Assembly (NCBI RefSeq): GCF_006345805.1
Contig: NC_043015.1
Span: 10,850,001 to 10,914,000 of the forward strand
Reading direction: 5' to 3'
DNA from: Octopus sinensis
Taxonomy: Eukaryota
Length of the DNA stretch: 64,000 bases
The position numbers and the translations under genes were made by a program. A model generated the notes under the pieces. That model saw only the letters and a program-made list of their open reading frames with translations, had not been told where the DNA came from and did no database searches. Numbering within the stretch: position 1 is the first letter of the stretch; every line of letters starts with the position of its first letter. Positions 1 through 64,000 of the stretch are shown here, in pieces.

Positions 1-318
1 CGAGGCATTAAATAGAGAGAGATGAATTATAATTTCAACAATTGAGGGTAAAATTAATTAATTATTAATCAATTTCACCAAGTATTCAGTATGCAAAGGG
101 ACCATTTAAGGCGAATTCAAAATATTACATTATATAAAAGGGCTTAGTAAAATAAATTACTTTGCCGCATACTGAACTCATTAGAAATAGTAGCTAGAAA
201 AACTTTTTTAAAACTATTTCTAATACTTAAAGAAAACCTCTCTCATATAGTGTTTGCTCAATTCAACTCACGAAAGTATGGGGGTAAAGACATTAAAAAA
301 TCAAATGCAAAGGTTATT

Positions 319-370
319 TGAGAACGTACGTTTCAAGATTAGTCAACTCGACATTTCTATCATCAGCTCA
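319..370 (-). ncRNA. Type I hammerhead ribozyme motif (inverted copy of 857-908)
   Basis: Reverse complement of 857-908, core intact. Confidence 0.75.
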
Positions 371-856
371 GAACTCCTTGGTTTGGATTTGAAAACACTG
401 AAAGTGGGAGCATACCCTTTCGGCTTCTTATCGCTTCTGAAGATCTGCTCGAAACTAACAGTGCCAGCAAACTCAAATATGCAAGCGAAGAATTTCTGCT
501 CTCCCCTTTCCACCAGCGTGGGTTAAAATCAGCAAACACTATGCTTTTTCCGGTCCCTTAAATGGTCCCTTTGCATACTGAATACTTGGTGAAATTGATT
601 AATAATTAATTAAGTTTACCCTCAATTGTTGAAATTATAATTCATCTCTCTCTATTTAATGCCTCGGATTTTACCGAAAAAAGCATAGTGTTTGCTGATT
701 TTAACCCACGCTGGTGGAAAGGGGAGAGCAGAAATTCTCCGCTTGCATATTTGAGTTTGCTGGCACTGTTAGTTTCGAGCAGATCTTCAGAAGCGATAAG
801 AAGCCGAAAGGGTATGCTCCCACGTTCAGTGTTTTCAAATCCAAACCAAGGAGTTC

Positions 857-908
857 TGAGCTGATGATAGAAATGTCGAGTTGACTAATCTTGAAACGTA
901 CGTTCTCA
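857..908 (+). ncRNA. Type I hammerhead ribozyme motif
   Basis: tgag CTGATGA t-aga-aat-gtc-gagtt-gac-taa-tct-t GAAAC gtac GTT ctca. Stem I tgag/ctca, palindromic stem III AACGTACGTT, predicted cut after GUU at 904. Confidence 0.75.
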
Positions 909-1810
909 AATAACCTTTGCATTTGATTTTTTAATGTCTTTACCCCCATACTTTCGTGAGTTGAATTGAGCAAACACTATATGAGAGAGGTTTTCTTTAA
1001 GTATTAGAAATAGTTTTAAAAAAGTTTTTTAGCTACTATTTCTAATGAGTTCAGTATGCGGCAAAGTAATTTGTTTTACTAAGGCCTTTTATATAATGTA
1101 ATAATTTGAATTCGCCTTAAATGGTCCCTTTGCATACTGAACACTTGGTGAAATTGATTAATAATTAATTAATTTTACCCTCAATTGTTGAAATTATATA
1201 TATATATATATATATTCCTCTCGTTGCTTCAATACTGATATATAAAGAATCAGATCAATATTATGCAGTAACACCTAATTTTATAGAAAAATCTCGTCGG
1301 GCAATTAGAAATGTCCTGTAAACGCATTTCCACCCGTAGGACAGACGAATAGAAGAAATGAAAAACAAAAACGCCAACAATATCAGTAGGACCACACGCA
1401 CACATTTTCTGGTATAGACACATCCACTGATCTGTAATTACACAATAGTCTGCATACATACCCGGTATAACAACACATGTCGCTCTTTAGATGTGACTAG
1501 TTCTATATGACAACGCATGAAATAACTGGGTTTGAAAGCACTTTCTACCTGTTAAGTGTCTTTTACCATAATACATTTCAAGTATTTTGACAATGTTTGC
1601 CCTGGCATTTCAGATCTCCTGGATCTGCATTCTTTGAAATACCCAAATCATATTTTATTCCTATCAGCAGTTGTTTTCATTTTGCTCTAATATCCGTGGA
1701 CGTCTCCGAGATAAAGTCAAAGTCATCATTTTTTTTTCAAACAACTTGACCACTTATTCTGTTTCTTTTACTGGCCCAAATATTTCATCCTGCGTCTTCA
1801 ATCTATGCAT

Positions 1811-2238
1811 ACTCTCTTTACTCTTTTACTCTTTTACTCTTTTACTTGTTTCAGTCATTTGACTGCGGCCATGCTGGAGCACCGCCTTTAGTCGATCAAA
1901 TTGACCCCGGAACTTATTCTTTTTAAGTCCAGTACTTATTCTATCGGTCTGTTTTGCCGAACCGCTAAGTGGCGGGGACGTAAACACACCAGCATCGGTT
2001 GTCAAGCAATGCTAGGGGAACAAACACAGACACACAAACACACACACACACATATATATATATACATATATACGACAGGCTTCTTTCAGTTTCCGTCTAC
2101 CAAATCCACTCACAAAGCATTGGTCGGCCCGGGGCTATAGCAGAAGACACTTGCCCAAGATGCCACGCAGTGGGACTGAACCCGCAACCATGTGGTTGGT
2201 TAGCAAGCTACTTACCACACAGCCACTCCTGCGCCTAT
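1811..2238 (-). mobile_element. tRNA-derived octopus-type SINE, full length
   Basis: On - strand: head AGGCGCAGGAGTGGCTGTGTGG (A box) ... GGTTCAGTCCC (B box), internal (TA)/(CA) tract, tail GGCGGTGCTCCAGCATGGCCGCAG and GTAAAAGA repeats. Near-identical to 26466-26870 and 53598-54054. Confidence 0.9.
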
Positions 2239-4196
2239 TATCCACATGTTATCTACATTACACATTTCGTACTAAATTCGACCTGAAAGAAAGCGTTGTC
2301 TCTTTCTTTGTATTTACGGCCATTTATGTATCTCACATATCTCACCTGGGCATCATCAACAATGAATTCTAGTTATTCTAACTTAAAATCCTCGCCTCCG
2401 GATGAAATCTTACTTTGTTTTCTGGATCCATGAATCTTCCGCCCACAGGGAAATATATGATTGCTTTCAGAAATATGAAAGATCAGAACAGTCTGAACTT
2501 ACATTTACGCGTATCGCGTCTATAATATAAAATTCTCCCAATATTTGTATTTTCAATTCCTTCTTTCTTCGCGTATTTTTTCGCAAGCTGTTTACATTTA
2601 GTGTTTAATTTGGAACCTCCATGGCGTGGAAATAGCGTAGGTTCTGGCTAAAACCAACATTTTCAAGCAAAAAGTAGAACTGTAAACCTGTAAATATATG
2701 TAATTAACTTTCACAAAAAGAGGAAGCCTAGAATAGTGCCATGTACGTGCGCTAAAGGATTTTAATAAAACCGGTAATTTGTTAGTGTAAACATATTAGT
2801 AGAATGACCATCCTCAAATACAAAATATTTCTACATGTATTTGTACATTTCAGAGTATATATTTCCATATACTTCTCATACACCTCTTTCTTTCGCATAA
2901 GTCTATCGCTGAATCTCTGCACAGTACTTGTGCTTAACACTCTCGTCCTCCTCTTACTCTCTTTCCTTTCCCTCTCTCTCTGTCTCTCTCTGTCTCTCTC
3001 TCTCTTGCTCTCTGTGTTAGCTTTCTATTTGCACGTACCGCTATTTATTTATATTTCTCAAGACTCGCAGAAGTGTAATTTATGTATAGACGCTGATGAT
3101 TATCTGCGTCAAGAGAAATTTATATAAATAATTTTAATTAATTTTAATCACAAATTCAAATTTCGTGGATATGTGTCCAAATGTTAATCTGAAGGAATTT
3201 GCAATGTTATGTTTACCTTTTCTTGCAAATGTCTGTTCACTACTATTGCTACGGAATATGACGGCTTGGTACGTGCATACATTTTGATCTAGTAAACAAC
3301 TATAATTAATTCCAATATAATTAATTTCATTAAATCTGCAAAGTTTATTGACCCTTGCAGAAAAAAAAAATCATCATTATGGTTAAAATGAAATACTTCA
3401 TGCGTCTGAATCGATGTCAAGAGGAATTGACTTGCGATGAAAGACAATCTACGCCAAACAGTTTTCACACAGGTGAAGAACGTTATCCTATTTAATGAAA
3501 CTGAGTATCAAAATAGGAAGTCTTCTGTAAGTTGGAGGGAATTAAATTCAACCCAGATGATTATTCTCGCGCTTGCCATTTCTTCGCATGTATGCAATAC
3601 ATACATGATTGTTGTATTATTATTTTTGTTCAATATATTGCTGAAAGACATCAAATATATAATCAGAAGATACTGATGGGCAATATTTGCTCTAAGTGAA
3701 TTCGAGACAATTGAGGTACCTGGTTTCAGGAAGAGTAGCATCTCATCTGGAACGTGGATTTCTGATTTCATGACAATTATGAAAATCTCGTGATCCACAA
3801 ATTGCTGCTCGCTTAGACAATCCCCAATTGTTTTACTTTATTAAAGTCACAACTTCAGAGCAAGCACAAAGACTAAGATATGTTCAATGACGTAACGTGA
3901 CTTGCCAGTATGACTCCTTTGTAGAATCATTATTGTGCCATCATTTTCTATCCTACTGTACAAACGAAAGGAATAAGTAATTGCAGAGAGCTACACTGAC
4001 ATACGTATTTTTAAACATGTTCGTTTGGAGAATATATAATATATACGCCAGACAATACGAATAATTCTAATCTTCCACCTACATACGTTGCGTGGCTCAA
4101 GTTCAATTCTTTTTCAGTCTTGGTTGAAGCATTGTAAATCCCTTGGCGACGATTTCAAATTTAATGCTGAAAAATATATACCAGTATCACAATGCA

Positions 4197-4400
4197 AGAG
4201 CGTGGCTTAATGGAGAGGGTGTTGGATCCATGATCGTAAGACTATCGTTTCGATTCCTGGACCGGGAAATACGTTGTGTTCTTGCTCCAGTCCACTGTGC
4301 TTGCAAAAAAGAGTAAACCTCCGACAGACGGGAGTCCTGTCTAGGTGAGAAATATATATGCTATGAGGCCTGTTATCGGCCCTTATGAGTCTGAATGACT
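4197..4400 (+). mobile_element. Degenerate tRNA-headed SINE (second family)
   Basis: GAGCGTGGCTTAATGG (A-box-like) ... GTTTCGATTCC (B-box-like), followed by a GTTGTGTTCTTG core-like segment. Confidence 0.5.
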
Positions 4401-4749
4401 TGACAAAATAACATTACCATTACATTTTAGATAAAATATACTATTAAAATTTACAATGCAGCCTTCTGAATAAGCCCACTGATTTAACTGTCCATATACT
4501 CCTAATAACTTAAATGTACTTTGGCCGATAGATACAGTACAAAAGTTTGGGAAAATATATCATATAACCTCAACATATTAGTGGCATGAATGGATACGAG
4601 TACCTCCAAGTACACAGCAAGATGGCATTCGTTTATGTATGTTTTGGCAGAATATGGCGTTCTTGATCACGTATTTTGCCACAAAATCAATCCACATAAG
4701 TATACAGGGCTAACGTCGTTGTTTCGTGTTTACTTTATGTATTAGTAAT

Positions 4750-5020
4750 AACGCTCCTGGAGGAGATACTGCACTTTCTTCTTGTAACTTCTCCTGGATT
4801 TAGAGGTGAATGATCAAATATAGTTAATAATCCAGACACTAGACATGTTCTTAAGTGATATCCGATAAGTATTTTAGATGAATCCATAACAGTTAACATT
4901 AGAGGTTTAGCTGCTCTGGATAACATATTGCGGGACTTTGATGAAAATCTCATTAGCAAACATTGACGGGCAAGGTATTTTCAGATTACATTCTATCACA
5001 ACCTGCGGATTTTTCCAAAC
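4750..5020 (-). mobile_element. Highly decayed LINE reverse-transcriptase fragment (RTE-like)
   Basis: Minus-strand remnants GKSAGCD and YRISL.N resemble the GKA.G.D and NYRPISLLN RT motifs. Many stops and frameshifts. Confidence 0.3.
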
Positions 5021-5853
5021 GAACAAAACAAATACAGGTTTACCTTAAATTATCGTGGATTTGTGCAAACTTCAGTATCCACCTTAGCGGAGATGAGCTG
5101 GATGGTATTTTGAAAATTGCTTTTTAGAATTGGTAACAGCAGCAATGGCACAATAATTCATGAGAGTGTTTTCTCAAACCAAAGTATCATTATATATATA
5201 CATATACACATACATACACACTGCCAATGCATCCCGGTGTATTACTTGCTCCTTTCTTATGAGCAGACTCAGCACAGCTGATATATAGCGAACTGGATTA
5301 CAGGTGTAATGATAGAAGTTATTGTTTGTTCAAAAGTGAAGGGGTTAGGCACAATTTACATGGGTCTGCATGGAATCGCTTTCTGTCCTTAATAAGGATC
5401 ACAAACACGTTTTCAAAACATAGATGTCCCACCCCGTCCATATCACAATTTCTTAATTTGTAACATTTTACGAATTTCTTTTTATCCATACATATACGAA
5501 TGTGGGAAATATATTTTTTCTTTTCAAAGTTTAAATTTTCTTAAAAGACTCAATGCCCCACCCCCATCTCGCACACACTTCACCTACCTGTTTTCAAAAA
5601 GCTAAAAACACCCAATGTTTCGCTTCCATCTGATGCTACACGCTTGCGTAAAACTGAACTGAAATAGCAGACATTAAAAAATATTAGAGCACCACCAGGT
5701 AACTCGACTTGCTAGAAACAACAGGTAAATCATAAAAAAAATCAAGTAATATTAAGTTTACAAGACTGAAAACAAATATCAACAAATAGCCACGTGACTG
5801 GAAACCACATTTCCCCCGCTGAATTCTATGCTATCAATCTAACATCTTCGCTG

Positions 5854-5884
<31 letters not shown>

Positions 5885-5989
5885 TATATATAATATATAT
5901 ATATATACATAGCTTAGAAACTTTCGAGCAAATATTGGTAGAGTCTATGTCAAACGTAATAGCACCACCACACACACACACACACACAC

Positions 5990-6104
<115 letters not shown>

Positions 6105-7228
6105 GATAGTTAACGTATATTTACCTGCACATTCATACATAATTTCTAGTATACTTTACTTGATAAAGATTCATCTATATATTGATATAAGATCATTTTC
6201 TCTGATTCTATAAAGTAAATAGCTAAACTAAGACCTTGAGACATCAGTTCACTAGTGTATATTCGGATTCGGAAGTATTACGATTGTAGACTTGAAGCCT
6301 ACTAATAAATGGGTTTTAAAAAAGCAACAGAATAAAAAAAATAACGTCACAAATTATATAAGGTAACCAATCTATGCTTCGAAATCATATAAGTCTCTGC
6401 TCATTAGTGTGCTAAAGAATACGCATGAAGTTAGCCTCACGTTACTAAGATAATAAATTTTCCCAGCAAAATATCTGATCTTTACAACGTCTCGTTAACG
6501 ATGATGCTACTCTGCAAAACATACTTTCAATGACATCTTTCGTTCTGCGATAATGAAGGATAATCCTCGAAAAGGAAATATTTAAACGAAATTAAGTAAC
6601 GTTTGGTGACCAGTTTTCTTTTCATATATTTTTTCATTTTTCTTCCTCCATTTTCATAGTCTTCTATATTTTGTCTTTATTTATATTCGTTTCTACTGTT
6701 TCTTTTGTTTTCGTTTTCATTGCTCACAGTAATAATATATAGGAGAATACTATAATGGCTCTTATGTGTTAATATGTATCAAAAGTCGCTGGTAACTCTA
6801 TAGAATCGCGTCAATTACTGGCAGAGGATACAGAATGTCATACTTCTTTAATTGCACTGGGCGTTCTAGAATTCCTTAATGAACAAACATTATCATTGCT
6901 AAGAAAAGAAAGTAAAAATATGATATTCATAGCAATAATGATGTGAAGTTGCTGTAATGCGTTTTAGCACGCAATATTTTACTATTTATCCATATTCAAT
7001 GATTCAAATTCAACATGCAATTTACATGACTGAATGAATGAATGCCTTAAAATGACACCCACATGTTCGATGATTTAATGTTCTTCGTTGAACATTGATT
7101 TCAATTCTCTCTTTCGCTCTTTCTCGCTTGCAACACCATATATGTATGATACAAATGTACGTTTGTATATATATGCTTGTGTGTGTGTGGTGTGTGTTTG
7201 TATATATGATTGTATATATGTGTCTGTA

Positions 7229-7266
<38 letters not shown>

Positions 7267-7314
7267 TATATATATATATATATATATACAATATGTTACA
7301 TTACTCGGTAGTCA

Positions 7315-7377
7315 AGATAAAACTCTGAGTTTCAGATGCCGAAGTGGAAATCCACAACACCATCTCTTCGGTTATCT
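7315..7377 (-). ncRNA. Type I hammerhead motif, CCGAAGA (U4C) variant, inverted copy
   Basis: Reverse complement of 7406-7468. Confidence 0.6.
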
Positions 7378-7405
7378 GGCTATTTGAAAACGTTATCAAA
7401 TAGCC

Positions 7406-7468
7406 AGATAACCGAAGAGATGGTGTTGTGGATTTCCACTTCGGCATCTGAAACTCAGAGTTTTATCT
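7406..7468 (+). ncRNA. Type I hammerhead motif, CCGAAGA (U4C) variant
   Basis: agataa CCGAAGA gatg...catc t GAAAC tcaga GTT ttatct. 6-bp stem I, stem III ACTC/GAGT. Confidence 0.65.
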
Positions 7469-7725
7469 GACTACCGAGTAATGTAACATATTGTATAGAT
7501 AAATTTCCTCTATTTACATAATATTGAGGTCTCTTTCTTTCTTTTGTTATCTTACCGTTTTATCAATAAATCACCTCCCGAACGACGTTATTCTCAACTA
7601 AGAGCTAATACGACCTTTTTGGGATTATCGCCTAACATCGGTTGAGGACTCTCACAAACAAAAGAATCTAATATGGACGCATATCACATAGATTATTCTA
7701 TGAAAGATAACGTTTTCAAATAGCC

Positions 7726-7788
7726 AGATAACCGAAGAGACGGTGTTGTGGATTTCCACTTCGGCATCTGAAACTCAGAGTTTTATCT
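7726..7788 (+). ncRNA. Type I hammerhead motif, CCGAAGA variant, second tandem copy
   Basis: Same as 7406-7468, 320 nt downstream, with one substitution in stem II. Confidence 0.6.
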
Positions 7789-7912
7789 TGACTACCGAGT
7801 AATGTAACATATTGTATAGATAAATTTCCTCTATTTACATAATATTGAGGTCTCTTTCTTTCTTTTGTATCTTACCGTTTTATCAATATATATATATATT
7901 ATATATATATAT

Positions 7913-7994
<82 letters not shown>

Positions 7995-8717
7995 TTATAT
8001 AACACAATATTATTGCTAAATACATTTGCCATTCGGTCACCACTTTATACTTTTCTATCATTCAGACAATGACACTTTACAAATACCAATAGTAATGTAT
8101 AATAATATAAGCCGTTATGTCCTATGAACATAGCGTTGTACACTTGTTTCTAATGTACGTTTTGTTGCGTCTTTATACCCAGGTGAGTCTTGATCCAACA
8201 GACTTGTATTCAAATACGTTTTCAGATGTCTTTCCTTTTATCTAACTGGTAGGTGTGATTTTAGAGATATCATTATGTTATTTCTGAAATAACAATATTT
8301 AAACCCGTAGAATTTTAACAATAGCATCGCACAAAATAAAGTTAACAATTTCACCAGTCTTATGTTTTGAGTTCAAATTTCACCGAAGTCGACTTGGTGT
8401 TGTTTTTTGCGGTTCGGCGTCGATGAGGTAAATACTAAATCAGCACTGAGAACGATGTAATCGATTAATCCTTCCCACGAAGATTACTAGCCCTGTGCCT
8501 GTAGTTGAAGGAATTATTTCAATTTGTTGTTGATACTGTTTATTTGTTATTGTGAGACATAACAATTGATTAAATCAGGCTTACTCCTTTACTGACATCC
8601 ACTTTAACTGATATTCATCAATGATATCTAATATCGAAAAAGAAAATGAAATACAAATAATAATAAGTGTACTTTGTCATTTTGCTATCTAAAAGTTTCT
8701 AATTTAGATTAATTTAG

Positions 8718-9082
8718 ATTCCAGGCATTGGAAACATTCCAGACATTCCAGATATAATATTCAAGACATTCCAGACATCCCAGGCGTTCCAGACATTACA
8801 GATATTCCATGTATTCCGAACATTCCACAAATTTCACACATTCCAGACATTTCCGACATTCCGGGCATTGCAAACATTCCAGATATTCCGGATATTCCAA
8901 ACACACCAGACATGCCACAATGTCTGGAATGTCATGTCTAGGATGTCTGGAATATCTGGAATACCTGGAATGTCGGAATGTCTGAAATATGTGGAATGTC
9001 TGGAATGCCTGTAATGTCTAGAATGTCTCGAACGTCATGTCTGGAATGACTGGAATATCTGGAATGTCTAGAATGTCTGGAA
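8718..9082. repeat. 9-bp minisatellite (CATTCCAGA)n that flips to (TCTGGAATG)n at ~8919
   Basis: Direct reading of degenerate 9-mers and their reverse complement. Confidence 0.9.
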
Positions 9083-9084
9083 TC

Positions 9085-9423
9085 ACGTTAAATGACATTA
9101 AATGACGTTAAGTGATGTTATATGATGTGACGTTAGATAACGTTATATGACGTCCAATGAAGTTACATGACGTGACATTAAATGACCTTATATGAATTGG
9201 CGTTAAAGGCGCTAAATAACGCCCAACGACGTTACATGACGTGGCGTTAAATGACGTTAAATAACGTTTAGGAGTTAACGCTATATGGCATGACGTTAAA
9301 TTACGTTAAATGGCGTGTCGTGACCTGACGTGAAATGACGTTGGATGGCGTAACGTTAAATGACGTTAAATGCCGTTAAGTGAGGTTAAATTTCGTTAAA
9401 TGCCGTGACGTTAAATGACTTAA
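9085..9423. repeat. Degenerate 10-bp minisatellite (GACGTTAAAT)n with interspersed 5-bp GACGT/GGCGT units
   Basis: Direct reading. Confidence 0.9.
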
Positions 9424-9699
9424 AATCTAAAGACCTAATATATGGTGGGTTGGGAAAGATTGGATCTACAAAATATCAATAAAAATATAAACCGTGAATC
9501 GATTGTCTTCCCTTGAAAAGAATATTCACCCTCTCTTAGTAAACTTTCCTCCTCTCTTACAACAAATGCAACAGTCTCCAGTTAAAAAGTTTCTCAAATA
9601 TTGATTTTATTTGCCACAGATATTTCGTGAGAGTACAACAGGGGAAGAAATTATTAGGACCGTGGCACGTTTACAAATCCCATCACTCTGTATTCACGG

Positions 9700-10255
9700 A
9701 ATATATTATGAAAAACTAATAATCATGGAATAAATTTGTATTACGATAATGGTAATAGATGTTCCAAAGGATTGCCTACCACGAGACGATGAAAGAAGTC
9801 AACAGATCACGTGCGTCTCCCTAGATATTTTCTCTACTTCAGCAAACCAGCGAGGCAAGGGAAAGCTTCCTGCTTTTCTAAGTCAATTTTATGATGATGA
9901 ATCGATGGGTTTTATAAATTTTGCTTTCTGATGGAACTTCTTTAACCGCTACAATAGGTATTTGATATAACCCCACAAGTCAGTAATATTTGAACAATGA
10001 ATGAGAGCGTGGAGAAAGGTAGATCGATTTTAAGTGACCCTGGATAGGCTTCGTTGACGGTGCTGTCATGCTTCTAGAGTTTAATCCAATCGTGCAGTAT
10101 CCACTATTGGAGATCAAACAGCATTGGAATGTATGGAAATCTTCTATAAATAAGATCTGACTGTACTCTGGAGCGGGAACCTCTTCTTCATCTTTGTGGA
10201 GATCTAGACTGTCCCCTAGATTGTCGTCATTTCTGAATGCACTGAGATACGGCTG
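9700..10255 (-). mobile_element. Decayed L1/Tx1-type LINE ORF2 C-terminal fragment
   Basis: Minus-strand peptide LHALIHCSNITDLWGYIKYLL resembles the H...C....W zinc-binding end of L1/Tx1 ORF2. Confidence 0.45.
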
Positions 10256-10259
10256 ACTA

Positions 10260-10516
10260 GAAGAAGAAGAAGAAGAAGAAGAAGAAGAAGAAGAAGATGA
10301 TGATGATGATGATGATGAAGAAGAAGAAGAAGAAGAAGAAGAAGAAGATGGTGATGATGATGATGATGATGAAGAAGAAGAAGAAGAAGATGATGATGAT
10401 GATGAAGATGAAGAAGAAGAAGAAGAAGGATATGGTGATGATGATGAAGAAGAAGAAGAAGATGATGATGATGATGATGATGATGATGAAGAAGAAGAAG
10501 AAGAAGAAGAAGAAAA

Positions 10517-10547
<31 letters not shown>

Positions 10548-10635
10548 AAGAAGAAGAAGAAGAAGAAGAAGAAGAAGAAGGAGAAAAAGAAGGAGAAGAA
10601 GGAAAAGAGAAGAAGATGAAGAAGAAAAAGAAGAG
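10260..10635. repeat. Compound (GAA)n/(GAT)n trinucleotide microsatellite
   Basis: Direct reading. Confidence 0.95.
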
Positions 10636-10639
10636 TTAT

Positions 10640-11655
10640 AATGAGTTATTAAGTGTTATAACTCTGGCAAGCTATGCAGATGATACGAAAGTCTCACAGA
10701 AAATACAGAACCCCAGCGATGTTGAACACCTGCAGCAGGAGTTGGACTCAATTTACAGATGGGCTGAGGATAATAATATGCAGTTTAATGCTGAAAAATT
10801 CCAGGCCCTGCGCTACCAGTATCCAAAATTGAATATTAAACCTACAGGGTACACCGGTCCACAGGGAATTTCAATCCCAGAGCCTAAGTCTGTGAGGGAC
10901 CTGGGTATCGACATGAGTGATGATACCTCTTTCCAAGTGCATATTGCCAGGATGGCGACAAAGTGCAGACGACTGGCTGGATGGACCTAAGAACATTCAG
11001 AACCAGAGATAAGGAAACCGTGATGGTCCTCTGGCGGACATTCGTCCTCAGACGCCTGGATTACTGCTCACAGCTATGGTCACCCACCAGTGTGAGATTA
11101 ACAGCGGACCTTGAAGCAATCCAGAGAAGATTCACAAAGGAGATCGTCTCTTTGCAACAGCTCAGCTACTGAGAAAGGTTGAAACAGCTAAGACTATATT
11201 CCCTGAAGAGAAGACGGGAGAGGTATGCAGTAATATATATCTGGAAGATCCTGGAAGGAATTGTGCCAAATTTTGGCATTGAAAGCTACTCCAATGCTAG
11301 ATCGGGACGACACTGCACAGTGCCAAAGATCTCAGCAATGCCATCACGCTTCAGGACCAGCTTCTGCAAAAGCCTGGGTTTCAAGGGCCCACAGCTTTTA
11401 AATATTCTCCCAAAAAGTCTGAGGAACTTGCACAAAGTAGATGTAACGGTTTTTAAATCAAAGCTGGACATCTTCCTGTCGAGAGTCCCAGATGAGCCTA
11501 CCTCACGGCAAGAGGTGCAAATGAGGGTAGCTATATCAAACTCCATTCTTCATCAAGTGTCACATATTAGAGGAGGCTCCTAGTAATAAAAGTGTAGCGC
11601 AAAACGGCGGTGCATCAGCATGACCGCAGCACTGGGCTGAAAATTAAAATGTGAA
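10640..11655 (+). mobile_element. 5'-truncated CR1/L2-group LINE: RT C-terminal half plus 3' UTR, with frameshift/stops
   Basis: YADDTK, W...N.MQFNAEKFQ, VRDLGI, LDYCSQLWSP, LE.IQRRFTK, L.LYSL.RRRERY, FKSKLD.FL. Broken into three ORFs. Confidence 0.9.
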
Positions 11656-12274
11656 TAAATGAAGATAGCAGTCTTCTTTTTTATCCAAGACTAATCTATG
11701 AAAATGAAAGTGATGATGACGGTAGTTATACTGAGTTTGAAGCTAATTCAGATCATAAAAAAAATTCAAGAGAATTTTCCAATGCCAATTTCATAGACAC
11801 AGAGAATCTCTCAACATTTCTCTACATTTCTCTAAGGCCGCAGCAATACCGCATTATACGTTAGACATGAAGAATATTTTTTTTCTTTTATTTTTGATTT
11901 CATTTACCCACGAGAATTTAACTATAATATTTGAATCTATCATAAAAATTTTCTAGAAAAATAAAACCCAAACCTTTGCGCAATTTTTCTCATGTCTCGT
12001 GGGTGGCTTTCCTAAATAGATAAAACTACGTAACTTCTCGATCTCCTTCCTATCTGGCAACAATTTTCTATTAGATTTCGTCATGTAGGAATATACATAA
12101 AATATTGATCTGCAAAACGAGGTAAAAAGATATATTTTGATAATACTGTAATAGATGAATGCTTAAAGTAAAGAATGCATAATTGTTGTAATATTTTTCC
12201 TTATATACCTTCGGCCTTGTCTCCTTCGTCATCACCGTCATCATCATGTTGTCTTGCTCATGTCAAAGATCTTC

Positions 12275-12363
12275 TCTTCTTCTTCTTCTTCTTCTTCTTC
12301 TTCTTCTTCTTCTTCTTCTTCTTCTTCTTCTTCTTCTTCTTCTTCTTCTTCTTCTTCTACATC

Positions 12364-12407
<44 letters not shown>

Positions 12408-12565
12408 ATTGTTATTACTAGTATTATTATTATTATTATTATAATTACTATTATCATTATCATTGTTACTATTGTTATTATTATTAGTAGTAGTAGTAGT
12501 AATAGTAGAAGTAGTAGTAGGAGGAGGAGGAGGAGGAGCAGTTGTAGTAGTAGTAGTAGTAGTAA

Positions 12566-12662
<97 letters not shown>
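12275..12662. repeat. Compound (TTC)n-(TTA)n-(GAG)n-(TAG)n microsatellite
   Basis: Direct reading. Confidence 0.95.
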
Positions 12663-12663
<1 letters not shown>

Positions 12664-13365
12664 TTATTCATTTCCTCCTCCTTTTATTCCTACTCTTTCT
12701 TCTTCTCTTGGCTTTATTATGATTAGTATCAATATTGTTTGTACTACTGCAAATAATACTACTAATAATTTTATTGTTTGAATAACGATTTTATATATTT
12801 GTTTGTTTTTTCAGTTTCTAATCACAAGAATTTTATATCGACCAATTTATAGATGCTGCAAAGAAAATGGTAAACAGGAATTTCATATGATCTTTCAATA
12901 ATTTGTTGTTATATTCTGTTTTTTCTTTGTTGGCGTTCTTGTTCATTTCAAAGACTTTGAAAATAAATACTTAGAACAACATCACAAAGATATAGACGAA
13001 AAAACGAAAAAAACAGAAACGATATGTCTTCAGATGTTTCCTACGTTAGAAATTATATTAAAAATTTAATCATTATAGAGATATGCTTTAATATATGTCT
13101 AGTTCTTTTCTTATTTTCTTTTGTTTCAAATTTTCCCTTTCAAATATAATTAATTAATAGGAAACGTTATAGTCAGATGAACTTTGATAACTCCTCCTTC
13201 TATCTCTCTCACCCCGTACACACGTATATACGTATATATATGTGTGTGTGTGCGTGTCTGTGTGTGTGTCTGTAAGTGTGTGTCTGCGTGTATATCTGTG
13301 TGTGCATGTCTGTCTGTTTCCTATATATAATATATATATATATACATATGTATACATAGATATAC

Positions 13366-13438
<73 letters not shown>

Positions 13439-13607
13439 TATATGTGTGTGTGTGTAAGTATATCACACATACAAACACGCACACTCACAGACATATGTTG
13501 ATACCCATGTATATGTATGTATAACGTACAGACATATCTATCTCTTACATTCATTCATCGTTTTCTTCCCATCTCTCTAATTATATTCAAATTTATATTC
13601 AATATAT

Positions 13608-13665
<58 letters not shown>

Positions 13666-14101
13666 GCAGATAGCTATGCATACATATGTATATGTATGTA
13701 TGTATGTGTGCATGTGTGTATGTGTTATGTTTGTATACCGGAAGCATTGTCGACGGGTTCAGAGATTCATTTCTTAATAAGGCTTTCGGGGTTCGACCTC
13801 ACTACCTGATACCATTAAAAATTATATTGTATAGTTGCGCTAGATCGGTGAAAGATTTATGCCAGAATTTTGGTGGACGGAATATGAGTAAGAAAATATC
13901 GGATAGACTCCATAGCTGATTTCAATATATATTCGTATTAAATGGAGCAGTTTACATATGAACTACGTTTATGATATGATGCACGTGACAATGAAATAAC
14001 ACGCTCTTGTTATGTCGTTAGTGGTATATTGGTTAGTTAACTCCGACAGATGTAAAACTTTTGTGTATGTGCGCATATATACATACGAAACCACACACCA
14101 T

Positions 14102-14462
14102 TCTTTTACTTGTTTCCTTCATTTGAATGTGGCCATGCTGGAGCACAGACTTTAGTCGAACAAGTCGTCCCCAGGATTTATTCTTTGTAATCTTGGTATT
14201 ATTCTATCGAATTCTTTAGCCGAACCGCTTCATCAGGGAGACGTAAACACATCTACATCGGCGAGGGGATAAAAACAGACACGCAAATACGTACATAAAT
14301 ATATATATAACTGGATTCTTTCAGTTTCTGTCTACCAGATCCACTCACAAGATTTTAGTCTGTCCGAGGATATAGTAGAGATTGTAGCCCAAGAAGCCAC
14401 GCAGTGGGACTGAACCCGGAACCATATGGATCGGAAGCAATTTTCTTACCACACAGCAACTC
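14102..14462 (-). mobile_element. Older, diverged copy of the tRNA-derived SINE
   Basis: GGCCATGCTGGAGCAC ... CCACTCACAAG ... GCAGTGGGACTGAACCCGG ... CTTACCACACAGC. Confidence 0.85.
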
Positions 14463-14496
14463 GTAGACAGAGAGAGTGAGAGCGGGACAGACAGAG

Positions 14497-14529
<33 letters not shown>

Positions 14530-15758
14530 TATAGAAGTGGTTGACAGGGAAATGCTGCTGCTTATTTATTGGTATTTATGGGATGCAAGAAAGAGAGAAA
14601 ATAATAAAGAGAGACTATTAATAATAATAGAGAGAGAGAAAGAGAGACCGACAGACAGAGAGTGAGGGAGAGTGTGCTACTTAACGGGAGAAAACCACTT
14701 CTAAGATTATATTTTGTTCCTTATGTTGCGGTATCCTTTACTCTGAGTGAAGAGAATGAAATGAGCATACGTTGTTTATATATTTTCATATTTTTTATAT
14801 ATTATGTATTTGTGTGTGTGTACATATGTGTCTGTCTGTATTTCTGTATGTCTGTATATATGTATGTATTTTGGAAGTAGTTACGTACGTACACGCGTCA
14901 GGAAATAGTTAGAAAACAGGCAGGTATAATGCGTATATATACCTCAAATACAAAGTAGAGAATAAAGTACAGAATAAAGAAAGTAATGGAAGGTGTTATG
15001 TTATAGCTTAATTTCGGCAGGTGTTTTGGAAGCATCATAACTTATGTCATAACCAGGTTCCTACAAAACAAAAAAACAAAATATCTTTTATAAAATAGTC
15101 GATGTTTCTCACAATATAAGTTGCGATGAATCTCTTGGAAAAACCAGGTATACATATGAGAAGAAAATGACAAATGCGTATTCAATTGCAATGCTTAGAA
15201 ATATAAAGGTTCATATAGAATACAGTGGGGTATTAAGGGAAGTCTTTGTCCGATGGAGGAATAATGTAGGAATATGTGTGAGTGTTTAGTTTCATATATA
15301 TATATATATATATATCACTATCATAAAGCGCACACACTCATACGTAAATAGATAGGTAGATAGAAATATAGATAGATATAGATATGGATATAGCTTAAGA
15401 TAAGATATATATCACTATCATGTTCTAGTAACATTAAATGTAAGTATCCAGTATCATATTATTTGCGAGGTTGTGTTTTGTTGGCTTTTAACCGAAGTGG
15501 TGCCATTATCTATGCGCCATCATGTTGATGGGAGAAATCATGCGCGCTTAAGGAATATATATATATATATAACTGGATTCTTTCAGTTTCTGTCTACCAG
15601 ATCCACTCACAAGATTTTAGTCTGTCCGAGGATATAGTAGAGATTGTAGCCCAAGAAGCCACGCAGTGGGACTGAACCCGGAACCATATGGATCGGAAGC
15701 AATTTTCTTACCACACAGCAACTCGTAGACAGAGAGAGTGAGAGCGGGACAGACAGAG

Positions 15759-15793
<35 letters not shown>

Positions 15794-16818
15794 TAGAAGT
15801 GGTTGACAGGGAAATGCTGCTGCTTATTTATTGGTATTTATGGGATGCAAGAAAGAGAGAAAATAATAAGAGAGACTATTAATAATAATAGAGAGAGAGA
15901 AAGAGAGACCGACAGACAGAGAGTGAGGGAGAGTGTGCTACTTAACGGAAGAAAACCACTTCTAAGATTATATTTTGTTCCTTATGTTGCGGTATCCTTT
16001 ACTCTGAGTGAAGAGAATGAAATGAGCATACGTTGTTTATATATTTTCATATTTTTTATATATTATGTATTTGTGTGTGTGTACATATGTGTCTGTCTGT
16101 ATTTGTGTATGTCTGTATATATGTATGTATTTTGGAAGTAGTTACGTACGTACACGCGTCAGGAAATAGTTAGAAAACAGGCAGGTATAATGCGTATATA
16201 TACCTCAAATACAAAGTAGAGAATAAAGTACAGAATAAAGAAAGTAATGGAAGGTGTTATGTTATAGCTTAATTTCGGCAGGTGTTTTGGAAGCATCATA
16301 ACTTATGTCATAACCAGGTTCCTACAAAACAAAAAAACAAAATATCTTTTATAAAATAGTCGATGTTTCTCACAATATAAGTTGCGATGAATCTCTTGGA
16401 AAAACCAGGTTATACATATGAGAAGAAAATGACAAATGCGTATTCAATTGCAATGCTTAGAAATATAAAGGTTCATATAGAATACAGTGGGGTATTAAGG
16501 GAAGTCTTTGTCCGATGGAGGAATAATGTAGGAATATGTGTGAGTGTTTAGTTTCATATATATATATATATATATATATCACTATCATAAAGCGCACACA
16601 CTCATACGTAAATAGATAGGTAGATAGAAATATAGATAGATATAGATATGGATATAGCTTAAGATAAGATATATATCACTATCATGTTCTAGTAACATTA
16701 AATGTAAGTATCCAGTATCATATTATTTGCGAGGTTGTGTTTTGTTGGCTTTTAACCGAAGTGGTGCCATTATCTATGCGCCATCATGTTGATGGGAGAA
16801 ATCATGCGCGCTTAAGGA

Positions 16819-16820
<2 letters not shown>
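14300..16820. repeat. ~1.26-kb near-identical tandem duplication (14300-15560 / 15561-16820)
   Basis: Both units start (TA)n-ACTGGATTCTTTCAG and end ATCATGCGCGCTTAAGGAA-(TA)n. They differ by only a few substitutions and microsatellite lengths. Confidence 0.92.
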
Positions 16821-16850
<30 letters not shown>

Positions 16851-16978
16851 TATATATATGTGTGTATGTATGAATATGTATATATATATATGTATGTATG
16901 TATGTGTATATATATATACAATATATATATGCATGTATGTATATGTATATATATATATGTATGCATGCATATGTATAA

Positions 16979-17024
<46 letters not shown>

Positions 17025-17028
<4 letters not shown>

Positions 17029-17297
17029 ACCTTTTATCAATTCGAAATGAACAATTAAATTACACCGTCTAGAAAATTAAATATAATACAAATATTAAAA
17101 TTAATAATAATAATTAAACGTATATATTTGGTATATTCGGTATACCAAATATATACTTTCTTATTATTATTTTGCAACTTACTTAATAATTGGTATATTA
17201 TTGTTATTTTATTTTAATATTTCTATTATATGTAATTTTCTAGATGGTGAAATTTAATTGTTCATTTTGAATTGATAAAAGGTTTTTTTTTTTCTAA
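17025..17297. repeat. AT-rich fold-back element between (TA)n tracts; a further copy of the arm lies at 19008-19145
   Basis: ACCTTTTATCAATTC...TCTAGAAAATT is inverted as AATTTTCTAGA...GAATTGATAAAAGGT. Internal hairpin at 17120-17156. Confidence 0.75.
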
Positions 17298-17389
17298 TAT
17301 ATATATGTATGTATGTATGTATGTATACACGCACACTTGTATAGGAACAGGAATGGCTGTGAGGTAAGAAGCTTGCTTCCCTGCGCATG

Positions 17390-18997
17390 CGTGTTGTCAG
17401 TGTTGTTTGTTAATCAGACAGGTTTGCAGTGGACAAAAACTGATTGTAAATGATCTACTGTAAGTTAAGCCTTTTGTTATTTGGGTCCAGCGGGGCTTTG
17501 TTGTTTTCGGTAATTACTTTTTGTACAAGTAAGAAGTCCTCACAGGATTCTAAACTCTAGTCTGCCTGCAGTTTAGTGAAAAATTTTTTCTTACTTAATT
17601 GTGAGAATTCTTTTTAAAGACGTATTCCGCTTTCAAAATTTGTTCACTGATAGTTAGTAGTGTGTTTTAGAAACAACTTTTACCAATTTTTGTTTTAAAC
17701 CTGCGTATCAAGTTGTGGCGTTCCAGGTTTGAATTGGAGCATCAAATAAGGCCTGGAGTACCGAGTGGCCAGAAGATATTTTGCTGTGTTTTTTTAACTG
17801 TTGTTCTCTTTTCTTCTATCTTTTATTTGGGACTTTCATTTTATTGAATTGTTTACTTTTTTCTTCCTTCCTTTTTGTTGAAACTATCTTTAGATTTCTT
17901 TCTTCTTCTTCCTTCTGTTTTCTTTTATTTTTATCTCAACTGGTTCTGGACTTTAAATTAAAACAAAATTGGACAATGTTGTGGAGTGGGAAATTGTACC
18001 ACCCAAAAAGTGGTTCAAAGACATCAAGGAGAGGACGGTGGTGTTGAGAACCTATTCCAAGTCACTCGATACCATGGCCCTATTTGAAGAGATTGCCACT
18101 GAAAAAGAGTTGGCAGAGTATCTACCAACTATTAAATTCATCTCGAGGGGTGTCAAGTACGCAACGGTGTGGTTACTATTTGACACCCACGAGGGGATAC
18201 GCAAATTTGCGAGTCAGCCCTTGGAGGGCAAAGGCATTTTGTTCCTTCCCTCGTATTGTGGGAGAAAGTTGACGAGGGCTTGGGTCGGCGGTTTGCCACC
18301 CGGACACTGGACCCAATTAGCCAATCTGGTTTTGACAGAATTTATTGAAAATCTCCGGGTGCAGGTAGCCGGTGATACTTGAGGGTCACTCCCCCCCCCA
18401 GGTGTCATGGGCGTCTGGAGCCTGGCTATATAAAGAAAAACTGTCCCCAAGAACAAAGTAAGATCCTGGAGCAGTTGGTTGAAACCTCTGAGGAAGAGGG
18501 AAGAAAGGAGCCCGAGGTGGCGGAGGACTCATCAAAGAAGGGCTGCAAGAGGAACAAGGTGAGCAACAATGGATGCTCACCGAAGGATCCTAGGGATGAG
18601 GGAGGCGACGCACCCTCCCTCAGGTGAGAAGGCCCCAAAAGAAAGTCCTGATATCAATTTTTTCGTTTAAAACTCCGCAAGGCATCTCACCAGCATGCCG
18701 TAGTGAAATAAATTCAAGAAGTTAAGAATAAAAGTATATATATATAGGGGACTAAAGCCATCTGAATATGGCTAGGGACAGGGCAGCGTGGTGGGGGTGT
18801 TACTGTTGCATTTAGCCCCAGGCGAACATCAACGTCGCCAGATAGGCTTGACACCATCACGGTGTCCTTTAACCTGCAAAGGGAGATAATTCCCCGATGA
18901 AGCGGAAACCACACACGGACCTAGGTTTCAAGGTGTATTGCCTATCATCAACGTGTGGTAGGCCCCCGCTTCCTCGACGAAATCTCACTCTGCAGGA
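17390..18997 (+). mobile_element. L1/Tx1-type LINE 5' region: UTR plus decayed ORF1 (gag-like, zinc knuckle)
   Basis: ORFs 17969-18382 and 18379-18627 join by frameshift. PPRCHGRLEPGYIKKNCP is a degenerate CX2CX4HX4C knuckle, preceded by an RRM-like region. Confidence 0.6.
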
Positions 18998-19284
18998 TAT
19001 ATATATAAATTAGCAAAAAAAAAACAACCTTTTATCAATTCAAAATACAAAAACTAAATTACACCATCTAGAAAATTACATATAATAGAAATATTAAATA
19101 TACGATAACAAATATACCGATGATTAAGTAATGTGCAAAATAAAGTTGATCTCTTATATTATTCATGAGGCAACAAACCTCTTACTTCAATAAAAAAATG
19201 AGGCATTGTGTATCTTAACTGTTTTTCTAAACTAGGTAAGTTTGGAATAATATTCCCTCAAATTATCATTATTATTATAATTAT

Positions 19285-19598
19285 TATTACTTTTTTTTTC
19301 TTCTTTCAAATTTGCTTCCATTTCTTGCCGAGTGTCTTCCCGACTCCTAGGGCAAAGAAACTCATAGCATACATTGGTAGGCCATTAAACCAAACTCAGT
19401 AGTTCGTTCATTTTTTTTTTTTTTAAGTTAAATTAAAATACATGAGCAGCAACAGTTCTCACATCGACAATGCTCTTCTCAATACGTGTGATGTACCAGT
19501 TAAGACAATCTTTTGCCGTTCTTGCAGGGATGGTAAGGCAGGGATCATTCTCACATAATTTTCGGTTCCCTTCTTGATCATTCCTAGTGCTCCTACGA
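19285..19598 (-). mobile_element. R4/Dong-clade LINE 3' end (REL endonuclease C-terminus plus 3' UTR) in a (TAA)n array
   Basis: Minus strand translates IVGALGMIKKGTENYVRMIPALPSLQERQKIVLTGTSHVLRRALSM*. (TTA)n on both sides. Confidence 0.8.
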
Positions 19599-19629
19599 TA
19601 TTATTATCATTATTATTATATTATTATTA

Positions 19630-19688
<59 letters not shown>

Positions 19689-19730
19689 TATTATTATTAT
19701 TATTATTATTATCATTACTATTATTATTAC

Positions 19731-19771
<41 letters not shown>

Positions 19772-20407
19772 CACATAGATACACACACACACACACACTC
19801 ATGTGAGAGGCATTTTCAATTTCCATTTACTGAATCAACTCACAAGCCCTACTTTGACCCAAATGCATAGTAGACATTTTCCCAAAGGCGCTACATAAGG
19901 CTACATAGACCACCACCCTGCTACTCTGTTTGCTTCCAAGGCAAATTTTATCTGCTTTAGTGAAGTTTGTGATAACTGATAACACAAGATATCTTCTGGG
20001 AAGCTATACAGGAATGGACTGGACGATTGTCCCACGAGAGATTAGTTTGTCGTCTGATTAATTTCATGAAGACAATGCGTTGTTCGGATCTAAGTTTATT
20101 TATTGTGATTATAATATATGGACGTCAATAAGAAAATGAGACTTTACGAACTACCCGTGGCAATGTCTACGCATTTATGAAATGAATCAAGCAGATTATA
20201 GTTTATTTATGGTTTATTTAATGACGATTTCTCAATCTGTCATAACGGGCGTTCAATGCGTAAGCGTTCAGTCATAAGCATTTGACAGTGACTCTGAATA
20301 TACCAAGTGCATTCATCCGCTTCAATCCCACAGTCTCTCTCTTCCTCTCTCTCTCTCTCTGTCTCTCAGTCCGTCTCATCTATCTTTCTAAGTACATCTC
20401 GGCGTCC

Positions 20408-20408
<1 letters not shown>

Positions 20409-20461
<53 letters not shown>

Positions 20462-20464
20462 GGA

Positions 20465-20495
<31 letters not shown>

Positions 20496-20506
20496 GGCAG
20501 ACAGAC

Positions 20507-20595
<89 letters not shown>

Positions 20596-20597
20596 TA
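20409..20597. repeat. (GATA)n/(GACA)n tetranucleotide microsatellite
   Basis: Direct reading. Confidence 0.95.
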
Positions 20598-22409
20598 GAT
20601 ATGTGTATGTATGTGTACAAATGTCTATGTAGGTGGTGAATTTTTGCCTGTGTGTGTGTATGATTGTGTTTATATAATACCGGTACTAAACCACAAACCG
20701 GAATTTATCGATTCCATAAATATTGTTGAATAAAATGCGTAGTAGACTGGAAAAGAGTATAGCGGTTGATAATATGTACTAAAATATTTAAGGCGGTGCC
20801 TCAGCATGGCCAAAGTCGAATGAGTAAAACAAGTAAATATACTGAATACCGAAAGACACAAACACTCACACACACATATCTATCTATCATTTCCTATATA
20901 TATATATATATATATATATATACCCGCATGCGAACGCACGTGTATGCGTTTAAGTAAACATTTCAAATAGTGTAATTTTAAAAATATAAATTATTTAAGA
21001 GAAGACAAGACAAAAATCAAAGCGAATACTGTGATTTGAATAGGTCGGATTTTAATTTATCATTCCAGACTTCAAATTACCTTGTAAAGAAAAACAGAGG
21101 AGAAATTTATTCCGTTTCCATAGATGAAAATCATTAAGTTATCTTTTAAGTGGAAAATATATGGAATTGGATTTGTGACATTAATGAGGATGGAAGTATT
21201 AAATAATTTACTTAATGTAGTGATGATATTTATTTTTCCTGGATGGATGAAATACGAAAGGTTTTAATTAGGATTGGGAAGCTATTCGCAACATTATTGA
21301 ATGTTTTATTCCTTCTTTCCTGAATCTAGAGACGACGAATTCTTTTACCAGTATGGTATTGTCTGGGAATAGGCGCCATTGATCAAACCGCTGGCCACTG
21401 ATGAAACGAATCTTCGCTTCTCTGTCTTTGTCTGTCTGTCTCTCTAATACACTCTCTATCTCGCTCACTCCCTATCTCTCTTTCACTCTCTCGCACTCTT
21501 TCTCTCCCCCCTCTCTCTCTCTCTTTGATGGTTATTGCGGTTTTTTTTTAACACAGTGAGTCTATGAGGGATATTATCTCATAGCAAATACCGTACTAAC
21601 TGGATACAAATGCAAATTCTGCAGAGAAGTAATATTCCATATATGTATGTACAAACACCAGCTGCAAAGTGCAGGTCTTCAGATTTCAGTATCTTTACAG
21701 GTCATTCAAATACCTATATGAAAGGGAATTGGAAATTAAGTATGCTGCACATAAATAAGCTGTGCCTGAGTTTATAAGGCAAATAACAGTTTAATATCCA
21801 GTTTGGCTACAGAAAATTATAGTCAGTATTTTCCATAAATACAAACAACATATTTGAAAATTCTTGCAACATACAGGACAACGAAATTGCATGTTAATTA
21901 AAAATTTATTTATACAATGTAAAGTGAATTGACCTCAGAGGTACGTTTTCATATAATTAATTATACACGATTGAGTAACCAGTAACTTTGCACAATAACT
22001 GAAGCTCACAAATTACATAATCCACTTGCTTTGAATCTACATGGACCTAATTAAAGGTCTAGTATTCTAAATTCGAAATTGAAATCTAGGGTCAGGATAG
22101 AATCAACATCACTGCCGTTTTTACTGTTGTATGAGGTTTTCAAATCATCATCACACATTCATTGCACTCGAAAACTGTATAAACACACCATATACTATGC
22201 TAGCTAAGGGTACATACACTTAGTTCTTTTCAGAAAACGTGAATGGATGGACGTTCAGTAAAGTTGTATAGTATAATACCCAGAGGAGATTAAATGTATG
22301 CGAGAATGCTATAAAGCAGAAAAAGACATAATTAAATCAAATATATTGTAGAAATATCAAAACAGTATACAGATGTACGATTTCCCCTATTCATTGTAAT
22401 TGTCTTATA

Positions 22410-23560
22410 TATATATATTAATAGTAATAGTAATAGTATGACAACAAAAGAATGAATGAAACCGCGATATTATATAAATAGAGGAATTTATCGGCAAAAT
22501 ATGTGACAAGTATTCGGTTGCCATAATAAAACTCCGAGTTTCGGATGTTGGGGCGGAAATCTGCTCCGGCATCTCGTCAGTTATTAAGACAAAACATAAT
22601 GGATAATAATACGAATGGTTTACACCTGGTACCTTACTCGTAAAGCACAGTTACTATCGCAGTGATCGTTATGTATATGGCAGATTAAAGATGGAAGATG
22701 GAATATACGAGAATATATTGTTAATTACGACAATTGTTTCGACACCAAAACTTCTTGTGGGACACTCAACAACTCGTTCAGGAGTATCTGGCGGTGTAGA
22801 TGTATCTCGTCGGGTGATAAATAAATCAATACAGTTCGTGAAAATAACTGTTCGCAATGTAACCTCACGTTTTGTAGAAAGAAAAGTAACCAGACGGAGG
22901 AAATATCTTCATTTATATAGAGGATCAACAATAGAATCACCGATGGTGAAGAGAGGAACAACCAAATGCGGTAAAGTTTCAGTAACCCACCTACTGGATC
23001 TAGCGAAAATTTGCATCTAAACACCAACCAAGGAGATATAAGCCACAATAGTAAACACCAATTACGATCAATTTGTAGCAGGAGAAATATTTATGATACA
23101 GCTAACACGGTAACAACGCCAGTAAATGGAGTCGGGACTGTCCTATTTACAAACAAATATGATAAATGCTCATGCATCAAAATGTCCTTTGATGAATCTC
23201 TGTATGGGTACAAATCTTGTATACAAATGTATCGCGCACACAAGGGGAAGGCCGCATATTTACGTTGGGCTGATTCATTTAAGAATCATTATCGTATCCA
23301 TGTTTACAGCTTTAAGACATGCAACATCTTTGGCAGACTTTGTATGGTGACTGAAGGACGATGAAAGGAAGTAGAGCAAATCTGGTCCATGTTAAGTATT
23401 TCAATATAATTTCCAGAAGATGCCGTCTCTGCTTTGAGGAATCCTTGTCTATTTCGTGGACTAACGATAAGATTATTTATAGAATGTCTAAACGGCCCTC
23501 GAGATGCGTTCATGCATATAAATGTGCTTTCGCACAGTGCAGTGGCAATGGATTTTGAGT
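22410..23560 (+). mobile_element. 5'-truncated Penelope-like element (Poseidon-type): RT thumb/linker plus GIY-YIG endonuclease, with inverted pLTR at the 5' end
   Basis: Across frameshifts: KCSC..CPLMNLCMGTNLVYKC...IYVGL...SFKNHYRIHVYSFK...LADFVW.LK...RCRLCFEESL.I...RCVH..K, a typical Poseidon GIY-YIG. Hammerhead-bearing pLTR on - strand at ~22440-22600. Confidence 0.8.
22524..22586 (-). ncRNA. Type I hammerhead motif in inverted pLTR (family B relative)
   Basis: taataa CTGACGA gatg...catc c GAAAC tcgga GTT ttatta. Canonical core and 6-bp stem I. Confidence 0.75.
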
Positions 23561-25530
23561 AACCGTTAACATAATTTAATTTACTTTAATGTATAGGTGA
23601 CTTTTAACCTCCGCATTCTTACAAAGACTAAGTAGATAGATAACTCGTTTTGTGATTATGAGTACCAAACCTCATGTTTGCGTATGCTCACATTCTTGTG
23701 GATGCTTGTATGAGCGAGTATGCCATGTTAACAGTTATTTTAAATGATTTTCTCGCTGGATTGCGTGTTCGTTTATCTTCTTGCCATCTGTGATTATATT
23801 TTTAACCTTAATACACACGTGAATAGGAAACTTCCTGATATGTCCACCATTACCACTTACATTTCCCTTTTTTTCACTGCAGGTTTTTAGTCATCTTTAA
23901 CTCTCGAAAAAGAATTAAAGTATTTATTTTCCATTATATAGTATTTAAAATGATCACTCCAGGTAACCGATTCTTCCACCAAATTTCTGATTTGAACTTC
24001 AGTTGCGACCAACCTTGCTTTCTGTGAATTCAGCTTCATTACAAATGTTACCTCGTCGGAGCGATTGATTAATAAAATTGCTAGAGTATTGATTCCGTTT
24101 AGCAAAACGTTTGTTCGTATACCTTAAGAAATGCTACTTACCAATATTGCTTGAATAATACTGATATGTTGTTTTAATATCATTAATTATATATTTCAGG
24201 AATGATCTTCTGGAAAACCTGGCGAAGAATCTATTGTTGTATTACGGAATAAAAGGTGTCGTTCACTCAATTCACTTTGTAAAACTTATATTTATAAAAA
24301 TTCAATGCACATTGACAGCTTTCCAGGTGTATTTTCAGTAATACGATCGATTTTTCCTGTCAAATTGAGTTTCATATCCGATAACAGTAGACGGGAGACA
24401 GGATTTCAAAACTAAACTGAAACCTGAATCGCTACTTTTCACCCGTTACCTCACCTGACGTTTCTGCAGAACGTTATGCTCGAGGCCACTGATTATTGTT
24501 ACGTGACAAAGGGATTACCTTTATTATGATTTGCAATTTGCTATTCCACGAATTTTTTCCCAGTAAAGGTGAGATTGTTAGAGCTTCGTAACCTTGTCTA
24601 AGTAAGTAAAGCCTTCAAAACGCATAGATCCTAAAGAGGTAGAGCGATTCTCTCCGGATGCTCAAGCAGTTCTGCTCATGTAACTCTCCGAACAGCTAAT
24701 GTTCTTATTGACGCTGAACGTATGGAAAGCAAAGTTGATTTCAACTAAATTCAAAGCTCGGTAATTTGGTGGAAATCCTGAATATACAACAGCTAATTTT
24801 ACGTATTAGCTGGTGGTATTCTTATCTCCTCCTCCTTGAATAATTTTCTCCATACTTAATTAAATTAATTCATATCCGTTTCATTGCTTAACTTATTTAG
24901 ACGTTTGTATTATAATTGAACGTTTCACATTTTACTTCCAGTTAAAAGAAAAAGAACAATAAAGCCAGAATGAAAGCTCCATCGTAATTCATACGTCCTT
25001 AATTTACAGCTCTACGTTATTCCCTATAAAAATTCTTAGTGCATTTTAAGGGATTGTTTTTAATATAAACCATTTTATATTTATATTATCTTCAAAAATA
25101 TTGCTAGCGCCCGTGTAATTAGATTATACCTAGAATTAAAGTAATTTAGTAATTATCGCATATTTAAATATATATTCCTTCGTGACAGACAAAACGTTCA
25201 GCTAAATCGAATTATATACATTATACAGCCGTATTCTACTACATGAAATTTGTAATTCGAGAAGCCTAACCACATTTTAGAATCTATTAATTTACAAATT
25301 AAGATGACTAATTATATTTCAATTTTCATACATAATATTTTCTTTATATCATTGATTTATGTTTCCCTTTATAGACATTTCTTTGAGTAGATTAAAAGTT
25401 CAGTAACACAATATCTATAATTTTGTGAATTGTAAATCAGTCATTTACTGAGCTTATCGTTACACACTCCACTATATCATACTCCAAAATTTTCAAAATA
25501 TGTCATATATATATATATATATATATATAT

Positions 25531-25729
25531 GTAGGTCCCGGGTTGAGTCGGGGTTAACCACAGTAAATAAGGTACTCAATACATAGCAGAGTAAATTAAT
25601 TTATTTTATAGAAGGAGCTTCTACAGGACTAGAACTATTTCATTCAAATGAAATCTTCAGGAGCTTCCTGAAGATTTCATTTGAATGAAACAGTTCTAGT
25701 CCTGTAGAAGCTCCTTCTATAAAATAAAT
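25531..25729. mobile_element. Small fold-back pLTR-like element (family C) between (TA)n tracts with a hammerhead core
   Basis: Arms 25599-25663 / 25665-25729. CTGAAGA t-ttc-attt-gaa-t GAAAC agttcta GTC at 25668-25701. Stem I pairs only with a 5-nt offset (ggagcttc/gaagctcc). Confidence 0.65.
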
Positions 25730-26465
25730 ATATATATATATATGAGAATTTGTATTGTATCGTTTTAGTACTGTATACGTATAATTATACCGCTTACTTA
25801 TTTTACACTCGTATGGCATTTTCTGTTGTATATAACGTTAATTTGTCCTCTCCTTGCACGTATTCATCATCTCTTTCCCGTTGCTCTATGCTCTGGCGCT
25901 CCCGTTAGATGACAATCGTCTTAGTTTTAAATAGCGTGAAACCACCATGACGTCACGGAAAACAACCGATGAGAGAGTCAATTGCGAATATTTTTTGCAT
26001 TGTTTTTGTCTCTCTTTTCTGTCCATTATGCTTCCGCTCAGTTTTTGTCTATTTTTCACTTCTCACTTTGACTTTTTATACACATGCATTTCTTATTGCA
26101 TTACCAATTAATAACCTTATTGCATGCTTTCCGAAGTTCGAATACGCGAAACGGCTATTATATGCTATCATACAGTAGGGCTTCTTTCAGTGTATATGCA
26201 TATTGAAATTCGCAAATGTCCGTAGTATTTGTGCAAAATAATTTTGATGCGAGGATATGTGTGTGTGTGTGTGTGTGTGAATGTATGTATATGAATGTAT
26301 GCCTTTGTTCTATCCTCACTTGAAGACGTGCATTAGTAATGCTATTGTTGGATTATATTTGTAAAATGATGTGTATAATATTGCAACATACAGTTGATAC
26401 TGATGTACCGAAAGAATTGTATTGATTTCTAAAATACCCCGTTTATTCCGTCTCGTCTATATCAC

Positions 26466-26870
26466 TGGCTGTGTGGTAAGTAGCTTGCTAACCAACCACA
26501 TGGTTCCGGGTTCAGTCCCACTGCGTTGCATCTTGGGCAAGTGTCTTCTGCTATAGCCCCGGGCCGACCAATGCCTTGTGAGTGGATTTGGTAGACGGAA
26601 ACTGAAAGAAGCCTGTCGTATATATGTATATATATATATGTGTGTGTGTATGTTTGTGTGTCTGTGTTTGTCCCCCTAGCATTGCTTGACAACCGATGCT
26701 GGTGTGTTTACGTCCCCGTCACTTAGCGGTTCGGCAAAAGAGACCGATAGAATAAGTACTGGGCTTACAAAGAATAAGTCCCGGGGTCGATTTGCTCGAC
26801 TAAAGGCGGTGCTCCAGCATGGCCGCAGTCAAATGACTGAAACAAGTAAAAGAGTAAAGAGTAAAGAGTA
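26466..26870 (+). mobile_element. tRNA-derived octopus-type SINE, near full length
   Basis: TGGCTGTGTGGTAAG...GGTTCAGTCCC head. Tail GGCGGTGCTCCAGCATGGCCGCAG followed by GTAAAGA repeats. Confidence 0.9.
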
Positions 26871-27590
26871 TATCAGCTTAATTATATTACTAGCACCTGT
26901 TTAAATAATCAACGTATATTCTAACCAGCACCGTGTACGTCAGTTTAGTGTGGCTTGAGACGAAAATACGTTCGGTATAGATGAGATTCTTCAACCTAGA
27001 ATTCCAAAATTGATATATTTCTCTAAACAGCTTTCAATATTTTTCATATTTTCTAATTCCCTAGATGTATTTAAGTCGTTTGTCTACTTTCTATGATTTC
27101 TCTAAATGAATTTAAATCTTTATCGACTTTAATAATTTCAATTACATAGCAACATATATTTTCATGAGATTTCATATAGTCGGTATAAACAACAACCTAC
27201 ATATTCCATACATTTGTAAAATGTATTTTGCTGTGATTTCCTCTTCTCAGAATACGGGATATTCACTTAATTCAGAAAAAAAGTTGATGTTAATTTTGAA
27301 TTTGATCTGTTCCATTTCGTTTAGCATTTAATATTCATTATGGACTTCAAAGCGATGATTAAAAGATTTCGTACGTAGCACCAAAAAATATCAACACATC
27401 TAAAGCTTACACATTCGCACGCGATTCTACTTTTAAAGAATACGGTGCTAATTAATAATTCTAGTTCTTTCAGGCTAACAGAGATAAATCGCATCGCACT
27501 TTGATATTTTTGATCATCTGTGTCAGTAATCAAGGATGTAATATATGCATGTATTCATATTCGTAAACACACACATAAACATACATACAA

Positions 27591-27739
<149 letters not shown>

Positions 27740-27833
27740 TATAGATATATATACATACATATATATATATATATTTATACAGGTATATATGTGTATATAT
27801 CTATGTGTGTGTATGTGTGTGTGTATATATATA

Positions 27834-27984
27834 AATGCTTACCGGTAAGTTACTCCGTCTCCGTTTATTTCGTCTTGTTCCTTTGTGTTGAAGAGCGTAG
27901 GCTCGAAACGTAAAAGACTTTGTAACATTCGCGAGTGTCAAACCAATACACCTGCCTGTTGTTTATGTACCTGTCTCCGTCTTT

Positions 27985-27987
<3 letters not shown>
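27834..27987 (+). mobile_element. Short pLTR-like fragment between (TA)n with a degenerate minimal hammerhead
   Basis: cttt GTGTTGA a-gagc-gtag-gctc GAAAC GTA aaag (27881-27916). Stems I and II pair, but the CUGANGA box has two substitutions. Confidence 0.45.
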
Positions 27988-28020
<33 letters not shown>

Positions 28021-28339
28021 TTGAGATTCGGATGAATTACGGACTTAAGTTGAGGCAACAAAAATTAGTGCGGTATTGTCCGTACGATATCAGTGTATGA
28101 TAAATATAATCAAAATAAGTGAAAAGAGAACGGACTTTGTCTTCTTACCCTGTTATATGATTTAAGCAAAATTATACAAATGTGTCCGAACGACAAAATT
28201 AATTGAATTTAATTATTTAATAATGCACCTGAGAATAGCTCTGCGTTTAAATTGATGCAATACTTGTAGTGCTTAATTAAATGGAGCCTCTTCAAACAGT
28301 CGTACTGCATCACCGCTGGTTATCATGTTGCTTATTTTG

Positions 28340-28416
<77 letters not shown>

Positions 28417-28664
28417 CAGACAGACAGACAGACAGAGGTATAGATATACCAATAGATACATACATACATATATATATTGATATATATATAATAAATAATA
28501 CACACATGTGCATCCAAACCTACAGCACACACATGCAGATATACATATGTGCATGCATATGTTTATATACATATACACACGCACACACACACACATATAT
28601 ACATACATATACAGAAAAAGAGCGAGATATAAAGTTACATGTATACATTTATACGTACATGTCT

Positions 28665-29224
28665 TCGTACCACTCTATGTCACGCTGGTGAGACCCATAT
28701 TGGAGTATGGGATTCAAGCCTCTTCTCCTTATCTCCTCAAAGACATACAGCATCTCGAAAGAGTCCAGAGGCTGGCTACTCGCATGGTTCATAGTCTCAA
28801 AAATTTGTCCTACGAAGAAAGGCTGAGGACGCTCGACCTTTATTCTCTTGAAAAACGCCGCCGCCGTGGTGATCTCATTCTCGCCCACAACATCATAAGC
28901 GGGAAGTGTAACCTCTCGAAGGAGCTGTTCTTCACTCCTGTTCCGGAGCGTCGGCTGCGGGGTCATTCCGAAAAGCTCTACCTGCGACGATTTCATCTAA
29001 ATCGAAGGAGAGGAGCTTTCTCCGTCCGGGTTGCGGATCCGTGGAACAAGCTGCCAGACGAGATGGTGAAGATGCCGACGACCGCTTTGTTCAAAGCCTC
29101 CCTGGACCTCAAGTGGCCTGAACTTTTTACATGAACACCACCCTGTACTTAACTCCATGTCCCCCTACATGGCCTTGCTATTTGCTTTTGAGCCAAATTA
29201 ACTAACTAACTAACTAACTAACTA
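28665..29224 (+). mobile_element. 5'-truncated CR1-clade LINE 3' end, open frame, (CTAA)n tail
   Basis: LYVTLVRPILEYG...LERVQRLATRMV...LSYEERL..LDLYSLEKRR.RGDLI...RGHSEKL...FSVRV...WNKLP. Tail (CTAA)n at ~29198-29224. Confidence 0.92.
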
Positions 29225-29746
29225 GCTGCTGTTCTTCCTCGGTTTCAAATTTTTCAATGTCCACCAGAGTGTTCTTCTTTAATCATGTCATTCATTGATG
29301 AATGTGAACGGCAATCCGAAAATAGCAAATACTGAAACTTAGATAATAATGAGAGTGTTGATTTTTTGTTGCCGCTTCCTTCTTCCATAGTTTCCTTGAA
29401 ATGAAACAAAAAAATCCATTAAAATTTACAGAACGAAGCAATAGATCTCTTAATTACTCTGACAGTGGGAATGCATTTGAAAGACCAATTTCTAATTCTG
29501 ACCCGGATGTTATCGAAGTCCACCGAGTCCCAAAGTACTTTTTAAAATGTTGTTATATTACAGTGCACAAAAGAGTCAGAAAACGTTTGGGATTTTATTG
29601 TGGAATGCTATTAATGCAAGTTGTGGCGACAATACCAAAAATCTGTACAATGTTTCCAGCTATCTGCGAAAGTAAATGTGTATTTTTAGCTCGATGTGTG
29701 CAATCAACATAATGCTTCACAAAATACATTTTCATTCCTTGGAGAA

Positions 29747-30541
29747 GCATTCTTGAGAACTTTATCCATGTTTTCGGATTTTCATCACATAGTACACATA
29801 TTATATTGAATGTATTAGCAAATATAGAAAACGCAACGAGTGCAGTGATTTGAAAAAAATACATTTCGTTAACATTCGATGAAAATGTAAATGAAATATC
29901 TTCAAAATGTTAATCAAAATATCTTCTTCTCTTCCCTCCCTTAACGCCTTCAACAATGATCATCATTAGTCGACTTAGAATAACCGTAAACTTTAAGATG
30001 GACTGTGGAATGCCAGGATCGAACAGTTTGTGCCCAATCATAATGGTATTAACAGCTAAGCATTCTGAATTTACTTGAATCTGGAAATTATAGTCTTGTT
30101 CTTCCATACTAGTGTTTATATATCTTCTTGACAGCAAATTCAACGTTACTGAACATTGAACATACATTATATATATATAATAACACTAGTATGGAAGAAC
30201 AAGACTATAATTTCCAGATTCAAGCAAATTCAGAATGCTTAGCTGTTAATACCATTATGATTGGGCACAAACTGTTCGACCCTGGCATTCCACAGTCCAT
30301 CTTAAAGTTTACGGTTATTCTAAGTCGACTAATGATGATCATTGTTGAAGGCGTTAAGGAACTGAAGAGAAAATATATTTTGATTAACGTTTCATTTACT
30401 TTTTTATCGAAAGTTGACGAAATGTATCTTTTTCAAATCACTGCACTCATTGCACTTTCTACATTTGCTAATACATTCATTATAATATATGTATTACGTG
30501 ATGAAAATCCGAAAACATGGATAAAGTTATCATGAACGCAT
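29747..30541. repeat. ~0.8-kb inverted duplication (arms ~370 bp, ~60-bp spacer), possibly of a decayed DNA-transposon segment
   Basis: 29747-30120 is the reverse complement of 30180-30541. The mirrored ORFs 29910-30167(-) and 30128-30535(+) share a peptide. Confidence 0.88.
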
Positions 30542-33500
30542 TGCTACGTTCAGTTCACTGTGTACACATGTTAAATGCAAGATTATATATCCTCGCCACA
30601 CAAAAACACATCGCTATGTCTCACATTTTTTTTCTTTTTTCACTTTTTTTTTATTCATTGCTTAGAAATTAATCAGGACATTTTACTGATGGTAATAAGC
30701 TTATAGGAAATCATGGAAATCCACATTAAAATACAGACAGCAAAGAAGTATTGTCCCTTTCCTTTCAGGTGTCAATAAGTACAAACTACCATTGTTTACA
30801 TGGTTCATTTGTGACCTTCCCATCCATTCATACATGTTTTATCGCAGAATATGTCAAACTAAATGGCACCGACGTTCTCGGTTTTGAGATATTTGGCTTG
30901 TATTTCTAGCAGGTCTGATGGCAAAGTCTCTTCGTTGACAAGTTTACCGATGTTTTTAATGGTATAAGTTGTTGATGTTTAGGCGCAAAGAAAGTCTGCC
31001 TAAGCAAATAGATAATGATGAAAGATTTTTCATGCATGGTCACCTAATCATAATTTCAGTCACTATATCGCTGTCAATGCTATGCAAAATGTCATCTCAG
31101 TTTTTATGATGCCATGTTGCGATGCCAGACGAAAGATATTGTGATTATCTAACTACTCATGTCAACTAACTACTTATTTAGAATGTTACCCGAACTAGAC
31201 TGAGGTCGAACTAATCGATCGTAGACAGCTCTTAAAATTTGGTCTCATTTTAAATATAAATGTTCAGTATGATTCTGCGCTTTATGGACTCATATAAAGT
31301 CGGTCCGCTCCACAGAACTGTGTTGCCATTAATTGAACAATATACAGATCAGACCGTTTTGTAATCAAGTAAAGATTACCCCACGGTTAGATTTAAGCAG
31401 AAATAGCTTTTTATGAAGACTATTTATTTTGATATGTCGTTTATAGCATTTCCTATAATTATATAATTGAACGATAATGTTTTCCACTTGAACAGTTTAG
31501 GAAATGCAGAGAGTATTAATTTTAAATCTTGGCCAAATCCAAGCAGATAATTGAGTAATGAAGTAAAATTTGTATAAGATAAGAGAATTCTTTATAACAG
31601 CAAATAATTACAGTCTTAGTTTGCGAATGTGAATAGAAAGGTTTGAGGCTTGACTGCAGCTCTTTCTAAGTCATTTTATTAATAAAAGAAATTGATTTGT
31701 TAGACTAGAGTTTATTGAGAATGTAATGGAGTTGCGCTTTTGTGTGCATTTGAATAGGATTTGGCATAGCCTCTAAGCACATTGTGTAATGTAGAGGCAA
31801 ACATATGAGAAATACTACGTTAGCAATGAACAATGCCCACAGATAAACAGAAAGACACGCGTAAGTGTTTCATATAAATATAAATGCGCAAACTATATTC
31901 TACAATGGAGCACATAATGAATAGCTATATCAATAGGTAGAATATTTAACACATTAAAATATTAATGAAATAAATGCAATATCTGTGAAAGATTAACGAG
32001 GAACAACTCTCATCAATATACATTTCTTTTCTGCTTTCCTGTTTGCAAACTTTATATGATATTCGCCTCTAATATATAGATTCGGTACAAGGGTTAGTTA
32101 AAGTATTTAGTCAGCACCAACGATAAGTTTATTTGAATAGTAAGGAAAATATTCTAAAATGTATGCCATATTCAGTAATGAACAGATATGATCGGAGCGT
32201 ATCCCTCCCAATTCCCCATTACCCCCACGTACTAAAAATGTAATGAGAATTGCTGTTAAATCACTATTAGATTTAGAATACTAACCTTTGGTATTTATTT
32301 ACCGGAACAGCACGAATGCAAGCAACACAACTCAATAGAATTACACATGCAATTTACTTTTCTTATGTTGATTCTCTCTATAAGCGTTTAAGTTTAAAAA
32401 ATATGTTGAGAAAAGAAATAGGTGATATACTTTATTCAATTTAATTGCTGCCTTTAGGTATGATACGAAAATCGCTGAATAAAATTATGAAAATAAATAT
32501 TATATATGTTTGATTTTGATAGAGTTGTAGACAGATAGATTTATAGACAGATTCCTGAGGTTCCTTAACTGCGGAAATATTGTAAATTAATCATAAATAT
32601 CAGCGTTCTTTATACAGGATAGTATAACCAGTATTGAGCAAAAAAAAAGCATTCGCGTTCATTTATTATTATTATATTATTATTATTATTATTATTATTA
32701 TATTATTATTATTATTATTAGTTCATTTTAGACCACTTTCAGCGATGTTCATAATATGTACCACCTATTATATAAATAAACCCTCTGCGACTAAAATGAT
32801 AACATGCAAGTCCTAACTGATGAAACGTCTTCCTTAAAAACCGTCAGTTCAAAATCAACATCAGGCTACATAATGGAAGAGTGTCAACGAATTTTGACAA
32901 CGAATTTTGTGGGAGAGGATATCGAAAACTTAACCGCTGAACAAGTGTGCCGTAAGACTACTTCAGAAGTGATTATCTCCTATTTCTCATAACATATGTC
33001 TGTATAAGTGTAGATAAGATTCTTTGATATCTACGTTGGCGATTTCTCAGCAGTATTCTACTGTCAAATTGATGCTGACGAGCCCCAGGTGAGTGAAACA
33101 TGTAACAGAGATATTTACGTCGCTATAGACACTATTCCCGGCAGCATCTTGCAGTTGAGATGAAGTAAAGACGTCCGTGGTTTCTCTTTTCATTGGATAA
33201 GTCTCTTACAAAGGACAAAATAACCCGAGGTAAAGTGCCTCAACAACACCAGTATTAATATTCATTGCGTAATTAAATTTATCTGCAATGCAGATCACGG
33301 ATGTATATCTTACGTGTGATCATTGACAATTCAGCTTCCGGAGTAAACGTAGGCTTACGTCCAGAAATTATCGCCAGTTCCATAGTCTCTCCGTTTAAGA
33401 AAGAGCCTCGTACGTGAACAATAAACGGTAACAGCCACAATTCTTTAATCATCAGCGCAGCTGCATCTTCCGTTGTTCCTCTTGTCTGAGAAGAAGAGTT

Positions 33501-36023
33501 ATCAGGAGATCAGAAAGTGTAGCTGTGCACGTATAATATCCAGTTCAATGAATGATGTTGAACAATTTGCACTACATTGTCTCAGATCGAAACGTTTGAG
33601 GTATAAAATCAGTATAGAGTGATTATTCAGAATCTTATTTGATCTTCGAGAATACGGAAGACCCGTCTAACTTACTGAATATGATTTCCCTTTTTCTTAT
33701 GAGGAAAGCATATGACATACACTTGCTCATATACTGACACGCACACGCACCTTCGTTTTGGGGGGCCCCAAGTCTATTATTTCCTCTTCTTTCAACCTCT
33801 CCCGTCAGATCTGGTTTTTTTCCAACCGGAATGCGTGTGATGTGTGTATATGGATTCAAATGAGACAACAAAGCCAAGGCTGTGTGGAATATATAGGACA
33901 TTTATAAAGAGAAAGGTAGTTTTACTTTTCTCTTTCTGGGATATTAGGGAGATCTCTTCATCAGAGACGACATGAGAGTTATTTTGGAAAAGAATGGATA
34001 TAGGAATTATAAAGGTAAATAAGAGAATAAAAAATATCAGTAATGATATATGTAGGATATTATAGTTGCAGTTACATTATCCAAGGAAAGTGCTGTATAA
34101 AATTGCTAGAAATGTTTCTTCTCCATGGTATGTAGATTCCGATAGGAGTTCATATTTTGTTATTATAAGTGGATATTGTGGGGACATAAATTCCATGCGC
34201 TGATCATTCAAAGTGGTCTTGTGGTGTAAATGAAATTTTGAGATCGTACTAGTGGAGTAGTAGTAGATAGAGAGAAGAAAATATATAAGTATTTTAGGAG
34301 GCGAATGGTATTAGTCAAAAGGAATAGGGAAGGAAAGAAGAAAGAAAGAAAGAAAGAAAGAGAGAAGGAAAGAAAGAGAGAGAAAAATCTTTAAAAGGAG
34401 TGTTAGATGGTGGTCAATATATCGTGAGGGGGATGGAAGAGGAGAACTATCAAGATAAAAGGAATAGGGGAGGGCTAGGAGGAATAGATGAGAATGTAAG
34501 TAAGGGGTATGTGTGAGAAGTGGAATATTCTAGGAATAACGGAGGCACTGAATCACTAATGTGTCAATTATATCGTAATCTCTTTCTGAGTAATCTGAAA
34601 AATGTGTTCCTGTGCACATTAAATCTGCACAAGAATGAGATTATCTCGCCTGAAACGCTAAACAATTTTTCTATAAGGATTAATATCGAGTTACACACAG
34701 ATGAGAGCGATAGTCACCTCAATGGGTAAGATAGATTTAACATCTTTATTTCCATTATACACGTTAATTATGTACTGCTACTCTGCATAATAATTTTCTA
34801 AGCATGCTAATGAGATAGTCGGTCCTTTACAGAATAGTTGGATGCAGATTATGATTACTAACAGCCTCTATTTGGGAAAGGATCTCCTAGATAGATCAAC
34901 CAAATATCCCTCAAATCCAATACTATCGGATTCAAAAATGACATTGAATAAAGTGTAGGACAATATACCTTGAGTTTGTTGTTACATCAGATGTCATTCG
35001 AGCTCTGCAGATTGTAAGTTGATAAGATATGAACAGCTGGTTCATATGAAATATATATGAAATAGCTTGTAGTGTGCCACATTATTACAGTATAATTTCT
35101 GCTTTATGCACACATGTTGCTTGATTTCTCAATGTTTATTCTTGTTGTTACTCACAGAAATATTTACATGTAGATACATTTAATGTCCTTCTGTATAATG
35201 ATCTCGCTTGGAACACCTCTTACTTTTTTTCGGAAATTCTCTCTTATAGAGCTTTCAAATACTTTGCTTTATATTTATTATATTCTAAATGCCATTGATA
35301 AATACCACTCAATAATGTTGCATTGTAATTTTCTGTTGTTTAGAGGGGATTGTTTTCCTTGTTCTGAACTTCTAGTACTTCATCCTACTATCATAAAACG
35401 ACTTACCGTTAATTCAATATATTAAATCATTTAAAATGGAGATCAGCTTTTCTTCGGTTATCTGCAAATGTACTACTTATAAATTATTATTCCTTTTGAA
35501 CAGGAAATTTTCTCCTGTCATAGTTAAACAAAGAGGTTTATGAAGTAGATTCATATTATACACAAATTAATTATATTTGAACTTATTGGAATTTCATTCT
35601 TGTGTTTTCTTTCCTCTTCGTCCAAAATGAGGATTGACAATTAGGAACTTAAATAAGAATGCATTAAATAAAGACTCTGTTATTCATACCACATCTTTGA
35701 ATCAATTTATATAGATATATAAAAATTTAGAATAGTGTTTCCTAAATTCGGCAAACAATTAAACAAATGTACCGAGTAGTACTAAGAATACATTGCTTGG
35801 ATGAAAATAAGGATATTCGACTCATGTGATGTGTGAATGTAGAAAATGACAAAAGCTAGAAATTCCTAATTTTAGAGTGTTCTGCGTGGATCAAAATGGT
35901 AAACAAACTTTGGTGTATCTGAGAGAGTTCAACGGTCCAACATGGTGATATGATTGGAAAAAAAAGAGGCTTAATGAAAGGGAGATGATAACAATAACAA
36001 TAATAAAAATAATAATGATGATG

Positions 36024-36050
<27 letters not shown>

Positions 36051-36054
<4 letters not shown>

Positions 36055-36190
36055 CCACAATTGGACTGGCCAAATATCTCGAAATATCGAATGACTGGAT
36101 GCTAAAGCTCGTGGAAAATCACGAGAGACGAAAGAAGCTTCATTCTATCATAAAGGAAAGCAAAAAATTTTCTATTGACATGGGGACATG
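36051..36190 (+). mobile_element. Short internal R4/Dong-like LINE fragment adjoining (TAA)n
   Basis: TTIGLAKYLEISNDWMLKLVENHERRKKLHSIIKESKKF resembles the post-RT region of R4/Dong ORFs. It begins directly after (ATA)n. Confidence 0.5.
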
Positions 36191-36523
36191 TCTTATTGGG
36201 CTGTCAATTAAATCTTGTTTACTTATAACATTGTTAGCATTATTTTTCACCACAGTTCAAGAATACCAAATTAGGTGATATCGAAAATATATCGGTATCG
36301 AAATAAGGCAGGTCATTTTTCTTCAATTCTTTTATTCTTGTGCTCTGATATATTATTATCCATGAGAATATGCTGGGAAGCCACAAATAAGATATATTTG
36401 ATATTAAGAAGATTGCTTAAAAGGCACAATCAAATGTGAATTCCTGGATAGGGTGGAGAACTAAACGTTTATTGATAAGGCACATTTGGATGTAAAACAA
36501 ATACATGTTCCAATATGATTATT

Positions 36524-37712
36524 TACAGTATGCGATGGTTGAATAGGCGCCATTTTATATTTTTCTTTTCTCACATATTTGCTTTATATATTATCGACTA
36601 CACGTTTGCTTTATATATTGTCGACTACACATTATAGTAGGGCCAGTTGGACACTGTCCGTGATAAAAACAGCAACATGAAGCAATTCACTCAGCCAGAA
36701 AATCGGAAACGACATATTGTACTGCTTGGCATTCGCGCCAGTAGCTCCAATACAAACGTTTCAGAGTGTTTGTGTGTTAATCCGAGGACTTTGCTGAGGA
36801 TTTGGAAAGAGTTTAATTAGTCTAATGATGATTACGAAGGTACAGCAGCTCGGAAAGCTCGCTCTGATAGTTCGGATAAGAAAAGATCTCCCGAATATGT
36901 TAGTGAGATCCAGGCCATGATTGAGAATGAACCCTTCAAGACAATATGGTCCATCTTCAGGGGCATGGGAGTATCTAAGTTTCTTATCAGGCAGGTAGTA
37001 CATGAAGACATTCAGTATTCCCCATACAAGTTGAGAAAGGACCCCAAGTAATCAAGGACAAGTGGAAAGACCTCGCTATGAATGTTTTGAACAAACTCGT
37101 GTATGCCCTCCAGCCGTAATCCCCAAACATGTACCGACTATGATAAAAATCAAACAATCAGTCAGCACTAGTGATGGCGATGTTATGCCTCCATTCATCT
37201 TCCCACACGGCCCGACTCTCAACATATCATATACCCGGAGGAGTTAGTGCTGCTCTGAGTGAAGGGGGAGGCTGCTGGAAGGCCATATGTCGGACAACAT
37301 GACTCTGTACCATGCCACACTTAGCAGAAGAACCTAGTCATGTCTGTCAGAATATTTCTGCGACCACATCACCCCTAACATCTGCCTAACTAATACCTAG
37401 ACTGCAACTACTTTGATTATTATGTGTTTGGCGCAGTTGAGCGAGAAACGAACAAAACTGCTTGTTACACCAAAGTTGAACTGAAGACAGTGATTCACCA
37501 ACTTAACCAAAGTGACCGTTCAGAAGAGTTGTAGTGGATTACGAAGTCATCTGGAGGCCCTGGTTGAAGCCGATGGTGATTTTATTGATTAAATACACTC
37601 TGTATCATTTCAAGATATTGATATGTAATTCTGGTAAATATATTGTGAGAATAAGGTGTCAGTGTTATTCTCATTTTTGGGTAATTTGACAATTTATTCA
37701 CCCCAACCTGTA
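36524..37712 (+). mobile_element. Decayed Tc1/maT (DD37D-like) DNA transposon
   Basis: Remnants VSTSDGDVMPPFIFPHG, QHDSVPCHT, ITPNI(W)...DCNYFDYYVFGAVERETNK. Ends TACAG...CTGTA. Confidence 0.75.
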
Positions 37713-37882
37713 TATCCATATTAGTACATCTCTACATCCATGTTTGCTAGAGGCATGCATTCATATATATATATATATATAATATATATATATATATATA
37801 ATATATATATATATTTATATATGTGTGTGTGTGTATGTATGTATATAGATATATAGATAGATAGACAGATAGATATAGATAA

Positions 37883-37913
<31 letters not shown>

Positions 37914-38001
37914 ACGCACACGAATGAAAATAGGGACCATAATTATCCGATAATATAGCGACGCACAATTCTTGAGACTGATGTCAGCTGCAGAACTTTT
38001 C

Positions 38002-39250
38002 GTTGTCCGGAAAGTTCGTGCCTATTTTTAAAGGAAAGTAAAAGGTCAATAAATACTTGTCATTACATTTTTTATCAACCAAATATGAACCATTTTGTTG
38101 CACAATGCGTCTCAATCCTTCTTTTAACTTGAAAATACCCTCTTCCCAGCATTCAGGTGTTTTCATGACAAAGAATTCTTCAAGGTCTTTTTTTACGTCA
38201 TCCAAGTAATTGAATTTTTTACCATTAAGACTATTCTGCAGAGACCTGAATGAGTGAAACCCCGAAGGAGCAATATTTGATGAATAGGGAGGGTGGGGTA
38301 ACATATCCCAGCCCAGCTACAGCAATTTTTGTCTGGTTCCCAAAGAAAACCAATACCTTTCCCGTTGGCCAGTTCTTGACGTTTCTCTTGAATTGCTGCG
38401 TTTAACTCGTACAGTTATGTGCAGTATTTATCAGAATTGTCTGGTTACTTGGAAGAAATTCATAGTACAGAATTGCTTTCCAATCCTACCAGTCACAAAG
38501 CAAGACATTTTTAGGGTGAAGACCCGCTTTTGGGGTGGCTAAGGGTGGCTCATGTCGCTTACTGCAGGTTAGCTTTCTCTGAACATTTCGATAGATAATC
38601 CATCTCTCATCACCTGATACAATTTGCTTTAAAAAAGGCGCATTTTCATTCCAATTATAAAGCGTATCACAGTTGGAAATGCGATCGAAAAAGTTCTTCT
38701 CACTCACCTCATGTGGCACCCAAACATCGTAGCGATTTGTGTACCCAAGCTTTACCCGGTGCTCATGAGCGACGGATTTTGATAGGTTGAGGCTTTATGC
38801 CAATTCTTGGATTGTGCAATGTGGGTTATTCTCAATTAATGACTTGATTTGATTATCATCTGTAGGGGATGGTCTGCCTGATCACTGTTTATCAATAAGG
38901 CTACAATATCCAGCTCGGAACCTTGCAAACCACTTCTGTACAGTTCTTTCGGCTAAAGAAACATCACTGTAAACTGTCCATATTTCTTTGGTTGCTTGTG
39001 AGGCATATTTCCTTTTCCGCAAAAGAAATGCATCAACTACTGAAAATGAAATTTCTTATCTTCCATTTTAAAAGGTTACAGAATTAATACAGGTTATAGG
39101 AACATAAAACTTCTTCCACGAAAAGATAGCTTAAACTGATCTCTAAATGGAAGTGTAGTCAAATCCTATTTTATGGACTCAAACATGTTCTAAAATAAGT
39201 CGAAATATAAGCCACTATATATCGGCATGAACTTTCCGGACAACCTAATA
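38002..39250 (-). mobile_element. Decayed mariner (DD34D) transposon with TIRs
   Basis: WVPHE, IVSGDERWIIY, LPHPPYSSNIAPS.FH.FRSLQNSL motifs. TIRs GTTGTCCGGAAAGTTC(G/A)TGCC at 38002 and inverted at ~39224-39244, TA at the right end. Confidence 0.92.
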
Positions 39251-39625
39251 TATTCATATATAGATGTGTGTGGGTGCGTATGCATTTATCTGTCTTTCTC
39301 TCTCTCTCTTTCCCTTTCTCTATCTCTATCTCAATATACATATATATATGTGCACATACATACATGTGTATGAGTGCATGTGTGTGTATATCATTTTAGG
39401 TGTAATTTTTTTACGTATGTATGTGAGTACTGGCGTGTGCCCTTTTTTGTGTATGAACTTATACATATATAGTGATGTTCAGATTAATAACAGATATCAT
39501 GCGTTATTGTCAGTAAGATTTTAGAAATTTGGGTTTACAAGGGCTTCTTATATCCTAATAGCAATGATAAGTTATTTCACAATACAATAGTATTTAAATA
39601 CGGTAGAGAAGTCGTACAACTGAAC

Positions 39626-39752
<127 letters not shown>

Positions 39753-42700
39753 AAAATATTAGTCTCATCATCCTTTTCAGGATTACACTCTTTCCCAAAT
39801 ATTTCATGCACACATGGTCTTGAAAATGCTCACATGGTAAGATATCTGTTTCTGTCTGAAAATCTTCGGAGCGTCAGCGAAAGCCATGGACAGAGTCTCT
39901 AATTACGAACCGTTCACAATTGTCAAAAGTTTATATGGATATTTAGGTACAATTTTACGATAAGTTATTTCATTAACTAGAAAAATTAAAATTAAAACTT
40001 AGAATAACAAAGGATCTTGACTTCTACATGAAGTGCATAAACATACAATACATAAATGAGATCTATGCGTTGAAAACTTAGAGCAAGCTACAACCCTAAT
40101 AGATCTCATTTGTTCATCGGTCAGTCGGTGTCATCAAATGTAGGAGATTTCAGTTGAATTTTTTTCTTGTTCACGGTCTAACTATGTCTTTGTTTTTATA
40201 TCACATGTATACAATCATATAAAAGTTTGATATAATGTTCTGCTCTCCTCCAAAACAATTTGGTGTATAGTTTGTTACACGAATATTGCAAATATATTTA
40301 ACGTTTTGCGTGAAATTTGCAAAAATAGTAGGGCATATTCCCAGACCTCATTATTACATTTCGTTTTATACAAAATTTTGGCTGATGTGATGCGACTATG
40401 ATTCACCGAGGAAAGGTAAGCTTAAAAGATGTTCAAAGTATCATGAAGGCTGTAAGACAGACTCGCTCAACCCATCAGCTTGTGAATATCTAAGATTTTT
40501 TTCCATTGTATTTATGAAATATAAGTCTCTTGTAATTTGCGGGGATTAGTTTAATTAACGATAATTATTTCGATTCTCATTACGGTTATAATTTTATTTG
40601 AATAAACAGTATTTTTGGTCCACATCTTAAGTATGCTTTGTTGTACTTGAAACAAGATAAAATAGTCGGTTTTCACTCACGATAATTCTATAGAGTCTTA
40701 ACATATTATCCTTTGTATAATATTGATCAAAACTTGTTCATTTATATCATATGATTTAATAAAACCATGTAGTTATTTGCATGCAAATATCATATAATAT
40801 AATGTTTGATTTGCAAAGACAAGTTCTAGAATAATAATATCAAGATATAGGCATGGTGATCGGCTTCTACTGAAAAGAAAAATCAAATTTCAGATAATGT
40901 TATATGCAGTTACTTAGTTTTATATAAAGGTTTATATAAAATTCAGTACCATAATTTCAGACGATATTGATATTCTCTATTTCAATTTCGCTTGTTCCCA
41001 AAAGACAGCAAGCTGAATAACATTTAGTTCCTTCAAGAATCATTATCGTCCTTTTGTTTTGAAGTATCCTCAAGCAAGATAATTTAGCTAGAAATATGTC
41101 TGTATTTAGAATTGAATATTTCTTAAATGAGTTATATATTTCTCGCCAGCAATATATTGATTTCTCTTTTAACTTCTCTACTGATCTTCAATTTCAATAT
41201 ATAGCCTTTCTGTTTGAAAGTTATAAATGTGTCTTCGGTCTTATTTCAAAAGAGTACGGCCATAAGAATTACAAAGATACTTTGAGACATTTCTGTACTC
41301 TCACTTAAAACATTTTTGCTGGATAGATTCGTAGAACGATATGGTAAATATCTTAAAATCAATTATTGGTTTACCTGACGTCTATATTTAATAGACGATA
41401 TTATTCATTCCTTCACATTTTATATTTAAATTCACACAGATACATGAATATCTTTCTTCAACTGTCTCTCTCTCTTTCTCTCTCTTTCTATCTTGCACTC
41501 TCTAACAATCAATGAATCAATGAATGTGTATGTATATGTGTACATATTTCTCATATCATATATTAGTGCATATATGTATACACAAACAAAAACACACACG
41601 TATATGTGTGTGTGTCTGTGTGCGGATGTATGTGTGTGTGTCTGTGTGCGGATGTATGTATGTGTGTGTAATAAGAAACGAGTTTTTAACAGATAAGCAT
41701 CAATTTATTAAAATATTGTCAATTTTCTCTTACCTACAATTGTTTAATACATAATTTATTCAATTAAAATTAATAGATTAAAGTTGCATTTTGAAAATAG
41801 CGAGTTACATACTTCTATTTTATACTATATTGAACTATATCCTAATATATCGAAGTGTAACAATCATTGAACTCCGTTATATACATAATTAGTGCCTGTT
41901 ATTAAACAATAAACACCAATACTATTTAGGGATACTTCTCTCCTTGATATTTCTTTGATATATAAGAGAACACTAGTGAAGCTTGAATGTTAATATCCCT
42001 TTTTAAGAAGTTTTTGTATCCTCATATATGGTGCCCCAGCACAGCAGTGGTGCCTCAGCATGGCCGCGGCCTCTAGGCTAAAATATTTTAAAGTATTTTA
42101 AGGATATATATATATATGTACATAGATACATACATACATATATACGTATATATATATATATAATATATATATATATATAAACATTTATGTATATATACTT
42201 ACACATATGCACATACAAATATATATACGTATTTATGTATATATGTGTGTGTGTTTGCGTTATGGTGTGAGTGTGTGTTTGTGTATGTGTATATGTAAAT
42301 ATATGTACATATATGAGAGAGAAAGAGAGAGTGAAAGAGGAATTCATAAGTAAGTGGATAGATATATAATTAGATATGCAGAGTGACAGATAGACTGACA
42401 TTGGGTAAATTACGTATTGTTGACAATTTTTCTAGCAAGTTTGCAAGTTTCGTCTTTCGTATATGTACGGATAAATCTGCAGGAGAAATATTTATGAAAA
42501 ACAGTACACAGGTCATGAGATGCGGGATAGCTTGTTGACTTCATTAAGAAGCATGGAACCACACTAAGTGTATGAGGATATGCAAAAGATACCAATACAA
42601 ATTACGTAACACAGCTCTATATTCTTTCAAGACTGCATACGTGAATTACATAAGTTTTGTTAGGAGACAACTAGAATAATTAACACTTGGTCTAAACGGA

Positions 42701-43289
42701 CAGTTAGTATCATATGAATGAACAAAATCAGAGCAGACAAATCGACCATGTGCATACAAATACAGCTAATTGGGGGAAAATAGCTAACACTGACATCAGT
42801 TTTTCAACAAAAGAAGACCAAGTAGGCAACGAAATTAAGAACGGATAGAAAATATTAGAACTTTTGTGAAAAGAGGAAGTGGAACAGAAGGACTATCTGA
42901 CAGATTTGGGGAGAGGACGACAAAGAATAGACAACAGGGGAACAAATTATTAAAGACAAAATTTTCCGGTGAAGTGTGAGGAACGAATAAAAGAAGGAAG
43001 ATGGAAAAAGAGTGGGTGTCAAATATAAGAGGTGAAGGGAACAGCGAATGTAATCATATAGATATAAGTATAAATCCAATGATGGGTTAGCTGACAGTAA
43101 CTTCGAAGTCACCGTCGATAACATTCTTGTACTGCACTAAAACCATACAATTAACGTAAATTATTTTTGTTAAAAATGAACATAAAAACAAATAAATGTA
43201 TATATGTATATGCATGTGTGTGTGCATTTGTGTATAGACATATGCACGCGTGTGGTGGGTGTATACATATTCTTTTATTATCCTATTTT

Positions 43290-43499
43290 ATTTCAGTCAT
43301 TTGACTGCGTCCATGATGGAGAACCATCTTTAGTCGGAAAATCGACCCCAAGACTTATTCTTTGTAAGCCTAGTACTTATTCTATCATTCTCTTTTGCTG
43401 AACCGCTAAGTTACGGTGGCGTAAACACATCTGCGTCGGTTGTCAAGCGATGGTGGGGGACAACACAGACAAAATAACAGACACACATACATATATACG

Positions 43500-43563
<64 letters not shown>

Positions 43564-43590
43564 GTATATATATATATATATATATATATC

Positions 43591-43624
<34 letters not shown>

Positions 43625-43810
43625 ATATATGTATGTATGTATATATATATATTCATAGATTCTTCCAGTTTCCGTCTACCAAATCCACTCACAAGTCTTT
43701 GGTAGGTCTGAGGCTATAGTAGAAGACACTTAGCCAAGGTACCACGCAGTGGGACTGAACTCGAAACCATGTGTTTGGGAAGCAAGCTCCTTACCACACA
43801 TTCATTCCTG
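43290..43810 (-). mobile_element. Diverged tRNA-derived SINE with expanded internal (TA)n
   Basis: Same head, core and tail blocks as 1811-2238. Confidence 0.85.
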
Positions 43811-44519
43811 TATATATGTATCTCTAGGTGAGATAAACTTCCCAAGATCCATGGACAAGATTCTCTCCAGCGGTTTGTGTCCCCCGTCCTTAGTGCATAT
43901 ATATATAAGCGCATATGTGTGTGTGTGTGTGTATGTGTGTGCTTGAGTATCACTGTTATAATATATTCATGAAATCTCAGAAGTCTCTGCTCATTAACAT
44001 CAAGAGTTTATCTTTAGCGGGCCACTCGGTTTAAATGTTTAGAGGGAAAAATGGTTGAAGTAATTAACGAAGACTGAACAGCGAAAATAAGACGTGGCAT
44101 TTAATGCTGATGATATCATTGCAATGGACAAGAAAGCCACATGTGTCGGACAGTATACAATATTATGACCAAAATTCATTCCTTTTGACCGGACAAGAAC
44201 GATACAGATTATATTTACCGATATGTAGAATTAAGAGAGAAAACATACCTAATCTCGTGACTATGTCTGTGTCTATGTTTCTGCAAATGTGGGTTTGTAG
44301 AATGTGTGCCTGTGTGCATGTCTTCTCATTATTGTCGCAGTTTTGTGTCCTAACTCGTTTGTGTCTCGTTTCTCGCGGTGCTCAATAAGGAAAGTATTAC
44401 TTCTTCTTTGGAAAAAATACATCGTTCCGTCATCAAGCGTGTCACCATTCTCAATTTAAATCAATTTGTAAGGAGTTGCATGTGTCTAGATTTCCTAATC
44501 TTTTATACTCTACTTACAA

Positions 44520-44710
44520 GGCCCAAAGTCTTTGAGGAAGACGAGGCAGTCGATTCCATCGACCCCAGTAGTCAACTGGCACTTAATTTATCGACCCCGA
44601 GAGGATGAGAGGCAAAGTCGCACTCGGAGGAATTTGAACTCCAAACGTAGCGGCAGACGACATACCGCTAAGCTCTTCGCTCAGTGTGATAAAGACTCTG
44701 CCAGTTCGCC
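44520..44710 (-). mobile_element. SINE of a third family (head GGCGAACTGGCAGA; B-box-like GAGTTCAAATTCC)
   Basis: Minus strand has GAGTTCAAATTCCTCCGAG...CTTTGCCTCTCATCCTCTCGGGGTCGATAAATTAAGT. Degenerate relatives at ~8350-8510(+) and ~24690-24790(-). Confidence 0.7.
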
Positions 44711-46814
44711 GTGTTTCTTCAAGTATTGAAATTTATTCACGTTCTGATACAAAAGTTTAGGACAATGCATAGTTGCTCACGAATTCAACATATAAACAAA
44801 ACGTGTGTTTAATTTATTAACTTGCAGTTTTCTCATCAATAACCCATACCTATCCTTGTTTTATTTTTCTCACTGCAATATTGTCAAATAAACGCTTGAC
44901 CGACACAAAAATGTTTTCTTTTTTTAGCTTGTTGCTTTAGGTAATGTCAGTACCGTTGGATTTTAATTTACATAATAACATATATTGGAATAATTTTGGT
45001 GACGAATTGTGTGGCATTACTTTAATGGGACGTGTTATGTATGGCCAGAACAAAAAGCGAGGGGCAAAAAGAGGAAAAGTATAAGAAATCACAGCAAAAC
45101 AAAGTTGCAGTTTTACTTTGTATATTTAAGGGGTTATAACCGCTTCTGCAGGATGGAGAGAAAACGCTGTGTACAGATGTTAGTGGGAGCACGGATGAAG
45201 GAGAGGAAGGAGAAATGCGAGACCTAGATGGGTGTTGCTGTAGTGAACAGTCCCTTTCATATAGCTTCTTCATGCTTTTAATGGCGGCTCTCAAGTTGTT
45301 CATGAGTAGGCTCCCCATCATTCTGAGATTGCCCTTGTTACGTTAAATGACCATGATGGATATATTTAAAAAAGGGTTTATAACCCCGAAATATAGACAT
45401 GCAAGATAAATCTGCAGATTTGTCAGATTTTGTTTTCTTTTCCTTTCTCTCTTGGAGTTTACTTTATCCGTTCTCTTATTGTTCCGTCGTTACACGGCAA
45501 ATCTATTTACTGTATGTGTGTCATTGTTTGTTTGTGTGTGTGCGCGTGCGTGTGTGAGAATGTGTGTGTTTGTGTCCATGTGCTTCTGTGTCTGTGCGTA
45601 ACAGTGTTTCTCCCCTTCACCGCTTGATATCCGATGATCATTTATTTTACGTTTCCGTAAAATATTAACGGCACGGCAAGAGAAACCAATCGATAAGAAA
45701 TAGGGTTGATTTGTTCAAATAAAGCCGTTAAGGTTGTTCCTGAATATGATCGGATTCCAATTGTCCAATGGCTGAAATAATAAACGGTAATTGAAAACTG
45801 ATGGATTATGTGTGTGTATATATATACATACATACACATATATATATATATATATATATGTAATTTATATGTATTATGAATATATGCATGAATTATTTAT
45901 ATATGCATGTAGTATGAATGTGCATATACATGCATGCATTCACGTTATTGTATCGCCAAAGGCAAATTATAATCAGAATATGTAATACAGAATGATTATA
46001 CCGTGTATCGCACACAATTGATATATATCCGGAGTGAAGTTATTACTTTTAAAACCTACTGGGACGTTTTGTAGATACATAGTAATATCATCATGATATA
46101 TATATAGGTAAATGTATGTGTATATGTATGCGTTTGTGTGTGTGTGTGTATGAGTATACGTGGAGACAGGTAGAGACTAAAATGCTTTATTAATGCTATT
46201 ATTAAGACTTGTTAAATGTAAAGCACAGGAGGAATTAACAGAATAAAATGGTATATCACAGTCACGGATTAAGTGATACTAAACAGATTTATATAGATGT
46301 CAATTTAGCCTGTCAAGTCCTAATTTAAGCTGAGCATATAATACGACAGATTACAGCAGGCTAAGGATAGACTGCTGCCTGAATTATATGGCATTAAATT
46401 AACCTTCTTCCAGAATGAATCACTACTGTTTCAGAATAGTTGTGATGGCCTTAACCAATTTATATTTTTTGAAGTATTTCGTATGTCCCGAGTAGCATCA
46501 CTAGAAATGATACGCTGCCTATTTACGTAACACGAGTAAATTCAAGTTCAATACTGTAATGTAGCGTATTCACAGTGTTCAATGCATTATTCACTGGTTT
46601 TACAATAATGTGTCTATGAATTAATAAGAATGGGCCTCTTATATTGTGTGGCTTAAAAGAAATAACGACCGCATCTGGCTATCAAATCGCGTCCTATGCT
46701 CCCAGAAATGACGGAAATAACACGAGAAACGTAATGGTTAAAATATCATCTGAATTTAGCTACGCAAAATGTTGTGACATTATTGCTGAAGAGGTGAAAA
46801 AAGCGAGGTGATGT

Positions 46815-46900
46815 CTACAGCAGCAACAGCAGTAGCAGCAGCAGCAACATCAGTAGTTGCAGAAGTCGTGGTGGTGGTGGTGGTGGTGGTGGCGGTAATG

Positions 46901-46931
<31 letters not shown>

Positions 46932-47103
46932 TATCAGCAACATTAATAGTAGTGGTAGTAGTAGTAGTAGTAGTTGTAGTAGTAGTAGTGGTGGTAGTAT
47001 CAGCAGCAGTAGTAGTATTAGTAGTCGTAGTAGTAGTAGTAGTGGTGTAGTAGTAGTAGTAGTAGTAGTAGAAGTAGTAATAGTAGTAGTAGTAGTAGTA
47101 GTC
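46815..47103. repeat. Compound (CAG)/(GTG)/(GTA)n microsatellite
   Basis: Direct reading. Confidence 0.95.
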
Positions 47104-47804
47104 ACTAATTCCACTCTCTTTGCTGTTGCAATAATACTACAACGGTTCCTACTACTACTGCTGATACTAAAGCGGATCATGAACCTCTCAGTGTCGTCAT
47201 ATAACCTGAGAGACAAGAACAAGTTACGATAGTCAAAGGGCATGTTTTCTTAGAATTATATGAAGCAAGTTTAGCAATCATTCTTTTCCACCTATGATTC
47301 TCTATTATTACGTGAAACACACAACATCTTAAATTTTCGCATTACGTTAGAAATGAGAGCGCTCAAGTTTAATGCTCATACTTCGCAACAATTTCTTTAC
47401 TCTCTTCTTTGTGTATAAATTCTAGACAAAGTTTGACGCAAGACAGCTGTCTCACTTATATCCAGTATACGTTGCATTATATAATGTTATAACCCAGATT
47501 TGGAAATAATTTCAAACTAAAGTTACTTTTATTTACATAGATTTGCATACGCTTTGCTATATAGATTTTGTAAGATTGTCTGCTTCCCTTATATACATGG
47601 TATACAGTACTAAACTTCCAAGTACATAAATACAACCAGACGGATATATATATATATATATAATATATATATATACATATATACATATGTATGTATACAT
47701 ACACACACACACGCATATATATATATATACATACATACATATGTATGTATACATACACACACACACACACATATATATATATACATACATATGTATGTAT
47801 ACAT

Positions 47805-47941
<137 letters not shown>

Positions 47942-48306
47942 TGTAAAAATAAAATAGAAAATTTAAATAACTGCACGCAATCAATTCATACGGAGAACCA
48001 GCAACGGAAAAAGCGATTGAAGCCGACTGATAAAAAAAAAAAAGAGAAAGAATTCTATAAAGTAAGCAAGGTTATATGAAATAAAGAAGTAGAGCACAAT
48101 AGCAATCAAAAAACCGATAAAAACACAAACAATATCACTTCATCGTAAAATTCATACAGGAACAAACTTCTAGAGCTAACTCAATGCCAAAGGCTAGAAA
48201 TTGTAAAAATACAATTTCTTTTCAATCAGCTTCAAGAATTTAGGGTTGAGAAATATTTGACTATAAACACAAACACACACATTCCGATACATACATATAT
48301 AAATAC

Positions 48307-48337
<31 letters not shown>

Positions 48338-48861
48338 CATACATACATACATACATACATACATACGTAGGCTCACACACGCATATATACATCTATACAC
48401 TCACTTAGGTGTGCATAAACGTATTTAAATATTTTTTCTCACAAATTTGCTCTGAGGTTTTTTTTTTCACTCTACATTTGTTTTTCTTAGCAGGATGATT
48501 GGTTTCTGCTACAGTAACTGAATCAATATGAATAAAACAAATGATATTTAGACAAGCAACAAACTTTCAACCTGGGGCTGAAATCGAGGAAAATATTGCT
48601 TTTATTATCTAACCCTGAAAAAATATCATAATTTTCCTCTGGACTTTTATCGATAGGAAAAGTATCTAATAAAACCTTATCTCAAAAGAACTAAAGAATG
48701 ACATTACAAATTGTGACACAAAGAGATGAATATGGCAAGTTTCAACTCTAAGGCTATACAATCGGTCAACATCTACCGGTTTTGCCACCTTGCCTCTGCT
48801 CCAGTTCAATACGTGTGCGTATATATGAATGCGTAAGGAAGTGGGTGTCTGTGTCTGCGTC

Positions 48862-48925
<64 letters not shown>

Positions 48926-48949
48926 TATACACATATATGTACAAATACA

Positions 48950-49460
48950 TCTATAAATAGATGCCTTGCAAACAACTTGCACATGCAAGTGCTCCCAGTC
49001 AAAAGCTCCGTATACCCGAAGCCAGCAAGTGTATGGGGTCATCAGGAGAGAATGCGCGCCGTTTCGGGGCCTACCTCTCGACGGCATCAATGCGCACCGG
49101 CCCCCCTCACTCATCAGCTGGTTATGAAGTTAAACTCAATATCCTTCTAGCCATCGCTCGTCGTCTCTTTTTAACCAAATCCAGTGGCTAGCCTTCTCCA
49201 CTGTAGAGTGGATATCATTCATGGTGGTATTGACTTTACGATGAGTTAGGCCTAGCGATAACAACATTCGTTTCGAGCTGTGTCCCACAAACCGTCTACA
49301 TCCGACTTCGATAGGAAAATGTTCTGCTTTCCAGCCTGCGTCTTCACATTCCTCGAGGAGGTTTATATAACAGTTCAATTTTCGAGCCCGAGCGGCGTCC
49401 ATATTATCTTCATGAGGAACCATTAGCTCGACTATATTTACAACTTTCTTTCTTTCAGAA
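48950..49460 (-). mobile_element. 5'-truncated REL-endonuclease LINE (Hero/NeSL-like) 3' end between (TA)-rich tracts
   Basis: IVELMVPHEDNMDAARARKLNCYINLLEEC...GWKAEHFPIEVGCRRF...EKASHWIWLKR matches the E..VP.E / K..Y / EVG.RGF signature. Stop at 49136-49138, then a GC-rich 3' UTR. Confidence 0.85.
49031..49086 (-). ncRNA. Candidate hammerhead ribozyme with non-canonical (pseudoknotted) strand order in the LINE 3' UTR
   Basis: Minus strand: tgccGTC gagagg taggcccc GAAAC ggcg cgcat tctctc CTGATGA ccccatac. Stem III tgccGT/ACggcg and stem I gagagg/tctctc flank complete core boxes. Stem II is weak. Confidence 0.5.
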
Positions 49461-49584
49461 CACATAAAAATATATATACAAATACATATATATATACATA
49501 GATATGTACATATATATATACATATATATACACACACACACCAATATATATATATATAATGGCACATATATTAATATCTATATA

Positions 49585-50933
49585 CTAGCAGTATCGTCCG
49601 GCGTTCATCGTAGACGCGCGCTAATACTCAGACGGGCTGGATTTAGATTCCTAACTACTCCCACATTTTGCGGTGCAGTTTAACCAAATTCGGGTATCTT
49701 ATAGTCGTGATTTATATCGAGCTCGTCTGAGTATTAGCGCGCGTCTACGATGAACGCCGGACGATAATTTAACATAATTTTGTATTCCATTTTAATGCAT
49801 AATTTTTCGTGTGTCGATGGCGGCGGAGTTGGCGTTCATGGTCACACCGGCACCTGTTTGCTTCTCCCCGACTTCCCTCCCTCGTGAAGCTGTGGGGAAG
49901 GGAGTGTAGGGAAATCAACGCCGTAAAGCGTTGTCAAGGAGACCAGCGTTCTTTTAGAACAACGACTTCATGGCTTGAAGACACCAAAACAGAAATGGCT
50001 AAGAAAGCCCGAATTGGCATCTATAAGGGAAGTAACTCTCTAAAAATGCTTATATAGTTATTTCCCTTACAAACCCGAGCAACGCCGGGCGATACTGCTA
50101 GTATAGATATAAAAGTGAAGTTGTGTGAGTGTCTGTCTCCTACGATTTAGATTCCTAACTACTCCCACATTTTGCGGTGCAGTTTAACCAAATTCGGGTA
50201 TCTTATAGTCGTGATTCATATCGAGCCCGTCTGGGCATTAGCATGCGTCTACGATGTGTCTACGATTTTAAAAATAATTTACCATAATTGTTTTCCATTT
50301 TAATGCATATTTTTTCGTGTGTCGATCGCGGCGGAGTTGGCGTCCATGCTCACACCTGCACCTGTGTTGCTTCTCCCCCTTCTTCCCTCCCTCGTGAAGC
50401 TGTGAGGAAGGGAGCGTAAGGAAATCAACGTCGTAAAGCGTTGTCAAGGAGACCAGCGTTCTTTTAGAACAACGACTTCATGACTTGAAGTCGCCAAAAC
50501 AGAAATCGCTAAAAAAGCTGAAACAGATCCACAAAAGCGGCACAAATCTTTATATATAAAAGTGAAGTTGTGTGTCTGTCTCCTACGATTTAGATTCCTA
50601 ACTACTCCCACATTTTGCGGTGCAGTTTAACCAAAACCGGGTATCTTATAGTCGTGATTCATATCGAGCCCTTCTGGGTATTAGCGCGCGTCTACGATGA
50701 GTCTACGATTTTTAAAAAACTTTACCATCATTTTTTCCATTTTAATGCATTTTTTCGCTATCATATAAGGTAAGTAACTCTCTAAAAATGTCTACGATGA
50801 GTCAACGATTAAAAAAAAATATTACCATCATTTTTTATTCCATTTTTAATGCATTTTTTTGCTATAACTCTCTAAAAATGCTTATATAATTATTTCCCTT
50901 ACAAACCCGAGCAACGCCGGGCGATACTGCTAG
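49585..50933 (+). mobile_element. Helitron-like non-autonomous element in tandem (49640-50101, 50102-50546, 50547-50933) with an inverted 3'-end piece at 49585-49637
   Basis: 5' A|TCTTTATATATAAAAGTGAAG at 50547. 3' hairpin CCCGAGCAACGCCGGG shortly before CTAG|T at 50101 and 50933. Internal blocks are repeated three times. Confidence 0.8.
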
Positions 50934-51499
50934 TATATATATATATTTCATATACATGGATATGAGTGAATATATGTACAGGTGTATATATATATATGTG
51001 TGTGTGTATATGTATGTATGTATATAAAATTCAATGCATGAGACGGTACCATTGTGAGCGCTCCAGGCAAGGATCTGCTATCAGGTTTTATAACGTTATT
51101 AGAAATCCAACGTCATTGAAGTAGATCTTTCCTACGTAAATCCGAAGTATGCAAACAGTTATACGTAGGGTAGTAGATAATAAAGAAGAAATACGAAAAG
51201 AAATGATCCAAGAAATTCTTAATACTTCTGAACCTCATACTTGCGTTTCGTTAAGCTCTGGGAATTAAATCATAAGCACGGATGTAAATAGATATACAAG
51301 CGCGCGTGTGTACCTGTGTGCGCTCATAAATCCATCGTATTTGAAGAAGCAATTATGACTGGATTATGAATCAATTTTAACATGTAAGGAAGTGTCACAA
51401 TTCTTAACGATTGCACTTTAATTTCACGAGCAGGATTTTCCCTTGACCCGATCAGATCAGCTGGAATCCTTGTCATCATAACCAGCGAAGTTCAGCAAA

Positions 51500-51847
51500 A
51501 ATTTATATTCAAATGAATGTGGTACTTAATTTAGATGCACCAGAATTCTGTATGGTGGTATCCATAAAAATCTGAGGGGTGATTATAATCAAAATAAGCA
51601 ACAAGAATGACTCCAGTAATTTGGTACGATCGTTTCGTACTACATCATTTTATTAAATGTAAGTATTACAACAGTTTTAAAATGCTGAGCACTCATGAGC
51701 CAATTATAGAGGTTTTCTATTAATACCTCTATAATTGGCTGATGAGTGGTCAGCATTTTAAAACTGTTGTAATACTTACAATATTTAATAAAATGTTGTA
51801 GTACGAAACGATCGTACCAAATTAACGGAGTCTTTCTTGTTGCTTAT
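51500..51847. mobile_element. Fold-back pLTR-like element (family D), arms 51595-51713 / 51725-51847, ending at (TA)n
   Basis: Inverted arms seen directly. The left extension (TGGTACTTAATTTAGATGCACC...GGGGTGATTATAA) is homologous to 55190-55265. Confidence 0.8.
51733..51823 (+). ncRNA. Type I hammerhead motif with long stem II
   Basis: aattgg CTGATGA gtggtcagcatttta...taaaatgttgtagtac GAAAC gatc GTA ccaa. Palindromic ACGATCGT stem III. The mirror copy on the left arm has a mutated core (CTCATGA). Confidence 0.78.
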
Positions 51848-51850
51848 CTA

Positions 51851-51933
<83 letters not shown>

Positions 51934-53597
51934 CACATATATATATATATATACACATATATTGTATGTATTTTCAAGGACACACACTTACTTGAAAGAC
52001 ATAGAGAAATACACTCGAACACGAATACACTCAGGCCAACACAATAATATACATACTTATACTTGAGCATGAAAGATAACAGGAAATACACCAAGTAGTA
52101 TGCTATAACTCCACTTTCACACTTTTAGTTTAAATGTGACATATAATATAACCGAATTATGTGTGAATTTATTCAGCAAATACCATGCATGTTAGTATAC
52201 GTTTCATAAAATATATGAGACATTACATCAGTGCAATTTCTTTCTGTATCAATATTTATAGGAAGAAACTAGTTGCCCTTCCGCAAATAAATCTTCAAAA
52301 ATTGTGAGGAGTTTTGTAGACATTTTGCAGTTACTGGGATTACGCTACGCTACCTAACGAATCTTATCGAGCATTTATTAAGCAAGTCATCATCTGATCA
52401 TGTATGGACATACCTACCATACCCACTCGCAATTCACTAATATTGCAAAAACGATTAGAGTACAAATTTATATTTTACCTTATGAGCCTAGCTGTTTCTT
52501 TCAAGAAAAATCTGGACGGACATATCTTAAAATTCCTATAATATCAATATAAATTTGTATAGCATACGTGCTTTAAGCAGTTTCCATAAGTTCTCTCTTC
52601 CCATACCCTCGCAAACATCAATAAATTCAAAGAAACGTGTACAAATTTGGATGTTCCATTCAACAGAGCTTTCAGTAATTGTCGAAGGAAAACACATATC
52701 GTAGCAGAGTTTATATATAAAACATCGAGACTGGCCTGTGAAGAAAACTCGTTCGATTATTTTTTACAATAACTCGTGCAGTATCTTTGCTAGTATGCAG
52801 GGAAATGAAATTATTTGGTAGCAAATGGTGAATATCACACGTTGAACAGTGAAAGTAGTTTTCACATATTTATAGATTTTTATAGATGACGTGCCGTTAA
52901 AAAAACTGGATGTTCCTCGATTTCACCTTTTTGTTTACGAATAGCATCTCCCGCTTATACCAAAACGCATTCAAAGAGGTTATCTTCAGAGAAAAAAGAA
53001 ATTTTTGAAGCCCTGTTTAATAGCTCATTAAAAACGTACCGCTAACTCTTCAAGTTATTTAGTGCATTAACACACACGTACACACGTGCACACACGCACA
53101 TGCACTCACGGAGGCACTCAATCACACGGCACACACTTAGTACACACATGTACACAAATACATATGCACTTGAAGCAACTTTAATTAAAGTACCGGTGCA
53201 CATAACATTGGTAATATGTACACAAAAGTGGAACGGAAATACTTGTACTGCTGCCGCAGTCAGTTCGCCAAAAGTGATTTACGATACAAGTAAAAAAAAA
53301 AAAAACAAGATCAGTAAATAACTTGCCGACATCTAATATCCGAACAATCATTTTTCAGTTTCGTTCGGAAATTTCGAGCTTTCGTCACTCAGGAAAGGCA
53401 ATCATGCTGAAAACTCGGGTTTAGCGAACTAGCATCGTTTTCATGCTTTTAACACATAGAGTATTTCGGGAGGTGTCTATGCGACAAATTATTAAACCAA
53501 TGACATTTATATTTTGTACATATATGTATGTATATACATATACATATATATATATACGAGTGTATGTATAAACATATATATATATATATATATATAT

Positions 53598-53812
53598 ACT
53601 CTTTTACTTGTTTCAGTCATTTGACTGCGGCCATGCTGGAGCACCGCCTTTAGTCGACCAAATCGACCCCGCGACTTATTCTTTGTAAGCCCAGTACTTA
53701 TTCTATCGGTCTCTTTTGCCGAACCGCTAAGTGACGGGGATGTAAACACACCAGCATCGGTTGTCAAGCAATGCTAGGGGGACAAACACAGACACACAAT
53801 CACACACACACG

Positions 53813-53858
<46 letters not shown>

Positions 53859-54053
53859 ATATATATAATATATATATATATACATATATACGACAGGCTT
53901 CTTTCAGTTTCCGTCTACCAAATCCACTCACAAGCCATTGGGCGGCCCGGGGCTATAGCAGGAGACACTTGCCCAAGATGTCACGCAGTGGGACTGAACC
54001 CGGAACCATATGGTTGATTAGCAAGCTACTTACCACACAGCCACTCCTGCACC

Positions 54054-54054
<1 letters not shown>
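53598..54054 (-). mobile_element. tRNA-derived octopus-type SINE, full length
   Basis: Near-identical to 1811-2238. Confidence 0.9.
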
Positions 54055-54090
<36 letters not shown>

Positions 54091-55099
54091 TTTGTTTTGG
54101 AGGCTCAGCATGCAACTGAATATTAAAACGTGTGATTAGTTCTAAATTTAGTAACAGATTGATCAAAATACGAAACCAGGTGCGACAATTGTTACTTTAT
54201 CTATGTTTTTCTAAAGAAAACAGTGATTTAGGAGAATTTTAGGTTAGACGAGAACATTCCTAACATACACGTAACCAGAATTTTCTATTAAGGTCGAAGA
54301 GATCAAAAGAATACAAATCCTGGAATTATTTAAGTTCTTATAAAGCTGCTGACAATTTTTTCATATGTTAGTGGGTATGTGAATCTTCGTGAATGATAAT
54401 TCGATTTGGTGTAGGTCGACCAGGTAAGCAGGTACGCAGAGAGATTTTATGTGTGCGTATGTGTGTGCGTGTGATGTTGAGGGGTAAATATGTTTGTAGC
54501 TTGTGCGAAGATACAAGGTTACGGTAAGAAGAATTCTTTTGGTTTAATGGAGTTATTTCTTTATTATTTCTCTTTCAGTCTGTCATTGCATTAGCGTTGC
54601 ATTACAGCTTTAAACAGATGTGTCAAAATCAGGTCATGGCGTTTAACGTTCACAAAACAATGTTTCTGGATAAATCGGTTGGCTACAGAGTGCAGGTTAA
54701 GCTCCGTTTCAAATTGTGCTGTTGCAATCTATCCAGTCAACATGTCTTAAGATATCCAATAATACCAACTGAAGTTGGATCCCAGTTTGTCGAATGGTGT
54801 AAAAACCCACTGATGTAATGTATCATTAAACACCAATCACTGCTGAAAAACAACGAAGCGAGATCAAATTAGAAACCTATAAAGAAAAAAAGAAAATCGT
54901 TGAAAACCTGTCTCAATATAACAGCGGTCTAATACTTTTTAACCCATGCACTACTTTAAATTATGGTGAGAATTGAAATCAAAGAGTCAAATACCTGAAC
55001 ATAATACATATACACGTGCACATGTATGCCTATACGTATAATTGTGTGTGTATATATATAATATATATATATATACACACACATGGTCGGTCACGTGAT

Positions 55100-55148
<49 letters not shown>

Positions 55149-55293
55149 AAGAGCAATAAAGATTCAAGTTAATTTAAAAATTTACTTGAATATGGTACCT
55201 AACTTAGATGCACCAAAAAAAAACTATACTGATTTACAAAACAGTAATGTGGGGTGATTATAAGCGAGAAAGAAGCAACAAGAATGGATAGGT

Positions 55294-55384
55294 TTTTAGT
55301 ACGATCGTTTCATACAAGGACAGGTTTTATTAAAAGTTGCAAAGATTACAGCATATAAACGAGTCCCGTACTCATCAGCTAAAA
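55294..55384 (-). ncRNA. Type I hammerhead motif (mirror copy)
   Basis: Reverse complement of 55817-55907, core intact. Confidence 0.8.
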
Positions 55385-55816
55385 TACATGTAAGTTCTCC
55401 AGACATCCTAGTGTTTGAGGCTATACTCATGAAGTATGTAGATAATTAAACAGATTTCTAAAGTTCATTAAAGTTCTTTAAAGATGATGCATAGTCTTAT
55501 CACAGAATTTTAAAAAAGTTTTGATAGCATCACAGAGAAGGTGACCTAATCCATATGAATTTCCATAGATATGATGAGGATTATATACTCACAGAGTATA
55601 TACTCTGTGAGTATATAATCCCTCATCATATCTATGGAAATTCATATGGATTAGGTCACCTTCTCTGTGATGCTATCAAAACTTTTTTAAAATTCTGTGA
55701 TAAGACTATGCATCATCTTTAAAGAACTTTAATGAACTTTAGAAATCTGTTTAATTATCTACATTACTTCATGAGTATAGCCTCAAACACTAGGATGTCT
55801 GGAGAACTTACATGTA

Positions 55817-55907
55817 TTTTAGCTGATGAGTACGGGACTCGTTTATATGCTGTAATCTTTGCAACTTTTAATAAAACCTGTCCTTGTATGAAACGATCGT
55901 ACTAAAA
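55817..55907 (+). ncRNA. Type I hammerhead motif
   Basis: ttttag CTGATGA gtacgggac...gtccttgtat GAAAC gatc GTA ctaaaa. 6-bp stem I, predicted cut after 55901. Confidence 0.8.
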
Positions 55908-55938
55908 ACCTATCCATTCTTGTTGCTTCTTTCTCGCG

Positions 55939-55970
<32 letters not shown>

Positions 55971-55975
55971 TATAA

Positions 55976-56076
<101 letters not shown>

Positions 56077-57592
56077 TACATATATATATATACATACATA
56101 GAAACATATATGAAATAGAGATGGGTGACAGACTGACAGATAGATAGATATGTATATAAACACACGCGCGCGTATGCTCTTTCTCACATGCTCACACATA
56201 TATCAATGGTGTGTGTGGAAGTGTGTGAATACGTATGTGTACATTCTCAGTTTAGAGGAGTTTTTTTTTCTATAAGGTTGTACCAGATGATCGATGTCGC
56301 ATACTCACGAAAATACATGTGTGTGTTCATACTTGTTTGCTCATTTCTATATACACATCTGTGTGCCTCTTCACATATGTGAAAGCGCATGTGTTCGTAT
56401 TTCGTATATTGTACATGTGCATTCCAAATATATAAATATATTTATTTGACTGTGAACTTATGGCTTTGTATCCACACAGCTATAATATAAGGAATGCACA
56501 CAGTAGGAGATATGAGTAATTAACAGTATATTTTAGAGGTTGATGAAGTGGATCCAGTAACTCCCTTTTGCTTTTTGTTATTATAAAATTCTGTGGACGT
56601 AAAATGAAAAACACAACATCAGTCAAAAAATTTTCAGTCGAGATCCTCCATTCAATGCAAAAGATAAAGTGTGTCTAGGCCCATATTCTTGAAACTTAGA
56701 TTGTTATGGTGTGATTTTATGAATATGGGAATATTCTTTTACGCATTTCGAGAGAACCTACAAAGAAACCTCTTTTTATTGAAAACAACTTCAGCTTGCC
56801 AATAATTAAAAAGCTATGGAATAAAATATGGATAGTATAAAGCTGTAATACATTCAATAGTGGTTACTAACCATACTATGATATCATGGCATCGATTCTC
56901 TGTTAAATGCAATAACGTTAAGAAATAATTTTGTAGCCTTCCCACCAAAGGAGAGTGTGCGATGCAACATAAACCAAAAGGAAACCCGAGAATTTCGATT
57001 CATTTTAATTGAATGATTCCGGATATGTTTCTAACATATATTGGTTAACATTCGGAAAGCCTTTTAAAAAGCTGCAATCTTCTCACGTTATTGAAATCGT
57101 CGAAAAATGTTCAGCTCATATGCAGTGATATGCCATTTAATATGGGCACTCCGGTAATTACGATAGACTAATAGCGTGTTTTACAGATGTAATTGTTGGC
57201 ACTCTACAGAGATATTTGTCAGGTCTGTCGATTATAGTTAGTCAACTAACCTTTTATGACATTATATAATTAAGGGGGTAATATTATCTCTGCCCTACAA
57301 GGCGACTGGTCTCCACTCTAATACCATTTTTCCTAGTCGATATTCGTTTTCAGGAAAACACTCATAAGATTAGTCTTCTCACTTCTGACATGTTTTTTGT
57401 TTTGGCATTCACATTTAATTAAACATTTTTACAAGTATTCGGGCACGCATATTACTAGAGAAAGATGGAGAATGATAGAATTGGCTGCATCAAACGGCAT
57501 AAAGCTGACTCAGTATATCTAATTAGAAAGCAGTAAAATGCTGTTCAAAATTGCATACCAAAAGGCATAGACTGAGAACTGATATATATATA

Positions 57593-57815
57593 ACAATTAA
57601 TAAGAGGTATGACCACTAAAGTGGATTCCTATACGCTAGAAATAGACGTCAAATCGCCTTACCACAAAAGAGTGTGTTCTCAAGAAAAAAAGAACAGCAA
57701 ACGCCAAAATGATGGGTTTTTTCTTGAGAACACACTCTTTTGTGGTAAGGCGATTTGACGTCTATTTCTAGCGTATAGGAATCCACTTTAGTAGCTATTC
57801 CTCTCACTGATTGTA
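57593..57815. repeat. Fold-back element next to (TA)n: perfect 76-bp arms 57615-57690 / 57717-57792
   Basis: Direct reading. No hammerhead core seen. Confidence 0.85.
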
Positions 57816-57929
57816 ATATAATTTTAAATCTTCGGATTTTTTTTTTTTTTGAATATGCTAGGTCACTGGTTTAATTTGGTGTTAATTTATTGATATCAAT
57901 TTCTACCCTCAGTATTTTAATTTATATTT

Positions 57930-58485
57930 ACATGGCGACTGCTCCCTCAATATCGAGTATGGCCATTGCACGAAGCTTAATCAACGTTGTTATCGTGCAA
58001 TGCCTGCGCAAGAAGATTTTTTAAAGTGAGAAAAGACTCTGCACTGATTCAATCCCACTCACTAAGCAACAGCAGCCATAATCCGGAAAGAAGAACAAGT
58101 CAACATCATCGGTAAACCCTGAGCCGCAGGTTTTATGTCGGAGTTATCCCAACTACCTGAGTTACCTTCTGCTAGACGGATGCCCTAACAAAGGCTAGGA
58201 GTCCTTCACTCCGAATGGTTTAATCGCGCGATCGGGTATTCTGTCCGATTATTTCTATGCCCCCGCACATGATACAGCCTTAAGGCATTTATTGGATGGC
58301 CATTGACTCTCAAGAGTTCCTCCACCCTTTGACGGGTTTTGTTTTCATCCCGCAGGGTGTCCAATAAACACCATCCTCACCAAGCAAGCTCGGTGGGGTT
58401 GCCGGTTTAGTCGCCGACGACCCGAACATGCAACAGGTTGTACTGGGTTACATGTTACCAGTAGCACTCGAACGTGACCTGACAT
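57930..58485 (-). mobile_element. Possible non-autonomous RTE-derived element (5'-UTR-like plus 3'-UTR-like parts)
   Basis: GC-richer island. Minus-strand GGGCATCCGTCTAGCAGAAGGTAACTC resembles a motif of RTE-clade 5' UTRs. No ORF. Abuts (TA)n. Confidence 0.4.
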
Positions 58486-58517
58486 ATTATATATACATAT
58501 ATACATACATATATATA

Positions 58518-58550
<33 letters not shown>

Positions 58551-59483
58551 AAGTTGTATGTCTATAAACGTATACTGTAGAAACTCGTATTATATGAAAT
58601 TTTCCTATGATTAAGTTTTATTATGCAGAGCCAGGTTCCGGACACATACATGTGCAACACAGTGGCCACGCGCGACCTCACACTTCAGGTCAGGCACACA
58701 ATAGTTTATACATTAACCTTCACTTTCAGCAATGGAGTATTATAATAAATGTAAGGATAGCAACTCAAAGGTTTTATAAATATAATAAGCAAAGCGCTCA
58801 ATAGAAGTTGTAAAACGTCATTAGAACACTGATGTATCGAAATAGAGAGCAATTATTGTGAAGTGAGATACTTATGAAAACAAATTCATAATACATTACA
58901 TAATGCCTATGATACTGTTGTATTATTAGGAATCAGATATTAATACAGGTGTGTGGACAAAGGGTACTTCGTTTGCTATATTCTAAAGTATGTCGTATAA
59001 ATAAAGTTTGTTTTTAAATATTATATGGTCTAAGAACCATGGATATACGAAGACAGTCGGAAAATTACGAAAACAAATATGCATCATTTGCGTTAAAGAA
59101 AATTTTGCAGGAGTGTCAGAGACATTGAAGTTAACATTAAAAACTGAATTCAAATTTGCCTTGCAGACAAAAAAAGCAGTCATAGTAATTATTGCAAAAT
59201 ATACCTCGCAATTATAACGGCAATATAATTGTGTGAATGCGATTAGGAATAAAGATGAGAGAAGAAAAATAACAAACAATGACAGTGTAAATATAGAAAA
59301 ATTGAATGCTGAGAATAAAATCAAACTACATATTGAAAAAATGATTTAAGTAACGAAATACACATATTCTATATCATTTCAAAATCAATATTTTTTTAGC
59401 ATATGACTTTTTCTAAATAATATTAATGTACAAAGATACAGACATACACGCATACGTATGAATATGTATATATATATATATAT

Positions 59484-59632
59484 ATTCAACAACAATTGAG
59501 GAATGACCTTAATAGGCCATTCGACCCACTAGAAAGAGCAGACAGGACTCAAACCGCTAAGTAGTAGTAATTCAGAAATTTCTAGTGGGTCGAATGGCCT
59601 ATTAAGGCCATTCTTCAATTGTTGTTGAATTT
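59484..59632. repeat. Short fold-back element between (TA)n tracts (arms ~59484-59534 / 59578-59629)
   Basis: TTCAACAACAATTGAGGAATGACCTTAATAGGCCATTCGACCCACTAGAAA and its reverse complement. Confidence 0.85.
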
Positions 59633-59719
59633 ATATATATAGTCTTTGACTATTTTCTCTTCTCACTAGACCGCTGGTGGCGATAAATTTCTATTGAAGT
59701 TTTTGCTACCCTATATTGA

Positions 59720-59780
<61 letters not shown>

Positions 59781-60679
59781 ATATATGTATACACACATAC
59801 ATGGGAGAGAGAGAGAGTGAGAGAGAGAGATATATAATTGTATATGTATATATATATATAGAGAGAGAGAGAAGTGTTAGTGCGTGTTTGTGTGTATACA
59901 CTAATCTTTTGCCATATATTGGTTCACCTATCACGATTCAGATATCGCGGCTTATTATTTAAGCTTACGTCCATTCCTCGTGGTGTTGTTTTGCATTTAT
60001 AATGAAATAAATATATAGAAATTATAAAAATAATTTTTAAAATATGCACCACATTACTCTTTCTACTTCATGGATTTTCACCTATCGCGGGGTTTTTTGG
60101 AACGTAATACCCGATAGAGTCGAGGTATTGCTGTATATATGTTTATATATATATATTGGAAGGTTTGGAGATGATGTACAGGTATTTTTTATGAGAAGAA
60201 ATGAGGTACTCAGAAAATCGGATAGTTTATTTTTACATTTGCATATTACATTTTTTATACATCATATTACTTAGATCATGTATTAGCGCTTTCTCCCATT
60301 CTAGTGGGGTTTTCAAATCAAGCTAAGTTCCCGTGTGAAACGTTTTGATCATTTTATAGTGGTATTGAGTTTGTAGTAGTCGGGAGGAATATAAAACAAT
60401 ATAAGTACAATATAAGTACAAGAGGGTGATGGATGAGGAGAAAGTAAGAGAGAGAGCATGTGTGTGTGTGTGTGGTGTGTGTGTGTGCGTGCGTGCATGT
60501 GTGTGTGCTTTTGTATTTGGAATGAGGATTAAAGAAAAAGAGGGGAATGGAGAAGGAAGAAGAGGAAAATAATTTTATTTGCTCTGCTGGACAGCATGCT
60601 TACTCCAAGTGGGGTCTAAGATCTTGGGGGAAAAGGATTTCAGTTTTGACCATTTCATAGTGTTATTGAGTGTGTAGTG

Positions 60680-61800
60680 GCGGGGAGGTAGACAATAGAC
60701 ACTTGAGAGAAACTGGAGTAAGCATATCCAGCCTAAATCTCTTACATTCTTTGTTGACTCTGCCTGTGTAAGTAGTGAAATCTTCATCCTTCTTTAAATA
60801 ACAGAGGATAAATGATGTCCCTAATCCACTCAGTGTCCTGCTTCGATATATAATTAATCTACAGAAATTATTTTCCTTTATGGCACTATTCTCCACATTA
60901 TAACCCCATATGCATAAACATTTCCATCTGATATTAAATAGTGAGCCCTTTTCACTAAACACTTTGCATAAATGTCAACTGTGTTGGTGGAATTTATGTC
61001 GGACACATTTTTTGGCAATATGAAGTTACTATATTTCTCATGCTCTGCTGTCGCTAGTTTATCTTAAACCTAGACGCGTTTTCATTTCGTCCGACCAATC
61101 CTGACATTCTTTTTCAAAACAAATGTTCAAATCTTCGAAAGTAAGCCTCGAATGTTAATCCTTTTAAGAGTCATATTTCAATTTGCTTATGGAATTTGCT
61201 ACAGGATCAGGCGAGAAAGTATTCTCCGGTTTGTTATGAACTTCATCATTTGTAAAATATATTGCTGCAATATTTGCTTCTACAATATTTGCTGCTGCAA
61301 TATTTGCTGTTGTTCTCGTTGTTCCTTGATTTGTTGTTGTTGCTGCTTTTGCAACTCAACTATCCTAACTAAGTGTTCATATTGTACGATTTACGTAATG
61401 TTGCACAAGATTTTTGTTTATTTTTGTCGAGTTATTTAAATTTCCACGTGAATTAGTTTAAACTCTCCGTGTGAATGTTTTTTTTTCACTCTGCGTAAAG
61501 CTGCTTTCCCCCATTACCCCTTTGTTAAGTGGCTTCCTCTTATTGGTGTGATGTGTGACAGCCCTTGTACTGTAGTTGCTATTTCACACTACCGCCACAA
61601 TAGTTATTAGTTATTGGATACCGTTGTACCTCTTCCTACCGGAATAGTAATGCACTGACTTCTGTGTTACTATCAATGATAGCACCACTAGAAATGTCGT
61701 CTCTCAATCTGACTCTCAAACCTCTCTTGACGACCTGCTACTGGTGTATTTATAATGGCTGGTTCCTACTGCTTTTTACGAGAAGGGGTATAAGTTTCAC
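60680..61800 (-). mobile_element. Decayed Ty3/Gypsy 5' region: LTR remnant, PBS-like site and gag N-terminus
   Basis: Minus strand across frameshifts: Q-rich stretch, NSISKLKYD..GLTFEAYFRRFE...CQDWSDEMK.RL...TAEHEKYSNFILPK...FSEKGSLFNIRWKCL...DEDFTTYTGRVNKECKRF. TATAAATA at ~61747-61754 and TGGCGGTAG (PBS-like) at ~61589-61597. ~115-bp insertion at ~60800-60915. Confidence 0.75.
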
Positions 61801-61806
61801 TATACA

Positions 61807-61840
<34 letters not shown>

Positions 61841-64000
61841 CATTCAGCAATTTATGCTTCTCATTATACATACAGACGCAGACGCTCACACATGCATAAA
61901 AATATCTATGCATACACATATATACATTCTCATACAATAAATAGCCTTACGAAAAGATGCGATGTTACTGCTGATCTAAAATGTTGGTCACGCTTAGTGA
62001 ATTAGAATAAAGTAGTAAACCAGAAAACAATACAAGAAAGAGAGCATGAAATAGTTGGTATTTATCAGCGGTGATGATGGTGACGACTATGACGTTAATT
62101 TAAGCAGGGGTTGGTATATTTATTGTTGAAATCTATGAAAACTATGGAAGCTTTCTTGGTGTGGAGTGACCACATTGCTGGACAAATCAAATGCAAGTTA
62201 GAAATGACCAAGTGGGCAAAGAAATTATACTAGCAAATGCACAGTTGAAATTTTGTTGCTGACATTTATAATACTCTGCTGTAATCCCATAAAATGAAAA
62301 TATAGGTTGCAGATGACCTGCTATCTCTTCCACACGTGTAGTGGAGAATGCGTTTCTATTGTTATAAGAGAGGTGAATGGTTTTCTCATAGTTTCTTACG
62401 AAATGAACTAAGACCCTAATGCAGACGGTGCCATCAATACTCAAATTTTTAGTTGTTCCGTTCAGTCACTTCTTTCATGGCTCTGATGCCTTGTCTCTCA
62501 ATCTGCTTTTTACAAAGACATTCATCAAAACTTTTTGCGACCAGAGTAACACACGCAGAGAAAAATTTTCATCAAAATAGAATGATTCTCATAGGTATCA
62601 GAACATCTTAATTTAATCATTTAAACTTAAACCACCTACCCGTTATATTCCCTTCAATTGACTCCGTTTATGTTATTATACAAAATTATTCTAACCAAAT
62701 TATTCTTAAAAAAAAGTTACCAAACTCTCAACACTTCTGAAAGGATTATTAGATTTTACTGTACTGATAAAGTAATGGAGCAAAATAAAAGTCCATTGCA
62801 TGTGCAGAAATGCCAAGTCCTCCTCTAATCGTCTGCTTTGAACGAAATTCATTTAATTGACTGAAGTTATTTCTCCTTTTGATTAGGAGGTTTTAAGTAG
62901 AAAGCGTATATTGTCAGTAACTTAATATATTCTTTCTTCATTTAGGAATTATAAAAATCAATTAGTTAACATTTTTGTATTTCAACGTCTATATCACACC
63001 TAATGTTTACCATCATACTCGTCGCATAGGCACCCGTGAATTATTCCCCTTTGTTTCTCATAATTCATGCCAAACATGTATTTCATAAGTATATTCACGA
63101 ACATCTAGCAAAATACGTTTTTTGACATTAAAAATATAAATTGATTATATGCTGTGCATAATATGAATATTAGAAGGATAACGTTTATTTAATATGTATA
63201 GTATGTGCGTATATATATCAAAACATAAAATGTACTCACATTCAAACATATTCATATATGTGGTTGCGTGCATTTATTAATGTAAAGATAAATGTGTGAG
63301 TGGGTATATGTATTGATGGATGTATTTGTGCGGATATATACATGTGCACTATTTTGGACTGATAATATCAAGCACAACGACACCAGTATCTATAACCACA
63401 CCAAAAAAGCTAGGGCAACTCTCTCGAAATAGAAAATACTTCTAATATGGACACATAAATTGATAGGGCGCACGCTTACGTGCATGCCTATTTGGACGCG
63501 CAGTGTGTGTATGCGTGTTCGGGTGTGAGAACATGCATGTGTATTTAATGTGATGTAGTACGCAACCAACTTTAACTCTGACCACTGCGGTCTTACTTAA
63601 GTCTAAAGCTTTCTTTTCCTATCTTGCTCTTTTCCTTCCCTCTCTTCTTCTTTCCTAACAACTTTCACCCCTAAGTATTTTACCTATTCGTTTTCTTTTC
63701 TTCTTACTCTTCATCATTTCATCCAAATTTTTTTTTGTTAAGTCTGCATAAATGATTACGCATGGATGTACCAAAGTACCTCTTTACAGCTGACATATTA
63801 AAGTCCCTAAAACTTAATATTCAAAAGGACTTTCCCTCCAAAAAAATCAACGTACATCTACACTATATACCTCCTCTTCCTTCCCCCTCTCATTTTTCTT
63901 TATTCTTAAGAACATTAGACCATTCCCCACAGCCAAATATTTGCCCTCTTCATTCACTTTTCTTACGGACCATTTTATTTTTTAAAACATTTGTTTTTAG

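What the first reader, a model, noticed from the sequence alone, without database searches (positions are those of the whole stretch)
7287..7887. Family B: two in-phase hammerheads 320 nt apart that could excise a monomer (candidate retrozyme circRNA), using a CCGAAGA core variant
Seen: tandem hammerheads at 7406-7468 and 7726-7788 on the same strand, plus a third inverted one. All three have CCGAAGA rather than CTGANGA, whereas the relative at 22524-22586 has canonical CTGACGA. Known: retrozyme monomers of a few hundred nt are released by tandem hammerheads and circularise. Inference: a 320-nt self-processing RNA whose U4C variant has been copied rather than purged.
Basis: partly seen in the sequence, partly recalled or inferred. 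Interest (0 to 1): 0.75.

Follow-up and report, generated by a model that had tools for sequence, protein, structure and literature searches.

The report
Hydra Penelope insertion with variant hammerhead
The two in-phase self-cutting-RNA motifs are real, but they are the repeated end of a young protein-coding Penelope-type jumping gene that was likely copied here in three pieces from uncut, capped RNA; the element's newest branch spread to about 2,500 copies with a changed, likely dampened ribozyme core, which offers a natural test of whether these elements need to cut their own RNA.

Summary
Observation confirmed: three type I hammerheads with CCGAAGA (7406-7468, 7726-7788, inverted 7377-7315) and a canonical relative at 22586-22524. 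The retrozyme reading is not supported. The 320-nt unit is the terminal repeat plus the first 11 codons of a 2.58-kb Hydra-clade Penelope-like element (intact 708-codon RT-endonuclease copy found). Its junction is single-copy: 12 similar short units have 12 different junctions, 8 with an untemplated G at the restart, likely a copied mRNA cap followed by a template jump. All piece ends here match family-wide hot spots, none the ribozyme cut site. The second ribozyme has a helix II mismatch, and a read-through RNA is predicted to bury one ribozyme under the inverted arm. U4C is family-wide: 2,512 exact C4 matches versus 452 non-C4, which are mostly an older sister subfamily. Later changes are predicted to trap the core in an 11-bp rival helix. 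U4C is known from a viroid but absent from 26 published Hydra hammerhead rows. The scan noted Hydra ends and paired insertion ends before on other DNA of this genome. Verdict: known element kind, new variant; activity untested.

The parts
7201..7286 (.). (TA)n target microsatellite, left flank
   Evidence: TRF; Hydra elements insert into (TA)n (PMC8557442 section 11)
7287..7397 (-). Inverted arm: element end from the short 3' site (ref about 275) back to ref 157, C at 7397 either the complement of an extra G or microhomology with the next piece (ref = position in natural full copy L037:3181-6030, minus strand)
   Evidence: (I1, 98% over 120 nt)
7315..7377 (-). Inverted type I hammerhead, core CCGAAGA
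7398..7705 (+). Middle piece: ref 168 (main family-wide 5'-end site) to ref 476 (terminal repeat, tail, 5' leader, first 11 codons)
7406..7468 (+). Type I hammerhead 1, core CCGAAGA, palindromic helix III, predicted cut after 7462
7673..7705 (+). First 11 codons (MDAYHIDYSMK) of the Hydra-type RT-endonuclease ORF, cut off by the junction
7706..7706 (+). Untemplated G at the junction, likely the reverse-transcribed 5' cap
   Evidence: parent has A on the ORF side and C on the terminal-repeat side
7707..7887 (+). 3' piece: ref 157 to the long 3' site (ref about 342, includes the roughly 68-nt tail)
7726..7788 (+). Type I hammerhead 2, core CCGAAGA, private T>C at 7741 gives a C-A mismatch in helix II; predicted cut after 7782
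7886..7992 (.). (AT)n then (TG)n microsatellite, right flank
22436..22586 (-). Separate, about 75% identical 3' end of an older related element with canonical CTGACGA core (not part of this insertion)

Best explanation
This is one short head-to-head insertion, in a TA microsatellite, of a young Hydra-clade Penelope-like retrotransposon whose terminal repeat carries a hammerhead with a family-wide U4C core change; it was likely built by reverse transcription of capped, uncut RNA with one template jump, and its ribozyme is likely slow or gated rather than releasing a 320-nt circle. Shown: membership of the 2.58-kb element, the end positions, the extra G, the counts. Inferred steps: (1) the element's enzyme cuts both strands of (TA)n; (2) one DNA end starts copying at the short 3' site (ref about 275), the other at the long site (about 342); (3) both run through the uncut ribozyme to a capped 5' end at ref 157 and add a G; (4) the long-site copy jumps to an A-tract at ORF codon 11 and copies on to the main 5' end at ref 168; (5) the two copies join head to head by microhomology. 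The 320-nt repeat is the by-product of step 4. Both copying start sites lie 40-110 nt downstream of the ribozyme cut (ref 233), so cutting would part them from the ORF; damping the ribozyme (U4C, then two C>T changes that complete a rival helix over the core) would be tolerated or favoured.
For: Element: flanks of the unit are shared by most of 30 loci and run into an ORF; tandem period 2,578 bp; intact ORF in L037 with RWK, DKT, YxDD, CxCX5C, GIY-YIG-like IIY..YVG, CxxC-E-N-CxH; 835 homologues at E<=1e-20. Two 3' ends: 90 of 94 arm ends in 60 consecutive loci fall in the two classes; 27 of 29 two-armed loci pair one short with one long end, 2 were unparsed, none short-short or long-long. 5' ends: 141 matches lack the templated base before ref 168, and 29 of 30 inspected are true ends. 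Junctions: 12 of 12 differ; strict parsing gives an untemplated G in 8 of 12, restarts at purines ref 157-169; both outer arms stop at the same base with a G in L005, L057, L058, L064 and compatibly in the window and L041, of 11 loci read. An extra G marks cap copying in full-length L1 insertions (PMC11702581 passage). In the anole PLE, RT starts at two internal sites, both strands are extended, uncut RNA is the main substrate and ribozyme mutants still insert (PMC11167929). U4C: 2,512 vs 452; 60 C, 39 T, 1 A in the first 100 of 4,075 core-blind matches, and only 2 of the 39 T copies have the young loop; 11 of 12 fetched T4 loci look like the older subfamily. Rival helix lies +1 to +2 kcal/mol above the ensemble in the youngest copies, +10 to +18 in U4 and most early C4 copies.
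Against: No cleavage, cap or start site was measured. G at ref 167 is only 39 of 100 in the genome-wide list and many of these are explained by the other arm. About 11 independent loci start exactly at the cut site (13-14 of 30 inspected matches) against 3 and 1 at control positions +7 and -7, and 7 of 17 tiny head-to-head loci end at ref 233-236: a hint that the C4 ribozyme cuts some templates, though TTAT microhomology confounds it. Folding energies are for single strands; the active form is expected to be a dimer and may need the protein. Older U4 copies also misfold as monomers (+3.8 to +6.7), so the energies alone do not rank activity. Pfam gave no hit on P0001 and one weak GIY-YIG hit among 39 homologues; no solved structure matched, so the domain calls rest on motifs and the published clade description.
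Confidence: 0.82

Rival explanations
1. The locus is a functioning non-LTR retrozyme dimer: both ribozymes cut and a 320-nt monomer circularises and spreads.
For: Two in-phase hammerheads 320 nt apart, unit size in the published 150-450 bp range (PMC7229834); meets the two-consecutive-HHR criterion of bioRxiv 2026.07.22.740005 except for the non-canonical core; palindromic helix III suits a double hammerhead; U4C viroid variant stays infectious (PMC3088659).
Against: Junction single-copy; unit contains ORF codons; hammerhead 2 has a helix II mismatch and its fold lies +9.0 kcal/mol above the ensemble; inverted arm predicted to sequester one ribozyme and circle z -1.0; sequence upstream of ref 157 is missing here; 8 of 9 Xenopus dimers tested did not cleave.
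Confidence: 0.06
2. The short tandem came from a DNA-level deletion or from a circular mini-RNA template rather than a cap-ended template jump.
For: Ref 145-158 is complementary to ref 472-486 (sequence), which could juxtapose the breakpoints; L042 repeats one 299-nt junction twice and L005 has the same junction in both arms.
Against: Junctions carry untemplated G in 8 of 12 and restart at the same sites where ordinary copies end; most restarts lie downstream of the complementary stretch; no junction is shared between loci.
Confidence: 0.08
3. The element assignment is right but the U4C ribozyme is fully active in vivo as a protein-assisted dimer, and C4 is a neutral hitch-hiker.
For: Excess of 5' ends at the cut site; no shared substitutions in GAAA, helix III or the cleavage triplet among 76 C4 arms; the anole ribozyme cuts only with its protein.
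Against: U4C considerably lowers activity in vitro; about 2,500 copies read through the cut site against about a dozen that start there; stepwise gain of a rival helix.
Confidence: 0.3

Closest known systems
Hydra clade of C-terminal-endonuclease Penelope-like elements, nearest listed family Hydra-1_Obim (Craig et al. 2021, PMC8557442; section 11, passages and supplement parts seen)
   Same: Under 3 kb, single ORF, RWK, DKT, CxCX5C, CxxC/CxH, (TA)n target, type I hammerhead with palindromic helix III and extra bases beside helix II. 28 of the first 44 residues match Hydra-1_Obim (counted by eye). Helix III and cut base equal those of Penelope-3_HM.
   Different: All 26 Hydra rows of File S2 have a CTGA core; this branch has CCGA. 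Clear tandem terminal repeats and a two-site tail are present here, whereas Hydra-1_Obim is listed as 'no pLTR'.
PAc, Poseidon element of Anolis carolinensis (Frangieh et al. 2024, PMC11167929; parts 1-2 of 4 read)
   Same: Two internal RT start sites that define a tail, AT-rich target, both strands extended, uncut RNA as template.
   Different: Different clade; there the start sites lie inside the ORF, here upstream of it; tail about 68 nt; cap-G ends and a third jump site are not described in the parts read.
Animal non-LTR retrozymes (PMC7229834 part 2 of 6; bioRxiv 10.64898/2026.07.22.740005 parts 1 and 3 of 5)
   Same: Short tandem unit with a type I hammerhead in each copy, derived from a PLE terminal repeat.
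   Different: No amplified monomer family, unit holds ORF codons, circle not stable, non-canonical core; at most a newborn, failed retrozyme-like unit.
U4C natural core variant of a viroid hammerhead (Perreault et al. 2011, PMC3088659, passages and section 8; its reference 30 not read)
   Same: Same core change; reported as much slower in vitro yet sufficient in vivo.
   Different: Here the change is fixed in a retrotransposon lineage of about 2,500 genomic copies, with canonical ancestors in the same genome.

Membership tests
Hydra-clade PLE | Short (<3 kb) element, single ORF, RT then C-terminal GIY-YIG endonuclease | tested here: met
   2,578-bp period, 708-codon ORF, YxDD and IIY..YVG..R motifs; Pfam silent on this protein
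Hydra-clade PLE | RWK and DKT motifs | tested here: met
   residues 46 and 123 of P0001, conserved in alignment A1
Hydra-clade PLE | CxCX5C linker; CxxC and CxH around conserved E and N; no CCHH inside the endonuclease | tested here: met
   residues 566, 669, 700; no paired cysteines between YVG and RFNNH
Hydra-clade PLE | Insertion into (TA)n | tested here: met
   window flanks and 3' ends of fetched loci
Hydra-clade PLE | Canonical hammerhead in the terminal repeat | tested here: inconclusive
   Canonical in the older subfamily, U4C in this branch; architecture otherwise as in File S2
Hydra-clade PLE | Placement in the Hydra clade on an RT tree | not tested
   Published reference proteins were not available as session sequences; only compared by eye
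PLE insertion structure | Partial tandem plus inverted terminal repeat, optional tail on one arm | tested here: met
   described in PMC3846280
Non-LTR retrozyme | Tandem units of 150-450 bp each with a type I hammerhead | tested here: met
   1.6 units of 320 bp; core is non-canonical and the second has a helix II mismatch
Non-LTR retrozyme | Non-coding unit amplified as its own family | tested here: not met
   junction single-copy, 12 of 12 different; copies of the unit continue into the ORF
Non-LTR retrozyme | Stable, highly self-paired circle | tested here: not met
   z -1.05 vs 100 shuffles, 57% paired
Non-LTR retrozyme | Self-cleavage and circular RNA in vivo | not testable with these tools
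   only assembled contigs were available

The most novel reading that the evidence does not exclude
A Penelope lineage has switched its own hammerhead down in steps (U4C, then a perfect rival helix over the core) because cutting would sever its copying start sites from the gene, and it repeatedly gives birth to retrozyme-sized tandem units by copying a capped RNA to its cap and jumping to a fixed third site at codon 11: retrozyme birth caught in the act, with an autonomous partner that has an intact copy.
Probability: 0.3. Interest if true: 0.72.

Novelty: new variant of a known kind. Interest (0 to 1): 0.45.

Why it matters
The role of hammerheads in endonuclease-bearing Penelope elements is stated as unclear (PMC8557442), and the route from Penelope end to retrozyme is proposed without a mechanism (bioRxiv 2026.07.22.740005). 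One lineage here holds canonical ancestors, early U4C copies and youngest copies with a predicted trapped core, with thousands of insertions whose ends record where copying began and stopped. That makes both questions directly testable with natural sequences. The locus itself is an ordinary dead insertion.

Tried and rejected
Expression: no RNA holder listed on record (14 holders are only guessed to be RNA). Contigs of runs X1, X3, X8, X13, X17 cover the parent element, including 2.0-2.2-kb pieces over the ORF; none bridged the 7705/7706 junction, which for contigs proves nothing; no raw reads were available, so starts, cut ends and circles could not be read. Rfam: mir-9 match rejected as an artefact of the fold-back palindrome. 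CpG decay as the source of U4 copies: rejected as the main source, since the partner change G5 gives only 94 matches against 452, and U4 copies carry linked older-subfamily differences. Selection test on the 5' core could not use loci picked by that core. One-arm-to-start, one-arm-near-cut pattern gave only 5 loci, uninformative. Pfam and solved-structure searches were almost empty. Earlier-findings look-ups by sequence and by words gave nothing. Not found in print: a U4C hammerhead in a PLE (searches; File S2) or cap-G/template-jump junctions in a PLE; the library lacks most subscription papers, a 2017 paper on small PLE hammerhead variants that cleave as dimers is recalled only and was not read, and supplements of the 2026 preprint were not seen; any of these may hold such cases.

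Full report
Observation. The window is AT-rich animal DNA full of microsatellites from a 2.7-Gb assembly. Between two TA tracts lie an inverted arm (7287-7397) and 1.6 direct copies of a 320-nt unit (7398-7887). Each piece holds a type I hammerhead with CCGAAGA in place of CUGANGA, a GAUG/CAUC helix II with a long extension, GAAA, a palindromic helix III and a GUU cut triplet. The cuts would fall after 7462 and 7782. The relative at 22586-22524 has CTGACGA. The second forward ribozyme has a private T>C at 7741 that breaks a helix II pair. Rfam reports only mir-9, on the fold-back palindrome.

What the unit belongs to. A DNA search of the own genome gave 288 candidates, 40 scored, up to 99% identical over 312 of 320 nt. 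In most of the 30 fetched loci the unit is not repeated but continues on both sides into shared sequence. Longer stretches show a 2,578-bp head-to-tail period and ORFs; L037 holds an unbroken 708-codon ORF. It has RWK, DKT, YxDD, CxCX5C, a GIY-YIG-like motif and CxxC-E-N-CxH, conserved across 38 of the 835 homologues that I aligned. These are the listed features of the Hydra clade of Penelope-like elements (PMC8557442 section 11), with Hydra-1_Obim the nearest listed family by eye. Pfam and solved structures add almost nothing. In coordinates of L037 (ref), the window reads: inverted 275 to 157, then 168 to 476, an extra G, then 157 to 342. The middle piece ends in the first 11 codons of the ORF.

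Ends are family-wide hot spots. In 60 consecutive loci of contig C1, 90 of 94 arm ends fall at two sites, about 275 and 342, which is the Penelope tail signature (PMC11167929; PMC3846280). Of 29 two-armed loci, 27 pair one short with one long end and 2 were unparsed. Earlier scan notes gave me this pairing as a lead; I tested it only in this family. 5' ends cluster at ref 157-173. At ref 168 alone 141 matches lack the templated preceding base, and 29 of 30 inspected are real ends.

The 320-nt junction. A pattern for ORF-start-to-terminal-repeat junctions finds 12 loci with 12 different junctions; the window's is single-copy. That pattern was limited to this jump site, but 6 of the 8 short-unit loci from the unbiased DNA search also break at ref 477-482. 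Strict parsing shows an untemplated G before the restart in 8 of 12; 2 more have one with a mismatch or extra A and 2 have a templated G. Restarts are purines at ref 157, 159, 160, 162, 168 and 169. In 4 of 11 loci read, both outer arms stop at the same base with a G, and the window and L041 are compatible. An extra G at 5' junctions reflects cap copying in L1 (PMC11702581). I infer that the enzyme ran to the cap of an uncut RNA and jumped to the A-tract at codon 11. Against this, G before ref 168 is only 39 of 100 genome-wide and often explained by the other arm.

Is a monomer released? Probably not from this locus. A read-through plus-strand RNA is predicted to pair the inverted arm over a whole ribozyme, and the cut-to-cut circle is not unusually stable (z -1.05, 57% paired). 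Sequence upstream of ref 157 is absent. The sequencing-run tools held only contigs and could not decide (see Tried and rejected).

U4C. Exact counts are 2,512 for C4, 452 for other bases at 4, and 94 for changes at G5. In the first 100 of 4,075 core-blind matches, 60 are C, 39 T and 1 A; T goes with older loop sequences in 37 of 39. 11 of 12 fetched T4 loci look like a sister subfamily about 80% identical. C4 copies range from about 83 to 99% identity to L037, so the change arose once in the master lineage and survived several waves. All 26 Hydra rows in the published table have CTGA. U4C is known from a viroid, slow in vitro but viable (PMC3088659). Two later C>T changes (ref 210, 219) complete an 11-bp helix that pairs the core and helix I with the 3' side of helix II; it lies +1 to +2 kcal/mol above the ensemble in the youngest copies and +10 to +18 in U4 and most early C4 copies (21 arms fitted the pattern, the rest of those tried were skipped). 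These are single-strand predictions, and old copies misfold too. GAAA, helix III and the cut triplet show no shared changes among 76 C4 arms, so the fold may still be kept. About 11 loci begin exactly at the cut site against 3 and 1 at control positions, and 7 of 17 tiny inverted loci end within 3 nt of it; microhomology may explain part. Residual cutting is therefore open, but copies that read through outnumber these about 200-fold.

Mechanism and verdict. Shown: Hydra-type element, end sites, pairing of ends, private junction with extra G, family-wide C4. Inferred: two-strand priming at two sites, cap copying, template jump, damped ribozyme. Because both start sites lie downstream of the cut, cutting without re-ligation would separate them from the ORF, which gives a reason why a slower ribozyme is tolerated; the anole element inserts without cleavage. 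The locus works like a newborn retrozyme-sized unit but fails membership tests for an amplified retrozyme. It is a new variant of a known kind, interest 0.45.

Papers seen: PMC8557442 passages, section 11, supplement part 2 and searches; PMC11167929 and PMC4209133 parts 1-2 of 4; PMC7229834 part 2 of 6; bioRxiv 2026.07.22.740005 parts 1 and 3 of 5, no supplements; PMC3088659 passages and section 8; PMC3846280 and PMC11702581 passages. Hammerhead numbering is recalled standard usage.

Noticed in passing
window 7356-7427: Rfam mir-9 match on both strands at the gathering score; an artefact of the head-to-head junction, but such junctions would give long perfect hairpins that could feed small-RNA silencing.
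   Followed up: partly
L038:2226-3263 (G000:C26 near 5.18 Mb): Two 519-bp tandem units (ref 84-602, 98.8% identical) ahead of a full element; they keep more upstream sequence than the window's unit and are a better candidate for a short self-processing RNA.
   Followed up: partly
L042:1045-1790: 299-nt tandem with the same junction twice, but the junction removes the 5' strand of helix I; rolling copy or local duplication.
   Followed up: partly
L037 ref 145-158 and ref 472-486: Terminal-repeat sequence just upstream of the 5'-end cluster is complementary to the ORF start at the jump hot spot.
   Followed up: no
window 22436-22586 (-): 5'-truncated end of an older Hydra-related family with canonical core and covarying helix II and III, ending in a TA/TAC tract.
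   Followed up: partly
run X3 on L037:5743: A contig carries a 23-nt loose end that I recall as a template-switch cDNA adaptor, suggesting that this run is a cDNA library and holds an antisense piece of the tail.
   Followed up: no
window 8718-9406: Inverted arrays of 9-nt and 10-nt units.
   Followed up: no
window 10520-11583, 28499-29134, 37984-38316, 49136-49570: ORF fragments that look like LINE reverse transcriptase ends, a mariner transposase piece and a LINE endonuclease piece (labels recalled, not tested).
   Followed up: no
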